Source of the DNA: Dehalococcoidales bacterium
GTDB lineage: Bacteria; Chloroflexota; Dehalococcoidia; Dehalococcoidales; JAFGLR01
NCBI GenBank assembly: GCA_016927955.1
Contig: JAFGLR010000008.1
Coordinates: 1-50,154 of the forward strand
Reading direction: 5' to 3'
Length of the DNA: 50,154 nt
How positions within the stretch are numbered: position 1 is the stretch's first letter; the number at the start of each line of letters is the position of its first letter. A program made the translations under genes and the position numbers. The notes under the pieces were generated by a model. That model ran no database searches. It saw only the letters and a list, made by a program, of their open reading frames with translations, and had not been told where the DNA came from. This document shows positions 1-50,154 of this stretch, in pieces.

Positions 1-413
1 CCCCTTACGGGCTCTCTTTCTCTTCTCGGCGACATCCAGGCGGGCAATCGCGCGGCGTAAGGCGGCTTCCGCACGGGCTTTCTCGATTTCTGTATCCGAC
101 TTTACCAGACGTTCCTGGGCACGTTTTTTCGCGGCTTCCGCACGGGCGGTATCGATTTCATCAGCCCTTTCGGCGGCATCAGCCAGAACAATAACGTGGT
201 CGGGACGGACTTCCAGAAAACCGCCGGCTACTGCCAGCGAGATTTGCTCGCCGCTTTTCCTCAGCATTATTTCTCCCGGTTTCAGCATCGTCATTAACGG
301 CGCATGATGCGGTAATATACCCAACTCGCCTTCGGTGCCGGGAGCAACCACCTCATCAACCTGGTCGGAAAAGACCAGACGCTCAGCGGTGACTATGTCA
401 AACTTAATGGGCA

Positions 414-414
<1 letters not shown>
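1..414 (-). CDS. atpC: F0F1 ATP synthase epsilon subunit (C-terminal end runs off the window)
   Basis: Not in the ORF track (open at window edge, GTG start). The reverse frame from GTG 414-412 stays open for all 138 codons to nt 1: [55 protein letters not shown]... This is the typical epsilon pattern followed by charged C-terminal helices. The start overlaps the atpD stop (TAGTG), and it is the last gene of the atp operon. Confidence 0.85.
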
Positions 415-2685
<2,271 letters not shown>

Positions 2686-2729
2686 CTTATATTAAATCCC
2701 AAATCCCAAATTCTAAATATAATTAATTA

Positions 2730-4241
2730 TTAAAAAGTAAAGCCTTTTTTAAACTCGGCGAGAGCGTTTCTCAAAGCGGTTTCGGTTTCCGGTTTAATTT
2801 CTTTCTTTTCACTGATTTCCTTGACAATTTCCGGATGATTGGTATCCATGTAGCTCTGTAATCCGGACTCGAAGGCGGTTACTTTTTCCACCGGGACATC
2901 ATCGATGTAGCCGTTAATAGATGCGAAGAGAATAATAACCTGCTTTTCGACCGGTACCGGGCTATTTAACGGCTGTTTTAACACTTCCATAATACGGCGC
3001 CCGCGTTCCAACTGGGCTTTGGTAGCTTTATCCAGACCACTGGTACCGAGTTGGGCGAAGGCCTCCAGTGAACGGTACTGGGCCAGTTCCAGCTTTAAAC
3101 GTCCGGCTACCTGCCGCATTGCTTTGGTCTGTGCCGAACTGCCGACGCGGGATACGGAAAGACCGATGTTTAAAGCGGGACGTTGACCGGCATTAAATAA
3201 GTCGGATTCTACGTATATCTGTCCGTCGGTAATCGAAATGACGTTGGTCGGGATGTAAGCTGATAGGTCCCCGCCCTGTATTTCGATAATCGGGAGAGCG
3301 GTTAACGAGCCGCCGCCGAATTCATCGGAATATTTACAGGCACGCTCTAGCAGACGGGAGTGCAGGTAGAAAACATCGCCGGGGTAAGCTTCACGTCCCG
3401 GCGGACGGCGGAGCAGTAATGACATCTGCCGGTAAGCCCAGGCATGCTTGGAAAGGTCGTCATACACTACCAGCGAGTCTTTGCCATTTTCCATAAACTC
3501 TTCACCGATAGCACAACCGGAGTAAGGTGCCAGGTATTGTAAGGCGACGGAATCTGCGGCGTTAGCGGCCACGACGATTGAGTGGGCCATCGCCCCATAT
3601 TCTTCCAGGTTAGCGACCAGACGGGCGACTTTAGAGGCTTTCTGGCCGATGGCGACATAGACGCAAATAAGATTGCCGCCTTTCTGGTTGATAATAGTGT
3701 CGATTGTAATAGAAGTCTTACCGGTTGAGCGGTCGCCGATGATAAGTTCGCGCTGGCCGCGGCCGATAGGGATAAGACTGTCGACAGCTTTAATACCGGT
3801 CTGTACCGGAGTATTAACGGACTGCCGTTTGGTTACGTCGGGAGCGATTCTCTCGATAGGTTGGGTCTTCTCGGTATTGATAGGACCTTTACCGTCGAGA
3901 GGACGTCCCAGCGGGTCAACGACACGTCCGATGAGTGCCTCACCGACAGGTATTTCGGCGATACGGCCGGTTGAACGCACCTCGTCGCCTTCTTTGACCG
4001 CCGTGTAATCGTCGACGATAATGGCAGCGACGCTGTCCTCTTCCAGGTTCAGAGCAATGCCCATCAGATTATTGGGGAACTGTAAAAGTTCACCGTATTT
4101 CACGCCGGCTAAGCCCTGAATGCGGGCGATACCATCACCGATTTCAATTACGGTACCGACATCTACCAGTGTGCTGGTCGTACCGAATTGTTTAATCTGC
4201 TGTTTAAGTACCGATACTATATCCTGCCCTCTAATTGTCAC
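2730..4241 (-). CDS. atpA: F0F1 ATP synthase alpha subunit
   Basis: 503 aa. Walker [20 protein letters not shown], typical alpha C-terminal domain. Confidence 0.95.
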
Positions 4242-4308
4242 TTAAGGTCACCTCCCCTTCTGGAGATCGAATTTCTAACATATATTTAAGTATGGCGTAG
4301 CGTATATA

Positions 4309-4851
4309 TTATTTTTCTCTGCCCGCCAGTTCCTTTTTCAAAGCTAACAGCTTGCTGCGGACGCTGCCGTCCAGCAACTGTCCGTCAATCCGGGCAATCA
4401 TACCGCCGATAATACCGGCATCCGTCTCAGTCCGTAGGATTATTTTTTTTCCGGTTAACGATGTCAGAGCTTCCTCTAACCGGGCTGCTTCGCCGCCTTC
4501 CACCGGTAGAGCGGTTGTTACCACAGCATGTTGAATACCGTTATAGTTATCAACGAGCTGCTGGTAGGCTTCCGCAATATTGCCGATCCAGCTAATTTTG
4601 TTTTTCTCCACCAGCAGGTAAGCCAGATTCCGGGCCAGCGGACTGATACCCTCTAGTTGTTCATCAACCAATTTAGTTTTATCCTGGAATGTCAGCTTGG
4701 GGCTGGCCAGCAGCGTCAGCAAAACAGGATCATGCCTAAGTGCGGCCATTCTTTGCAGGTCGGCCTGCCACTTGGTCAGTTCTTGCCGCTCTTGAGCAAT
4801 CTCGAAGATGGCCTGAGCGTAACGTTTTGCATTTACCCTGCTGGTTGCCAC
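4309..4851 (-). CDS. atpH: F0F1 ATP synthase delta (OSCP) subunit
   Basis: 180 aa. Lies between b and alpha. C-terminal GGMIARIDGQLLDGSVRSKL resembles the delta/OSCP signature. Confidence 0.8.
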   Translation of the reverse strand: MATSRVNAKRYAQAIFEIAQERQELTKWQADLQRMAALRHDPVLLTLLASPKLTFQDKTKLVDEQLEGISPLARNLAYLLVEKNKISWIGNIAEAYQQLVDNYNGIQHAVVTTALPVEGGEAARLEEALTSLTGKKIILRTETDAGIIGGMIARIDGQLLDGSVRSKLLALKKELAGREK

Positions 4852-4864
4852 TGAATCTCCTTAT

Positions 4865-5377
4865 TTATCCCTGTTTCGGCTGGCTATCGGTAAGTATCTT
4901 TTCAATGAGTTGCTTATGGGCTTCTTTATCCAGAGAGCGGTCGATTACTTTTTCGGCGGCTGCAATCGTCAGGTCGCCGAACTGTTGTCTTATTTCGACG
5001 ATAGCCTGGTCGCGCTCATGGCTGATATCCGCTTTAGCTTTAGCCAATAAGGCGGCACCTTCCACCTTTGCCTGCTCCTGGGCTTTCTGGACAAGTTCTT
5101 CCCCGGAACGCATGGCACGGGCCACGATTTCCTGCCCTTCCTTACGGCCGGCTTCAACCTGCTTTTTAACTTCTTCTTCGGCACTAGCCGCCTGGGCTTT
5201 TACCTGCTCAGCCTGTTCCAGGCTCTCTTTTATTTTCATTTCTCTCTCTTTTAGCTTCTTATTGAGCCAAGGGAATCCCAAAAAAGCCAAAATAGCAAAG
5301 ACGATTCCGAAGTTAATTATCTGGGCTATCAGTTGTGCCCAATTAATGCCTAATGCTGCGATACCTTCTGCTTCCAT
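4865..5377 (-). CDS. atpF: F0F1 ATP synthase subunit b
   Basis: 170 aa. One N-terminal TM helix (LIAQIINFGIVFAILAFLGF), then a long Ala/Glu/Lys-rich helix. Lies between c and delta. Confidence 0.8.
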   Translation of the reverse strand: MEAEGIAALGINWAQLIAQIINFGIVFAILAFLGFPWLNKKLKEREMKIKESLEQAEQVKAQAASAEEEVKKQVEAGRKEGQEIVARAMRSGEELVQKAQEQAKVEGAALLAKAKADISHERDQAIVEIRQQFGDLTIAAAEKVIDRSLDKEAHKQLIEKILTDSQPKQG

Positions 5378-5442
5378 AGGCTACTCTCCTTCCGGTGGTC
5401 CGGAATATCTGGTGACCGGGTAACGGCCACAAGGCCTTTATT

Positions 5443-5688
<246 letters not shown>

Positions 5689-5704
5689 CTATTTATATAC
5701 TTAT

Positions 5705-6661
5705 TTAATGACCATGTTCGCCCTCAAGCGGGGCGGCGGCCATAGTCAGGAATACCATGGTTAAGCTGGAGAATATCAAGGCCTGGATAAGACCAACTAA
5801 AAATTCCAGACCGTAACCGGCAATGCTAACGATGTATGGGAACAGGAACGTTAACATCAAAATAAGGATTTCGCCGGCCAGCATATTACCGAAAAGACGG
5901 AAGGTAAAGCTTATGATACGGATGAAGTAACTTAATAATTCTAATATGCCTACTACAGCCGCTACGAAACCGTTCAAGATTCCGGTTATTCCCGGTTTAA
6001 ATTTACCGGTAAACAGGAGCTTGAACCCTTTTCCCAGCGGTCTAAAGTTCAAATACTGTTCCGCGAATTTTGCTTTATGTGTCTTGAAACCGACATAGGT
6101 TACCCCGACGAAAGAATATAATGCCAGAGCCAGCGGGACGTTAATATCGGTATTGGCACCGCGTAAGAAAGGCTCGCCGCCTTCATGCACGGCCCAGCCG
6201 AAACCGGGGATAAGGTTCATCCAGGCATTGACCATAACGAAAAGGAAAATACTGCCGACAAAGGGGAAGAACCGTCTGGTATTCTCTTCGCCGCCGACAT
6301 TTTTGAAAAAGTCCATCATACCGTTAACGAACCACTCGACCAGGTTCTGGAATTTACCGGGAATAAGCTTGGATTTTCTGGTGGCGAAAAAGAATATCAG
6401 AAAAATGACGACAGTGGTTATCCAACCGGCAATTATACTGTTGGTAACACCAAAAGAACCGATATAGAAAACAGGATGTGCCGGTAACGTTATCTCAGAC
6501 AGAGGGACTATCATCCAATGGGGAAGAGCTTCATGTGCAGATGGTAAGACTGCTTTGCCGATTGGTCCGGCGATAAACCCGACTGCAAAAAGAGCAATGG
6601 TTATTACACCAATCGTAATAACCAGAGGAAAGGAGCAACCTAAACATCCCTTTTTTTTCAC
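5705..6661 (-). CDS. atpB: F0F1 ATP synthase subunit a
   Basis: 318-aa polytopic protein with the essential-Arg motif FRLFGNMLAGE. GTG start at 6661 overlaps the stop of the upstream small gene (TAGTG). Confidence 0.9.
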   Translation of the reverse strand: MKKKGCLGCSFPLVITIGVITIALFAVGFIAGPIGKAVLPSAHEALPHWMIVPLSEITLPAHPVFYIGSFGVTNSIIAGWITTVVIFLIFFFATRKSKLIPGKFQNLVEWFVNGMMDFFKNVGGEENTRRFFPFVGSIFLFVMVNAWMNLIPGFGWAVHEGGEPFLRGANTDINVPLALALYSFVGVTYVGFKTHKAKFAEQYLNFRPLGKGFKLLFTGKFKPGITGILNGFVAAVVGILELLSYFIRIISFTFRLFGNMLAGEILILMLTFLFPYIVSIAGYGLEFLVGLIQALIFSSLTMVFLTMAAAPLEGEHGH

Positions 6662-6897
6662 TAGCCGTCTCTTCCGTTATTTTGGTTATTATCGCTTTTA
6701 CCGTTCAAGAAAGGGCGTAATATCCGGTAAACCCCCCATCCGGCTACGATAATACCCAGTAGTAATCCAATAATCCAGAAAAAGCTTGTGTTAACTGTTT
6801 TGTCGAGCCAGAGGCCGCCCCAGATACCCAATACCATAGAGCCGCCGATAAAGAATCCGATTCCGGTCAGTCTGGCCGCTAATTCCCATTTACTCAC
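6661..6897 (-). CDS. AtpZ/AtpI-like small membrane protein, first gene of the atp operon
   Basis: 78 aa, GTG start, two TM helices (GIGFFIGGSMVLGIWGGLWLD ... FFWIIGLLLGIIVAGWGVY). Position and shape match the ATPase_gene1/AtpZ family, recognised from memory only. Confidence 0.6.
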   Translation of the reverse strand: MSKWELAARLTGIGFFIGGSMVLGIWGGLWLDKTVNTSFFWIIGLLLGIIVAGWGVYRILRPFLNGKSDNNQNNGRDG

Positions 6898-6979
6898 GTA
6901 AGCAGGTTAACAAAACTATATTTCAATTTCAAGTGCTAGATGAATAACCAAAACGAACCCTAGAATTAGGATTGTAGAA

Positions 6980-7009
6980 ATTTTAGCATTAAACTGGTAT
7001 TCATATCAA
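6980..7009 (-). promoter_or_regulatory. Candidate sigma-70 promoter for the atp operon
   Basis: The minus strand reads TTGATA (7009-7004), 18 nt, TAAAAT (6985-6980), about 80 nt upstream of the atpZ GTG in an AT-rich spacer. Pattern match only. Confidence 0.3.
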
Positions 7010-7136
7010 GATAAATTCACGCTTAAATCAGGTAAAAAGCATTATTATTCGATAATATCGGACTAATAACCTAAAATAAGTAGCACTAAAGTCTTAGAAA
7101 ACAGTCCCTTAAAGCAAAAGGAATTGCTTGGAAAAC

Positions 7137-7166
7137 AAAAGCCTCCGGTTCCATCCGGAGGCTTTT
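7137..7166 (-). terminator. Intrinsic terminator (symmetric, A-run and T-run on both sides) after the DUF151 gene
   Basis: aaaa GCCTCCGG ttccat CCGGAGGC tttt: perfect 8-bp GC-rich stem, 6-nt loop, flanking A4/T4. Lies 24 nt past the stop at 7190. Confidence 0.7.
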
Positions 7167-7189
7167 GTGCTTATTCTGTTTAGATGATG

Positions 7190-7744
7190 CTAGGATTTAC
7201 GCTTGTTGAAATCTTCCAGGTCCAGCGTATTGATGAAGTCTTTAAAGGCAGAAAGCTTTTTCATTTCTTCATCCGAAATTTTCTTGCCTTCGGCGGTGGT
7301 AGCGTCGCCGGATTCGGCGGACGGTTTGCCGGTTTCCTGGTCGAGGTAAATGCCGGCTTTATCCATTACCGACTCATCGGCAAATATGGATACTTCACAT
7401 CTGACGGCTATAGCCAGCGCGTCACTGGGACGGGAATCAATTTCGACAACATTACCGTCGACATTGAGCATAATCTTGGCGAAAAACGTATCGTTTTTAA
7501 GGTCGCTGACGATAATGGAATTGACGGAAGCTCCCAGAGATTCGATGACGGAGCAAAGCAGGTCATGAGTCAGCGGCCGGGGTACGGTAACTCCCTGAAG
7601 TTTTACGGCAATAGCATCAGCTTCCGCTGGGCCAATCCATATCGGTAAGTAGCGCTCCGCTACCTTCTCTTTTAATATAACTACCCTCTGGTAGTTCATT
7701 AAACTTACGCGAATGCTATCAATCGCCATCTCAATCATAGACAA
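7190..7744 (-). CDS. Bifunctional nuclease (BFN/DUF151) family protein
   Basis: 184 aa. RVVILKEKVAERYLPIWIGPAEADAIAVKLQGVTVPRPLTHDLL ... IDSRPSDALAIAVR matches the DUF151 core as remembered. Confidence 0.75.
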   Translation of the reverse strand: MSMIEMAIDSIRVSLMNYQRVVILKEKVAERYLPIWIGPAEADAIAVKLQGVTVPRPLTHDLLCSVIESLGASVNSIIVSDLKNDTFFAKIMLNVDGNVVEIDSRPSDALAIAVRCEVSIFADESVMDKAGIYLDQETGKPSAESGDATTAEGKKISDEEMKKLSAFKDFINTLDLEDFNKRKS

Positions 7745-7888
7745 ACCCTCCTACACCCAGACCAGATAATTCTACCCCACCCCTTTAGCACTGTCAACTG
7801 AATTTTGTCGATGGGATTCCGGTTTTCCAGTGTAGAAAATAGCGCTCAAAATAATATAAAATTGCTTTCCGTGTGGTTATCATACGAT

Positions 7889-7918
7889 TTGCTAATGTAA
7901 GTCTCAATTTTCTATAAT
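7889..7918 (+). promoter_or_regulatory. Candidate sigma-70 promoter for ppsA
   Basis: TTGCTA (7889-7894), 18 nt, TATAAT (7913-7918), 55 nt upstream of ATG 7974, which has the SD AAAGGAGG. Confidence 0.45.
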
Positions 7919-7973
7919 TGGTAATGTATCATCGGTAATACGACCCCCGGCTAAGTACAAAGGAGGATAGTAA

Positions 7974-10223
7974 ATGCTTGAGGGCCAGAAGGCGATTGTA
8001 TGGTTCAATGAAGTAGGTAAATCGGATGTTGCTCTGGTTGGCGGTAAAGGTGCTAACCTCGGCGAGATGACCCAGGCTAATATTCCCGTACCCCCCGGTT
8101 TTATCATTACGGCCAGTGCTTATTACGATTTTCTTAAAAAAGCAAATCTTATGGATGGAATCCGTAATATTTTGCAGCCGCTAAATTCCAATGATAGTAA
8201 ACAGCTTCAGGATATTTCCGCACGGATCAAACAGATTATTTCCGAGGCTACTATGCCTGCCGACCTGGCTGAGGATATAAAGCAAGCATATAAGAAAATG
8301 GGCGACGGGTTTGTTGCCGTGCGTTCTTCGGCCACTGCTGAAGACCTCCCCGAAGCCTCCTTTGCCGGACAGCAGCGCACCTTCCTTAATGTTATAGGTG
8401 CTGATGATGTGGTCCATGCCGTACAGGAATGCTGGGCTTCTCTCTTTGAGGCCCGGGCTATTTTCTACCGGATAGAGCAGAAATTCGACCATTTTAAGGT
8501 CGGCATTGCCGTCCCGGTCCAGCGCATGGTACAGTCCGAAGTTTCCGGTGTTATGTTTACTTTGGAGCCTATTTCCAACGACCGCAGTAAAATTACCATA
8601 GAAGCGGTAATCGGGTTAGGCGAAATGATTGTTTCCGGTGACGTTACGCCGGATACGTATCTGGTAAACAAGAGTGATTATAAAATAGTCAGCAAAGAGA
8701 TAGCCAAACAAGAATGGAAACTAATCAAACAGGGCAAGGGCAAGGGCGAAGACATCAATGTCAAAATTCCCTTAACCGCCAAGGAACAGGCCGCCCAAAA
8801 AATTACCGATGAGGACATCGTTGAGTTAGCTAAGATTGGTACCCGTCTGGAAGAGCACTATAAATTCCCGCAGGATATCGAATGGGCGAAAGAAGGCGGT
8901 AAAATCTATATCGTCCAGACCCGTCCGGTAACTACGACTAAAGAAAGAGCCGATGTCGTTACAGAAATCAACGCACCGGTATTATTATCCGGTGCCCCGG
9001 CTAGCCCGGGTATTGCTAACGGCCCGGTAAAAATTGTCGCGGACGCTTCCCAGATAGATAAGGTGATGGACGGTGATATTTTAGTGGCCGAAATGACCAC
9101 TCCGGACTTCGTGCCGGCGATGAAAAGAGCGGCCGGTATCGTTACCGACCGCGGCGGACGGACAGCCCACGCCGCCATCGTCAGCCGCGAACTGGGTATT
9201 CCCTGCATCGTGGGTACGGGTAAAGCGATGGCCATACTAAAGGACGGCCAGATAATTACCGTCGATGGTTCCAAAGGTAGAGTATATAACGGTAAAGTTG
9301 CCATTCAAGCAGCGGCTTCCGAAGTAGGCAAAGAGGACATTAAAACCCGAACTCGGGTTTATGTTAATTTAGCCCAGCCGGAACTGGCAGAAAGAGTAGC
9401 CGCACGGAATGTTGATGGCGTCGGGTTATTACGTGCTGAATTTATCGTCGCCCAAATTGGCGAACATCCGCAATATATGATGAGCCAGGGCCGCGGTAAA
9501 GAATTTACCGATAAACTGGCGGCCGGTATCGAAGCATTTGCTAAAGCTTTCCATCCCCGCCCGGTAGTTTACCGCACCAATGATTTCAAGACAAATGAAT
9601 ACCGGGAACTGACCGGAGGAGCCCAGTATGAAGGCGAAGAAGAAAACCCAATGCTTGGTTATCGAGGTACTTCACGTTATATTACAGATATAGAAGTATT
9701 CAAACTGGAACTGAATGCGATTAAAAAGGTAAGAGAAACCTATAAGAATCTTTATGTAATGTTACCGTTTGTCCGTACCGTGGCAGAGCTAAAACGGACT
9801 AAAGAATTAATGGAAGCGGAAGGGTTGAAACGCGGTCCCGATTTTAAACTCTGGATGATGGTGGAAGTACCTTCCAATGTTATCCTTATCGATAAGTTCC
9901 TTGAAGTGGGCATCGATGGTGTTTCCATCGGCTCTAACGACCTGACCCAGCTTACCCTGGGTGTCGACCGTGACAGTGAAAAACTGGCCTCCGTCTTCGA
10001 CGAACGGAACGAAGCGGTTACGCTGTCTCTCGAAAAGGTTATTAAAACCTCCAAGAGTATGGGAGTAACCTCTTCCATCTGCGGGCAGGCACCTTCGGTC
10101 TATCCCGAACTAACCGAAAAGCTGGTTAAATGGGGTATTACCTCGGTCTCGGTCAGCCCGGATATGATAGGCACGACCCGGGGAATAATCGCCGAGGCCG
10201 AAGCTCGTCTAGAGAAGAAGTGA
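7974..10223 (+). CDS. ppsA: Phosphoenolpyruvate synthase (pyruvate, water dikinase)
   Basis: 749 aa. N-terminal ATP-grasp/PPDK_N region, swivel phosphohistidine motif GGRTAHAAIVSRELGIPCIVG, C-terminal PEP-utiliser barrel with SIGSNDLTQLTLGVDR. Confidence 0.92.
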   Translation: MLEGQKAIVWFNEVGKSDVALVGGKGANLGEMTQANIPVPPGFIITASAYYDFLKKANLMDGIRNILQPLNSNDSKQLQDISARIKQIISEATMPADLAEDIKQAYKKMGDGFVAVRSSATAEDLPEASFAGQQRTFLNVIGADDVVHAVQECWASLFEARAIFYRIEQKFDHFKVGIAVPVQRMVQSEVSGVMFTLEPISNDRSKITIEAVIGLGEMIVSGDVTPDTYLVNKSDYKIVSKEIAKQEWKLIKQGKGKGEDINVKIPLTAKEQAAQKITDEDIVELAKIGTRLEEHYKFPQDIEWAKEGGKIYIVQTRPVTTTKERADVVTEINAPVLLSGAPASPGIANGPVKIVADASQIDKVMDGDILVAEMTTPDFVPAMKRAAGIVTDRGGRTAHAAIVSRELGIPCIVGTGKAMAILKDGQIITVDGSKGRVYNGKVAIQAAASEVGKEDIKTRTRVYVNLAQPELAERVAARNVDGVGLLRAEFIVAQIGEHPQYMMSQGRGKEFTDKLAAGIEAFAKAFHPRPVVYRTNDFKTNEYRELTGGAQYEGEEENPMLGYRGTSRYITDIEVFKLELNAIKKVRETYKNLYVMLPFVRTVAELKRTKELMEAEGLKRGPDFKLWMMVEVPSNVILIDKFLEVGIDGVSIGSNDLTQLTLGVDRDSEKLASVFDERNEAVTLSLEKVIKTSKSMGVTSSICGQAPSVYPELTEKLVKWGITSVSVSPDMIGTTRGIIAEAEARLEKK

Positions 10224-11257
10224 TCGAGCGGCTGAAAATACGCCAGACCACGGAACAAAAAGAAGAGAGTTTATCGCCTTATGCGGTAAAAAGTCGCCTG
10301 TCGAAAGGTCGGGAAAAACCTGAAGACTCCGACCCGATACGTACCGTCTTTCAGCGCGACCGCGACCGGATTATCCATTGCAAGGCCTTCCGCCGCTTGA
10401 AGCATAAAACTCAGGTCTTTATTATGCCTTCCGGTGACCATTATGTCACCCGGCTGACTCATACTTTAGAGGTTTCCCAAATCGCACGGACGATTGCCCG
10501 CGCGCTGAACCTGAATGAGGATTTAACAGAGGCGATTTCTCTTGGACATGATTTGGGACATACTCCTTTCGGTCATATCGGCGAGGGCGTCCTGAATGAG
10601 CTTTACCCGGGCGGTTTTCATCATAACGAACAGAGCCTGCGCGTCGTAGAAAAACTGGAAAAGGATGGCCGGGGACTCAATCTTACCTGGGAAGTGCGGA
10701 ACGGTATTCTGCACCATTCAAAAACCGGCGTCGAGAAACTTTTCGGGAAAGATTGGGGCGAGGTCGGTTCCTTCGAAGGTGAAATCTGCAAGATAGCGGA
10801 TATGATAGCTTACATCAATCATGATATCGGCGATGCTATCCGGGCAAATCTTATTACCGAAGACGACCTGCCGAAACAAGCCTCGGAAGTATTGGGGCAT
10901 TCTCATTCCGCACGCATTAATAGGATGGTAAGCGATATTGTGGAGTTTTCCTGGGGTTTGAGCGGGAAGGGTAGAGGTAAGGTAAAAATAGGTATGAGTC
11001 CAGCTGTTTTAAAAGCGGCTGAGACAATGCGGGATTTTCTCTTCGCCCGAGTCTATAATTCCGCTACTTCCAAAGCCGAATTATCTCAGGCTAAAAAGAC
11101 CATTCGTTTTCTCTATCGATATTTTAATAAACATGAAAATAAAATGCCTCCGGAATTCCGTGCTTATGCAGATGAAACTGCCCGGCGCGTGGTCGATTAC
11201 GTTTCCGGAATGACCGACCAGTATGCCCTGAACCTGGCAAAACAGCTGCAACTTTAA
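10220..11257 (+). CDS. dgt: dGTP triphosphohydrolase-like HD-domain protein
   Basis: ORF track 10130..11257, trimmed to GTG 10220, which overlaps the ppsA stop (GTGA). FQRDRDRIIHCKAFRRLKHKTQV and HD motif LGHDLGHTPFGH. Confidence 0.85.
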   Translation: MIERLKIRQTTEQKEESLSPYAVKSRLSKGREKPEDSDPIRTVFQRDRDRIIHCKAFRRLKHKTQVFIMPSGDHYVTRLTHTLEVSQIARTIARALNLNEDLTEAISLGHDLGHTPFGHIGEGVLNELYPGGFHHNEQSLRVVEKLEKDGRGLNLTWEVRNGILHHSKTGVEKLFGKDWGEVGSFEGEICKIADMIAYINHDIGDAIRANLITEDDLPKQASEVLGHSHSARINRMVSDIVEFSWGLSGKGRGKVKIGMSPAVLKAAETMRDFLFARVYNSATSKAELSQAKKTIRFLYRYFNKHENKMPPEFRAYADETARRVVDYVSGMTDQYALNLAKQLQL

Positions 11258-11314
11258 ATATTCTTAATAGTTTACCGTAATAAATATTTAATATATTCCG
11301 TATATACTATATAA

Positions 11315-11332
11315 TTATAAATCTTATAAATC
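11315..11332. repeat. Perfect tandem 9-mer (TTATAAATC x2) inside a very AT-rich spacer
   Basis: Read directly: ttataaatc ttataaatc at 11315-11323 and 11324-11332, within the 141-nt dgt-dnaG spacer. Confidence 0.5.
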
Positions 11333-11398
11333 ACTAGTAATTTTTTGAAATTCCCTTGCACGTTTCACGGATTTGAAATATCATTGATGGGCAAAGAT

Positions 11399-13159
11399 AT
11401 GAGTGTTATCGAAGAAGTTAAGCAGCGGACGGATATCGCCGAGGTTATCGGGCAGTTCACCAAGTTAACCAAAGCGGGTAAAACATACCGTGGTTTATGC
11501 CCGTTTCATACGGAAAAGACACCTTCGTTTTTCGTCTATCCGGACCAGCAAAGCTGGCATTGTTTCGGTGCCTGTAATACCGGCGGCGATGTTTTTTCTT
11601 TCATTATGAAGAAACAGGGTATCGAGTTCGGGGAAGCCCTGCGCTACCTGGCGGAACGAGCCGGTGTTACCTTACCCGCTTACCACGAGCGGGAAGGCGA
11701 AAAGGATGAGAAAGAGCGTCTCTTACAAATCAACCGTACCGCCGCCGAATATTATCACCAGCTCTTGAAGACACCAGCGGCCAAACAGGCAAGAGATTAT
11801 CTGGAAGAGCGAGGTTTAACTGCGGAAACCATGGTGAAATTCCAGCTCGGTTACGCCCCTGACAACTGGGAAGTCCTGAAAAATTACCTTATGGACAAAG
11901 GTTACACGGAAAAGGAACTGCTGCAGGGCGGGTTAATCAACCGCTCCGATACCGGTAATAAGACTTATGACCGCTTCCGCCATAAAATTATGTTTCCTAT
12001 TTGCGATATTAAAGGAAATGTAACCGGCTTCGGGGCGAGGGTACTGGATGATTCGCTGCCCAAATATATCAACTCGCCGCAAACCCCGGTATTTGACAAG
12101 AGCGGCAGTCTGTATGGAATAAATAATGCCGCCGAAGCGATAAGGAAAGCAGATGTGGCAATATTCGTCGAAGGTTATCTGGATGTGATAATACCCCACC
12201 AGTACGGTTTTAATAATGTCATCGCTTCGATGGGGACTTCAATAACCGAAAGACAAATCAGTACGGTTAAAAGGCTGACAACGAATGTAGCACTGGCTCT
12301 CGATGCGGATGCTGCCGGAGAAGAGGCAATGCTGCGGACGGTGCAGTATGAAAACCTGCTCAATAATGAAGTAAAAGTCGTCCTTCTGCCGGAAGGCAAA
12401 GACCCGGACGAAGTGATAAAGGAAGATGCTGCCGTCTGGCAAAAGCTGGTAGCAGAAGCCATTCCGGTTGTGGATTTTACCATTAAGACCGCTACCGCCG
12501 GACTGGATTTAAGCAAAGTAAAAGATAAAACGGTTGCGGAGGGAAAGCTCTTACCGGTAATCGCCGGTATTAATAATGATGTCAGAAGAGACCATTATCT
12601 GGAACAACTACGGCTGATGACCGGTTCCAGCTACCGCGGCATGCAGATGGCTTTAAACAAAATAAAAGGCGGGGCGAAAACCGGTAAAGTAGAAACTGAA
12701 ACTACAAAAATTGTGCAGTCGTCATTATCTAATCCGGTAGAAGAATATTTACTTTCGCTTTTGGTACAGCACCCGGAAATTAAGGATTTGGCAGCAGAAT
12801 TGCCGGCAGAATATTTTGAAAGCACCGAAAACCGGGAAATATTTCTGGCGTGGCGAAATAACCAGGAACTTGAGTTGCTGAAAGAGCAACTTGACAATAG
12901 TATACGAGAACATCTTCAATATTTAGTGGAGAAAAAAATACCGGCATCCCATCTCGAACAGAAATATACTGACTGCAGCTTAAGACTGCGGGAAAAGTAC
13001 TCGCGCCATTTAGAGCGAAAAAAGGCGCAGGTTTTGGCTTTGGAGAGGGAAACGGGCGGAACCGATGCTGAATTAGCTAAACTTGAAGAACAGGGTATTA
13101 GTGCTTCTGCTACTTTAAGAGATGTCTTTGCTCAGCGGAGTTTGCACCAGAAGGGGTAA
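11399..13159 (+). CDS. dnaG: DNA primase
   Basis: ORF track 11345..13159 (TTG). Preferred start is ATG 11399 ([18 protein letters not shown]), with ATG 11387 as an alternative. Zinc finger [25 protein letters not shown], Toprim EGYLDV ... [10 protein letters not shown]. Confidence 0.9.
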   Translation: [586 protein letters not shown]

Positions 13160-13162
13160 GGA

Positions 13163-14695
13163 ATGGAAGACGAGAAGGAATATTTAGCTTGGTTGTCCGA
13201 CGAAAAAGAAGTCGAGGACGAACCGATAGAAGAAGGTCTGGCGGAGTCTGATTTCACCGAAGTGGAACCGACATCGGCCGACCTTGAAGACATGCCCGAT
13301 GATATCGAAGGGCCGGATGAACTCTGGCAGCAAGTACCGGGCGAACTCGAAAAGGTAGCGGAAGAAGCTACTGAGCTGGAAATAGAATCAACAGCCGATG
13401 ATATGCAGCAGCAGGAAGTAGTCGATGACCCCGTACGGATGTATCTGCACGAAATCGGAAGGGTACATTTACTCACTGCCGGAGATGAAAAGGTTTTAGC
13501 GAAAAATATCGAGCACGGTAAACATATCAATAGCATCAAGCAAGCCTGGTTTAAGAAATATAATGTCCAGCCTTCTGTAACGGATATCGTTATTACAATG
13601 CTGCAGGAAATAGTGCAGAACGTAAATTTAATTCACGCAATTCAAGACCAAATAGGCTTGAAACCGGGTAAAAAGTTTAAGGAATCGATTAACGAATCGA
13701 AGCTGCGGGAGACACTGGATACCGGTATCAACCAGCCTTTCGTTTACGCGATTGCCGGTAAATTGGACCGGTCGGTTATCGATACCGAGCAAAATCTTAT
13801 CCGGCTGTCCCTCGATATTGAAATGATGCCCATCGAAGTGTTCGGATTTATCGATAGTAAAGTTACTTTCAACGATATGGACAAGATGGTAAACGACCCG
13901 GCTTTTGTCGGTAAGCTTCAAGTGAAAGAAGCAAAGTTTCGTGAGTACCAGAATATTATCCAGCGGGAAGCGGAACGGGCGGAAAGCCATCTCATCGAGG
14001 CTAACCTGCGCCTGGTAGTGAGTATCGCCAAGAAGCATATCGGTCGCGGTATGTCTTTACTGGATTTGGTCCAGGAAGGTAATATCGGTCTTATCCGGGC
14101 GGTAGAAAAGTTCGATTACCGGCGCGGTTTTAAATTCAGTACTTATGCCACCTGGTGGATACGGCAGGCTATTACCCGCGCCATTGCCGACCAGGCACGT
14201 ACTATTCGTATTCCGGTACATATGGTGGAAACAATCAATAAATTATTACGCGTAAGCCGCTATCTGGCACAAAAATACGGGCGCGAGCCGACCTCCTCGG
14301 AAATCAGCAAAGAGATGGAAATCCCTTCGGATAAGGTCAGGGGTATCGTTAAGGTATCCCAGTTGCCGATTTCCCTGGAATCACCTATCGGCGAAGAAGA
14401 GGACAGCCGCCTCGGCGATTTCGTCGAGGACAGCAATGCTCTCCCTCCTTCCGATGCGGCTACGAAACAATTATTGAAAGAACAAATCGATGAAGTTCTT
14501 TCTACTTTAACACCGCGTGAACAGCGGGTACTCGTATTGAGATTCGGACTGGAAGACGGACGGAGCCGCACGCTGGAAGAAGTAGGTAAAGAGTTTGGCG
14601 TTACCCGTGAGCGCATCCGCCAGATTGAAGCCAAAGCCCTCCGTAAACTGCGCCATCCCAGCCGCAGCCGCAGATTAAAGGATTATCTGGAATAA
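13163..14695 (+). CDS. rpoD: Primary RNA polymerase sigma factor (sigma-70 family)
   Basis: 510 aa. Acidic N-terminus, [11 protein letters not shown], region 2 [26 protein letters not shown], region 4.2 [29 protein letters not shown]. Lies 3 nt after dnaG. Confidence 0.93.
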
Positions 14696-14705
14696 ACCTT
14701 ATCTA

Positions 14706-14723
14706 TCCCGACGCAAGTCGGGA
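14706..14723 (+). terminator. Stem-loop after rpoD (7-bp stem, GCAA tetraloop), possible terminator or stabiliser
   Basis: TCCCGAC gcaa GTCGGGA starting 11 nt after the rpoD stop. No T-run follows, so intrinsic-terminator status is uncertain. Confidence 0.35.
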
Positions 14724-14748
14724 ACCAGGAAAAATATATATCAAATTA

Positions 14749-14770
14749 GATTCCGGCTTTTCCCGGAATC
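14749..14770. terminator. Second stem-loop in the convergent rpoD/ffh spacer
   Basis: GATTCCGG cttttc CCGGAATC, perfect 8-bp stem. Sits between two convergent genes and lacks a clear U-tract on either strand. Confidence 0.35.
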
Positions 14771-14848
14771 GCCTATTTAATGGTTGGTCTAAGACCCGCC
14801 GCTACAAGAATAATATTGTTTGGTTATTGTATCTTGATATTCGGTTAT

Positions 14849-16183
14849 TTAACCGAATCCTTTGAAATTCTGCATTAGTTTCTTATTGAATTTACCGCCG
14901 AAGCCGCCCTTCATCAGCTTACGCATCTGCTGGAACTGGTTAAGAAACTGGTTGATATCCTGTAGTGTGGTGCCGCTGCCTTTGGCGATGCGTTTACGGC
15001 GGCTGCCGTTGATAACCTCAGGATGGTGTCTTTCATCCATCGTCATAGATTGGACGATAGCTTCGACTTTCCGCATATTCTTTTCCTGAACATCGTCCGA
15101 TACGCGCCCGGCGAGTTTGTTCATTCCGGGCAGCATATCGACTAACTGGCTTAACGGTCCCATTTTCCTTATTTCCTTGAGCTGTTGAAGGAAATCATCG
15201 AGGTCGAAAGTAGCGGTGCGGACCTTCTTTTCCAGTTCCTTGGCTTTCTTTTCATCGACGGTTTTTTCCACCTTTTCAATGAGCGTCAGCATATCGCCCA
15301 TCCCCAGAATCCGGGAGGCGAGGCGGTCGGGATAAAACGGCTCGAAGGCGCTGACTTTTTCACCAATGCCCATGAATTTAATCGGCACACCGCTGACCCA
15401 GCGAATAGAAAGCGCGGCCCCGCCGCGGGCATCGCCGTCCATCTTGGTCATAATCAGGCCGGACAAGCTGACTTTGGCGTGGAATTCGGCAGCAACCTGC
15501 ACGGCGTCCTGGCCGGTCATGGCATCCACAACCAATAATACTTCGTTCGGGTTGATGACTTTCTTAACTTCGACGATTTCCGCCATCAGTTCTTCGTCGA
15601 TATGTAAACGTCCGGCGGTATCAACAATAACCCACGTGGCGGCGATTTCTTTCGCCCGTTCCAAAGCGTGGGCACAAATAACAGTGCTGGCCGCTGTTGG
15701 TGATTCGGCATAGACCGGGATATCATTCTGTTGGCCCAGTGTGACCAGTTGTTCTATGGCGGCGGGACGGCGGTTATCGGCAGCAACCAGTAAAGGCCGC
15801 TGTCCGGAGTGTTTCAGATGATAGGCCAGTTTGGCTGCCGAAGTCGTTTTACCGCTGCCCTGTAAGCCGACCATCATAATTACCGAGGGTGGGTGTGAAG
15901 CCTGGGTCAGTTTACTTGGTTCGCCGAGGGTTACGATTAACTCTTCATTGACTATTTTTACGATTTGCTGGCCGGGAGTCAGGCTTTCCATTACGGCGGC
16001 ACCAACGGCTCTTTCTCTGACCTTGGCAATAAAGTCCTTGACGACTTTAAAATTTACATCGGCTTCCAGCAGGGCTAAACGAATCTGGCGTAAGGCGTCA
16101 TCGACATCTTTTTCTTCCAGCCGGCCTTTATTATTCAGCCAGCTGAAGACTTTACTTAATCTATCGGTTAATACTTCAAACAT
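14849..16183 (-). CDS. ffh: Signal recognition particle protein
   Basis: 444 aa. GTPase motifs GLQGSGKTT, DTAGR, TKMDGDARGG. Met-rich M domain (MLPGMNKL, QFQQMRKLMKG). Confidence 0.95.
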   Translation of the reverse strand: MFEVLTDRLSKVFSWLNNKGRLEEKDVDDALRQIRLALLEADVNFKVVKDFIAKVRERAVGAAVMESLTPGQQIVKIVNEELIVTLGEPSKLTQASHPPSVIMMVGLQGSGKTTSAAKLAYHLKHSGQRPLLVAADNRRPAAIEQLVTLGQQNDIPVYAESPTAASTVICAHALERAKEIAATWVIVDTAGRLHIDEELMAEIVEVKKVINPNEVLLVVDAMTGQDAVQVAAEFHAKVSLSGLIMTKMDGDARGGAALSIRWVSGVPIKFMGIGEKVSAFEPFYPDRLASRILGMGDMLTLIEKVEKTVDEKKAKELEKKVRTATFDLDDFLQQLKEIRKMGPLSQLVDMLPGMNKLAGRVSDDVQEKNMRKVEAIVQSMTMDERHHPEVINGSRRKRIAKGSGTTLQDINQFLNQFQQMRKLMKGGFGGKFNKKLMQNFKGFG

Positions 16184-16296
16184 ACAATTCTCCGATAGAC
16201 ATTTTAAAGGTCAGAACGCACGTAATGCAAACCGCAACCGGTTATAATTTGACCGATTGACCTGCCTGATGATAACATCGGATGAAAAGGAGAATT

Positions 16297-17742
16297 ATGC
16301 CGCGCTGCAAAGATATAGACTTGGTTAAAGGAATGGATATCCGGTTGGACTACAGTCAGATGATGTCGGAGTTCATCGGGGATAAATGCGGCATAACGGA
16401 AAAAGATATTGCTTCGGTAGTTCCTCAGGCTGATAAAATTATAAAAACAATTGCCCGAGAACGTAAGAATAACAAACTCGGGTTTTATAATCTTCCATCC
16501 GATATGGAGTCGGCTGATAAAATAAGAGAATTAGCCGATAGTTTACGGCAAAATTGCGACGATTTGGTCGTATTAGGTATCGGCGGCTCGGCTCTGGGCG
16601 GTAAAGCCCTGTTTAATGCACTTTGTCATCCGTTACATAATTTATTACCGAAAAACAAAAGGAAAGCCCCGCGGGTTTTTTTCCTGGATAATATCGACCC
16701 GGTGATGTGTCAGGCAGTCTTCGGTATAGTTAACCCGGAAAAGACTGTAACAGCAGTAGTTAGTAAATCCGGCACGACCGTCGAGACTATCAGCCAGTTC
16801 TTAATTTTCCGCGATATACTCGAAAGAAGGACGGGGAAATCCGCATCAGCCGAAAAAACAATCGTTATTACCGACGATAATGCTAATCCTTTAAGGACTT
16901 TAGCCCGGAAGTCCGGCTATCATTTTTTACCCGTGCCTGCAAATGTAGGCGGACGGTATTCCGTATTGAGCCCGGTAGGCCTTTTCCCGGCGGCGATGCT
17001 GGACATCGATATTTTTGAGTTAATGGCCGGTGCCCGCTATATGGCTGAAAAATGTAAAGCGGATAATTTCAGGCAAAATCCGGCTTATATGGCCGGAATT
17101 ATCCATTATATAGCGGATACTAAAAAAGGATTACATATTGCCGTAACTATGCCTTACTGTGACGGATTGAAGGAGACTGCTTTCTGGTTCAGGCAAATCT
17201 GGGCGGAAAGTTTAGGTAAAGAAAAGGACCTGAACGGGAAAACCGTGAATGCCGGGCAAACTCCCATTGCAGCACTCGGGGCTACCGACCAGCACAGCCA
17301 GCTTCAGCTTTATGCCGAAGGCCCTTATGATAAGATGGTGACTTTCTGGGTGGTGGAGAAACCCGGTGTAAAAGTGATGATTCCAAAAATAAGAGAAAAG
17401 GAATTTACTTACCTTGGCGGAAATACACTGGGGGGACTTGTCAATATCGAAGCACAGGCGACTCAATTAGCCTTAACCGAAGCCGGCCGGAGCAGTATGA
17501 GCCTGACGTTACCCGAAATTAATCCGTTCACCATCGGGCAATTATTGTTCCTGCTGGAATTACAAACTTATTTTACCGGCGGCCTATATAATATCAATCC
17601 TCTAGACCAACCCGGCGTCGAAGCAGGCAAGCGTTATACTAAGGGCTTATTGGGAAAACCGGGGTTAAAAAATAAGGCCGATATCCTGAATAACTGGCAG
17701 AATAAAATTAAAAGTTTTACTATTAAAACAAATAATAGTTAA
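16297..17742 (+). CDS. pgi: Glucose-6-phosphate isomerase
   Basis: ORF track 16282..17742, trimmed to ATG 16297 because AAAAGGAGA lies 5 nt upstream. SIS motifs GIGGSALG, VSKSGTTVET, NVGGRYSVLS and DQHSQLQLY. Confidence 0.85.
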   Translation: MPRCKDIDLVKGMDIRLDYSQMMSEFIGDKCGITEKDIASVVPQADKIIKTIARERKNNKLGFYNLPSDMESADKIRELADSLRQNCDDLVVLGIGGSALGGKALFNALCHPLHNLLPKNKRKAPRVFFLDNIDPVMCQAVFGIVNPEKTVTAVVSKSGTTVETISQFLIFRDILERRTGKSASAEKTIVITDDNANPLRTLARKSGYHFLPVPANVGGRYSVLSPVGLFPAAMLDIDIFELMAGARYMAEKCKADNFRQNPAYMAGIIHYIADTKKGLHIAVTMPYCDGLKETAFWFRQIWAESLGKEKDLNGKTVNAGQTPIAALGATDQHSQLQLYAEGPYDKMVTFWVVEKPGVKVMIPKIREKEFTYLGGNTLGGLVNIEAQATQLALTEAGRSSMSLTLPEINPFTIGQLLFLLELQTYFTGGLYNINPLDQPGVEAGKRYTKGLLGKPGLKNKADILNNWQNKIKSFTIKTNNS

Positions 17743-17816
17743 TGTTTCAAAATTAATTTGCTTTTTAACTGTTAATGTGTATAAAGTGAAAGCGGAACGT
17801 TGATGAAGGTGGCGAC

Positions 17817-18386
17817 ATGTTGTTGACGCAGTTTCAAACTATCGGTAGCAGTCTGTTTACCTGCGGACTGATTTCCGGATGCGGTGGAAACTTGAGTGTA
17901 CGTATGGGCGACCGTATCTTTATCACCCGCCGCGGCAGCAACAAGGGTAGCCTGGAAGAAAACGATATTATCGAGACCGGCATTTTTAAAAACGACCGCC
18001 AGACGCCACTGGCCTCTTCGGAATTATGGGTACACCGTGCGATATATCAGCAGACCCCGGCCTCAGCCATTGTCCATGCCCATCCACCGCATGCGGTAGC
18101 CTTATCTCTATCCGAAACTGAAATTGTGCCTATCGATGACGAGGGGAAAGAAAAAATAGGTGCTGTACCGGTCATCGGCTGCCAGTCTCAAATCGTACCG
18201 GGAGCTTATGCGGACAAAATTGCTCAGGCATTCGTCAACATACGTATCGTAATGGTACGTGGACACGGCAGTTTCGCCATCGGGCAAATACTCGAAGAAG
18301 CCTTCGATATTACCTCGACCTTTGAAGAGAGTTGTAAGGTCCTCTGCCTGACCAAATCTCTACAAGCCAAGCCGGTTACGGAATAG
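17817..18386 (+). CDS. Class II aldolase/adducin-domain protein
   Basis: 189 aa. GNLSVRMGDRIFITRRGSNKGSL and the metal-binding His cluster AIVHAHPPHAVALS. Substrate cannot be assigned by eye. Confidence 0.75.
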   Translation: MLLTQFQTIGSSLFTCGLISGCGGNLSVRMGDRIFITRRGSNKGSLEENDIIETGIFKNDRQTPLASSELWVHRAIYQQTPASAIVHAHPPHAVALSLSETEIVPIDDEGKEKIGAVPVIGCQSQIVPGAYADKIAQAFVNIRIVMVRGHGSFAIGQILEEAFDITSTFEESCKVLCLTKSLQAKPVTE

Positions 18387-18402
18387 CCTGGCATACCGAA
18401 GT

Positions 18403-19305
18403 CTAGTATACCGGGGTACACCAGTCTTTATAAGCGGCTTTCTTACCCAATATTACATCGGAATATAGCTTTTGTAATTTCCCTGTAACCGGGCCGATTT
18501 CACCGTTACCCACTTTAAAGCGGTCGATTTCACTGACCGGGGTGAGATGAGCGGCAGTACCGGTTAAAAAGCACTCTTCCGCCTTGAACAGTTCGACACG
18601 ATCGATATGCCGTTCCACTGTCTCGATACCCAGTTCATTTTTAGCCAGGGTTATCACCGTATTCCGGGTGATACCCATTAACGGGCCGTCGAAGCTGCCG
18701 GGCGTCACTAATTTCCCATCCATAACCAGGAAAATATTTTCGCCGCTGCCTTCTGCTACATAGCCTTCAGCATTCAGCATAATAGCTTCGTCAAAACCGT
18801 TTTCGATAGCTTCGGTCTTAGCCAGAGCATTAGTGATATATAATCCGGTCAGTTTAGCACGGGGAATTTCTTTGGGGAACCGCCAGCTGGAAACAGCCAC
18901 TTTGGCCTTATCAACGTCTATATACTTACCCCAGGGAAAGGCATAAACCAGAAAATCACCTTCAAGGTTATGCAAACGCACGCCGGTGGTTTCTTCGCTT
19001 TTATAAGCCAGCGGCCGGACGTAAATATCTTCTTTAAAATTACATTTCCGCACGACGTCAACGGTTATTTTTATTAAATCATCGGCTGTGTATGGTAATT
19101 CGATACGAAGTATCTTGCAGCCGAGTAATAGCCGTTCGTAATGTTCCTTTAAGCGGAACAGGTAAATTTGTTTCTTCGCCGTATTCCAGTTACCGCGGAT
19201 GCCTTCGAAGGCCCCCGTGCCGTAGTGCAGAGCATGGGTCATTACGCCAACTTTGGCTTGTTCCAAGGGTATTATTTTTTTACGAAAATACACGTAAGAT
19301 GGCAT
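18403..19305 (-). CDS. ilvE: Branched-chain amino acid aminotransferase (fold type IV)
   Basis: 300 aa. HALHYGTGAFEGIRG, EGSGENIFLV, GITRNTVI are class IV aminotransferase motifs. SD GGAGAGGGGAG lies upstream. Confidence 0.88.
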   Translation of the reverse strand: MPSYVYFRKKIIPLEQAKVGVMTHALHYGTGAFEGIRGNWNTAKKQIYLFRLKEHYERLLLGCKILRIELPYTADDLIKITVDVVRKCNFKEDIYVRPLAYKSEETTGVRLHNLEGDFLVYAFPWGKYIDVDKAKVAVSSWRFPKEIPRAKLTGLYITNALAKTEAIENGFDEAIMLNAEGYVAEGSGENIFLVMDGKLVTPGSFDGPLMGITRNTVITLAKNELGIETVERHIDRVELFKAEECFLTGTAAHLTPVSEIDRFKVGNGEIGPVTGKLQKLYSDVILGKKAAYKDWCTPVY

Positions 19306-19370
19306 ATGAAAACTCCCCTCTCCGAATTGATAGCATCAATTATAGCATTTTTATACCGAAAAGCGGTAAT

Positions 19371-20309
19371 TTACTTTATAAGGCTGGTACCGCAGTTGGC
19401 ACAAAACTTACTGCCTGTTAAATTAAGGTAAGAGCATGAGGGGCATGTTACTCCGGTCTCTTTAGGCGGCTCATTCCCGAAATAAACTTTAGTATGCGGC
19501 CAGGGTATTTCAATGCCTTCCTTATCAAATGTATTCTTCAGCCGCAGTCTTAATTCACCCTTCACCGCCCATTGTTGGCTGGGTAATACGTCACCAAGAA
19601 TCTTGATATCAATTCCGGAAGCACCTAGTTCGCTTACTCTGAGTACTTTAGGCGGCGTGATAATCATATCTTGCCACGCCGGGTCTTTGGCTAACTCTTC
19701 GCCAACCCGGTTGATGACACTAATGGCATGGTCCAGACTCGTACCATAAGATACGGAAATGTTGAGATTAACGCGGGAGAAATTCCGGGTAAAATTACTG
19801 GCTATTTTTATCTCGCCGTTAGGAATATGATGAACAACGCCGTCCAGGTCGCGCAGGACTGTTTTACGCAAGTTAATTTGTTGTACCAGTCCGGAGACCC
19901 CGGAGATTTCAACTACATCGTTGACCCGGTATTGATTCTCCAAAATAATAAAGATACCGGCTATCAGATCGCGGATAAGGTACTGGGCACCAAAACCGAC
20001 GGCAACACCGGCAATCCCAAAGCTGGCCAGTACCGGTCCTATCGGGATATTTAACACCGATAAAATAGAAAAGACAACAATTAAAATAATTACCACCCGT
20101 CCGATACTGTCTAAGACAGCAATAAGGGTGTTTTCACGTTGTTTTTCTTCTTGTTCGGTTTCTTCATCGGCATTCCGTTTAACCATTTTCCTGATCATTG
20201 GTGGTAAAAACTTATTTAAAAGAAACCAGAATATAATACCCACCACTAAAATAACAAGAATTCTAGTGCCGTCTTGTTTGAGCCATTCAATTACAGGTTG
20301 CCAGTCCAT
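19371..20309 (-). CDS. MscS-family mechanosensitive channel with a C-terminal zinc-ribbon
   Basis: 312 aa. TM helices followed by the MscS beta-domain core (FIILENQYRVNDVVEISGVSGLVQQINLRKTVLRDLDGVVHHIPNGEI). The last 26 aa are VTCPSCSYLNLTGSKFCANCGTSLIK (CxxC-x12-CxxC). Confidence 0.8.
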   Translation of the reverse strand: MDWQPVIEWLKQDGTRILVILVVGIIFWFLLNKFLPPMIRKMVKRNADEETEQEEKQRENTLIAVLDSIGRVVIILIVVFSILSVLNIPIGPVLASFGIAGVAVGFGAQYLIRDLIAGIFIILENQYRVNDVVEISGVSGLVQQINLRKTVLRDLDGVVHHIPNGEIKIASNFTRNFSRVNLNISVSYGTSLDHAISVINRVGEELAKDPAWQDMIITPPKVLRVSELGASGIDIKILGDVLPSQQWAVKGELRLRLKNTFDKEGIEIPWPHTKVYFGNEPPKETGVTCPSCSYLNLTGSKFCANCGTSLIK

Positions 20310-20468
20310 TGTTCAGCCCCCTATCTTTATTCCATAAACATTCAAATATTACTATGTCCGTAAAAGACTATGCAAACTACCGGTATCGGAAATTTGCTAG
20401 AACATTGGAGCCGGTTAAGGCTTGAATTCATTGCCCGGATTATGTCCGTTATGATATAGTTTATTCCG

Positions 20469-21689
20469 ATGAGTAACAAAATAGATATAGTCGATAAAGG
20501 CTCGGTAACCACGCCGGATGGTTTTCAGGCGGGGGCGGTTTTTGCCGGTATTAATAAAAAGGCCTTGGCCGGTTTGGATATGGGGGTTATCTTTTCTACG
20601 GCGCCGTGTAATACGGCCGGAGTATTCACGAAGAATCGCATTAAAGCGGCCCCGGTTATTGTATCCCAGGAACGCCTTAAGCTGGGCAAAGCGGCGGCCA
20701 TTGTGGCTAATAGCGGCTGCGCCAATGCCTGTACCGGTAAACAGGGCATATCAGATGCTGAAGAAATCAGCCGGCTGGTAGCGGAGAATCTCGGTATAAC
20801 GGCAACCGACGTACTTGTAGCCAGTACGGGAGTTATCGGACAGCCTTTGCCGATGGATATAATACGGGCGAGTGTTCCATTAATTAAAGTATCAAGGGAT
20901 GGCGGTCATGACTTTGCCAAGGCAATTATGACTACTGATAAAGTGGAAAAGGAAATCGCCGTTCGAGTTAAATACGGAAAGAATACCTTCCATATCGGCG
21001 GTGCGGCCAAAGGTGCCGGTATGATTCATCCGGATATGGCCACCATGCTCGGTTTTCTTACTACCGATGCCGAAGTAGACCTGGAATTTTTACGGGAAGC
21101 CTTGCGAAAAGCGGCGGACATATCGTTTAATATGATTTCTGTAGATGGCGATACGAGTACTAACGACACGGTTTTTCTGATGGCTAACGGGCAGTCGGAA
21201 AACGACCCGATTACGGCGGAAGATATCCCTTATGCAGAGGTATTCCAGGAAGCCCTGAATGAGGTCTGTATTTATCTGGCGAAAGCCATTATTCGGGACG
21301 GAGAAGGGGCTACGAAATTAATCGAAGCGACCGTATCCGGGGCATTAAATGAAGCTGAAGCACGAAAGGCAGCCCGGACGATTGTAAGCTCGCCACTGGT
21401 GAAAACTGCGGTTTACGGTAACGACCCTAACTGGGGACGTATTATTGCTGCCGTCGGACGCAGCGGGATAGCCGTGGATGAACATAAAGTGAGTATCTAC
21501 ATTGGTAACATCTGTGTTTTCAAAGCCGGTCAACCGCAGAGCTTCAATCTGGAAAAGGCCGGGGCGGCTTTACAGAAAACGGAGGTACCTATTGAGGTCA
21601 AGCTTAACATGGGAGATAGTACTGCTATAGCCTGGGGCAGCGACCTGACCGAAGGTTATATCAGAATTAACGCCGAATACACCACATAA
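20469..21689 (+). CDS. argJ: Bifunctional ornithine acetyltransferase / N-acetylglutamate synthase
   Basis: 406 aa. Autoprocessing site region GAGMIHPDMATMLGFLTTDA, DGDTSTNDT, C-terminal INAEYTT. Confidence 0.92.
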   Translation: MSNKIDIVDKGSVTTPDGFQAGAVFAGINKKALAGLDMGVIFSTAPCNTAGVFTKNRIKAAPVIVSQERLKLGKAAAIVANSGCANACTGKQGISDAEEISRLVAENLGITATDVLVASTGVIGQPLPMDIIRASVPLIKVSRDGGHDFAKAIMTTDKVEKEIAVRVKYGKNTFHIGGAAKGAGMIHPDMATMLGFLTTDAEVDLEFLREALRKAADISFNMISVDGDTSTNDTVFLMANGQSENDPITAEDIPYAEVFQEALNEVCIYLAKAIIRDGEGATKLIEATVSGALNEAEARKAARTIVSSPLVKTAVYGNDPNWGRIIAAVGRSGIAVDEHKVSIYIGNICVFKAGQPQSFNLEKAGAALQKTEVPIEVKLNMGDSTAIAWGSDLTEGYIRINAEYTT

Positions 21690-21742
21690 AATAAAAATTA
21701 AAAAACAATACCAAAATTTTTGTCTTTAGAGTATGAGAAAAT

Positions 21743-22519
21743 ATGAGTAATATCATAGTAATCAAAATAGGCGGCTCGACGCTGGGCAGTAACGATACCA
21801 CTTTTGAGGATATCGCAACGTTACAGAAGCGGGGCAAGTCACTGGTGATTGTCCACGGCGGCGGTAGAACCATTACCGAATGGTTGAAGAAGCTGGGTGT
21901 GCAAGCGAAGTTCATGAATGGCGAACGGGTTACCGATAAACCGAACCTTGATGTAGTTATTGCCGTGTTAGCGGGTCTGGTGAATAAAGAAATCGTAACC
22001 GCAATAAACAGCCTGGGCGGCAAAGCTATCGGTATAAGCGGTACTGACGGCGGTTTTATTCAAAGCGAGATAAGAAATAGTGAATTGGGTTATGTGGGTG
22101 TAGTGACAAAAGTTAACACCGCTCCGATACAAACTTTGCTGGAAGGCGGATTTGCCCCGGTAGTAGCCACGGTTTGTGCTAATGCCTCTCCGAAACCCGG
22201 CGAACCTGGAATATTAAACGTTAATGCTGATTTGGTTGCGGGTGATATCGCTAAAGCAGTGAAAGCAGCCCGGTTAATCTTCCTGACCGATGTCGATGGT
22301 ATTCACGACGGACAGGGCAGGGTTTTACCGAAATTATCAGAGTCAGAAGCGGAGGCTTTAATCAAATCTAATGTCGCCAACGGTGGTATGATTCCCAAAG
22401 TTAAGGCATGCCTGATTGCGTTATCCGGTAAGGCATGTACTTGTATTATCGACGGGCGGCAACCGCATGCCTTATTAAACTACATAGATGGAAAAATTAG
22501 CGGAACTGTGATAGAATAA
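21743..22519 (+). CDS. argB: Acetylglutamate kinase
   Basis: 258 aa. Amino-acid-kinase motifs IVIKIGGS, LVIVHGGG, NVNADLVAG. Confidence 0.9.
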   Translation: MSNIIVIKIGGSTLGSNDTTFEDIATLQKRGKSLVIVHGGGRTITEWLKKLGVQAKFMNGERVTDKPNLDVVIAVLAGLVNKEIVTAINSLGGKAIGISGTDGGFIQSEIRNSELGYVGVVTKVNTAPIQTLLEGGFAPVVATVCANASPKPGEPGILNVNADLVAGDIAKAVKAARLIFLTDVDGIHDGQGRVLPKLSESEAEALIKSNVANGGMIPKVKACLIALSGKACTCIIDGRQPHALLNYIDGKISGTVIE

Positions 22520-22593
22520 GTTTGTTCAAAATTCAATATTTTGAAAAATATACAGATGAATAAATATCAGTTAACCTGCCGCTCCCGTATGGA

Positions 22594-22673
22594 GTCATTC
22601 TGAGGCATCTCGAAAATCGAGATGATGAAGATAGCTTTTGCTTATTTTCTCCTCACTCAGAATGACATTTTTT
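22594..22673 (+). terminator. Nested hairpin element with T6 tail after argB (possible terminator or small palindromic repeat unit)
   Basis: Outer arms GTCATTCTGAG (22594-22604) and CTCAGAATGAC (22656-22666), followed by A then TTTTTT (22668-22673). The inner perfect hairpin is CATCTCGA aaa TCGAGATG (22606-22624). Confidence 0.5.
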
Positions 22674-22777
22674 ATTTCCTTAAAACACCTTCTCTCTTCC
22701 CACTTCTATTTTTGTGTTAAAGAAACTATTTGTTGATTCCCTTTAGATATTCAGGGGATTAAGAGGATAAGAATAAA

Positions 22778-23965
22778 ATGAGCACTTGGCAGGCATTAGA
22801 AGACCAATATTATCTGCGGACTTTTACCCGGATTCCCGTCGTAATTACAAAGGGTGAAGGAGCCCATATCTGGGATGACACCGGTAAACAGTACCTGGAC
22901 TTTCTGGGCGGTCTGGCGGTAACTGTTTTGGGGCATTGCCACCCGGCAGTGACCGAAGCAATAAAAGAACAAGCCCAAACTCTTATACAAACAACCAATC
23001 TCGTCTATACAATTCCCCAGCTTCAGTTAGCCGAACTTTTGATAAACAATAGCTGTTTGCAGCGAGTCTTTTTTGCTAACAGCGGAGCTGAAGCCAACGA
23101 GGGTGCGGTGAAATTGGCAAGGCGCTGGGGAAAGTTGAAATTAAACGGTGCGTATGAAGTTATTACCGCTCTGAATTCCTTCCACGGGCGAACACTGGCA
23201 ATGGTCGCTGCCACCGGACAGGCAAAGTTCCAGGAACCTTATGAACCTGTCCCGATTGGTTTTAAAAGTATTGCCCTGGGGGATATTGACGTTTTGAAGC
23301 AAGCGACAACAAAAGAAACCTGTGCTGTGATGCTGGAATTAATCCAGGGCGAGGGTGGTGTGCTTTCCGCCAGCGAAGATTATTTTAAGGCGGTCAGGGA
23401 ATGGTGCAATCAGAAAGGTATTTTACTCATTCTGGATGAAATCCAAACCGGTATGGGGCGGCTGGGTACGCTCTGGGGTTATCAGCAGTTCGGCATCGAG
23501 CCGGATATAATGACACTGGCTAAGGGTTTGGCTAACGGAGTGCCTATCGGCGTCGTTATGGCGAAGGAAAAAGCCTCGGTGTTTGTCCCCGGTGACCACG
23601 GTTCTACTTTCGGCGGCAACCCATTAGCCTGTGCCGCCGGTTTTGCTACATTAAAATATATCATTGAAAAAGATATCCCCGGCAATGCTAAAAAAGTAGG
23701 GGATTACTTCCTCGCCGGTTTGGAAAAGCTAAAACAGAAATATGCTTTCATTACGTCCGTAAGAGGCAGGGGATTATTGTTAGCAATAGAGTTTAATAAG
23801 GAAATCGCTCAGGCAGCTTTAATGGCCTGCCTGGAGAACGGTTTACTGGTCAATAAAGTTAAACCGAATGCCTTACGCTTTATACCGGCGTTGGTCATCA
23901 CTAAAAAAGATGTCGATGAGGCGCTGGCAATTCTGGATAAGTCATTGGCCGGAATTAATGTGTAA
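22778..23965 (+). CDS. argD: Acetylornithine aminotransferase (class III)
   Basis: 395 aa. SGAEANEGA, LILDEIQTGMGRLG, PLP-lysine context TLAKGLANG. Lies in the arg cluster. Confidence 0.88.
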   Translation: MSTWQALEDQYYLRTFTRIPVVITKGEGAHIWDDTGKQYLDFLGGLAVTVLGHCHPAVTEAIKEQAQTLIQTTNLVYTIPQLQLAELLINNSCLQRVFFANSGAEANEGAVKLARRWGKLKLNGAYEVITALNSFHGRTLAMVAATGQAKFQEPYEPVPIGFKSIALGDIDVLKQATTKETCAVMLELIQGEGGVLSASEDYFKAVREWCNQKGILLILDEIQTGMGRLGTLWGYQQFGIEPDIMTLAKGLANGVPIGVVMAKEKASVFVPGDHGSTFGGNPLACAAGFATLKYIIEKDIPGNAKKVGDYFLAGLEKLKQKYAFITSVRGRGLLLAIEFNKEIAQAALMACLENGLLVNKVKPNALRFIPALVITKKDVDEALAILDKSLAGINV

Positions 23966-23992
23966 TTAAAACGTTGTGGAGGCGTTATAGCT

Positions 23993-25210
23993 ATGAAAGA
24001 CAAAATGGTGCTGGCTTATAGCGGCGGACTGGATACCTCCGTCGCCATTAAATGGTTAAAAGAAAAATATAAGTGCGAAATAATTGCTTTTACGGTTAAT
24101 ATCGGCACTGAGAAGAAAGACCTTTCCTTCATTGAGAAAAAAGCCGTCAAACTCGGAGCACTTAAGTGTGTCGTGGCAGATGCAACGGAAGAGTTTGTTA
24201 ATGATTACGTCTTCCCCGCAATACAAGCGAATCTACTCTATGAAGGGTATAACCTGCATACTGCTTTAGGCCGCCCGCTTATGGCCAAACTGATGGTGGA
24301 AGTTGCCCGGCAGGAGGGTGCCACCATGATAGCTCATGGGTGCACAGGGAAAGGTAACGACCAGGTTCGTTTTGATGTCAGCACCATTGCCCTGGCACCG
24401 GAGTTGAAAATTATCGCTCCGGCACGGGATTGGGGTATGACCCGGGAAGAAACAATCGAGTATGCCAAGAAACATAACATTCCGGTACCCATAACTGTTG
24501 CCAGTCCCTATTCCATAGATGAGAATATATGGGGACGCGCTATAGAGTGCGGCGTTCTGGAAGACCCCTGGAAGGAACCTCCTGAGGATGTTTTCCAGTT
24601 TACGAAGCCTGTAGCGGAAGCACCGGATGAACCCGAATATGTCCAAATCGGTTTTGAAAAGGGCATTCCGGTTAGTCTCAACGGCAAAAAACTTGGCGGC
24701 GTAAGGTTAATTAAGCAACTGCATGAAACGGCCGGCAAGCACGGTATCGGCAGGGTCGACCATATAGAGAACCGGCTTGTAGGGATTAAATCGAGAGAAA
24801 TCTATGAAGCCCCGGCTGGTACGGTAATAATCGCTGCTCACCAGGCGCTGGAAGAAATGACGTTGTCAAAAGACCAATTGCGCTACAAGCAGAAAGTAAC
24901 CATTGATTATGCCGATCTGGTATATAACGGTCTATGGTTTTCCGGACTGCGGCGGGATTTGGCGGCCTATGTTGCCTCAACGCAGCAGTTTGTTACCGGC
25001 ACTGTCCGGGTTAAGCTATTCAAAGGTAATTGCATGGTAGTCGGGCGGAAATCACCTTATTCACTTTACAGTTTTAATCTGGCGACTTATGATAAAGGAG
25101 ATACGTTTGACCCGAAAGACTCTGCTTCTTTCATCAGGCTCTGGGGTCTGCCGGTGAAAACCCAAGCACAGGTGCAGGGATTCGGAGGATTAAAGGGTAA
25201 GAAAAAATAG
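23993..25210 (+). CDS. argG: Argininosuccinate synthase
   Basis: 405 aa. AYSGGLDTS, GCTGKGNDQVRF signatures. Confidence 0.95.
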   Translation: MKDKMVLAYSGGLDTSVAIKWLKEKYKCEIIAFTVNIGTEKKDLSFIEKKAVKLGALKCVVADATEEFVNDYVFPAIQANLLYEGYNLHTALGRPLMAKLMVEVARQEGATMIAHGCTGKGNDQVRFDVSTIALAPELKIIAPARDWGMTREETIEYAKKHNIPVPITVASPYSIDENIWGRAIECGVLEDPWKEPPEDVFQFTKPVAEAPDEPEYVQIGFEKGIPVSLNGKKLGGVRLIKQLHETAGKHGIGRVDHIENRLVGIKSREIYEAPAGTVIIAAHQALEEMTLSKDQLRYKQKVTIDYADLVYNGLWFSGLRRDLAAYVASTQQFVTGTVRVKLFKGNCMVVGRKSPYSLYSFNLATYDKGDTFDPKDSASFIRLWGLPVKTQAQVQGFGGLKGKKK

Positions 25211-25234
25211 TCAAAAGAGGGCATAATAACAAAA

Positions 25235-25255
25235 GGGCGGGTTATTTACCCGCCC
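25235..25255 (+). promoter_or_regulatory. GC-rich stem-loop in the argG-argH spacer
   Basis: GGGCGGGT tattt ACCCGCCC, perfect 8-bp stem. No T-run follows, so probably not a terminator. Function unknown. Confidence 0.3.
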
Positions 25256-25276
25256 GCCAAATGGGGAAAAAATAAA

Positions 25277-26659
25277 ATGAGTCTTATCAGGGGCCGGTTC
25301 GAAAAAGAGGCTGACGAGAAGGTATTGCAATATACCGAATCGATTTCTTTTGATTGGCGGCTGTCCCACCAGGATATTGCCGGTAGTATTGCCCATACGA
25401 AAATGCTGGCTAAACAGGGCATTATTACTGCCGCAGAAGGGAAAGCAATCGTCAAAGGCTTGAACGAAATCCGGCAGGAAATCGAGCAGGGTAAATTTAA
25501 ATACCGTACCGAACTGGAAGATATTCATATGAATATCGAAAGCCGGTTGGCGGAAAAAATTGGTGAGGCCGGTGGTAAATTGCATACCGGTCGCTCGCGG
25601 AACGACCAGGTGGCTACCGATTTGCGTCTTTTTACCAAAGAGATGATAACCGGGGCGGTTGGGAAAATCCGTGCCCTGCAAGCGGCGTTACTTAAGCTGG
25701 CGGAAGCTAATAAAGACGTCGTAGTGCCCGGCTATACCCATTTACAGCCGGCACAGCCGGTACTTTTTGCCCACCACTTGCTGGCATACTTCGAGATGTT
25801 GCAGCGGGATACCGGAAGGTTTAGCGATTGTCTCAAACGAGCGGATGTTTTACCACTGGGCAGCGGGGCACTCGCCGGTGTTACTTATAACATCGATAGA
25901 GAGTTCGTTGCCCGGGAGTTGGGTTTTAACCAGGTCAGCAACAATAGTATGGATGCCGTAGCCGACCGAGATTTTATTATCGAGTTCGATGCGGCGGCGG
26001 CAATTGGTATGATGCACCTATCACGGCTGGCTGAAGAATTCGTTATCTGGTCGTCCCCCCAGTTTGGTTTTATTGAGATTGATGAGGCTTATACGACCGG
26101 TTCCAGTATTATGCCGCAAAAAAAGAACCCGGATGTGGCCGAACTGGCGCGCGGCAAGACCGGCCGGGTTTACGGCAACCTGATGGCTCTGTTAACCACC
26201 ATGAAAGCATTGCCGCTGGCTTACGACCGGGATATGCAGGAAGACAAAGAAAATTTCTTCGATACTATCGATACGTATTTCACTACGCTGGACGTCTTTA
26301 CCGGTATGGTTAAGACGCTTAAAATTAACGCTCTGGCTGCCCGCGAGGCACTGGAGCAGGGTTACTTACTGGCAACCGATATAGCAGACTACCTGGTCAG
26401 AAAAGGTATGGCTTTTCGGAAGGCCCATCAAACCGTCGGTAAATTAGTCAGCTATGCCGCCGCAGAGAATAAACCGTTTAATGAGCTGAAATTGAAAGAG
26501 TACCGGAGTTTTTCAGAACTATTCGAGAAAGATGTTTTTGATATTACTATAGAATCATCTGTGGCGGCCAGAAATGTAACTGGCGGCACGGCCCACAAGC
26601 AGGTCAGGCAGGCTCTGAAAGCAGCCAAGAAACTTTTAGGAGGAGTAATTGACCGGTAG
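25277..26659 (+). CDS. argH: Argininosuccinate lyase
   Basis: 460 aa. Fumarate-lyase signature [24 protein letters not shown]. Confidence 0.95.
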
Positions 26660-27326
26660 TAGAAAAATAAAAATTGCCCCTTCGATTCTTTCGGCCGATT
26701 TCGGACGGCTTGGAGAACAGGTACAGGAAGCGGAAAAAGCCGGTGCCGATTATATTCACGTCGATGTTATGGACGGACATTTCGTGCCCAACATTACAAT
26801 CGGCATACCGGTTGTAACTTCCTTGAGGAAGTGGACGAAATTGCCGCTCGATGTACACCTGATGATTGAGAATCCGGAACGTCATATTGAGGCTTTTGCA
26901 AAAGCCGGTGCCGATATCATTACAGTACACATCGAAACGTGCCCGCATATTCACCGTACCGTACATCAGATAAAAAGTACCGGTGTAAAAGCCGGCGTAT
27001 CTTTAAATCCGGGGACATCGGTCAGTATGCTAACAGAGATATTACCGGCGGTTGACCTGGTGCTGATAATGACGGTTAATCCGGGCTTCGGCGGGCAGAC
27101 TTTTATTATGGAAGCTCTGGATAAAATAATCCGTTTACGAAGTGAATTGGACAGCCGTAAATTACAGGCCGAACTGGAAGTGGATGGCGGCATAAACCCG
27201 GAGACAACGGCACAGGTAGTAAAAGCGGGTGCCAAAGTACTGGTAGCCGGTGCGGCAATCTTTAACACAAAACAGACGGTAGCGGAGGGGATACAAAATA
27301 TAAGGGAGATTGCGGCTAGGTCTTAG
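26649..27326 (+). CDS. rpe: Ribulose-phosphate 3-epimerase
   Basis: 225 aa. TTG start 6 nt after AGGAGG, overlapping the argH end by 11 nt. [26 protein letters not shown]. Confidence 0.92.
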
Positions 27327-27501
27327 CCACTTTGTTTTGTGTACGTATGCAACGGGTACAGAGGTTTAAATGCTTGGTCTTACCATTAACCACAAGAGTT
27401 GTCGGGTGGATATTAGGCAACCAGTTACGCCTGGTATGGCGCTTGGAATGGGAGACATTATTTCCAAAGTGTGGTTCTTTACCACAGAAATCGCACTTCA
27501 A
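27316..27501 (-). CDS. rpmB: 50S ribosomal protein L28
   Basis: 61 aa. [31 protein letters not shown]... TTG start with AAGGAG 6 nt upstream. The 3' end overlaps the rpe 3' end by 11 nt (convergent). Confidence 0.9.
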
Positions 27502-27588
27502 CTTTAACTCCTTGACTGGAATATCAATATGCTTTAAACTTCGTTCATAATAACATATAGAGAGAAGTTTAGCAAGGACGGAAAGTTA

Positions 27589-29217
27589 ATGAAACAGGTG
27601 GAAAAGGTTGACGGGCAGGTATTGCGGGAGATGTTTGCTGCCGCAACTACCTGGTTGGAAAAGAATGCTTCAGAGATAGATGCCTTGAATGTTTTCCCGG
27701 TTCCCGATGGAGATACTGGTACGAACATGCTGCTAACGATGCGTTCCGGTATCGAAGAAGCCTACCGGGCTCCGGATAAGTCCGCCTCAGCGATAGCTGA
27801 GGCTATGGCTAAGGGAGCTCTGATGGGGGCGAGGGGTAATAGCGGCGTTATTCTGTCGCAAATCTGGCATGGTTTTGCTATTGGGGTAGCGGATAAAGAA
27901 AATGTCAATGGAAAGGACATGGCAGCGGCTCTTTCACAGGCTTCCAAAACTGCCTATAAAGGATTGAGTAATCCTGTTGAAGGAACAATATTAACAGTCG
28001 TTAAAGATGCTGCTAAGGCGGTCCATTCTTCCAATAACGACGATACGATGGTTAAGGTGGTTGAAAAGGCTCTGGAAGCAGCTGGTGAATCAGTAGCCAA
28101 CACTCCTAAATTATTACCTGTCCTTTTGGAAGCGGGTGTGGTAGATGCTGGCGGGCAGGGCTTTTACACTATTTTGGAGGGTATGTCGAATTACCTTAAG
28201 GGTGAGTCCGAACAAATGCAGTTTCGGAAACCCTGGATTATTACCAGCAGTATGCCGACACCGGTCAGGAAAACCCAGGCCAACACTGTTCCGGAAGTAC
28301 CTTACGGTTACTGTACGGAATTCATGGTTAAGGGTTCCAAGCTACAACCGGATAAAATAAGGTCTAAGCTTGAGAAAAAAGGGCAATCACTCATCGTTGT
28401 GGGTGACGATACTACAGTAAGGGTACATATTCACACTCTTGACCCCGGCCAGATAATTCACAATATGACTTCGAAGGGCACGATACATCAGGTATCTATC
28501 CGTAACATGGACGAGCAATACCAGGACTTCCTGGAAATGCAGAAGGAACGGGCCCCGACCCTGGATATGGATATCGTTGCGGTAGTCTCCGGCGACGGTT
28601 TAAGCAATGTTTTCAAGAGTCTGGGTGCGGCGGAAATTGTGCGTGGAGGACAAACGATGAACCCCAGTACAAAAGAATTGCTGCAGGCTGTGGAATCCGT
28701 ACAGGCTGATAAAGTGATTCTTTTACCGAATAATAAGAATATCGTTTTAACTGCCGAGCAAGTTCATAGTTTGACCAAAAAAGAGGTTAAGGTTATCCCG
28801 ACCAAGTCAATTCCTCAGGGCATTGCAGCTTTGCTGGCCTTTGATTTTGAAGCAGATTTTGAAAGCAATATTAAACTGATGGATGAAGCCCGTCAGGGCG
28901 TTAAAACTATCGAAATCACGCGGTCGGTTCGGTCGACGAAGTTGGGTGGATTTAAGATACGGAAAAAGCAGCCCATCGCTTTACTCGATGACGAACTGGT
29001 TTCCGTGGCGGATACCCCTCTGGAAGTACTGAGTAAAGTTATGTCTAAACTCGGTCTCGACAAAGCGGAAATTGTTACTATCTATTACGGAGCAGACAGC
29101 GAGACCGCTGAGGCGGAAGAAATGGCAGCCGGTATCCGGGAAAACTATTCGCACCTCCAAATCGATGTCGTCCAGGGCGGCCAGCCGCACTATGACTATA
29201 TTGTTTCTATCGAATAG
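27589..29217 (+). CDS. DAK2/DhaL-domain protein of the YloV/FakA (fatty-acid kinase) type
   Basis: 542 aa. N-terminal Dak2 motif VFPVPDGDTGTNM ... GARGNSGVILSQ. Length and the rpmB-(yloV)-degV-recG neighbourhood match the FakA/YloV arrangement known from Firmicutes. Confidence 0.8.
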   Translation: MKQVEKVDGQVLREMFAAATTWLEKNASEIDALNVFPVPDGDTGTNMLLTMRSGIEEAYRAPDKSASAIAEAMAKGALMGARGNSGVILSQIWHGFAIGVADKENVNGKDMAAALSQASKTAYKGLSNPVEGTILTVVKDAAKAVHSSNNDDTMVKVVEKALEAAGESVANTPKLLPVLLEAGVVDAGGQGFYTILEGMSNYLKGESEQMQFRKPWIITSSMPTPVRKTQANTVPEVPYGYCTEFMVKGSKLQPDKIRSKLEKKGQSLIVVGDDTTVRVHIHTLDPGQIIHNMTSKGTIHQVSIRNMDEQYQDFLEMQKERAPTLDMDIVAVVSGDGLSNVFKSLGAAEIVRGGQTMNPSTKELLQAVESVQADKVILLPNNKNIVLTAEQVHSLTKKEVKVIPTKSIPQGIAALLAFDFEADFESNIKLMDEARQGVKTIEITRSVRSTKLGGFKIRKKQPIALLDDELVSVADTPLEVLSKVMSKLGLDKAEIVTIYYGADSETAEAEEMAAGIRENYSHLQIDVVQGGQPHYDYIVSIE

Positions 29218-29253
29218 AATAGCTGCTATCGCTTGCTTATGGAGTCCGGCTTT

Positions 29254-30099
29254 ATGACCGTAAAAATAGTCACGGATAGTGTTGCCGATTTACCGGCCCG
29301 GATAGCCGGAGAGCTTGATATTGCGGTAGTCCCGCTGGTGGTTAATTTCGGCAGCGAAGTATTTCATGACGGTATCGACATCACGCTGGAACAGTTTTAC
29401 GAAAAACTGCAATCCTCTAAAGAGTTTCCTCATACATCGGTGCCGGCACCGGCAGATTTCACGGCGGTATATGATAGGCTGGCGGAGCAAACCGACCGGA
29501 TTGTCGTTATTTGCCTTTCTGCCAAGTTAAGCGGCACTTATCAGGTAGCCCGGCAGGGTATTACCTTGATGAGCAGGAAATGCCAGGTAGAAGTTATCGA
29601 TTCAGGTTGGGCGGCAATCACCGAGGGTTTTATTGTCATTGCGGCGGCTAAAGCGGCTAATGCCGGTGCCGGGATTCCTGAGATAAAAGAAGTCATCAAG
29701 CAAACGGCAGCCAGGATTGGCTTTCGTGCCTCGTTCGATACGCTGGAATACCTCCGGCGGGGTGGCAGAATCGGGAGGGCACAGGCTTTTCTCGGTTCGT
29801 TGTTAAAAATTAATCCGATTATCACGCTGAAAGACGGTTTAGTCGAGCCGGTAGAGAGAGTTCGCTCCCGGGCGAAGGCTATTGACCGGCTGGTAGATTT
29901 TGCGAAGAGCTGTACGAAGATAGAGGAGATGGCGGTGGAATATACCGCCAGTCCGGCAGAAGCGGAAGTTCTGGCGAAGCGTCTCAGTTCCTTATTCCCG
30001 AAAGAACGGATTTTACGTGCCCGGATGACTCCCGTCATCGGCACGCACACCGGCCCCGGGTTATTATTGGTGGCAGTTCAGGGAGAAATCGGCCCTTAA
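29254..30099 (+). CDS. DegV family (FakB-like fatty-acid-binding) protein
   Basis: ORF track 29233..30099, trimmed to ATG 29254 (MTVKIVTDSVADLP, typical DegV N-terminus; GGAG 9 nt upstream). Confidence 0.85.
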   Translation: MTVKIVTDSVADLPARIAGELDIAVVPLVVNFGSEVFHDGIDITLEQFYEKLQSSKEFPHTSVPAPADFTAVYDRLAEQTDRIVVICLSAKLSGTYQVARQGITLMSRKCQVEVIDSGWAAITEGFIVIAAAKAANAGAGIPEIKEVIKQTAARIGFRASFDTLEYLRRGGRIGRAQAFLGSLLKINPIITLKDGLVEPVERVRSRAKAIDRLVDFAKSCTKIEEMAVEYTASPAEAEVLAKRLSSLFPKERILRARMTPVIGTHTGPGLLLVAVQGEIGP

Positions 30100-30257
30100 C
30101 ACTAATCCTATACAACTTTTTATCTCAGAACCGAGTCCGTATATAAGATTTTTTAGTTTTCATGCTTCCAACAATAACTATAAAACAGTATTGAGTGTAA
30201 TTTTATCAGTTATGGTAAAATAATCCTTAACAGGTTTTTCTTGTCGGGAGTTATGTT

Positions 30258-32708
30258 TTGCCGTTAGATACCACTCCGCTATTAAAAATATTGGAGTTAG
30301 AGCAAAAAAAAGGCTATACCGATACCGCTGTTTTCGGCGGGCTGGACCGGTTTTTAAAAAACTGGGGTGAAGCGGCGGCAGCGTCGATTCCCAGTCGTAA
30401 GACACTAAGCCGGTTCCGTAACCTGCTGGTGAAAACTAATTATGCCAAACTAACGCCTCTGGAACGACAGGAGTGGGTAGATAAGGTAAGGGTATTTCTG
30501 CCGACTTTAACGGCAAAAAATACGGAGAAATTAGAAAAGGCAATACCGGCAGCTAAGAAAGCACCGTCAAAAACTACCGTTAAAGCTGTCTCAACCCAGC
30601 CTATCGATGCTTCGATAACGGTAGTTAAAGGCGTTAGCGGTAAGCTGGCGGAAAAATTCGCCAAATTAGGCGTGCGGACTATCCGGGATTTGCTTTATTT
30701 TTTCCCAAACCGGCATATCGATTATTCCCAGCGGCAGTTAATTTCCCAGCTTCAGGAAGGTCTGGAGCAGACTATCGTCGCCATTGTCTGGGAGGCCAGA
30801 GAAAAGAAATTGGGCGGCAGTTCACGTTTAAGCACGGAGGCCACTGTCGGCGATGAGACCGGTAACATAGGTATCGTCTGGTTTAATAATCCCTGGATGG
30901 CGAAGACACTAAAGACCAATAGCCAGGTGGCTATCAGCGGCCGGGTAAAATCATTCCGCGGCCGTCTGGTATTTGAGAACCCGGAGTGGGAAATAATCGA
31001 AGACCAGGAACTGATACACGCCGGACGGCTGGTGCCGCAGTACCACCTGACCGAAGGCCTGCACCCCCGCCAGGTACGGAAGCTCATGAAGACCGTTGTC
31101 GACCAGTGGGCGGGACAATTGGAAGGCTTTTTACCATCCGATTTGAAAAGACGGAATAATCTGCTGCCGTTAACGGAAGCCATTAATCAGGCCCATTTCC
31201 CCGATGATACGGATTCTAAAGATAAAGCCCGCGTAAGATTGGCTTTCGATGAGTTATTTTTACTGCAATTGGGCGTGCTCCGGCGGAAACGTAACTGGCA
31301 GGCGAGCCAGCCGGGTAACGCTTTAAATATCGATAAATCATTGCTTGGTGTTTTTATCAAATCATTGCCGTTTGAACTGACCCCGGCCCAGCAGCGGGTA
31401 GTCCGGGAAATCCTAGCAGATATCGCCAAGCCCCAGGCAATGTCACGGCTATTGCAGGGCGAAGTAGGCAGCGGTAAGACTGTCGTGGCGACTATTGCTT
31501 TACTGATTGCCGTGGCTAACGGTTTTCAAGGGGCGTTAATGGCACCCACCGAGATTCTGGCCGAACAGCACTTTAACACGCTATCTACGCTGCTGGAAAA
31601 AGCGGGTAAAATGCAGTCGTCCGATTCCTACATTCGGTCTTATACCGGATTGCGGCAACTGCCCGTAACCGTAGCATTATTAACCGGTGCGTTAACCCTG
31701 AAGAAAAAACAGCTATTGCAGGAGTGGGTCAGAAATGGTGATATCGATATGGTCATCGGCACACATGCCCTGATACAGGAGGACGTGACCTTTAAAAAGC
31801 TGGGTCTGGCGGTGGTAGATGAGCAGCATCGTTTTGGTGTCGAGCAGCGTTCCGTTTTACGCCAGAAGGGCTTTAATCCGCACGTTCTCGTGATGACCGC
31901 CACGCCGATTCCCCGTACGCTGGCATTGACCCTTTACGGCGACCTTGATTTATCCGTTATCGACCAGTTACCGCCCGGACGGCAGGAAATCAAGACCCGC
32001 TGGCTAAAACCGGAACAGAGAAACAGTGCTTACCGTTTTATTGCCAAACAGGTAGCAGAAGGCAGGCAGGCATTTATTATTTGCCCGCTTATCGAGGAGT
32101 CCGATGCGGTACAGGCAAAAGCAGCAACGGAAGAGTATGAGCATTTATCCCGGGACGTTTTCCCGGATTTGAAGTTGGGGTTATTACACGGCCGTATGTC
32201 CAATGACAACAAGAACAGTATTATGCACAGTTTCAACCGCGGCGAGTTGCAAATATTGGTGGCCACGCCGGTTATCGAAGTAGGTATCGATGTGCCGAAT
32301 GCCTCGGTGATGCTGGTGGAAAGTGCCGACCGTTTCGGCCTTTCGCAGTTGCATCAGTTCCGGGGAAGGGTAGGGCGGGGGCAGGCACAAAGCTACTGTA
32401 TGTTTTTAGCGGAAGACCCTTCGGAAATCGGGCGGCTGCGGCTGGATATTATCGAAAAGACCCAGAACGGTTTTGTTCTGGCGGAAGAAGATTTAAAATT
32501 ACGCGGCCCCGGTGAATTTTTCGGTACCCGGCAGAGCGGAATTCCCGATTTGAAAATGGCTAAAATCTCCGATGTGGGCATATTGGAACTCGCCCGCCGT
32601 GAAGCTACTAATCTCTTTAGTAATGACCCTACCCTGGCAAGAGCCGAACATGCTTTACTGGTAAAAGAGCTGACCCGTGTCTGGCCGAAGGCTGGCGAGT
32701 GGAGCTAA
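30258..32708 (+). CDS. recG: ATP-dependent DNA helicase RecG (with about 130-aa N-terminal extension)
   Basis: 816 aa, TTG start after GGGAG. Wedge region, Walker A GEVGSGKT, DEQHRFG, QLHQFRGRVGRG. Confidence 0.93.
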   Translation: MPLDTTPLLKILELEQKKGYTDTAVFGGLDRFLKNWGEAAAASIPSRKTLSRFRNLLVKTNYAKLTPLERQEWVDKVRVFLPTLTAKNTEKLEKAIPAAKKAPSKTTVKAVSTQPIDASITVVKGVSGKLAEKFAKLGVRTIRDLLYFFPNRHIDYSQRQLISQLQEGLEQTIVAIVWEAREKKLGGSSRLSTEATVGDETGNIGIVWFNNPWMAKTLKTNSQVAISGRVKSFRGRLVFENPEWEIIEDQELIHAGRLVPQYHLTEGLHPRQVRKLMKTVVDQWAGQLEGFLPSDLKRRNNLLPLTEAINQAHFPDDTDSKDKARVRLAFDELFLLQLGVLRRKRNWQASQPGNALNIDKSLLGVFIKSLPFELTPAQQRVVREILADIAKPQAMSRLLQGEVGSGKTVVATIALLIAVANGFQGALMAPTEILAEQHFNTLSTLLEKAGKMQSSDSYIRSYTGLRQLPVTVALLTGALTLKKKQLLQEWVRNGDIDMVIGTHALIQEDVTFKKLGLAVVDEQHRFGVEQRSVLRQKGFNPHVLVMTATPIPRTLALTLYGDLDLSVIDQLPPGRQEIKTRWLKPEQRNSAYRFIAKQVAEGRQAFIICPLIEESDAVQAKAATEEYEHLSRDVFPDLKLGLLHGRMSNDNKNSIMHSFNRGELQILVATPVIEVGIDVPNASVMLVESADRFGLSQLHQFRGRVGRGQAQSYCMFLAEDPSEIGRLRLDIIEKTQNGFVLAEEDLKLRGPGEFFGTRQSGIPDLKMAKISDVGILELARREATNLFSNDPTLARAEHALLVKELTRVWPKAGEWS

Positions 32709-32753
32709 AACCCCACTTTTTTAATATACGGCACTATGTCAGTCTTCAGCGTC

Positions 32754-32782
32754 TTGACGCTATAACGTCATAACGTTATAAT
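32754..32782 (+). promoter_or_regulatory. Near-consensus sigma-70 promoter with embedded ATAACGT repeats/palindrome (likely TA autoregulation site)
   Basis: TTGACG (32754-32759), exactly 17 nt, TATAAT (32777-32782). The spacer contains TATAACGT/CATAACGT direct repeats and the 10-bp palindrome ATAACGTTAT, which overlaps the -10. Confidence 0.6.
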
Positions 32783-32812
32783 GTTACTGTATTAATCCAG
32801 GGAGAATGAGAT

Positions 32813-33046
32813 ATGGCTAATCAGACCAAACGAGCTACGATATATTTAGAGCCGGAATTACACAAAGCCCTCAAGTTAAAGGCGGCAGAGACCTCACGCT
32901 CGATTTCGGACCTGGTAAATAATGCCGTCAGAGAAACGCTTGCGGAAGACGCGGAAGATATTTTAGCTTTTGAAGACCGGGCCGGAGAGAAACTCATCAG
33001 CTATGATGAAATGGTCAAAAGGCTGAAGAAAAATGGCCTTATATAA
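32813..33046 (+). CDS. Ribbon-helix-helix (CopG-like) antitoxin
   Basis: 77 aa. RATIYLEPELHKALKLKAAETSRSISDLVNNAVRETL fits a beta-strand plus two helices RHH fold. Overlaps the downstream RelE-like gene by 14 nt. Confidence 0.7.
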   Translation: MANQTKRATIYLEPELHKALKLKAAETSRSISDLVNNAVRETLAEDAEDILAFEDRAGEKLISYDEMVKRLKKNGLI

Positions 33047-33290
33047 AATATTCTTTAAGGCTTCGGTCGAGAAAGACTTCCGGTCGATACCTAAGAAAGA
33101 TATACAGAAGATACTCCTGAAAATTAAGTCGTTAGCAGAAAATCCGCGGCCTATCGGATATGAAAAACTTACCGGGCAGGAAAGATACCGTTTACGTCAG
33201 GGCAGATACCGCATCGTATATTCAATCCAAGACGAAATACTCACCGTTTGGATGGTTAAAGTCGCTCAGCGTAAGGATGTTTACCGGTAA
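33033..33290 (+). CDS. RelE/ParE-superfamily toxin
   Basis: 85 aa. KLTGQERYRLRQGRYRIVYSIQDEILTVWMVKVAQRKDVYR is the classic RelE/StbE C-terminal pattern. Confidence 0.8.
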   Translation: MALYKIFFKASVEKDFRSIPKKDIQKILLKIKSLAENPRPIGYEKLTGQERYRLRQGRYRIVYSIQDEILTVWMVKVAQRKDVYR

Positions 33291-33362
33291 GCCCTTTTTT
33301 ACCTCTCCCGCTTATATGTGATATAGTTTATATCTGTTTAGAGCTATTTTACAGGTGAAGAA

Positions 33363-35033
33363 TTGAGTATTCTTGAAGTTAAACGGAGGATAATCGGTTT
33401 ATTAACCGATGCCATACATCAAGCACAGCAGGACGGTAAATTACCTGCATTGGATTTACCGGAAGTGACGCTGGAACATCCGCAAAATACTGCCCACGGT
33501 GATTATGCGGCTAACATTCCTTTGAAGCTGGCAAAACCGGCCCGGATGAACCCGCTGGCGATTGCCAAGGAAATCGCTTCCCGAATTAGTTCCGCTCCGG
33601 AAATCGCCCGTATCGATGTCGCTCCGCCGGGTTTTATCAATATCACTGTGACCAATGACTGGTTAACGCAACAGGTAGAGTCTATTCTTCGGGCTGAAGA
33701 TAAGTACGGCACTATCGATTTCGGAAAGAACCGCAAGGTCCAAATAGAGTTCGTAAGTGTCAACCCGACCGGTCCCTTACATGTCGGGCACGGCCGCGGG
33801 GCAATTCTGGGCAGTACCCTGGCTAACGTACTTAATTTTGCCGGTTACCGTTGCGAAAAAGAGTATTACATCAATGACGCCGGCGCCCAGATGAACGCTT
33901 TTTACAATAGTCTTTACGCCCGTTACAAGCAGTCGTTGGGACAGGATGCCGCAATGCCGGAGAACGGCTACATAGGCAGTTATATGATTGACATGGCTAA
34001 AGAAATTATCGCCGAAAAAAGCGACCGATTCTTGAAGATGCCGGAACCTGAGGCAGTTAAAGAGATAGGCCAAATCGGTCTTACCAAAATGCTGGCGAGT
34101 CTTAAAGCCGACCTTGAAATGCTCGATGTAACTTTCGATGTCTGGTTCAGCGAAAAGAGTCTATTTACCGGCGGTCAGTACAAACATGTGATAACCATGC
34201 TGAAAGAAAAGGGTTATCTTGCCGAAAGAGACGATGCTACCTGGTTTGTCTCTACGGCACTCGGTGAAGATAAGGATAACGTCATTGTGCGCGGTGACGG
34301 TACCCCGACCTATTTTGCTTCAGATATCGCTTATCATTACAACAAATTCGTCGAACGAGGGTTCGATAAAGTCATCGATATTTGGGGGGCCGACCATCAG
34401 GGGCATGTTTCCCGGATGAAAGCTGTATTGGAGGCTCTGGATATCGACCCGGCACGGCTGACCGTACTTATCTCACAGATGGTGACCTTACGCCGCGGCG
34501 GAGAACTGGTAAAAATATCCAAACGGACCGGCGAAATTATTACTTTACAGGAAGTGGTTAACGAAGTCGGTCCTGATGCCTGCCGCTTTATCTTCCTGTC
34601 GCGCTCGGCGGATGCTCAGATGGACTTCGATTTGGAGTTAGCTAAGAAGGAATCTTCGGAGAATCCGGTCTATTATGTGCAATACGCTCATGCGCGAATA
34701 GCCAGTATTATACGGCTGGCCGAGGAAAAGAAATTAGATTTCAGTAATGGTGATATTGCTTTATTAACCACCGAGTCGGAGCTGGCGTTAATCCGTGGGA
34801 TTATCAGGTTGCCGGAAGTTATTGAGATAATCGCTCAAACTCTGGAACCGCACCATCTGGCTTATTACGCTCAGGAATTAGCCACCGTCTTTCACAGTTT
34901 CTATAAAGACTGCCGTGTAGTAACCGACGATGAAGCTTTGACCAAAGCCCGCCTGAAGCTGGTACAGGCCGCTCAGATAACGCTGGCTCAAACGCTGCGT
35001 TTAATGGGCATGTCCGTGCTGGACAGAATGTAA
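33363..35033 (+). CDS. argS: Arginine--tRNA ligase
   Basis: 556 aa, TTG start. HIGH-type [14 protein letters not shown]-type KISKRTG, C-terminal anticodon-binding domain ending LDRM. Confidence 0.95.
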
Positions 35034-35095
35034 CGGTAAGTTAAAACTCAAAATATCTATATCTTTGAGATTTGATTTCTAATATTTGATTTAAG

Positions 35096-35602
35096 CTACA
35101 ATCCGTGTTCTTTGTACTTCTTTGCCAGGTTCATATAGATAGGGATCCCGCGTTCCACCCAGTTCAGTTGTTCGGCGTTAACGCGGCCTTTGATTTTAGC
35201 GGGGACTCCGGCCACCAGTGAATAGTCCGGCACTTTCATCCCGTCGGATACCACCGCTCCGGCACCAATCACGCAATAATTACCGATTTCGGAATTATCG
35301 AGTACGGTTGCGTTATTCCCAATAACCGTGTCATGCCCGATTACTGCCCCGTGCATCATGACGCAATGGGCCAGCAGAATGTTATCGCCGATAACCATCG
35401 GGTATTCGGCATGCAAAACACAGTTGTCCTGGATATGTACCCGGTTGCCGATTTTTATACTGCTCAAATCGCCCCGGATAACTGCTCCCGGCCAGACGGT
35501 GCATTCTTCTCCGATTTCAACATCCCCGATGATATAAGAGTTTTGATTAACATAAGATGAAGCCGCAATACGCGGCGTTTTGCCGTTAAAGGTATAAATC
35601 AT
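35096..35602 (-). CDS. Gamma-carbonic-anhydrase-like / left-handed beta-helix (hexapeptide) protein
   Basis: 168 aa. Hexapeptide repeats throughout (IGDVEIGEECTVWPGAVIRGD..., VIGNNATVLDNSEIGNYCVIGAGAVV). Confidence 0.8.
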   Translation of the reverse strand: MIYTFNGKTPRIAASSYVNQNSYIIGDVEIGEECTVWPGAVIRGDLSSIKIGNRVHIQDNCVLHAEYPMVIGDNILLAHCVMMHGAVIGHDTVIGNNATVLDNSEIGNYCVIGAGAVVSDGMKVPDYSLVAGVPAKIKGRVNAEQLNWVERGIPIYMNLAKKYKEHGL

Positions 35603-35643
35603 AGATATATAAAAGCCCTGCTTTAAAATAACTTACTATTCGG

Positions 35644-36183
35644 CTATTTTTCGACGACAATTTTACCCGTGCCTTTGCAGTAGGTGCATTTCTCTCTGAG
35701 AATCGGATGGTCGTCGCAGTAAGGACAGGTAACCCGCATCCTGGTCTCGCCTTCCATCTCGTGGCCTTTGACTATCCTGGTCATATCGCCGTTTGCCCTG
35801 ATTTGGTCGCCGCCGACGTGAGTGACTAGCTTGCAGCCGATTATTTCACAGGTCGCCGCTTCCGGGATATTTTCCGGCCCGGTGCGGATACCGCCTTTAG
35901 CGAAGATATCCGGTTTGAGCATTTTCAAGGTTTTCGATACTGTCTGGTCTTCGTCAATAGAAGCGATAACCTTATCGACGCCACGGATGTTTTCCAGGAG
36001 TTCTTTCCTGTCTTCGAACGGCCGGAAAACAAAGCCTTTCTTCCTCAGCAGAAACTCATCGCTGTTCAGGATTACAATCAATATATCACCCAATTTTGCC
36101 GATTCCTGGATATATCGCAGGTGGCCGACGTGAATCGGGTCAAACGCACCGCTTATGGCAACTGTCACCAGTTTACGTGTCAT
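35644..36183 (-). CDS. Cytidylyltransferase-fold nucleotidyltransferase fused to a C-terminal zinc-ribbon
   Basis: 179 aa. N-terminal SGAFDPIHVGHLRY (HxGH motif). The C-terminal tail is CPYCDDHPILREKCTYCKGTG (CxxC-x9-CxxCxGxG). Confidence 0.7.
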   Translation of the reverse strand: MTRKLVTVAISGAFDPIHVGHLRYIQESAKLGDILIVILNSDEFLLRKKGFVFRPFEDRKELLENIRGVDKVIASIDEDQTVSKTLKMLKPDIFAKGGIRTGPENIPEAATCEIIGCKLVTHVGGDQIRANGDMTRIVKGHEMEGETRMRVTCPYCDDHPILREKCTYCKGTGKIVVEK

Positions 36184-36350
36184 TTTCGTGCACTCCTTCC
36201 ATCAGTTACTTAAATTATATTGTATCGTGAATAGTCGGTAACGGCAAGGTCTGAAAGGGCATATTTGGTACTAAATTTTAGAATGCCTGATATAATTAAT
36301 CGGTTATATCAGATAATAGATTTGAAGTACTGGATTCCTATCCTGTGTTA

Positions 36351-37610
36351 TTATTCCAGCGGGTTCATTACTCTGCCGATGAACATGATGGCATCCGTTT
36401 CCATATCCCGAATCAGGAATATAAACGGCCGGTCAATATTCATATCGACCGGTTTAGCCGGTGCTGTTACGACAATTATCGCTGCGGTGGCTGCGGCCGC
36501 TTCCGTTCCCTTTTCATCTACCGCGACGAAAGCTTTATGGATTACTTTACTGATAAACAAAGGCTCGTAAGTGTCAGCCATTCCGGTGAAATCGGCTTGT
36601 TCGGTAAAAGCCAGCGGCATTCCCATCTCTTCCAGTGTTTTCCCTAATTCAAAATCGGCACTGAACTCGAATTTCGGAAGGGTCAGATTTACCTTTTCGT
36701 GTTCCATGTTTTTAATAATACCTTCGAGGATTGGATAATCCAGGTTATCTTGAAATGATTCAAAATGACCGTTTGCCGGTAAAATAATTACCATTGATGT
36801 CGCCTGCCCCCGATACATTAATTCAATAGCCTGGTAATCTGTCCCTTTTCCGTATTTAAATGTTTCGGTTTGCTTCATCATCGGTACGGAGACGGTTTTA
36901 TCATCTATTAAATTAAAAGTTCCATCAATGGTGTTTCCTTCGTAGAACTCGTAAAGCCACCCTGCTTTGAAGTAAATGGCGTTCGTTAGTACGAGGCGGG
37001 TAAAAGGAGTAATTGCACCCTGTTGTAGCAGATTATTTATACGGTTTTCAGTTCGTTCGCTGACCCAATCATTTATGATAATGCGTGATTCTTCCGGCTC
37101 ATTAATAAAATCTAGAGTCGTTAATTCAGAGCCATAATTCTCTGTCAGAGTATTCAGGAAAGAATCGAGGAATGGATAACCCTGCAGTCCCCATAAAGCA
37201 TTTACATTTCGCAGCATAAAACCTTCTATCTCTGCACCATCGGATTCATAGACACGGTTGGTTATGGTATCGGAAATATTTTTAAATGCCGTGTGTAATT
37301 GGGACTGGGGTAATAGGAAATGTAAGGTGGCTTCCATTTGGTCGGCGGTTTCACCCCGGGCTCCGGCGTAGGTCATTGCCAGCGCCGATGAAATACTGAA
37401 CGGAGAATAAAACAGATTGCCTTCACTGCCTTTCAGTGATTGATAAAGTTCCAGGGCAAAGGTATTATTGCCATAAACCAGGTTTTCCGTGTCTGTTTTA
37501 CTCGCATCGGAAGTTATTATCTGAGATGTCGTTGTTTTGATAGATTGGCTACAGGCAACGGCACCGAACGCTAGTATTCCGATTAACAGAAATATAATTA
37601 CTTTTTTCAT
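36351..37610 (-). CDS. Serpin (serine protease inhibitor), predicted lipoprotein
   Basis: ORF track 36351..37673, trimmed to ATG 37610 (MKKVIIFLLIGILAFGAVAC, signal peptide plus lipobox-type Cys). Serpin hinge/RCL EKGTEAAAATAAIIVVTAPAK and C-terminal signature DRPFIFLIRDMETDAIMFIGRVMNP. Confidence 0.88.
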   Translation of the reverse strand: MKKVIIFLLIGILAFGAVACSQSIKTTTSQIITSDASKTDTENLVYGNNTFALELYQSLKGSEGNLFYSPFSISSALAMTYAGARGETADQMEATLHFLLPQSQLHTAFKNISDTITNRVYESDGAEIEGFMLRNVNALWGLQGYPFLDSFLNTLTENYGSELTTLDFINEPEESRIIINDWVSERTENRINNLLQQGAITPFTRLVLTNAIYFKAGWLYEFYEGNTIDGTFNLIDDKTVSVPMMKQTETFKYGKGTDYQAIELMYRGQATSMVIILPANGHFESFQDNLDYPILEGIIKNMEHEKVNLTLPKFEFSADFELGKTLEEMGMPLAFTEQADFTGMADTYEPLFISKVIHKAFVAVDEKGTEAAAATAAIIVVTAPAKPVDMNIDRPFIFLIRDMETDAIMFIGRVMNPLE

Positions 37611-37793
37611 ATTTACTTGCCTTTGTCTCCAAATATATAAAAAATTCCTAATATGTCTGTTATTATAAATCATACTCTATTATTAATACGAATGTCATTA
37701 ATTTGTATTACAGGTTAGTCTTTGGCTGTAGAACTTAAAAATAATTTTTGTCCCTTTATCTATATTTGTGCTAAACTTTCTACACAGGAGACA

Positions 37794-38771
37794 ATGATGA
37801 AACGTGTATTTTCCGGGGCGCGCCCGACAGCCAGACAGCATCTGGGCAACTTGCTGGGCGCTATCGATAACTATGTAAAGCTTCAAAAAGAATATGATTG
37901 TGTTTATTGCATCGTCGATATTCATGCCTTAACGACGCTACAGGAGACCGATAAGATTCAGGGTTATATCCGTGACCTTGCCCTTGATTGGTTGGCGGCG
38001 GGTATCGACCCTCAAAAAAGCATTGTTTTCGTACAATCCGAAGTGCCTGAGGTTACTGAACTGCATACTTACTTAAGCATGCTCACGCCGTTAAGCTGGC
38101 TGTTACGGGTACCCACTTTCAAAGAAAAAGCCAAGGCTCAGCCGGATAATATAAATTATGGTCTGGTCGGTTATCCGGTACTGCAGACCGCGGATATCAT
38201 ATTATACAAAGGTGAAGTGGTACCGGTAGGTGAAGACCAGTTGCCTCATCTGGAGCTGGCGAGAGAAATAACCCGCCGGTTTAACGGTTTGTTCGGGGAT
38301 ACTTTCCCGGAACCAAAAGCCAAACTTACGGAATTCCCGCTGATTCCATCATTAACCGGTACGAATAAAATGAGCAAGTCCGAGGAAGGTTCGGCCATTG
38401 ATATCGCTCATACTGCCGAAGAGACAACCGCACGAATTATGGCCGCAGTTACCGACCCGGCCCGTAAATTCCGTAAAGACCCCGGGCATCCGGAAGTATG
38501 TAACATCCATACCCTGCATAAATACTTTTCGGCAAGCGCGGTATCAGAAATCGGAAAACAATGCCGGATTGCGGGTATCGGTTGTGTGGATTGTAAAAAA
38601 TTGCTGGCTAAAAATATGAATGAAGCCCTTGCAGGGATAAGGGAACGGCGGGCGGATTTTGCCGCTAAGCCGGATTATGTTAAAGAAGTACTCGCTGACG
38701 GGGCAAAGCGGGCAAGGGTAATCGCCCGGGCAACCATGGACGAAGTAAGACAAAAAATAGGTTTGCGTTAA
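37794..38771 (+). CDS. trpS: Tryptophan--tRNA ligase
   Basis: ORF track 37722..38771, trimmed to ATG 37794 (AGGAG 5 nt upstream). GARPTARQHLGNLLG (HIGH region), KMSKS. Confidence 0.93.
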   Translation: MMKRVFSGARPTARQHLGNLLGAIDNYVKLQKEYDCVYCIVDIHALTTLQETDKIQGYIRDLALDWLAAGIDPQKSIVFVQSEVPEVTELHTYLSMLTPLSWLLRVPTFKEKAKAQPDNINYGLVGYPVLQTADIILYKGEVVPVGEDQLPHLELAREITRRFNGLFGDTFPEPKAKLTEFPLIPSLTGTNKMSKSEEGSAIDIAHTAEETTARIMAAVTDPARKFRKDPGHPEVCNIHTLHKYFSASAVSEIGKQCRIAGIGCVDCKKLLAKNMNEALAGIRERRADFAAKPDYVKEVLADGAKRARVIARATMDEVRQKIGLR

Positions 38772-38773
38772 CG

Positions 38774-39076
38774 TTGGAACATCAGGTAATTGCCGAAGTG
38801 AAGGTAGTACCTCTCGGCACCCGAAGTACCAGCCTGAGCCGGTACGTGCGGGCATGCACGCTGCTTTTACAAGACGCTAAGGATATCACCTTTCAAACCA
38901 CTGCAATGGGCACAATAATTCAGGGACGGCTCGACCGCATTCTCGAATTAATCCAAAAAATGCACGAGGTACCTTTTACAATGGGTGCCGCAAGAGTATC
39001 GACTACTATTTATATTGATGACCGGCGTGATAAAAAGGCGACTATCGAAAGCAAGGTTCAAGCAGTAAGCGGATAA
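38774..39076 (+). CDS. MTH1187/YkoF-like (UPF0045) small protein
   Basis: 100 aa, TTG start 2 nt after trpS. AEVKVVPLGTRSTSLSRYV ... TAMGTIIQG ... ARVSTTIYIDDRRDK resembles the DUF77/MTH1187 family as remembered. Confidence 0.6.
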   Translation: MEHQVIAEVKVVPLGTRSTSLSRYVRACTLLLQDAKDITFQTTAMGTIIQGRLDRILELIQKMHEVPFTMGAARVSTTIYIDDRRDKKATIESKVQAVSG

Positions 39077-39096
39077 ATTTTTCTTACGGAGGATTA

Positions 39097-39278
39097 ATGA
39101 CACTTCGCATTATCACTCTCTGTGAAAATACCGCTAAAACATTGATACCGTTACCGTTACCGGCATTAAGATAGGCCTATGCCGTTGCGCCGGACTGGCG
39201 GCAAGTGCCATAATAGCACAGGAACCGGGCGAGAGATTCTTTTTCAATAATGCCGGTCCGGTGGTAGAAAATACTTGA
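39097..39278 (+). pseudogene. Possible frameshifted remnant of an MBL-fold (beta-lactamase-like) hydrolase gene
   Basis: GGAGG-preceded ATG 39097 gives MTLRIITLCENTAKTLIPLPLPALR*. A second frame from 39144 gives DTVTVTGIKIGLCRCAGLAASAIIAQEPGERFFFNNAGPVVENT*. Together they resemble only the N-terminal 60 aa of COG1237-type MBL proteins (MKITvLcdN ... GLsalIe..g..iLFDtG). Weak, by-eye call. Confidence 0.3.
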
Positions 39279-39287
39279 GGAGCAGGC

Positions 39288-40211
39288 GTGGACTTAACGG
39301 TTCAACTGGCCCCTAAGCATAAGACCGGGTTGAAGCTTGTAAACCCGGTAATGACGGCTTCCGGTACTTTCGGTTATGGTACGGAGTATGCTCATCTCTT
39401 CGATACTCAGCGGCTGGGGGCGGTGGTCTGTAAGGGCACGACTCTGGAACCGCGGGAAGGCAATCCTCAACCGCGCCTGGTGGAAACCGCCGGGGGTATG
39501 CTTAACTCTATCGGTTTACAGAATATCGGCATCGAGGCTTTGATTAGAGATAAAGCCCCGGTCTGGGCGAAATGGCGTGTGCCGGTAATCGTTAACCTAG
39601 CCGGGGCAACTATCGAAGAATATGCCATGGCTGCCGGGAGACTGAAGAGCGTACCAGGCGTCAGTGCTATCGAGCTAAATATCAGCTGTCCCAATGTAAA
39701 GGCCGGCGGGGCGGAATTTTGTGCCGACCCGGTAACGGCGGCTAAAGTAACTGAGGCAGTGCGGGCAGCCACCGAATTACCCCTTATCGTCAAGCTGGCA
39801 CCGGATATGAGCGATATCGTGAATATCGCTAAAGCTGTCGCCGAGGCAGGTGCCGATGCCCTTACGCTGATTAATACCCTGAAAGGAATGGCTATCGATA
39901 TCGTCCGGCGCAAACCAACGCTGGGCAATGTTACCGGCGGTTTGTCCGGTCCGGCGATAAAACCGGTGGCTTTGTATATGGTCTATAAAGTTGCCGGGCA
40001 GGTTGACATTCCGATTATCGGCTGTGGCGGTATCGCTACCGGTAATGACGCTATCGAATTTATAATGGCCGGTGCCACTGCCGTACAGGTGGGCACAGTA
40101 AATTTCGCTAATCCGAAGGCTCCCCTCAGTGTACTGGCAGGTATAGAGCAATTCCTGCGGCGGGAAGAAATAAGTTCCATCTCCGATATTATCGGGACCG
40201 CGAGAAGATAA
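39288..40211 (+). CDS. pyrD: Dihydroorotate dehydrogenase, class 1 catalytic subunit
   Basis: 307 aa, GTG start after GAGGAG. ELNISCPNVKAGG (active-site Cys), GGLSGPAIKP, GCGGIATGNDA. Confidence 0.9.
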   Translation: MDLTVQLAPKHKTGLKLVNPVMTASGTFGYGTEYAHLFDTQRLGAVVCKGTTLEPREGNPQPRLVETAGGMLNSIGLQNIGIEALIRDKAPVWAKWRVPVIVNLAGATIEEYAMAAGRLKSVPGVSAIELNISCPNVKAGGAEFCADPVTAAKVTEAVRAATELPLIVKLAPDMSDIVNIAKAVAEAGADALTLINTLKGMAIDIVRRKPTLGNVTGGLSGPAIKPVALYMVYKVAGQVDIPIIGCGGIATGNDAIEFIMAGATAVQVGTVNFANPKAPLSVLAGIEQFLRREEISSISDIIGTARR

Positions 40212-40214
40212 AAC

Positions 40215-40418
40215 TCATTTGGTAGCCGGAGGTATTAACGTTTTTATCCGTCTCTCCAGAATAGTCCGCTCAATCAATACGGTATGGCCGCATTTCAGGC
40301 ATTTAATACGGATATCGGCACCGGTGCGGACGATTTCCCAATCGTAGCTGCCGCAGGGGTGCGGTTTTTTCAACCGGACGGTATCGCCTGTATTTAGTTC
40401 TCTGACCATAATTCTCAA
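40215..40418 (-). CDS. DUF951-family small protein
   Basis: 67 aa. GDTVRLKKPHPCGSYDWEIVRTGADIRIKCLKCGHTVLI matches the DUF951 pattern as remembered. Confidence 0.65.
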   Translation of the reverse strand: MRIMVRELNTGDTVRLKKPHPCGSYDWEIVRTGADIRIKCLKCGHTVLIERTILERRIKTLIPPATK

Positions 40419-40430
40419 AAGCTTGTTCGG

Positions 40431-41243
40431 TTATTTGGCATTACGAAGTCGGTTAATCGTGTCCCGGGTTTGTTCGGCAACCTTGCGAGATGCTGCGGCG
40501 AAATCCTTGCCTTTCGAGGCGTATAACACCTGACGGGAAGAATTGATAATTATACCGGCTCGCTGAGCATCTTTACCATTGCGAATGACTGCTTCCAAAT
40601 CGCCACCCTGAGCCCCGACACCCGGTATCAGCAGCAGCATGTTCGGATGGCTCTGACGGATAATACTGAGTTCTTCCGGATAGGTCGCTCCGACTACCAG
40701 CCCGATGTTACCGTTTTTATTCCAGCCGGATGCTTTATCCGCAACAATTTCGAACAGTTGCCTGGGTGACGGGGGCACGTTGCAGGGCAGCGATTGAAAA
40801 TCTATGGCACCGGCATTCGAGGTACGGCAGAGTATAAAAGTCCCTTTCTCCTGATAGTTCAGGAAGGGTTCCAGAGAGTCATAACCCAGATAGGGACTGG
40901 CGGTAACTGCGTCGAAACCCCATACTTCAAATATAGCTTTAGCATAAGCTTTCGCCGTATTGCCGATGTCACCGCGTTTCGCATCGGCGATGACCGGTAT
41001 ATCCCCCGGTATATATTTCACGGTTTTTTGCAGGGCTTGCAGCCCGGGAATACCCATTGCTTCATAAAAGGCAAGATTGGGTTTATAAGCACAGACGAGG
41101 TCGGCCGTGGCATCGATTATCGCTTTATTGAATTCGAATACTCCGGTATTCTCCGGCATTGCCGCTAGGTCGGTATCAAGTCCGATACACAGTAGACTAT
41201 TATTTTTCGCAGTAGCATTAGCCAGTTTCTCGGTAAATTTCAT
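40431..41243 (-). CDS. pyrF: Orotidine 5'-phosphate decarboxylase (type 2)
   Basis: ORF track 40431..41291, trimmed to ATG 41243 (GGAGGG upstream). LCIGLDT, ADAKRGDIGNTA, PGVGAQGG. Confidence 0.9.
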   Translation of the reverse strand: MKFTEKLANATAKNNSLLCIGLDTDLAAMPENTGVFEFNKAIIDATADLVCAYKPNLAFYEAMGIPGLQALQKTVKYIPGDIPVIADAKRGDIGNTAKAYAKAIFEVWGFDAVTASPYLGYDSLEPFLNYQEKGTFILCRTSNAGAIDFQSLPCNVPPSPRQLFEIVADKASGWNKNGNIGLVVGATYPEELSIIRQSHPNMLLLIPGVGAQGGDLEAVIRNGKDAQRAGIIINSSRQVLYASKGKDFAAASRKVAEQTRDTINRLRNAK

Positions 41244-41303
41244 TATTACCCTCCGCAGGCTGATAATACCAGTGAAAACCTTAGGCGTCAAGTTGACAAG
41301 TAC

Positions 41304-41333
41304 GTTGTGATACAGTAATTCCCGGTGCTATAA
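41304..41333 (+). promoter_or_regulatory. Candidate promoter placing the folC ATG about 5 nt from the transcript start
   Basis: TTGTGA (41304-41309), 18 nt, TATAAT (41328-41333). ATG at 41346 with no SD in the 12 intervening nt. Confidence 0.35.
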
Positions 41334-41345
41334 TTTCTTCAGTTT

Positions 41346-42692
41346 ATGACGATGAATTATCAGGAAGCTCTGGCCTATATTTACAGTTTTACGGATTACG
41401 AAAAGACGCCGGTACCGCACGCGGCGGCCAATTATGATTTGCGCCGTATGGATGAACTGCTGGCTTACTTCGATAACCCGCATCTGAAAACTAAATCCGT
41501 TCATGTAACCGGCACCAAAGGTAAAGGCAGTACGGCGGTGATGATTGCCTCGGTATTGACAGCCGCAGGTTATCGGACCGGATTATATACTTCACCTCAC
41601 CTGCTGACTTTACGGGAGCGAATTCGTACCGGCCGCGAATTAATTTCAGAAGCCGAACTAGTGGATATCGTCAGTAAAATAAAGCCGGCCGCTGAAGAAG
41701 TAAACCGCCGGGCAACTTATGGGAAGCTGACTACCTTCGAAATACTAACGACGCTGGCTTTTATTTATTTCGCCGAAAAAGATGCGGGCTTTCAAGTATT
41801 GGAAGTGGGGATGGGTGGTACTTATGATGCCACTAATGTTATTAAAAATCCTGAGGTATGCGTGATAACCCCGGTAAGTTACGACCATACGGAAGTACTG
41901 GGGGACACCATAGCCATGATAGCCGGAGAAAAATCGGGTATTATCAAGCCGGGTTGTGTCGTTGTTGCCTCACCCCAGCAGCCTGAAGCAATGGAAGTAA
42001 TACGCCATCGTTGTATAAAACAAAATGCCGTATTAATTCAGGTAGGTAGTGATGTTAAGTGGCGGCTGGAGCACCGTGAGATTAATCACCAGACATTTAT
42101 GGTGGGCGGTCGCCTCGGTAGTCACGAGATTGCTATACCTTTATTGGGCGAGCACCAGTTGATAAATGCTGCTACGGCTATTGCCGCAATTGAAGTGCTT
42201 ATGGAACGTGGTTTTAAAATTAGCGAAAAGAGTGTAATACAGGGAATGTCCGAAGTGGAATGGCCGGGACGTTTTCAGATAATCCGCCATTATCCCACGG
42301 TTGTGCTGGACGGAGCTCATAACGCCGATTCTGCTTTGAAATTGAGGCAAACCCTGGAACAGTATTTCAATTTTCAGAAGGCTATCCTTATTATCGGAGC
42401 TTCTTCGGATAAAGACATTGCCGGTATCGCTCGAGAGATGGCACCTGTAGCCGGTAGAGTTATTGCCACGCGTTCCCGTAATCCGCGGGCGATGGCCCCG
42501 GAGCGTATTAAAACTGAGTTCGCCAAATACAATATAGAAGTAGAAGTTTCTCCCGATGTAAGTTCAGCATTATCCGGGGCGGTTATTATGGCCGGTGATA
42601 ACGGATTGGTGTGTGTTACCGGGTCAATGTTTGTAGTTGCGGAAGCACTGGAGATAAGTAAATCCGGTCAGTCCGGGCAGGTCAGTGAATAA
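41346..42692 (+). CDS. folC: Folylpolyglutamate synthase / dihydrofolate synthase
   Basis: 448 aa. Mur-ligase P-loop HVTGTKGKGST, EVGMGG, DGAHN. Confidence 0.9.
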   Translation: MTMNYQEALAYIYSFTDYEKTPVPHAAANYDLRRMDELLAYFDNPHLKTKSVHVTGTKGKGSTAVMIASVLTAAGYRTGLYTSPHLLTLRERIRTGRELISEAELVDIVSKIKPAAEEVNRRATYGKLTTFEILTTLAFIYFAEKDAGFQVLEVGMGGTYDATNVIKNPEVCVITPVSYDHTEVLGDTIAMIAGEKSGIIKPGCVVVASPQQPEAMEVIRHRCIKQNAVLIQVGSDVKWRLEHREINHQTFMVGGRLGSHEIAIPLLGEHQLINAATAIAAIEVLMERGFKISEKSVIQGMSEVEWPGRFQIIRHYPTVVLDGAHNADSALKLRQTLEQYFNFQKAILIIGASSDKDIAGIAREMAPVAGRVIATRSRNPRAMAPERIKTEFAKYNIEVEVSPDVSSALSGAVIMAGDNGLVCVTGSMFVVAEALEISKSGQSGQVSE

Positions 42693-42763
42693 TAGTTGCA
42701 AAAGTTGAAATCACGTGGTTTAATTGATGGTGCATCAACCTGACACTTGCGAGGTATAGTTAT

Positions 42764-43099
42764 ATGGCTAAGAGTTATGAGTTAATAACAACGAATACGG
42801 ATTCCCTACTGTTATGTTTGTTGGCTGAAAAACCGATGTACGGTTATCAGGTTATCAAAGAATTATCCGGCAGAAGTAAAGGCTATTTTAATTTCAAAGA
42901 AGGCACACTTTATCCGGCGCTGCACCGTTTGGAGACACTCGGATTAATCGAAGGAAGATGGCAACTGTTATCCAGTGGCCAGCAGCGAAAATATTATCAT
43001 ATTACCGAAAAGGGACATGTTAGCCTGATGGAAAAACGCGGTCAGTGGCTGGAATTCCTGTCTGCGATGAACCTCATCATCCAACCCGCTGAAGCGTAA
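42764..43099 (+). CDS. PadR-family transcriptional regulator
   Basis: 111 aa. PMYGYQVIKELS ... FKEGTLYPALHRLETLGLIEGRW ... RKYYHITEKG. Confidence 0.88.
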   Translation: MAKSYELITTNTDSLLLCLLAEKPMYGYQVIKELSGRSKGYFNFKEGTLYPALHRLETLGLIEGRWQLLSSGQQRKYYHITEKGHVSLMEKRGQWLEFLSAMNLIIQPAEA

Positions 43100-43111
43100 G
43101 GACGTGTTAGG

Positions 43112-44011
43112 ATGGCACCGGTTGCCTTAAGCAATTATCTAAATACAGTTAGAAATAACTTGAGGTTGGATAGCGCTGCCGAGAGCGAAATTATCAGTGA
43201 GTTGAGTTCTCATATCGAGGATAAACTAGCAGAGCTTAAGGAAAAAGGCCTCTCGGAAGACGAAGCCGTTAAAACCTGTCTCCGGGTCATGGGCTCGGCC
43301 AAACTGGTCGCTAGTCAATTATACGAAGCCCATAGTCAGGGTAGCTGGAAACAAACCCTGCTCGCCGTAATGCCGCATCTTCTATTTGCTATATTTTTTG
43401 CTCTGAGCTGGTGGCCGGGGGCTATATGGTTGCTGCTGGTAGCCGTGACACTGGTCTTCGGTGTCGCTATTTACGGCTGGTGGCAGAATAAACCAACCTG
43501 GCTTTTTTCCTGGCTTAGTTATTCCATGCTTCCGGTAATACTGGCCGGTCTGGCTGTCTTTTATCTGCCCCCCGGCTGGAAATGGGCGGCAGTTATCATT
43601 TATATTCCGCTTGCCCTTGTTATTATTTATAAAATGGCTGTCAGGGCTATAAAAAAAGACTGGCTCTACAGTACCCTGATGTTATTACCGATGCCCATTA
43701 CCGTCGCGTGGTTTCTGGCAGTCGGTTACGAGGGAAAACTGGGATTGGAATACTTGGAGTATTTCGGTCCGTCTATCGGTATGAGCTTTTTAATAATCGC
43801 CATCAGCGTCGGCATTTTCATACGCTTAAGACAGCGGTGGCTTAAAATTGCGATGTTGCTGGTTTGCGGCCTTTTTACGCTGTCACTGGTCTTATATTAT
43901 GCTCAAGGCAGATTACCGTTACTCGCCTTTATTATTTTAACCGTAGTTGTCTTAGGGTTATTCGTCACCCCGGCGGTATTGGAGCACAGAATTAAACATA
44001 GCCGGCGTTAA
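43112..44011 (+). CDS. PadR-associated polytopic membrane protein (DUF1700-like N-terminal helical domain)
   Basis: 299 aa. The soluble N-terminal 75 aa (YLNTVRNNLRLDSAAESEIISELSSHIEDKLAELKEKGLSEDEAVKTCLRVMGSAKLVASQL) resemble the domain commonly encoded just after padR genes. At least 6 hydrophobic helices follow. Confidence 0.65.
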   Translation: MAPVALSNYLNTVRNNLRLDSAAESEIISELSSHIEDKLAELKEKGLSEDEAVKTCLRVMGSAKLVASQLYEAHSQGSWKQTLLAVMPHLLFAIFFALSWWPGAIWLLLVAVTLVFGVAIYGWWQNKPTWLFSWLSYSMLPVILAGLAVFYLPPGWKWAAVIIYIPLALVIIYKMAVRAIKKDWLYSTLMLLPMPITVAWFLAVGYEGKLGLEYLEYFGPSIGMSFLIIAISVGIFIRLRQRWLKIAMLLVCGLFTLSLVLYYAQGRLPLLAFIILTVVVLGLFVTPAVLEHRIKHSRR

Positions 44012-44027
44012 CTCAAAAGGAGGCGAA

Positions 44028-44894
44028 GTGCCTAAAGTAGCGATAGTTACGGATAGTCTGGCTTGCCTCACCAAAGAGTTGGCGGAACAGTATAACATCA
44101 CTATCGTTCCATTAAGCTTTCTACTTCAAGGTAAAGTCTATCGTGACTGGGTAGACATTACGCCGACCCGGGCTTATGAGCTTTTCTTAAAGGACCCTGA
44201 CTCTTTTGAAACCTCAGCTCCTTCGCCGGAGGATTTTCTCGGCGCTTTCCGTAAAGCGAGAAATACCGCACCTGATATCTTCTGTACCACTGTCTCGGTA
44301 AAACTAAGCACGACGATAAATGCGGCAAAAGTCGCGGCGGAGCAGATAATATCGGAAATCCCCGGTACGCGTATCTCATTATTGGATTCGCGGACCAGTA
44401 CGGCCGCTACAGGGATGATCGCTCTGACCGCAGCCCGTGCTTCTGCCGATGGTAAAGATTTTTCTGAGGTAATTAATACGGCTGAAGAAATCCGGGGCAG
44501 GGTTAATATCGTGGCATTGCTGGATACCATCAGGCATGTATACCGCTCCGGTCGTATTCCTAAAGTTGCCTCTCAAATAGGTTCGTTTTTAAAAGTAAAG
44601 CCGGTATTATCTATTAATCAGCAATCTGGTGGACTGGTACATTTTAACGGTATTGAGAGAAGTCATCAGAACGGGATACAGAGAATTATTAGAATTATGA
44701 AAGACGACGTCGGCTCGAATCCGGTGCGGGTAGCCGTAATGCATGCTTATGCCCCGGACGAAGCGGAAAAGCTTAAAGATATCATTAAGTCGGAATTCGA
44801 ATGCCGTGAACTCTGGGTAACCGAGTTCAGTCCTCTGATGGGTTATGCCATCGGTACGGGGGCGGTGGGAATGGCCTACCATAAGGACAGTTGA
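44028..44894 (+). CDS. DegV family (FakB-like) protein, second paralogue
   Basis: 288 aa, GTG start after AAAGGAGG. KVAIVTDSLACL, typical DegV layout. Confidence 0.85.
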   Translation: MPKVAIVTDSLACLTKELAEQYNITIVPLSFLLQGKVYRDWVDITPTRAYELFLKDPDSFETSAPSPEDFLGAFRKARNTAPDIFCTTVSVKLSTTINAAKVAAEQIISEIPGTRISLLDSRTSTAATGMIALTAARASADGKDFSEVINTAEEIRGRVNIVALLDTIRHVYRSGRIPKVASQIGSFLKVKPVLSINQQSGGLVHFNGIERSHQNGIQRIIRIMKDDVGSNPVRVAVMHAYAPDEAEKLKDIIKSEFECRELWVTEFSPLMGYAIGTGAVGMAYHKDS

Positions 44895-45509
44895 ATGGTA
44901 TTACGGGAAATAGCGGCTCTGGTTATTGCCTATTTACTCGGCTCGATACCTACTGCATATATCGTTACCCGTATAATTAAAGGCAAAGATATTCGTCGCC
45001 TCGGGGGCGGTAATGTCGGCAGTCTCAATACTATTAAATCGGTAGGGCGGCTTCCCGGCGCCGCTGTGGGATTTATCGATATCTGCAAAGGTGCGGCAGC
45101 CGTACTTCTCGCCTTCTATGTTTTGGGTGTGCCACCGCTTTTCGTCATGCTGGCCGGATTGCTTTCAATCGTCGGCCATATGTGGATGATATTCCTCAAG
45201 TTCACCGGCGGCAGAGGTATGGGGCCTATGATGGGCTCAATCATTACAATACTCTGTTTGTATACCGATTGGTGGGGTCTCGGCATCTTTCTTTTTATTA
45301 TTGCCATCCCGATTTTTATTACCCGTAATGTCCCTCTTTCCTTAACCCTTGGCATTATCGCCCTGCCAATTATTGTCTGGTTTACAACTTATTCAGCTCT
45401 CGGTACGATAATGGCAGTAGCTAACGGCCTGTTGACCGGCGGTAAATTCCTGCCGACCGGCCTGAAAGACTTAAAAGTATGGCAGGCCCGGCGTAAAGCC
45501 CTGAAATAG
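44895..45509 (+). CDS. plsY: Glycerol-3-phosphate acyltransferase PlsY (acyl-phosphate dependent)
   Basis: 204 aa. AYLLGSIPTAYIV, GGGNVGSLN, DICKGAAAV. The ATG directly abuts the DegV stop (TGAATG). Confidence 0.9.
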   Translation: MVLREIAALVIAYLLGSIPTAYIVTRIIKGKDIRRLGGGNVGSLNTIKSVGRLPGAAVGFIDICKGAAAVLLAFYVLGVPPLFVMLAGLLSIVGHMWMIFLKFTGGRGMGPMMGSIITILCLYTDWWGLGIFLFIIAIPIFITRNVPLSLTLGIIALPIIVWFTTYSALGTIMAVANGLLTGGKFLPTGLKDLKVWQARRKALK

Positions 45510-45633
45510 GCCAACGGGGTAAAACAGTACTATGTATTTGAATCCCACTAAAATCATTGGTTCAATAACTTATTTATCACAAGACTTAGCGTTGAATTTT
45601 GGCTATAATATAAAGAAATAATACTGGAGGTTT

Positions 45634-45906
45634 ATGATGAAAAAGGGTTTGTTGATTTGGAATGTTATCGTTACCGTGATTGCACTGGTATTAATATTAG
45701 GAGCTTGTACCTCTGATCCGACAGTGGACTGGTGTGTCTCGCAAATTCAGACCCAGGCAATGACGATTTCACAATTACAGAATGATATTAATACTCTGGA
45801 ATCGGCAAATAGCCAGTTGACCGTTTATATCCAAAACCAGGAGGGCAGGATTGTCAGTCTGGAAAGTACCATGCTACAGGTTGTTACCAGGCTGAATGCC
45901 CAATAA
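45634..45906 (+). CDS. Small predicted lipoprotein with a coiled-coil-like tail
   Basis: 90 aa. Signal peptide plus lipobox LILGAC, then a heptad-like Gln/Leu-rich segment. SD GGAGG. No family recognised. Confidence 0.6.
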   Translation: MMKKGLLIWNVIVTVIALVLILGACTSDPTVDWCVSQIQTQAMTISQLQNDINTLESANSQLTVYIQNQEGRIVSLESTMLQVVTRLNAQ

Positions 45907-45978
45907 CTATTGCATTATCGTTAATTCATTTATTAGGCTCTAAAAGTAACTAGTTCATATCACAGAGGCGAATAAAAA

Positions 45979-46017
45979 GGCCGTTACGAAGAATTAACTC
46001 TTCGTAACGGCCTTTTT
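45979..46017 (+). terminator. Strong intrinsic terminator
   Basis: GGCCGTTACGAAGA attaac TCTTCGTAACGGCC, perfect 14-bp stem, then TTTTT. Preceded by AAAAA, so potentially bidirectional. Confidence 0.85.
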
Positions 46018-46075
46018 ATGATAATCACTTGTTATAGATGATTTATTTAGTGGAAATGCGTTATAATTGCCTCCA

Positions 46076-47059
46076 ATGGTTATACTTGTAACGGGTGCTT
46101 CCGGTCATATCGGGGCGAATCTGGTACGGGCGCTCCTCAAAAAAGGGCAAAAGGTGCGCGCTCTGGTTCATCACGAACGCCGGGCATTAGAAGGATTGGA
46201 TATCGAAACCATCGACGGCGATATCTGCGAGCCGGAATCTTTAATCAGGGCGGTTGAGGGGGCGGAAGCGGTATATCATTTAGCCGGTAATATTTCCTTG
46301 ATGATGGATGAGTGGCCGCTGGTTCGTAATATCAATGTCACAGGTACTCAGAATGTAATCGATGCCTGTATCAAGTGGAAAGTTAAGAGACTGATTTATT
46401 TTAGCTCGATTCACGCTATTCAGCCGGCACCGGAGGATAAAATTATCAACGAGTCCTGTGCCCTGGTGGATTCTCCGAAATGTCCGCCTTATGACCGTTC
46501 CAAAGCAGCCGGAGAAAGGCTGGTCCGCCAGGCCGTCTCTCAAGGTCTCGATGCCATAATAATAAATCCGACTGGAGTTCTCGGCCCCTATGATTATCAA
46601 CCATCTCATTTCGGGCTGGCTTTAGTTGCAATCGCAAATGGGAAAATGCCGGCTCTGATAAGCGGTGGTTTTAATTGGGTAGACGTCCGGGATGTTGCCG
46701 AAGGAGCGATAACCGCAGCAGAACACGCTCCGGCCGGTACTGAATATTTGCTCTCAGGTCATTATGTATCGGTACACGACATAGGGAAAATGGTTGGAGA
46801 AATTACCCGGGTATCTGTCCCCGGGTTTATTACTCCGATGTGGCTGGCACGAACCGTTGCTCCGCTGGTAACTGCATATAATCGATTAACGGGACGGCGG
46901 CAATATTTTACTTCGGTATCATTAAGGGCATTGAGGGAAACCCGGCCGGTTTCTCATGAAAAGGCAACCCGGGAGCTTGGTTATCAGCCCCGTCCTTTTA
47001 AGGAAACGCTGGTCGATACTCTGCAGTGGTTTGCTGAAAACGGGCAGGTAAAAATATAA
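46076..47059 (+). CDS. Extended short-chain dehydrogenase/reductase (NAD-dependent epimerase/dehydratase, 3-beta-HSD-like)
   Basis: ORF track 46067..47059. Preferred start is ATG 46076 (MVILVTGASGHIGANLV Rossmann motif). Catalytic YDRSK (YxxxK). Confidence 0.8.
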   Translation: MVILVTGASGHIGANLVRALLKKGQKVRALVHHERRALEGLDIETIDGDICEPESLIRAVEGAEAVYHLAGNISLMMDEWPLVRNINVTGTQNVIDACIKWKVKRLIYFSSIHAIQPAPEDKIINESCALVDSPKCPPYDRSKAAGERLVRQAVSQGLDAIIINPTGVLGPYDYQPSHFGLALVAIANGKMPALISGGFNWVDVRDVAEGAITAAEHAPAGTEYLLSGHYVSVHDIGKMVGEITRVSVPGFITPMWLARTVAPLVTAYNRLTGRRQYFTSVSLRALRETRPVSHEKATRELGYQPRPFKETLVDTLQWFAENGQVKI

Positions 47060-47820
47060 TGAGTGAATTGTTTATTTTAAACTCTATTATTATTGCCTGG
47101 TTTACCATTGCAGCTATTGTCTTTATTGCGTTATTTTTTTTCATAGCTCCATACGGACGTCATACCCGTAAAGGGTGGGGTCCGGCCATCAACAGCCGTT
47201 TCGGCTGGGTATTGATGGAAGCCCCGGCAGCACTGGTCGTTGTGGTTTGTTTCGCTTTCGGTCTGAATGCCCGTACAATCCCGGCATTCATCTTTCTGGC
47301 GTTATGGGAACTACACTATATTCACCGGGCTTTTATCTACCCTTTCACGACTCGCGGCGAAGCCCGCCGGATGACTATTTTGGTGGTCGCGATGGGGTTG
47401 TTTTTCAATACCGTTAATGCCTATCTCAACGGCCGATATATATTTAACTTTTCACCTGTTTACGAGAATAGCTGGCTTCTGGACCCCCGGTTTATTGCCG
47501 GTGTGGCGATATTTATTATCGGTTTCATTATTAACCGCGAAGCGGACACCATACTCCGCAGTCTCCGGAGTCCCGGGGAAACCGGTTATAAAATACCGGG
47601 GGGAAGTTTATACCGCTGGATATCCTGTCCTAATTATTTCGGGGAGATTCTTATTTGGGTTGGCTGGGCAGTGGCTACCTGGTCGCTGGCCGGATTGGCT
47701 TTCGCCGTCTGGACAGCGGCTAATTTAATACCGCGGGCCCGTTCTAATCATACCTGGTACCATGAGCAGTTTGAGGATTATCCGTCTAAAAGAAAGGCTT
47801 TAATACCGGGTGTATGGTAG
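47059..47820 (+). CDS. Steroid 5-alpha-reductase family (3-oxo-5-alpha-steroid 4-dehydrogenase-like) membrane protein
   Basis: 253 aa, polytopic. C-terminal signature YRWISCPNYFGEILIWVGWAV ... HTWYHEQFEDYPSKRKALIPGVW. The ATG overlaps the upstream stop (TAATG). Confidence 0.8.
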   Translation: MSELFILNSIIIAWFTIAAIVFIALFFFIAPYGRHTRKGWGPAINSRFGWVLMEAPAALVVVVCFAFGLNARTIPAFIFLALWELHYIHRAFIYPFTTRGEARRMTILVVAMGLFFNTVNAYLNGRYIFNFSPVYENSWLLDPRFIAGVAIFIIGFIINREADTILRSLRSPGETGYKIPGGSLYRWISCPNYFGEILIWVGWAVATWSLAGLAFAVWTAANLIPRARSNHTWYHEQFEDYPSKRKALIPGVW

Positions 47821-47828
47821 ATTCAGCT

Positions 47829-47978
47829 TTAGCTGGAATATTCTTTTTTCGCTGCTTCAAGTTCCGCTTCTAACTCTTCCAGTTCCTGCCACATCGAAGG
47901 CGGCACCGAGTGAGCAGGCCAGCGGGCTTTCAGGTCGGCAATTTTCGCTTCGATTTCCTTAATTTTATCAATGTTCAT
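47829..47978 (-). CDS. Unlisted 49-aa ORF (conserved-looking small helical protein)
   Basis: Below the ORF-track length cutoff. MNIDKIKEIEAKIADLKARWPAHSVPPSMWQELEELEAELEAAKKEYSS*. The ARWPAHSV.PSM core resembles a small hypothetical family I recall from anaerobes. No clear SD. Confidence 0.45.
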   Translation of the reverse strand: MNIDKIKEIEAKIADLKARWPAHSVPPSMWQELEELEAELEAAKKEYSS

Positions 47979-48026
47979 AACATATACCGTTTTTTAATTA
48001 ATGCATGGGAAAAAGACTGGTTAAGC

Positions 48027-48056
48027 TTGACTTTCAAGCTTAAAATATTCGATAAT
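48027..48056 (+). promoter_or_regulatory. Candidate promoter for tRNA-Asn
   Basis: TTGACT (48027-48032), 18 nt, GATAAT (48051-48056), 40 nt upstream of the tRNA. The -35 sits inside the 19-bp palindrome AAGCTTGActtTCAAGCTT (48023-48041). Confidence 0.35.
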
Positions 48057-48096
48057 CATACTTGGTATTTTCCTCAATTTAATCATATTCAAATGT

Positions 48097-48171
48097 TCCC
48101 CGATAGCTCAACGGTAGAGCGGGCGGCTGTTAACCGCTAGGTTCAAGGTTCGAATCCTTGTCGGGGAGCCA
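48097..48171 (+). tRNA. tRNA-Asn (anticodon GTT), CCA encoded
   Basis: Folded by hand. Acceptor TCCCCGA/TCGGGGA, D stem GCTC/GAGC, anticodon stem GGCGG/CCGCT with loop CTGTTAA, 5-nt variable loop, T arm CAAGG-TTCGAAT-CCTTG, discriminator G, CCA. Total 75 nt. Confidence 0.95.
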
Positions 48172-49742
48172 AGTTTATCAATACGCAGAACTTCCTCTGT
48201 AGTGGTTAACCCATTTATCGGTAATGGCATGGTATAGTCAATTACTACATGGGGTTCATTCAATTCAATCCTCTTAACGAAAGATCTCAAGAACGATTTC
48301 TGCTCGATAAAAGAACTGCTAGCAAGAAGTGCTTTCATACTTGATACGTATTCTTGTATCGTTTTTAAATTCAGTGATTGAGGAGACTCCTCATTCATCT
48401 CATCTAAAAGACCGTTTCGTTTCTCTTCAAGTTCTATTTGTTGAGACCTGAGTTCTTTTATGCGAGGTGCCAAATCTTCAAGGTCAATTTTTCCTGTTTC
48501 AAGAGCTGCATAGAGTTTGCTCAATTTACTTTTAACCTGCCCTAACTGTTGTCCGACCTCGCTAAGCTGTTCCTCAAAGTATCCACTATTCTTTACTAGC
48601 TCTTCGTTAACAAGCTGAACTAGTTGTTTGATATTCTCATCGGTGAGGATATTCTCTCTGATTCGTTCTAGAACAAAGCTTTCGAGTTTGTCTTTACTCA
48701 TCAATCGACAATTACAGACTTCCTTTCCTTTTTTCTGGTGCTGGACGCAATCGTAGTAGAAATATTTCCCTGATTTAGCCCAGCATCCGCTCATGGCAGC
48801 CCCACACTTTCCGCAATGCAATAAGCCGCTTAAAAGATATTGACTGGAGATAGTTCGAGGATGTTGAGAGACCGGGCGTCTCCTCGTGAGAAGCTGTTGA
48901 ACTCGTCCAAAATCTTCAGTTGAAACGACAGCCTCATGACAATTTGGAACTCGGATGATATCATTAGATGCTGCCTTACGTGAATTTCCATAACCATTAT
49001 TCCTAAATCTCCAGACAAGTGCACCGGTATAGACTTCGTTCCTTAAGATGTGGTTGATAGCTGTCGTACTGAATTGCTTGCCTGACTTTGTTCTAGTACC
49101 CGCAGCATTTAAGGATTTGGTTATTTCTTTTCCACCTAGACCGCCCACTGCCATTTCAAAAATCTTCTTAACAACGTTAGCTTCATTTTCATCGGGTATC
49201 AGTTTTGTCTTATCGGCCATTCCTATCTTTACTTTTGTTCTCTTGTAACCGAAGGGAGTAAATCCACCATTATAGAACCCCCTGCTAGCATTTTCTTTCA
49301 TTCCCCTAACAGTATCTTGAGAAAGGTTTATCGAATAAAATTCATCTATGACTTCAATAATACCTTCAAGTAGATGTCCTGCCGGGCTTTCATCTACCTG
49401 TTCATTTATAGAAATTACCGAGATACCTCGTTTTCTAAGCAACGACTTATAGAGGATAGAGTCTTCGCGATTCCTGGCAAACCTAGAAAGTTTCCATACC
49501 AGAATGGTATCAAAAGGCTTTTCCTTTTTCTTTGCCATAGCTATCATTTCTTTGAAGGCAGGACGGTTTGCAGTGCGAGCACTTTCGGCTTCATCTACAT
49601 ACTCAACTACTACGTCCCATCCACGTTCTAATGCATATTTTCTTAAAGCTTTTATCTGGGCAGGTATCGATAGGTCTTTTTCAGCTTGCCTTTCGGAAGA
49701 TACCCTAGCATAAATAGCAGCCTTTCCAAGATTATTAACCAT
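48108..49742 (-). CDS. Large serine recombinase (resolvase/invertase N-domain, recombinase domain, zinc ribbon, coiled coil)
   Basis: ORF track 48108..49766. Preferred start is ATG 49742 (GGAGG 5 nt upstream). AAIYARVSSERQ catalytic Ser, LVWKLSRFARN, CGKCGAAMSG...YYDC zinc ribbon, long coiled-coil region. The stop TGA lies inside the tRNA-Asn gene. Confidence 0.92.
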   Translation of the reverse strand: MVNNLGKAAIYARVSSERQAEKDLSIPAQIKALRKYALERGWDVVVEYVDEAESARTANRPAFKEMIAMAKKKEKPFDTILVWKLSRFARNREDSILYKSLLRKRGISVISINEQVDESPAGHLLEGIIEVIDEFYSINLSQDTVRGMKENASRGFYNGGFTPFGYKRTKVKIGMADKTKLIPDENEANVVKKIFEMAVGGLGGKEITKSLNAAGTRTKSGKQFSTTAINHILRNEVYTGALVWRFRNNGYGNSRKAASNDIIRVPNCHEAVVSTEDFGRVQQLLTRRRPVSQHPRTISSQYLLSGLLHCGKCGAAMSGCWAKSGKYFYYDCVQHQKKGKEVCNCRLMSKDKLESFVLERIRENILTDENIKQLVQLVNEELVKNSGYFEEQLSEVGQQLGQVKSKLSKLYAALETGKIDLEDLAPRIKELRSQQIELEEKRNGLLDEMNEESPQSLNLKTIQEYVSSMKALLASSSFIEQKSFLRSFVKRIELNEPHVVIDYTMPLPINGLTTTEEVLRIDKLGSPTRIRTLNLAVNSRPLYR

Positions 49743-50154
49743 ATTTGCCTCCAACTTAACTGTCATAAGTGTCGATGGAATTCTTCTATCATGGTCGGAC
49801 TTATCCGCTCGATTTGCGGAACGAGTAAGTTCCTATTGTTTCCGAGCAAAACCACCAATGCTACTTTGGATAGAGATCCTCGAATAACTAAAGGTGCAGC
49901 GATAGCTGTAAGTCCATCATCGTCTCTGCTATCGAAGATGGTGATTCGGCTGACCAGGTGTGGTTTTTTCGTTTTAAGTACCATATCAACGAGAGAGCCA
50001 GGAAGAACTGTCCTTCCTTTCCTTGGGAATAATGCATCCGCTCCACAAATATTAGCTTCAGGATCATTGTTATTGGCACTACCAGTCCAATAGCTTAATG
50101 TCCAATTATCCACCTCAGGACCCTGCTCATAAAGGGCGCTATATAGAAAAACAC
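48172..50154. mobile_element. Proximal end of a putative integrated element / genomic island at tRNA-Asn (continues past the window end)
   Basis: tRNA gene, then a serine-recombinase integrase, with a visible drop in GC right after the CCA end. Spot hand counts: 25/60 and 21/60 GC at 48181-48300 and 27/60 at 49021-49080, versus 34/60 at 47161-47220. The other boundary is not in the window. Confidence 0.6.
49763..50154 (-). CDS. Hypothetical protein, 5' end probably outside the window
   Basis: The frame is open from the window edge (..VFLYSALYEQGPEVDNWTLSYWTGS...) to TGA 49765-49763, which overlaps ATG 49766 (ATGA). An internal GTG at 50113 is the ORF-track start. No family recognised. It contains an acidic ITIFDSRDDDG motif. 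Confidence 0.5.
   Translation of the reverse strand, partial: VFLYSALYEQGPEVDNWTLSYWTGSANNNDPEANICGADALFPRKGRTVLPGSLVDMVLKTKKPHLVSRITIFDSRDDDGLTAIAAPLVIRGSLSKVALVVLLGNNRNLLVPQIERISPTMIEEFHRHL

Follow-up and report, generated by a model that had tools for sequence, protein, structure and literature searches.

A large serine recombinase gene overlapping tRNA-Asn at the probable edge of an integrated mobile element in a Dehalococcoidales genome

The right-hand end of the window, a stretch of 50,154 nt of contig JAFGLR010000008.1 from a Dehalococcoidales bacterium, carries the gene of a large serine recombinase (LSR) that runs into a host tRNA-Asn from the opposite strand (Table 1). We conclude that positions 48172–50154 are very probably the attL-side, tRNA-proximal end of a mobile element integrated by this LSR at the 3′ tip of the tRNA. 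A preliminary description of the window had taken the segment right of the tRNA as the proximal edge of a horizontally acquired element, a reading supported here by a copy of the segment in an unrelated host flank of another genome (locus L099) and by a relative whose site is free of any LSR (L105).

Table 1. Features at the tRNA-Asn end of the window and in its closest host relative
Feature	Position	Strand	Basis
Promoter-like site TTGACT-18-GATAAT, host side, within the 71 nt lying 5′ of the tRNA	48027–48056	+	Consensus scan
Host tRNA-Asn(GTT), intact, CCA encoded	48097–48171	+	ARAGORN; attB-side half of the junction
LSR ORF, 552 aa	48108–49766	−	Three Pfam domains; nucleophile motif YARVSS
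Inferred common core and crossover interval (attL junction), GGAGCCAAGT; on the LSR strand ACT/TGGCTCC	48165–48174		Sequence comparisons
Visible part of the AT-rich, very probably integrated element, which runs on past the window	48172–50154		Composition; identity to L099
GAAGTTCT motif, codons E-V-L, at −23 to −16 from the tRNA end	48187–48194	−	Alignment of 47 loci
Last 129 codons of a conserved 309-aa protein, putatively ImmA/IrrE-like	49763–50154, past window	−	Homology to L099
Host flank beyond tRNA-Asn in L105, GTTTCACAAAAC			

The recombinase gene and its surroundings

The tRNA-Asn was the sole tRNA that ARAGORN found in the window. The sequence to its left had been described as housekeeping, and this was borne out: the genes for OMP decarboxylase, FolC, PadR, DegV, PlsY, an epimerase and a steroid-DH form a run common to the window and loci L102, L105 and L106, a syntenic host core. 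Composition changes at the tRNA end. The segment that follows has a GC content of 40.9%, against 47.3% for positions 1–48096, and every host segment of equal length lies above it (mean 47.2%, sd 2.1%, minimum 41.1%). GC3 is 0.35 in the LSR and 0.37 in the ORF upstream of it, compared with 0.42–0.58 (about 0.50) in 29 host ORFs. The AT-rich character first noticed right of the CCA is therefore seen in both measures.

By its domains, the ORF is a large serine recombinase, or serine integrase. It matches the Pfam families Resolvase (1.7e-35), Recombinase (6.2e-23) and Zn_ribbon_recom (7.2e-16); the resolvase catalytic domain, PF00239, covers residues 16–163, with the serine-nucleophile motif IYARVSSERQ present, and PF07508 and PF13408 lie at residues 193–296 and 311–370. 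A helical stretch at residues 386–451 gave a weak coiled-coil-type match and nothing else. The protein is distantly matched to the solved TP901-1, SPbeta and A118 integrases and aligns to the SPbeta and A118 structures. Exact-protein look-ups of the 552-aa and 544-aa forms returned no match, and among 50,697 phage records none reached 60% identity, with about 30% to any record. The true start is probably M9, at position 49742, which gives 544 aa: a GGAGG lies 5 nt upstream of this codon, and a relative with 92% identity (P0002) is called at that length.

The preliminary description had the LSR pointing at the tRNA. The recombinase stands, but the relationship goes beyond adjacency, as the ORF reads antisense through 64 of the 75 tRNA nucleotides. 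These make up the final 64 nt of the ORF, stop codon (48108–48110) included. Codons within 48172–49742 belong to the element, while the last ~17 codons and the stop (48108–48164) are the antisense of the host tRNA. This tail is not conserved, since a 98%-identical LSR (P0001) ends 12 codons earlier, in the T-loop, and it is probably without function.

The stop of the upstream ORF overlaps the first ATG of the LSR ORF. Though it was initially left unrecognised, comparison identifies it as residues 181–309 of a 309-aa protein, with 86% identity to the L099 homologue. In relatives this protein lies between an XRE repressor and the LSR, and in many loci it is directly upstream of the LSR. Its assignment as ImmA-like is tentative and draws on gene order and a sub-threshold Pfam match: the L083 homologue scores 17.6 bits against Peptidase_M78 (E 0.0035), below the cut-off of 22, and reads HEFRE, not HEXXH. 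The positional counterpart in L107 has a clear precomputed PF06114 hit, yet can barely be aligned to the L099 protein. Assignment by pairwise BLASTP against this L107 Peptidase_M78 protein was discarded, with only E = 0.013 over 40 aa. Judging from the relatives, the LSR would form an operon with the ImmA/IrrE-like protein and an XRE repressor just past the window, and this operon may act as an induction switch whose layout resembles immR-immA-int of ICEBs1. ICEBs1 has the order int-immA-immR, which the predicted tRNA-proximal order of the window element would match.

The preliminary description also placed any cargo beyond the window. Outside the window it does lie, but the relatives' content points rather to a self-replicating, possibly viral, element than to a metabolic or defence island. 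In L099 an intact module of 8.3 kb encodes an ImmA-like protein, XRE, a Cro-like HTH protein, a Gp3-like protein (PF18897), a DUF3854 primase, DnaJ and an AAA/MCM protein. In both L099 and L083 the Gp3-like protein is encoded about 2–3 kb upstream of where the LSR gene begins, and the matching position falls outside the window. The window copy may still be active; by analogy with these relatives, its excision would need a Gp3-like directionality factor, with its gene some kb deeper in the element. No capsid, portal, terminase or tail gene occurs within the window, which shows about 2 kb of the element. Among ten ORFs of a backbone relative (an IMG/VR viral contig), PHROG matches were confined to a protease and a primase, with no structural match; L108 carries a Terminase_4 gene. 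The contigs of the closest copies, L099, L100 and L001, also end inside the element.

The host/element junction

Where does host sequence end? The closest host relative is L105, whose flanking host genes share 73–78% DNA identity with the window. Its tRNA-Asn is identical at 75 of 75 positions, and the 5′ flank (48026–48096) is conserved with it, giving a 160-nt match over flank and tRNA at 91% identity. No LSR adjoins this tRNA, and identity to the window stops at the CCA. A search for an empty site among relatives, as the preliminary description had proposed, therefore yields an unoccupied tRNA-Asn site. L105 represents a different species, with the tRNA inverted relative to the steroid-DH gene, and so is not a clean isogenic empty site. 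L102 and L106 were set aside as LSR-free sites, being syntenic but without tRNA-Asn at this position. As a lead to a same-species empty site, a 38-base pattern taken from the sequence 5′ of the tRNA had 0 matches in JGI metagenomes.

Copies of the element in other settings mark the junction from the opposite side. Positions 48099–50154 are 89% identical in DNA to L099, while the host flanks are unrelated; the L099 tRNA-Asn sits in a Gln-Leu-Phe tRNA cluster beside PadR and an MFS transporter. The window element has another copy in L001. Host-type identity (L105) ends at the CCA, and element-type identity (L099, L001) ends at ACTTGGCTCC. Between the window and L099, the acceptor and T stems show compensatory differences, each matching its own host's 5′ strand. 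L014 and L024 have similar host sides but different LSRs, and homology between them sets in precisely at the 3′ terminus of the tRNA. The elements of L007 (Ile) and L016 (Met) are related, and the sequence common to these two loci reaches only up to TGGT. Thirteen metagenome junctions have an identical 27-nt P′ arm, joined in 10 of the 13 to mutually differing tRNA-Asn sequences. Conversely, TAA and GGG element variants adjoin the same or near-identical tRNA alleles at metagenome junctions, and all four combinations of P′ variant and tRNA allele were found.

Five kinds of comparison thus bracket the core to 10 nt, with an inferred attP, and these alignments place the host/element join within that core at the CCA tip. 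From the L105 site, the copies in other hosts and the 13 junctions, it follows that the tRNA body is host DNA. The exact crossover dinucleotide we infer to lie within the core. In the mechanism that we propose, the LSR would recombine attP, contained in the 3′-terminal part of the LSR gene itself, with attB, composed of the tRNA-Asn 3′ tip and the flank beyond. Strand exchange would take place within the approximately 7–10 nt common to both sites, GGAGCCA(AGT), and the tRNA would therefore stay unchanged and entirely host DNA. After integration, the LSR gene would cross attL and read antisense through the host tRNA to a chance stop in the D-loop. Dyad symmetry around the proposed centre has weak peaks at −1.5, +1.5 and +2 (0.33–0.35, against a background of about 0.24). 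The common cores of serine integrases are usually 8–12 bp and sometimes 3–5 bp (PMC9303363).

With a core of only about 7–10 nt, no long direct repeat is expected at the far end. The preliminary description had made a repeat of 48122–48171 both a test of integration and a ground for refuting it; such a test would fail even where the integration reading holds. Across 43 loci, the 10 kb of sequence on the element's side of the tRNA contain no tRNA repeat of 14 nt or longer. Repeats of 9–11 nt were dismissed as the far att site, their frequency being at chance level and the best of them (L006) lying inside an 886-aa ORF. The viral contig L081 was likewise rejected as a free attP form, its tRNA carrying a group I intron, as in L022. 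At L108 and L113, LSR junctions without a tRNA body keep 16 nt and 13 nt, respectively, of tRNA-like 3′ sequence; these lengths are also compatible with a crossover deeper in the tRNA.

Recurrence of the arrangement and alternative readings

The overlap recurs in at least 47 related loci, each with a tRNA lying across the 3′ end of the LSR gene, on the other strand and in the same frame. The 47 that were aligned by their tRNA junctions are the window, L099, the viral contig L081 and 44 of the 80 loci from genomes, and their tRNA targets cover nine specificities. As the same-frame arrangement recurs across this set, the overlap is not a matter of chance. Throughout the alignment, GAAGTTCT is fixed 23 nt from the tRNA end, with no indels and with its wobble base conserved. 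It mirrors the GAAC of the T-loop, and from this conservation we regard it as a candidate distal recognition motif of the P′ arm. LSR homologues fall into more than 3,700 protein clusters at E ≤ 1e-30, and 87 of the 120 nearest clusters have a recognisable tRNA-antisense peptide at the C-terminus. The hosts include Chloroflexota, Elusimicrobiota, Verrucomicrobiota, Planctomycetota, Omnitrophota, Melainabacteria and others. In many relatives, a strong tRNA terminator lies inside the LSR 3′ end, whereas folding of the 89 nt after the tRNA revealed none in the window (z = −1.15) or L099 (z = −0.02). Some layouts depart from the pattern: inserts of 0.66–1.85 kb separate LSR and tRNA in L113 and L042, and L122 is a junction without any tRNA. 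LSRs that use tRNA 3′ ends as docking sites are widespread and apparently undescribed. Our literature search for a serine-integrase family docking at tRNA tips found no description, and a large survey of LSRs, in which att sites were predicted by the thousand (PMC10083194), nowhere uses the word tRNA in its full text.

A geometry like that of DsiB, the recombinase of the Dehalococcoides ssrA islands, would place the exchange in the T-loop, so that an element-borne copy of the last 16–24 tRNA nt replaces the host's and a repeat of about 20 bp marks the far end. The ssrA islands are described with a 20-bp repeat and insertion in the tmRNA T-loop (PMC3146451). The tRNA 3′ remnants beside the LSRs of L108 and L113 fit this geometry, as do the translated tails of L037, L025 and L026, which diverge only past the T-loop region. 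We nevertheless consider it quite unlikely. Identical P′ arms adjoin ten differing tRNA-Asn sequences, in which the 3′ strands of the acceptor and T stems always pair perfectly with the host 5′ strands, and the window tRNA is the same throughout as that of the LSR-free L105. The 43 loci are without the expected repeat, and L042 keeps only 9 nt and L107 only 6 nt of tRNA 3′ sequence. Also unlikely, in our judgement, is that the LSR operon is an immobile remnant of an old insertion, the rest having been deleted or decayed, which is now inherited vertically with the tRNA locus. The window does stop 2 kb into the element, and degenerate layouts do occur among relatives, in L113, L042 and L122. However, neither ORF is broken and their domains match over the full length, base composition shows no drift towards host values, and a copy in another genome is 89% identical and has its module intact. 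The contig breaks within the element at L001, L099 and L100, which we read as repeated or variable sequence, also count against a remnant.

The overlap itself could be functional, with the LSR sensing its integration state through a swapped, tRNA-antisense C-terminus, through antisense RNA from the tRNA promoter, or through both. Integration-dependent remodelling of genes is known elsewhere, from the integration-dependent immunity of mycobacteriophages and the int gene of SSV1. The frame is conserved in all loci, and the window and L099 have no terminator between tRNA and LSR. The constant frame, however, follows from the DNA spacing, which is fixed at 23 nt, and the tails vary in length and sequence, ending within the T-loop (P0001 and L001), within the D-loop or, in some loci, beyond the tRNA altogether. 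In many relatives the strong terminator inside the LSR 3′ end would block antisense read-through. A functional overlap is thus very unlikely, and we favour integration at the CCA tip with an incidental antisense tail.

Relation to known systems and significance

The preliminary description drew an analogy to the ssrA islands of Dehalococcoides, which is apt for an integrase at attL and fails for the gene module, as that of L099 is not of the ssrA type. In those islands, attL carries the gene of a serine recombinase of roughly 540 aa, and this gene contains the att repeat (PMC3146451). Compared with DsiB by description, the window LSR is alike in being an approximately 540-aa recombinase, first at attL and on the reverse strand, with the att sequence in its 3′ end and the tRNA-like 3′ end of a small stable RNA as target; hosts in the Dehalococcoidia and low GC are also shared (McMurdie et al. 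2011, PMC3146451). Unlike in the ssrA islands, the target is tRNA-Asn here and other tRNAs in relatives, and the core is about 7–10 nt at the CCA tip in place of a 20-bp repeat from the T-loop. The neighbours, judged from relatives, are ImmA-like, XRE, Gp3-like RDF and DUF3854 primase genes, whereas the ssrA module consists of DsiB, DsiA, a RecF-like protein, ParB, Mom with an embedded pseudo-tRNA-Gly, and an RNA-polymerase-domain protein. Neither the ssrA target nor the six-gene module was found, and no tmRNA gene was found in any locus examined.

With phage LSRs (phiC31, phiBT1, Bxb1, TP901-1, A118 and SPbeta SprA) the window protein shares the same domains and a short common core, and related elements encode a Gp3-like directionality factor; unlike in these phages, attP would lie inside the integrase ORF, and identity to phage records is low. 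Islands and prophages of the P4 type, which use tyrosine integrases, likewise target a tRNA gene that is kept intact, with the integrase as the first gene beside it. They differ in recombinase family and chemistry, and they rebuild the tRNA from an element-borne copy of 20–45 bp (PMC9303363), whereas almost none of the tRNA is replaced here. The tycheposons of Prochlorococcus are, by description, similarly replicative, with cargo including primases and helicases, and 27 of 937 have a large serine recombinase in place of the tyrosine enzyme; the accessible part of the preprint's text does not give the att geometry of these members (Hackl et al., bioRxiv 10.1101/2020.12.28.424599).

For this genome, the start of foreign DNA can be marked at 48172, within a few bases. 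The annotated C-terminus of its integrase is partly tRNA antisense, which calls for caution, and the far ends of such islands will be missed by tools that seek long tRNA repeats. Enzymes with a highly conserved natural landing site may be of practical use. More broadly, it is possible, though we hold it with more doubt than confidence, that these LSRs constitute a large, cross-phylum family of serine integrases whose attB is the generic tRNA 3′ end (T-arm, acceptor strand and CCA) and whose exchange at the tip spares the tRNA. If so, the P′ arm would be written into the integrase's own final codons, with GAAGTTCT at −23, and targets would have switched repeatedly, from Asn to Met/Ile, Arg, Gln, Asp/His, Val and Ala. 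Many elements would supply a replacement tRNA terminator, antisense within the integrase gene. Such a family would represent a second, mechanistically independent way to integrate at a tRNA without breaking it, and would provide integrases whose landing site is predictable, conserved and open to retargeting.

The recombinase gene and its tRNA

At the right-hand end of the window, a tRNA-Asn(GTT) with an encoded CCA lies opposite an ORF for a large serine recombinase (LSR). Three Pfam families match its product: Resolvase (1.7e-35), Recombinase (6.2e-23) and Zn_ribbon_recom (7.2e-16). The protein contains YARVSS, the nucleophile motif, and is a genuine LSR, distantly related to the TP901-1, SPbeta and A118 integrases, whose structures have been solved. 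ARAGORN and the three domain matches thus bear out the pairing of tRNA and LSR made in the preliminary description. Translation likely starts at the second ATG (49742), which has a GGAGG 5 nt upstream and yields 544 aa, the annotated length of a relative with 92% identity. The gene points at the tRNA as described, but does not end before it: its final 64 nt are antisense to the tRNA, with the stop codon within the D-loop.

Features of the window, of the element copy L099 and of post-tRNA hairpins in related loci
Feature	Sequence	Position	Strand	Basis or remark
tRNA-Asn(GTT), CCA encoded	window	48097-48171	+	ARAGORN; sole tRNA of the window
LSR ORF	window	49766 to 48108	-	three-domain match and nucleophile motif
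Second ORF, running off window edge	window	49763 to >50154	-	stop overlaps first ATG of LSR ORF
Partner protein, 309 aa	L099			full length
XRE repressor, 131 aa	L099
HTH protein, 80 aa	L099			divergent
Gp3-like recombination directionality factor	L099			PF18897
DUF3854 primase-like protein, 731 aa	L099
DnaJ-domain protein	L099
AAA/MCM-like ATPase	L099
Hairpin region	L030	2925-3013	tRNA strand	folding
Hairpin region	L017	2988-3076	tRNA strand	folding
Hairpin region	L007	11480-11568	tRNA strand	folding

An integrated element and its boundary

Right of the tRNA, GC content is 40.9% against 47.3% for the remaining window, lower than in any host segment of equal length, and GC3 is 0.35–0.37 against 0.42–0.58 in 29 host ORFs. 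Among the host-side ORFs checked, the lowest GC (41.6%, GC3 0.42) belongs to a 440-aa ORF at 36351-37673 (- strand), within a 2-kb stretch of 41.3% GC. Left of the tRNA, the gene order (OMP decarboxylase, FolC, PadR, DegV, PlsY, epimerase, steroid-DH) is common to the window and three relatives found via the steroid-dehydrogenase-like gene. The AT-rich segment and the housekeeping flank described earlier are both upheld by these data.

Another copy of the element, in a Dehalococcoidales MAG (L099), has 89% DNA identity over window 48099-50154; there, the tRNA-Asn ends a Phe-Leu-Gln-Asn cluster adjoining PadR and MFS genes. The flank of a further copy (L001) is different again. L105, the closest host relative, shares flanking genes at 73–78% DNA identity, an identical tRNA-Asn (75/75) and its 71-nt 5′ flank. 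Beside the tRNA 3′ end in L105, LSR-related sequence is absent and a small membrane-protein ORF occurs instead. L105 offers the empty site that the preliminary description had suggested seeking in relatives, though in another species and with the tRNA inverted relative to the steroid-DH gene. What is inverted is the tRNA-Asn together with 71 nt of 5′ flank (window 47979-48096, L105 4554-4712), one breakpoint being the tRNA 3′ end; mediation by the att site is a possibility. The segment right of the tRNA is foreign and its integration site specific; composition, the two further copies and the empty site support, with refinements, an integrated element at tRNA-Asn.

The boundary can be placed by five comparisons. 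Between the window and L105, identity continues across the tRNA and ends at CCA. Between the window and L099 or L001, it spans the LSR gene up to ...ACT|TGGCTCC, and within the tRNA the substitutions in the acceptor and T stems are compensatory, fitting each host's own 5′ strand. Two loci with similar host sides and different LSRs (L014, L024) become homologous at exactly the first base of the tRNA 3′ end, and related elements at tRNA-Ile (L007) and tRNA-Met (L016) have common sequence only as far as TGGT. Lastly, a metagenome scan for an element-side pattern in which 27 bases were specified returned 13 junctions, 10 of which run on into mutually different tRNA-Asn sequences; element variants TAA and GGG at −6 to −4 adjoin the same or near-identical tRNA alleles, with all four combinations seen. 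As these comparisons agree, we infer that strand exchange occurs within ACTTGGCTCC, window 48165-48174 (GGAGCCAAGT on the + strand). With exchange at this position, the tRNA body is host DNA, the element begins at about 48172 and the final ~17 LSR codons are host tRNA antisense. We treat this tail as probable read-through because it is not conserved among relatives: a 98% identical LSR (P0001) ends in the T-loop, 12 codons sooner, and in others the ORF stops in the T-loop or D-loop or extends beyond the tRNA.

A core of this size is as short as those reported for serine integrases, at 8–12 bp and sometimes 3–5 bp (PMC9303363). Its shortness explains why no tRNA repeat of at least 14 nt was found in the 10 kb of element-side DNA searched at each of 43 related loci, so that a missing downstream repeat of the tRNA 3′ end does not argue against integration here, as the preliminary description had supposed. 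An unlikely rival puts exchange deeper, in the T-loop, as described for Dehalococcoides ssrA islands. A few junctions without a tRNA body retain only 6 (L107), 9 (L042), 13 (L113) and 16 nt (L108) of tRNA 3′ sequence, and the longer remnants keep this rival alive; these junctions may themselves be attP-like or tandem junctions. Exchange at the tRNA tip remains our reading.

Other junctions vary further. The 12 nt past CCA are alike in the occupied window (48172-48184) and unoccupied L105 (GTTTATCAATAC and GTTTCACAAAAC; 9/12 matches after a 1-nt shift), which may be due to chance or to a resemblance between the B′ and P′ inner half-sites. A window-type LSR end in L122 (right of 3430) passes after TGGCTCC straight into host flank with a DegV-like gene and no tRNA. 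Inserts of 0.66 kb (L113) and 1.85 kb (L042 11590-13480), with only 8–9 nt repeated, separate LSR and intact tRNA-Asn. In L114, downstream of a match at 1333-1362, a tRNA-Asn-like sequence adjoining a window-type LSR apparently carries short palindromic inserts (TCCTTC...GAAGGA) that split it at the T-loop and anticodon loop, and it is not recognised as a tRNA by ARAGORN.

A recombinase family at tRNA genes

Taking one genome per species, we collected 80 loci whose LSRs are 43–79% identical to that of the window, spanning Chloroflexota, Elusimicrobiota, Verrucomicrobiota, Planctomycetota, Omnitrophota, Melainabacteria, Zixibacteria and others. In more than half, an opposite-strand tRNA overlaps the LSR 3′ end, chiefly Asn, also Met, Ile, Arg(CCT), Gln, Asp, His, Ala and Val. 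A recognisable tRNA-antisense peptide ends 87 of the 120 nearest protein clusters. In a rough NJ tree, Met/Ile, Arg, Gln, Asp/His and Val users fall among Asn users, a nesting that suggests repeated switches of target.

Across 47 aligned junctions, the LSR ORF enters the tRNA in one constant frame, and a GAAGTTCT motif (codons E-V-L) stands at exactly −23 to −16 from the tRNA end, without indels between and with the valine wobble base kept; upstream of it, protein length varies. We read the motif as a candidate distal P′ arm (the element-side half of the attachment site) encoded by the last integrase codons, which would mirror GAAC of the T-loop around a centre in or adjoining CCA. The dyad-symmetry signal around this proposed centre is weak.

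Several apparently tRNA-less LSR loci were rejected as exceptions, their tRNAs being interrupted by group I introns. These split the anticodon loop in L022 (11605-12057) and L081 (11596-11830), where Rfam RF00028 scores 80–86 bits, and also in L033, L035 and L045, called solely by ARAGORN intron mode with inconsistent anticodons. The exon flanks in L022 are tRNA-Asn(GTT); the Asn call for L081 comes solely from ARAGORN intron mode. We know of no group I introns in tRNA-Asn.

In many relatives, a strong hairpin and U-run directly follow the tRNA on its strand, inside the LSR 3′ coding end; it is absent from the window (48172-48260). Folding z-scores are −4.6 (L030), −5.3 (L017) and only −1.5 (L007), and stems covary between loci (GGCAGAAC/GTTCTGCC, GGTAGAAC/GTTCTACC, ATAGAAC/GTTCTAT, GAGAGAAC/GTTCTCTC). 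The structure looks like an intrinsic terminator that the element supplies to the tRNA in place of the original one, encoded antisense within the integrase gene.

Element content and described systems

The cargo of the window element lies beyond the visible DNA, and we read the module from the next 8.3 kb past the LSR in L099, up to the contig end. The window's partial second ORF is 86% identical to residues 181–309 of the partner protein, whose Peptidase_M78 (ImmA/IrrE) match is sub-threshold. The partner lies between XRE repressor and integrase, as in the immR-immA-int order of ICEBs1. The L099 backbone shares 85–98% protein identity with an IMG/VR viral contig (L083, L101, L110; IMGVR_UViG_2540341061_000001) except for the LSR, which is 43% identical and in the viral contig does not adjoin a tRNA; an exchange of integrase modules is evident. 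Its breakpoint lies close to where the ImmA-like gene ends (L099 1-8279 against L083/L101). Further in, membrane anchors mark many unknown ORFs of the viral contig, which also encodes an S8 protease, a small tyrosine recombinase and, by eye, ORFs resembling ArdC, Fic and a sliding clamp; those scanned gave no PHROG structural matches. The element may be a virus, an integrative plasmid or a satellite. Unknown ORFs in L101 12500-20800 and L110 10700-12200, several with Met-rich hydrophobic tails (e.g. ...MMPMVMMLMMMGMIMP) and including two paralogous gene pairs (274+253 aa, 283+237 aa), could be components of the virion or envelope in a virus type not yet described.

The closest described system is the Dehalococcoides ssrA island, where a ~540-aa serine recombinase, DsiB, comes first at attL (the tRNA-proximal junction in our element) with the att repeat embedded (PMC3146451). 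The likeness drawn in the preliminary description holds for this layout and not for target, repeat or genes: the window locus works like an ssrA island but is not a member, because it targets a tRNA, no 20-bp repeat is seen and the genes accompanying the LSR are not those of the ssrA module. The window LSR is at most ~30% identical to phage integrases on record. A minority of tycheposons carry LSRs (bioRxiv 10.1101/2020.12.28.424599), and the word tRNA is absent from the full text of a large LSR att-site survey (PMC10083194). We found no description of a tRNA-tip LSR family in the open-access literature.

The LSR/tRNA observation is confirmed and its interpretation supported, with refinements. 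By itself, the window feature is another integrated element at a tRNA. What is new belongs to the family-level architecture, itself a variation on a known kind of system: the serine integrase docks at the tRNA tip, a putative attP lies within the integrase ORF, the spacing is fixed at 23 nt and tRNAs of several specificities serve as targets.

Follow-up and report, generated by a model that had tools for sequence, protein, structure and literature searches.

Among the systems in which integration alters the gene of the recombinase itself, the SSV1-type archaeal integrases carry attP inside the integrase gene, and integration changes the integrase ORF. The att sites of serine integrases such as those of A118/LI, SPbeta and phiC31 are ~50 bp long and imperfectly palindromic, with a central non-palindromic dinucleotide. 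Moreover, in serine integrases of the A118/LI kind the outer zinc-ribbon motif lies about 5 bp nearer the centre in attB than in attP. This geometry of the outer zinc-ribbon motif in attP and attB is said to go back to Rutherford et al. 2013. In the mycobacteriophage BPs and its relatives, attP is located inside the repressor gene, the C-terminus differs between the free and the integrated form, the integrase is a tyrosine recombinase and the C-terminal change has a demonstrated regulatory role (PMC4557955). Lastly, DsiB, a ~540-aa serine integrase of the CcrB-like type, was described from the ssrA islands of Dehalococcoides by McMurdie et al. 2011 (PMC3146451), who located its insertion point in the T-loop and at one edge of a 20-bp repeat. 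These authors considered a function of the overlapped part of DsiB unlikely and raised the speculation that only on the circle, or beside another island, is the gene perhaps complete (PMC3146451). A state-dependent integrase end has been on record since 2011 for DsiB at ssrA. A literature search of limited scope retrieved no paper describing tRNA-targeting large serine recombinases (LSRs) as a clade, and the large LSR survey and the LSR target surveys reached by that search do not mention tRNA.

The locus described here is a tRNA-targeting variant of the DsiB/ssrA arrangement. It is located near the right end of the window, i.e., the whole stretch of 50,154 nt that was analysed (contig JAFGLR010000008.1, positions 1-50,154, forward strand), and its odd overlap of an integrase gene with a tRNA gene is best explained as a structural consequence of the position of attP. 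Beyond this locus, comparison reveals a large, little-described clade of serine integrases aimed at tRNA 3' ends.

The integrase gene and its att sites

ARAGORN finds a single tRNA in the window, an intact tRNA-Asn(GTT) at 48097-48171 (+), which is the integration target and also matches Rfam RF00005 with 69.9 bits over 48097-48168. Its acceptor stem (48097-48103 / 48161-48167) is fully paired and its CCA is genomically encoded at 48169-48171. The integrase ORF occupies 48108-49766 on the minus strand and counts 552 aa from the mechanical start at 49766. The true start is probably M9 at 49742, which yields 544 aa (48108-49742); a GGAGG ribosome-binding site lies 5 nt upstream of M9 and the N-termini of homologues read MVNNLGK. 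Over residues 16-370, the Pfam domains follow the order Resolvase (PF00239, 1.7e-35), Recombinase (PF07508, 6.2e-23) and Zn_ribbon_recom (PF13408, 7.2e-16), the PDB matches, 4kis and 9dxh among them, are to the SPbeta YokA and A118 integrases and, by its domain order, the window protein is a large serine recombinase. The best NCBIfam match is CcrB, with 208 bits over residues 8-488, which does not reach the equivalog cut-off of 900 bits. An exact-protein look-up returned no public contig encoding an identical integrase.

The first-pass annotation had reported that the integrase frame meets no stop before the TGA at 48110-48108 and that its last 21 codons are antisense tRNA. Both observations hold in the sequence and in the list of ORFs: the stop (48108-48110, -) is the TCA of the tRNA D-arm, and the last 21 codons (LGSPTRIRTLNLAVNSRPLYR) lie antisense to 48111-48173. 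An open run of this length is unremarkable in itself because its chance probability is (61/64)^21, i.e., ~0.37. What goes beyond chance, as judged from the aligned loci, is the family-wide absence of a stop before the att core together with a constant register in 53/53 loci.

Upstream of the integrase, the C-terminal part of an ImmA-like (Peptidase_M78-type) gene (49763-50154, -) runs off the window; it is 86% identical to a 309-aa protein upstream of the integrase in locus L001, and its Peptidase_M78 annotation derives from L003 and L166. The GC content falls from ~0.47 to ~0.40 going right across the tRNA. This drop and the presence of the ImmA-like gene upstream of the integrase indicate an island right of the tRNA that continues past 50154, of which the window covers 2 kb before ending. 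On the plus strand, no terminator-like site is found just after 48171; since the native tRNA terminator would have moved to attL, read-through from the tRNA could be antisense to the integrase gene. The metatranscriptome X22 has zero coverage here and is hence uninformative on read-through and antisense transcription. On the integrase strand, a terminator-like hairpin, TTAAGCTTGAAAGTCAAGCTTAA followed by CCAGTCTTTT, is located at 48021-48043 (-), just beyond the tRNA 5' end. It overlaps the -35 element of a promoter-like site that precedes the tRNA (48027-48056) and could terminate integrase transcripts within host DNA.

Comparison of these sequences with related loci leads us to a reading that we hold with considerable confidence, namely that attP lies across the end of the integrase gene, that the crossover falls in the tRNA 3' end and that the tail of the protein is a host-encoded by-product. 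A large serine recombinase would have targeted the 3' end of tRNA-Asn and inserted there an element with XRE, ImmA-like and integrase genes as one module. This element would begin at about 48166 and run off the right end of the window. Its attP would straddle the end of the integrase gene, with a P' half-site made of the last 9-10 integrase codons (GAAGTTCT...TGGCT), and the integrase would lack a stop of its own because this half-site consists of its own last codons before the crossover. After integration, the element would re-supply A72-G73-CCA and the tRNA would remain intact, and the integrase frame would then run antisense through the host tRNA to the first chance stop, here the TGA in the D-arm. 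The circular junction is predicted to read ...GAAGTTCTGCGTATTGATAAACTTGGCT|CCCCGAATAGGTCAATACACAGAACTTTCC....

Sequence comparison places the limit between host and element. In the Logan contig X4 the element recurs (1 mismatch over 48164-48300, ~98.8% identity over the other 1.85 kb) next to a tRNA-Asn that differs from that of the window by 14 mismatches and 2 gaps over 48091-48163; this tRNA is the L001 allele and is preceded by a tRNA-Gln. By this allele comparison, the host/element boundary is at or right of 48164, and the 18-codon tail PTRIRTLNLAVNSRPLYR (48111-48164, -), antisense to tRNA positions 15-69, is host DNA read in the integrated state only. The first-pass annotation had proposed such a restriction on condition that the crossover lay within or at the tRNA, which agrees with this boundary and with the crossover predicted at 48166-48167.

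Comparison of contigs also yielded junctions of the attP and attL types. In L171, which encodes P0054 (83% identical to the window integrase), and in L146, the integrase 3' end is joined to non-tRNA DNA, forming attP-type junctions. L171 contains an imperfect palindrome in which AAGTTCTGTGTATTGA in P' stands opposite TCAATACACAGAACTT in P. These same-clade junctions display the imperfect dyad of serine-integrase attP sites, with inverted-repeat scores of 22/30 (L171) and 20/30 (L146) that 0/20,000 shuffles reach in either case; the window itself holds attR only and scores 6/30. The axis of the inverted repeat lies between antisense positions 4|5, i.e., 48166|48167. From this symmetry axis we infer a crossover at 48166-48167, the dinucleotide G71-A72 of the tRNA (TC on the integrase strand), which falls inside the codon of Ser526. 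With a crossover at this place, the element would supply A72-G73-CCA, and tRNA positions 1-71 would be host-derived. The P' half-site, mirrored by the P arm of L171 and L146, would extend over 48167-48195 (-), i.e., over the last 9-10 integrase codons (EEVLRIDKLGS).

In the attL-type junctions L169 and L170, the host flank leads through TGGCT into the same P arm, and L172-L175 share this attL layout with an intrinsic-terminator hairpin as host flank. Alignment of attR (window), attP (L171) and attL (L169) defines an 11-bp common core, TCGGGGAGCCA, at 48161-48171, inside the stretch 48108-48171 to which the first-pass annotation had drawn attention; TGGCTCCCCGA is the sole sequence common to the three sites. 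Moreover, attR, attP and attL contigs encode different C-termini, in keeping with the suggestion of that annotation that the circle would give the integrase another end. A direct repeat of the tRNA 3' end was searched for over 10 kb upstream in about 50 loci, and a true one (17 nt) is present in L052 only; a 'repeat' in L013 turned out to be another tRNA gene. This near-empty result is due to a shared core of only ~11 bp and to islands that mostly exceed 10 kb. L003 had pointed to a symmetry centre on the left side of TGG, but the match (10/31) was put down to chance and rejected.

Two loci with doubled sites deserve separate mention. L040 contains two identical integrase 3' ends (at 2488 and 11559), 9.07 kb apart, the upstream one joined to P-arm-like sequence (inverted repeat 17/31); it is a tandem pair of elements, which gives an element size of about 9 kb, and its downstream tRNA-like target is rearranged. 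L176 contains two attL-like sites (at 7032 and 9969) 3 kb apart beside core genes, each laid out as a terminator hairpin, a tRNA 3' remnant without CCA and then the P arm. No integrase is found within 10 kb of them, and they look like relics of earlier insertions.

The last integrase codons are constrained as DNA as well. The Val codon of E-V-L is GTT in 44 loci, GTA in 9 and GTC or GTG in none (n = 53), and GTC + GTG make up 62% of the Val codons elsewhere in the same integrase genes. This synonymous-site constraint on GAAGTTCT (48187-48194, -; codons E-V-L), a candidate outer P' motif with predicted binding of the zinc-ribbon domain (ZD), points to a DNA-level role of these codons. On the side of the tRNA, the GTTC of the T-loop (48148-48151, +; GAAC on the integrase strand) is, by its geometry, a candidate outer motif of the B half-site. 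GAAC is located at offsets +26..29 in the P arm and at +20..23 in the tRNA T-loop, 6 bp nearer the axis; L052, the tRNA-Glu element that has the 17-nt direct repeat, shows a shift of exactly 5 bp; and the B' flank of L169 carries GGAcTTTCT 6 bp nearer the axis than GGAAGTTCT in P'. By analogy with the A118/LI sites, this suggests that the universal T-loop of tRNAs acts as the outer recognition motif of attB. If this is so, the clade would provide natural cases of LSR re-targeting, which is relevant to genome engineering. The palindrome GTTAAC also occurs twice relative to the CCA end, in the integrase 3' region at -39..-34 (window 48205-48213; GGGTTAACC on the integrase strand, codons G-L-T) and in the anticodon loop of tRNA-Asn at +37..+42 (48129-48134). 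Like the inner motifs, this pair is displaced by 6 bp from a mirror-symmetric arrangement; it is farther out than LSR sites usually extend and may be a coincidence.

The attP state and the HTH_ParB frame

In the attP state, the integrase frame continues in frame for ~115-135 codons (~126 in the clade of the window) without a stop. This open frame is found in L171/P0054, L146, L166/P0101, L167-168/P0097 and the fragment P0147, which belong to at least three integrase subclades, and it enters an HTH_ParB domain (PF17762) with 26.6 and 23.7 bits against a Pfam cut-off of 22.6. The P arm is translated as ...GSP-[NY]xSI[DH]RTFR..., where AGAACTTTC, encoding R-T-F, mirrors GGAAGTTCT, encoding E-V-L. 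Homologues of this HTH domain are mostly standalone proteins of 80-180 aa. In ~32 clusters of standalone HTH proteins, which represent the attL state, the frame stays open when followed backwards across the P arm and what remains of the tRNA ('[GS]SP-YKSIDRTFR'), and the proteins begin with a few residues of host flank followed by [GS]SP and the P-arm peptide. As far as these alignments go, the ~32 clusters are attL-state ORFs read in the integrase frame, and attP is, in the clade of the window, an in-frame joint of the integrase and HTH_ParB genes.

Whether this joint has a meaning for the enzyme is a matter on which we are rather sceptical. The free or tandem form could produce an Int::HTH_ParB fusion of ~650-670 aa, in which integration would swap the HTH domain for the tRNA tail, a domain swap to which we would give perhaps one chance in a handful. 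That the two states make functionally different recombinases, serving, e.g., directionality control or a circularisation-controlled expression of the HTH protein, is possible but doubtful. The in-frame open run into HTH_ParB above the Pfam cut-off, in five attP-state contigs of several subclades, argues for such a fusion, as does the frame that the ~32 standalone clusters hold open through the P arm. Moreover, in none of the 53 tRNA-bearing loci and none of the junction contigs examined does a stop precede the crossover, despite variable codons between EVL and G, and this absence could reflect selection for reading across the site. McMurdie et al. 2011 (PMC3146451) raised the same possibility for DsiB, and artificial Int-RDF fusions are known to switch the directionality of LSRs (PMC5737554).

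However, the five cases are not independent, since the shared frame is passed on as part of the attP module. L171 looks partly chimeric, and L146 contains just the last ~40 integrase codons. Other loci do not show the fusion at all: in L028 the HTH domain stands in another frame, with a T5 run instead of T3 in the P arm; in L177, of a different LSR subtype, a stop is located inside the P arm; and L040, L003 and L049 stop 17-38 codons past the junction, with no HTH. In L084 the integrase ends on the crossover, and nothing beyond Gly525 is needed there. The mostly standalone HTH genes, lastly, have candidate internal starts (ATG, TTG or GTG) near 'F-E-M/L-P' or 'AVF'. Taken to its full extent, the idea would be that the integrated form has a bare integrase with a junk tRNA tail and, at the opposite end of the island, a separate HTH gene severed from its promoter, that the recombinase thereby senses its integration state and that a cross-phylum clade uses the T-loop as outer motif of attB; it is a tentative proposal, and on balance an unlikely one. 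If a free-form Int::HTH_ParB is functional, it would represent a new coupling of recombinase properties to integration state. The att architecture at the level of the clade and the Int::HTH_ParB joint are worth experimental follow-up, and the window locus itself is explained by the position of attP across the integrase end.

Several observations were made on contigs of this group. In the Logan contig L171, the N-terminal catalytic part of the integrase is inverted relative to the rest (1-475 vs 583-2025), which may be an assembly chimera or a real inversion. In L001, a Pfam Gp3-like match (PF18897) is found at 5451-6431, and the element also encodes DUF3854 primase-like, DnaJ and AAA proteins; the Gp3-like protein would be a candidate excision factor if the phiC31 gp3 directionality factor family is meant. 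An attL-type junction adjoins a Cas12b (C2c1) CRISPR-Cas locus and an IS21 element in L172 (1-5227 and 10001-17136) and in L173-L175. From the HTH_ParB gene onwards, the cargo comprises a 112-aa protein, a 1086-aa ResIII helicase, an N6_N4 methyltransferase of ~1019 aa and Mrr-type nucleases. This set of genes resembles a defence island, and the part of the island covered by L172-L175 contains no integrase.

Variation of the tail across the family

The ending that the first-pass annotation had set apart is not special to the window locus. Among the best 120 protein homologues (55-98% identity), nearly all end in antisense-tRNA peptides of the same frame, following the pattern ...EVLxxxxxGS[PG]xx[IT]RT...AVNSRPLY[RH]. 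Scanning a single genome of each species gave 80 loci, which span Dehalococcoidia, Elusimicrobiota, Omnitrophota, Melainabacteria, Verrucomicrobia, Planctomycetes, Ignavibacteria and others, and IMG/VR contributed five in-family matches, with no clear circular genome among them. In 53 non-redundant loci from the scan and the five viral contigs, a tRNA is located on the opposite strand at the integrase 3' end, namely Asn (31), Gln (7), Glu (4), Met (3), Arg (2), Asp (2) and Ile, Ala, His and Val (1 each). The convergent orientation of integrase and tRNA, which had been regarded as unusual, is therefore the rule (53/53 tRNA-bearing loci). The codon register into the tRNA 3' end is likewise identical in 53/53 loci; seven loci without an encoded CCA seem shifted by one base because of the boundary placement of ARAGORN only. 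A universal T-loop serving as attB motif would explain the spread of the clade over at least 10 tRNA specificities.

Loci without a tRNA call but with a partial tRNA-like tail were considered as attP or tandem junctions, and this was rejected, four of them being tRNA-Asn with group I introns. These introns (Rfam RF00028, 72-86 bits) lie in the anticodon loop of the targeted tRNA-Asn(GTT) and are missed by ARAGORN; they are located on the minus strand at L085:11596-11830, L051:2041-2338, L024:11605-12057 and L036:2564-2801, in hosts from Omnitrophota, Planctomycetes and unclassified MAGs. In L152 (~6226-6312), L075 (~11550-11640) and the protein P0004, a tRNA-Asn-like sequence has the 5' strand of its anticodon stem replaced by a 16-nt hairpin, TCCCGACGTGTCGGGA or TCCCGACAAGTCGGGA, directly after GGTTAA. 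ARAGORN and Rfam call no tRNA in the L152 and L075 sequences, which could represent a pseudo-tRNA or a small insertion.

The overlap of the integrase ORF with the tRNA varies from 7 nt (L084) to 1102 nt, into and past the tRNA (L011), and the tail accordingly from 0-2 to >360 residues. In L084 the stop stands on the crossover itself ('LLG*'), so that nothing past Gly525 is needed in that lineage. The stop is located in a T-loop reading TTCAAAT ('I*') in L019, L052, L062, L079 and L081, and just past the T-stem in L004, L033, L038, L043 and L059. The mode, as in the window, is a D-arm stop with a 64-nt overlap, which is found in 20/31 tRNA-Asn loci.

Variation is equally pronounced among near-identical elements. 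When metagenomes were scanned with 33 nt of the integrase 3' end as the pattern, 30 contigs came back; they share this 3' end, and the tRNA-Asn that adjoins it occurs among them in at least 14 alleles. The alleles diverge directly past TGGCTCC in every case, and the 3' strand of the acceptor stem covaries with the 5' strand from the host. The tail reads GSPTRIRTLNLAVNSRPLYR in the window, SRGRTRTYDQAVNSRPLYH in L001 and X4, GSRGRTRTYDQAVNSRPLYH in L001, X4 and P0002, and GSPTRIRT* in L141 and L161, the last two stopping at ...IRT* because their T-stem reads CTAGG. A change in one T-stem base pair thus makes the tail 12 aa shorter behind an identical integrase 3' end, and P0001, a 98% identical protein, has the same ending. 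Short contigs ending in ...GSPTRIRT or ...GSGGWI were at one point taken for assembly breaks that mark the limit of att identity, which was rejected: the ending of P0001 is known from the protein, and contigs of the same tRNA allele (L004, L141 and L161) carry real stops at that residue, a TAG in the T-stem and a TGA in the T-loop.

Since tail length and sequence vary freely even in near-identical elements, the tRNA-encoded tail is best read as a by-product of integration, the alternative that the first-pass annotation had offered and that is now the better supported of its two readings. We infer that the 18 residues are incidental and dependent on the host allele, with no function of their own and no conserved part of the enzyme in them. 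It is very improbable that the tail is instead a functional extension of the integrated-state integrase, selected, e.g., for excision or stability. Such a role might be read from the frame, which is always the same through the tRNA, and from the similar tails (...AVNSRPLY[RH]) of the 20/31 tRNA-Asn loci that share the 64-nt overlap, but this likeness is wholly accounted for by the conservation of the tRNA, and neither the range of lengths across the family nor the 12 aa lost through one T-stem pair, with the same ending in P0001, fits an extension under selection. An artefact, be it a true stop lost through a sequencing or assembly error or a tRNA that is part of the element, has a negligible probability given the same junction in independent assemblies, the tRNA allele that switches with the host flank next to an element that stays ~99% identical, and the GC shift at the tRNA. 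As to these assemblies, the Logan contig of run X1 equals the window at 48143-50124 with 0 differences and breaks at 48143 because of shared tRNA k-mers (depth above 8000), and the JGI contigs L137, L138 and L159 have the tRNA junction of the window, L138 being identical over 75/75 tRNA bases and L137 having one substitution in the tRNA; the error that the first-pass annotation had considered does not appear in them. Nor did the comparison bring up the other two observations that this annotation had named as counter-evidence, homologues with an identical tail encoded without a tRNA and a crossover well outside 48108-48171. Therefore, with the tail read as a host-encoded and variable by-product, annotators should not count it as part of the enzyme.

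Comparison with known systems

The DsiB/ssrA arrangement resembles the window locus in several respects. In both cases, a CcrB-like LSR of ~540 aa is located at an island edge in the class Dehalococcoidia, a likeness established through CcrB and not through the DsiB sequence; the gene reads towards the target RNA gene; its ORF meets no stop within the island and extends across the att site into the target RNA gene; and insertion takes place at the T-arm/acceptor end of a tRNA-like structure. The differences concern the target, which is a true tRNA-Asn in the window and comprises at least 10 tRNA specificities among the relatives, whereas DsiB targets the ssrA tmRNA; the gene upstream of the integrase, which is ImmA-like and not the small serine recombinase DsiA; and the crossover, which the symmetry axis would place at tRNA positions 71-72 and which was placed in the T-loop for DsiB. 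In the CcrB/SCCmec system, an LSR likewise inserts into a conserved single-copy gene at its 3' end, but the window protein scores 208 bits against the 900-bit cut-off, the target of CcrB is rlmH and not a tRNA, and the window contains no CcrA partner.

With respect to the att sites of serine integrases in general, the outer motif of attB is shifted by 6 bp in the clade of the window and by 5 bp in L052, in agreement with the known geometry. Unlike in those systems, attP here spans the junction of the integrase and HTH_ParB genes, and the outer motif of attB would be the universal T-loop of tRNAs. The SSV1-type integrases differ in being tyrosine recombinases of archaeal viruses whose gene is split into two large parts, whereas in the window integrase only the region after residue ~526 is exchanged. 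Finally, the likeness to BPs lies in free and integrated forms that encode different C-termini, which the comparison of attR, attP and attL contigs shows for the integrase clade of the window.
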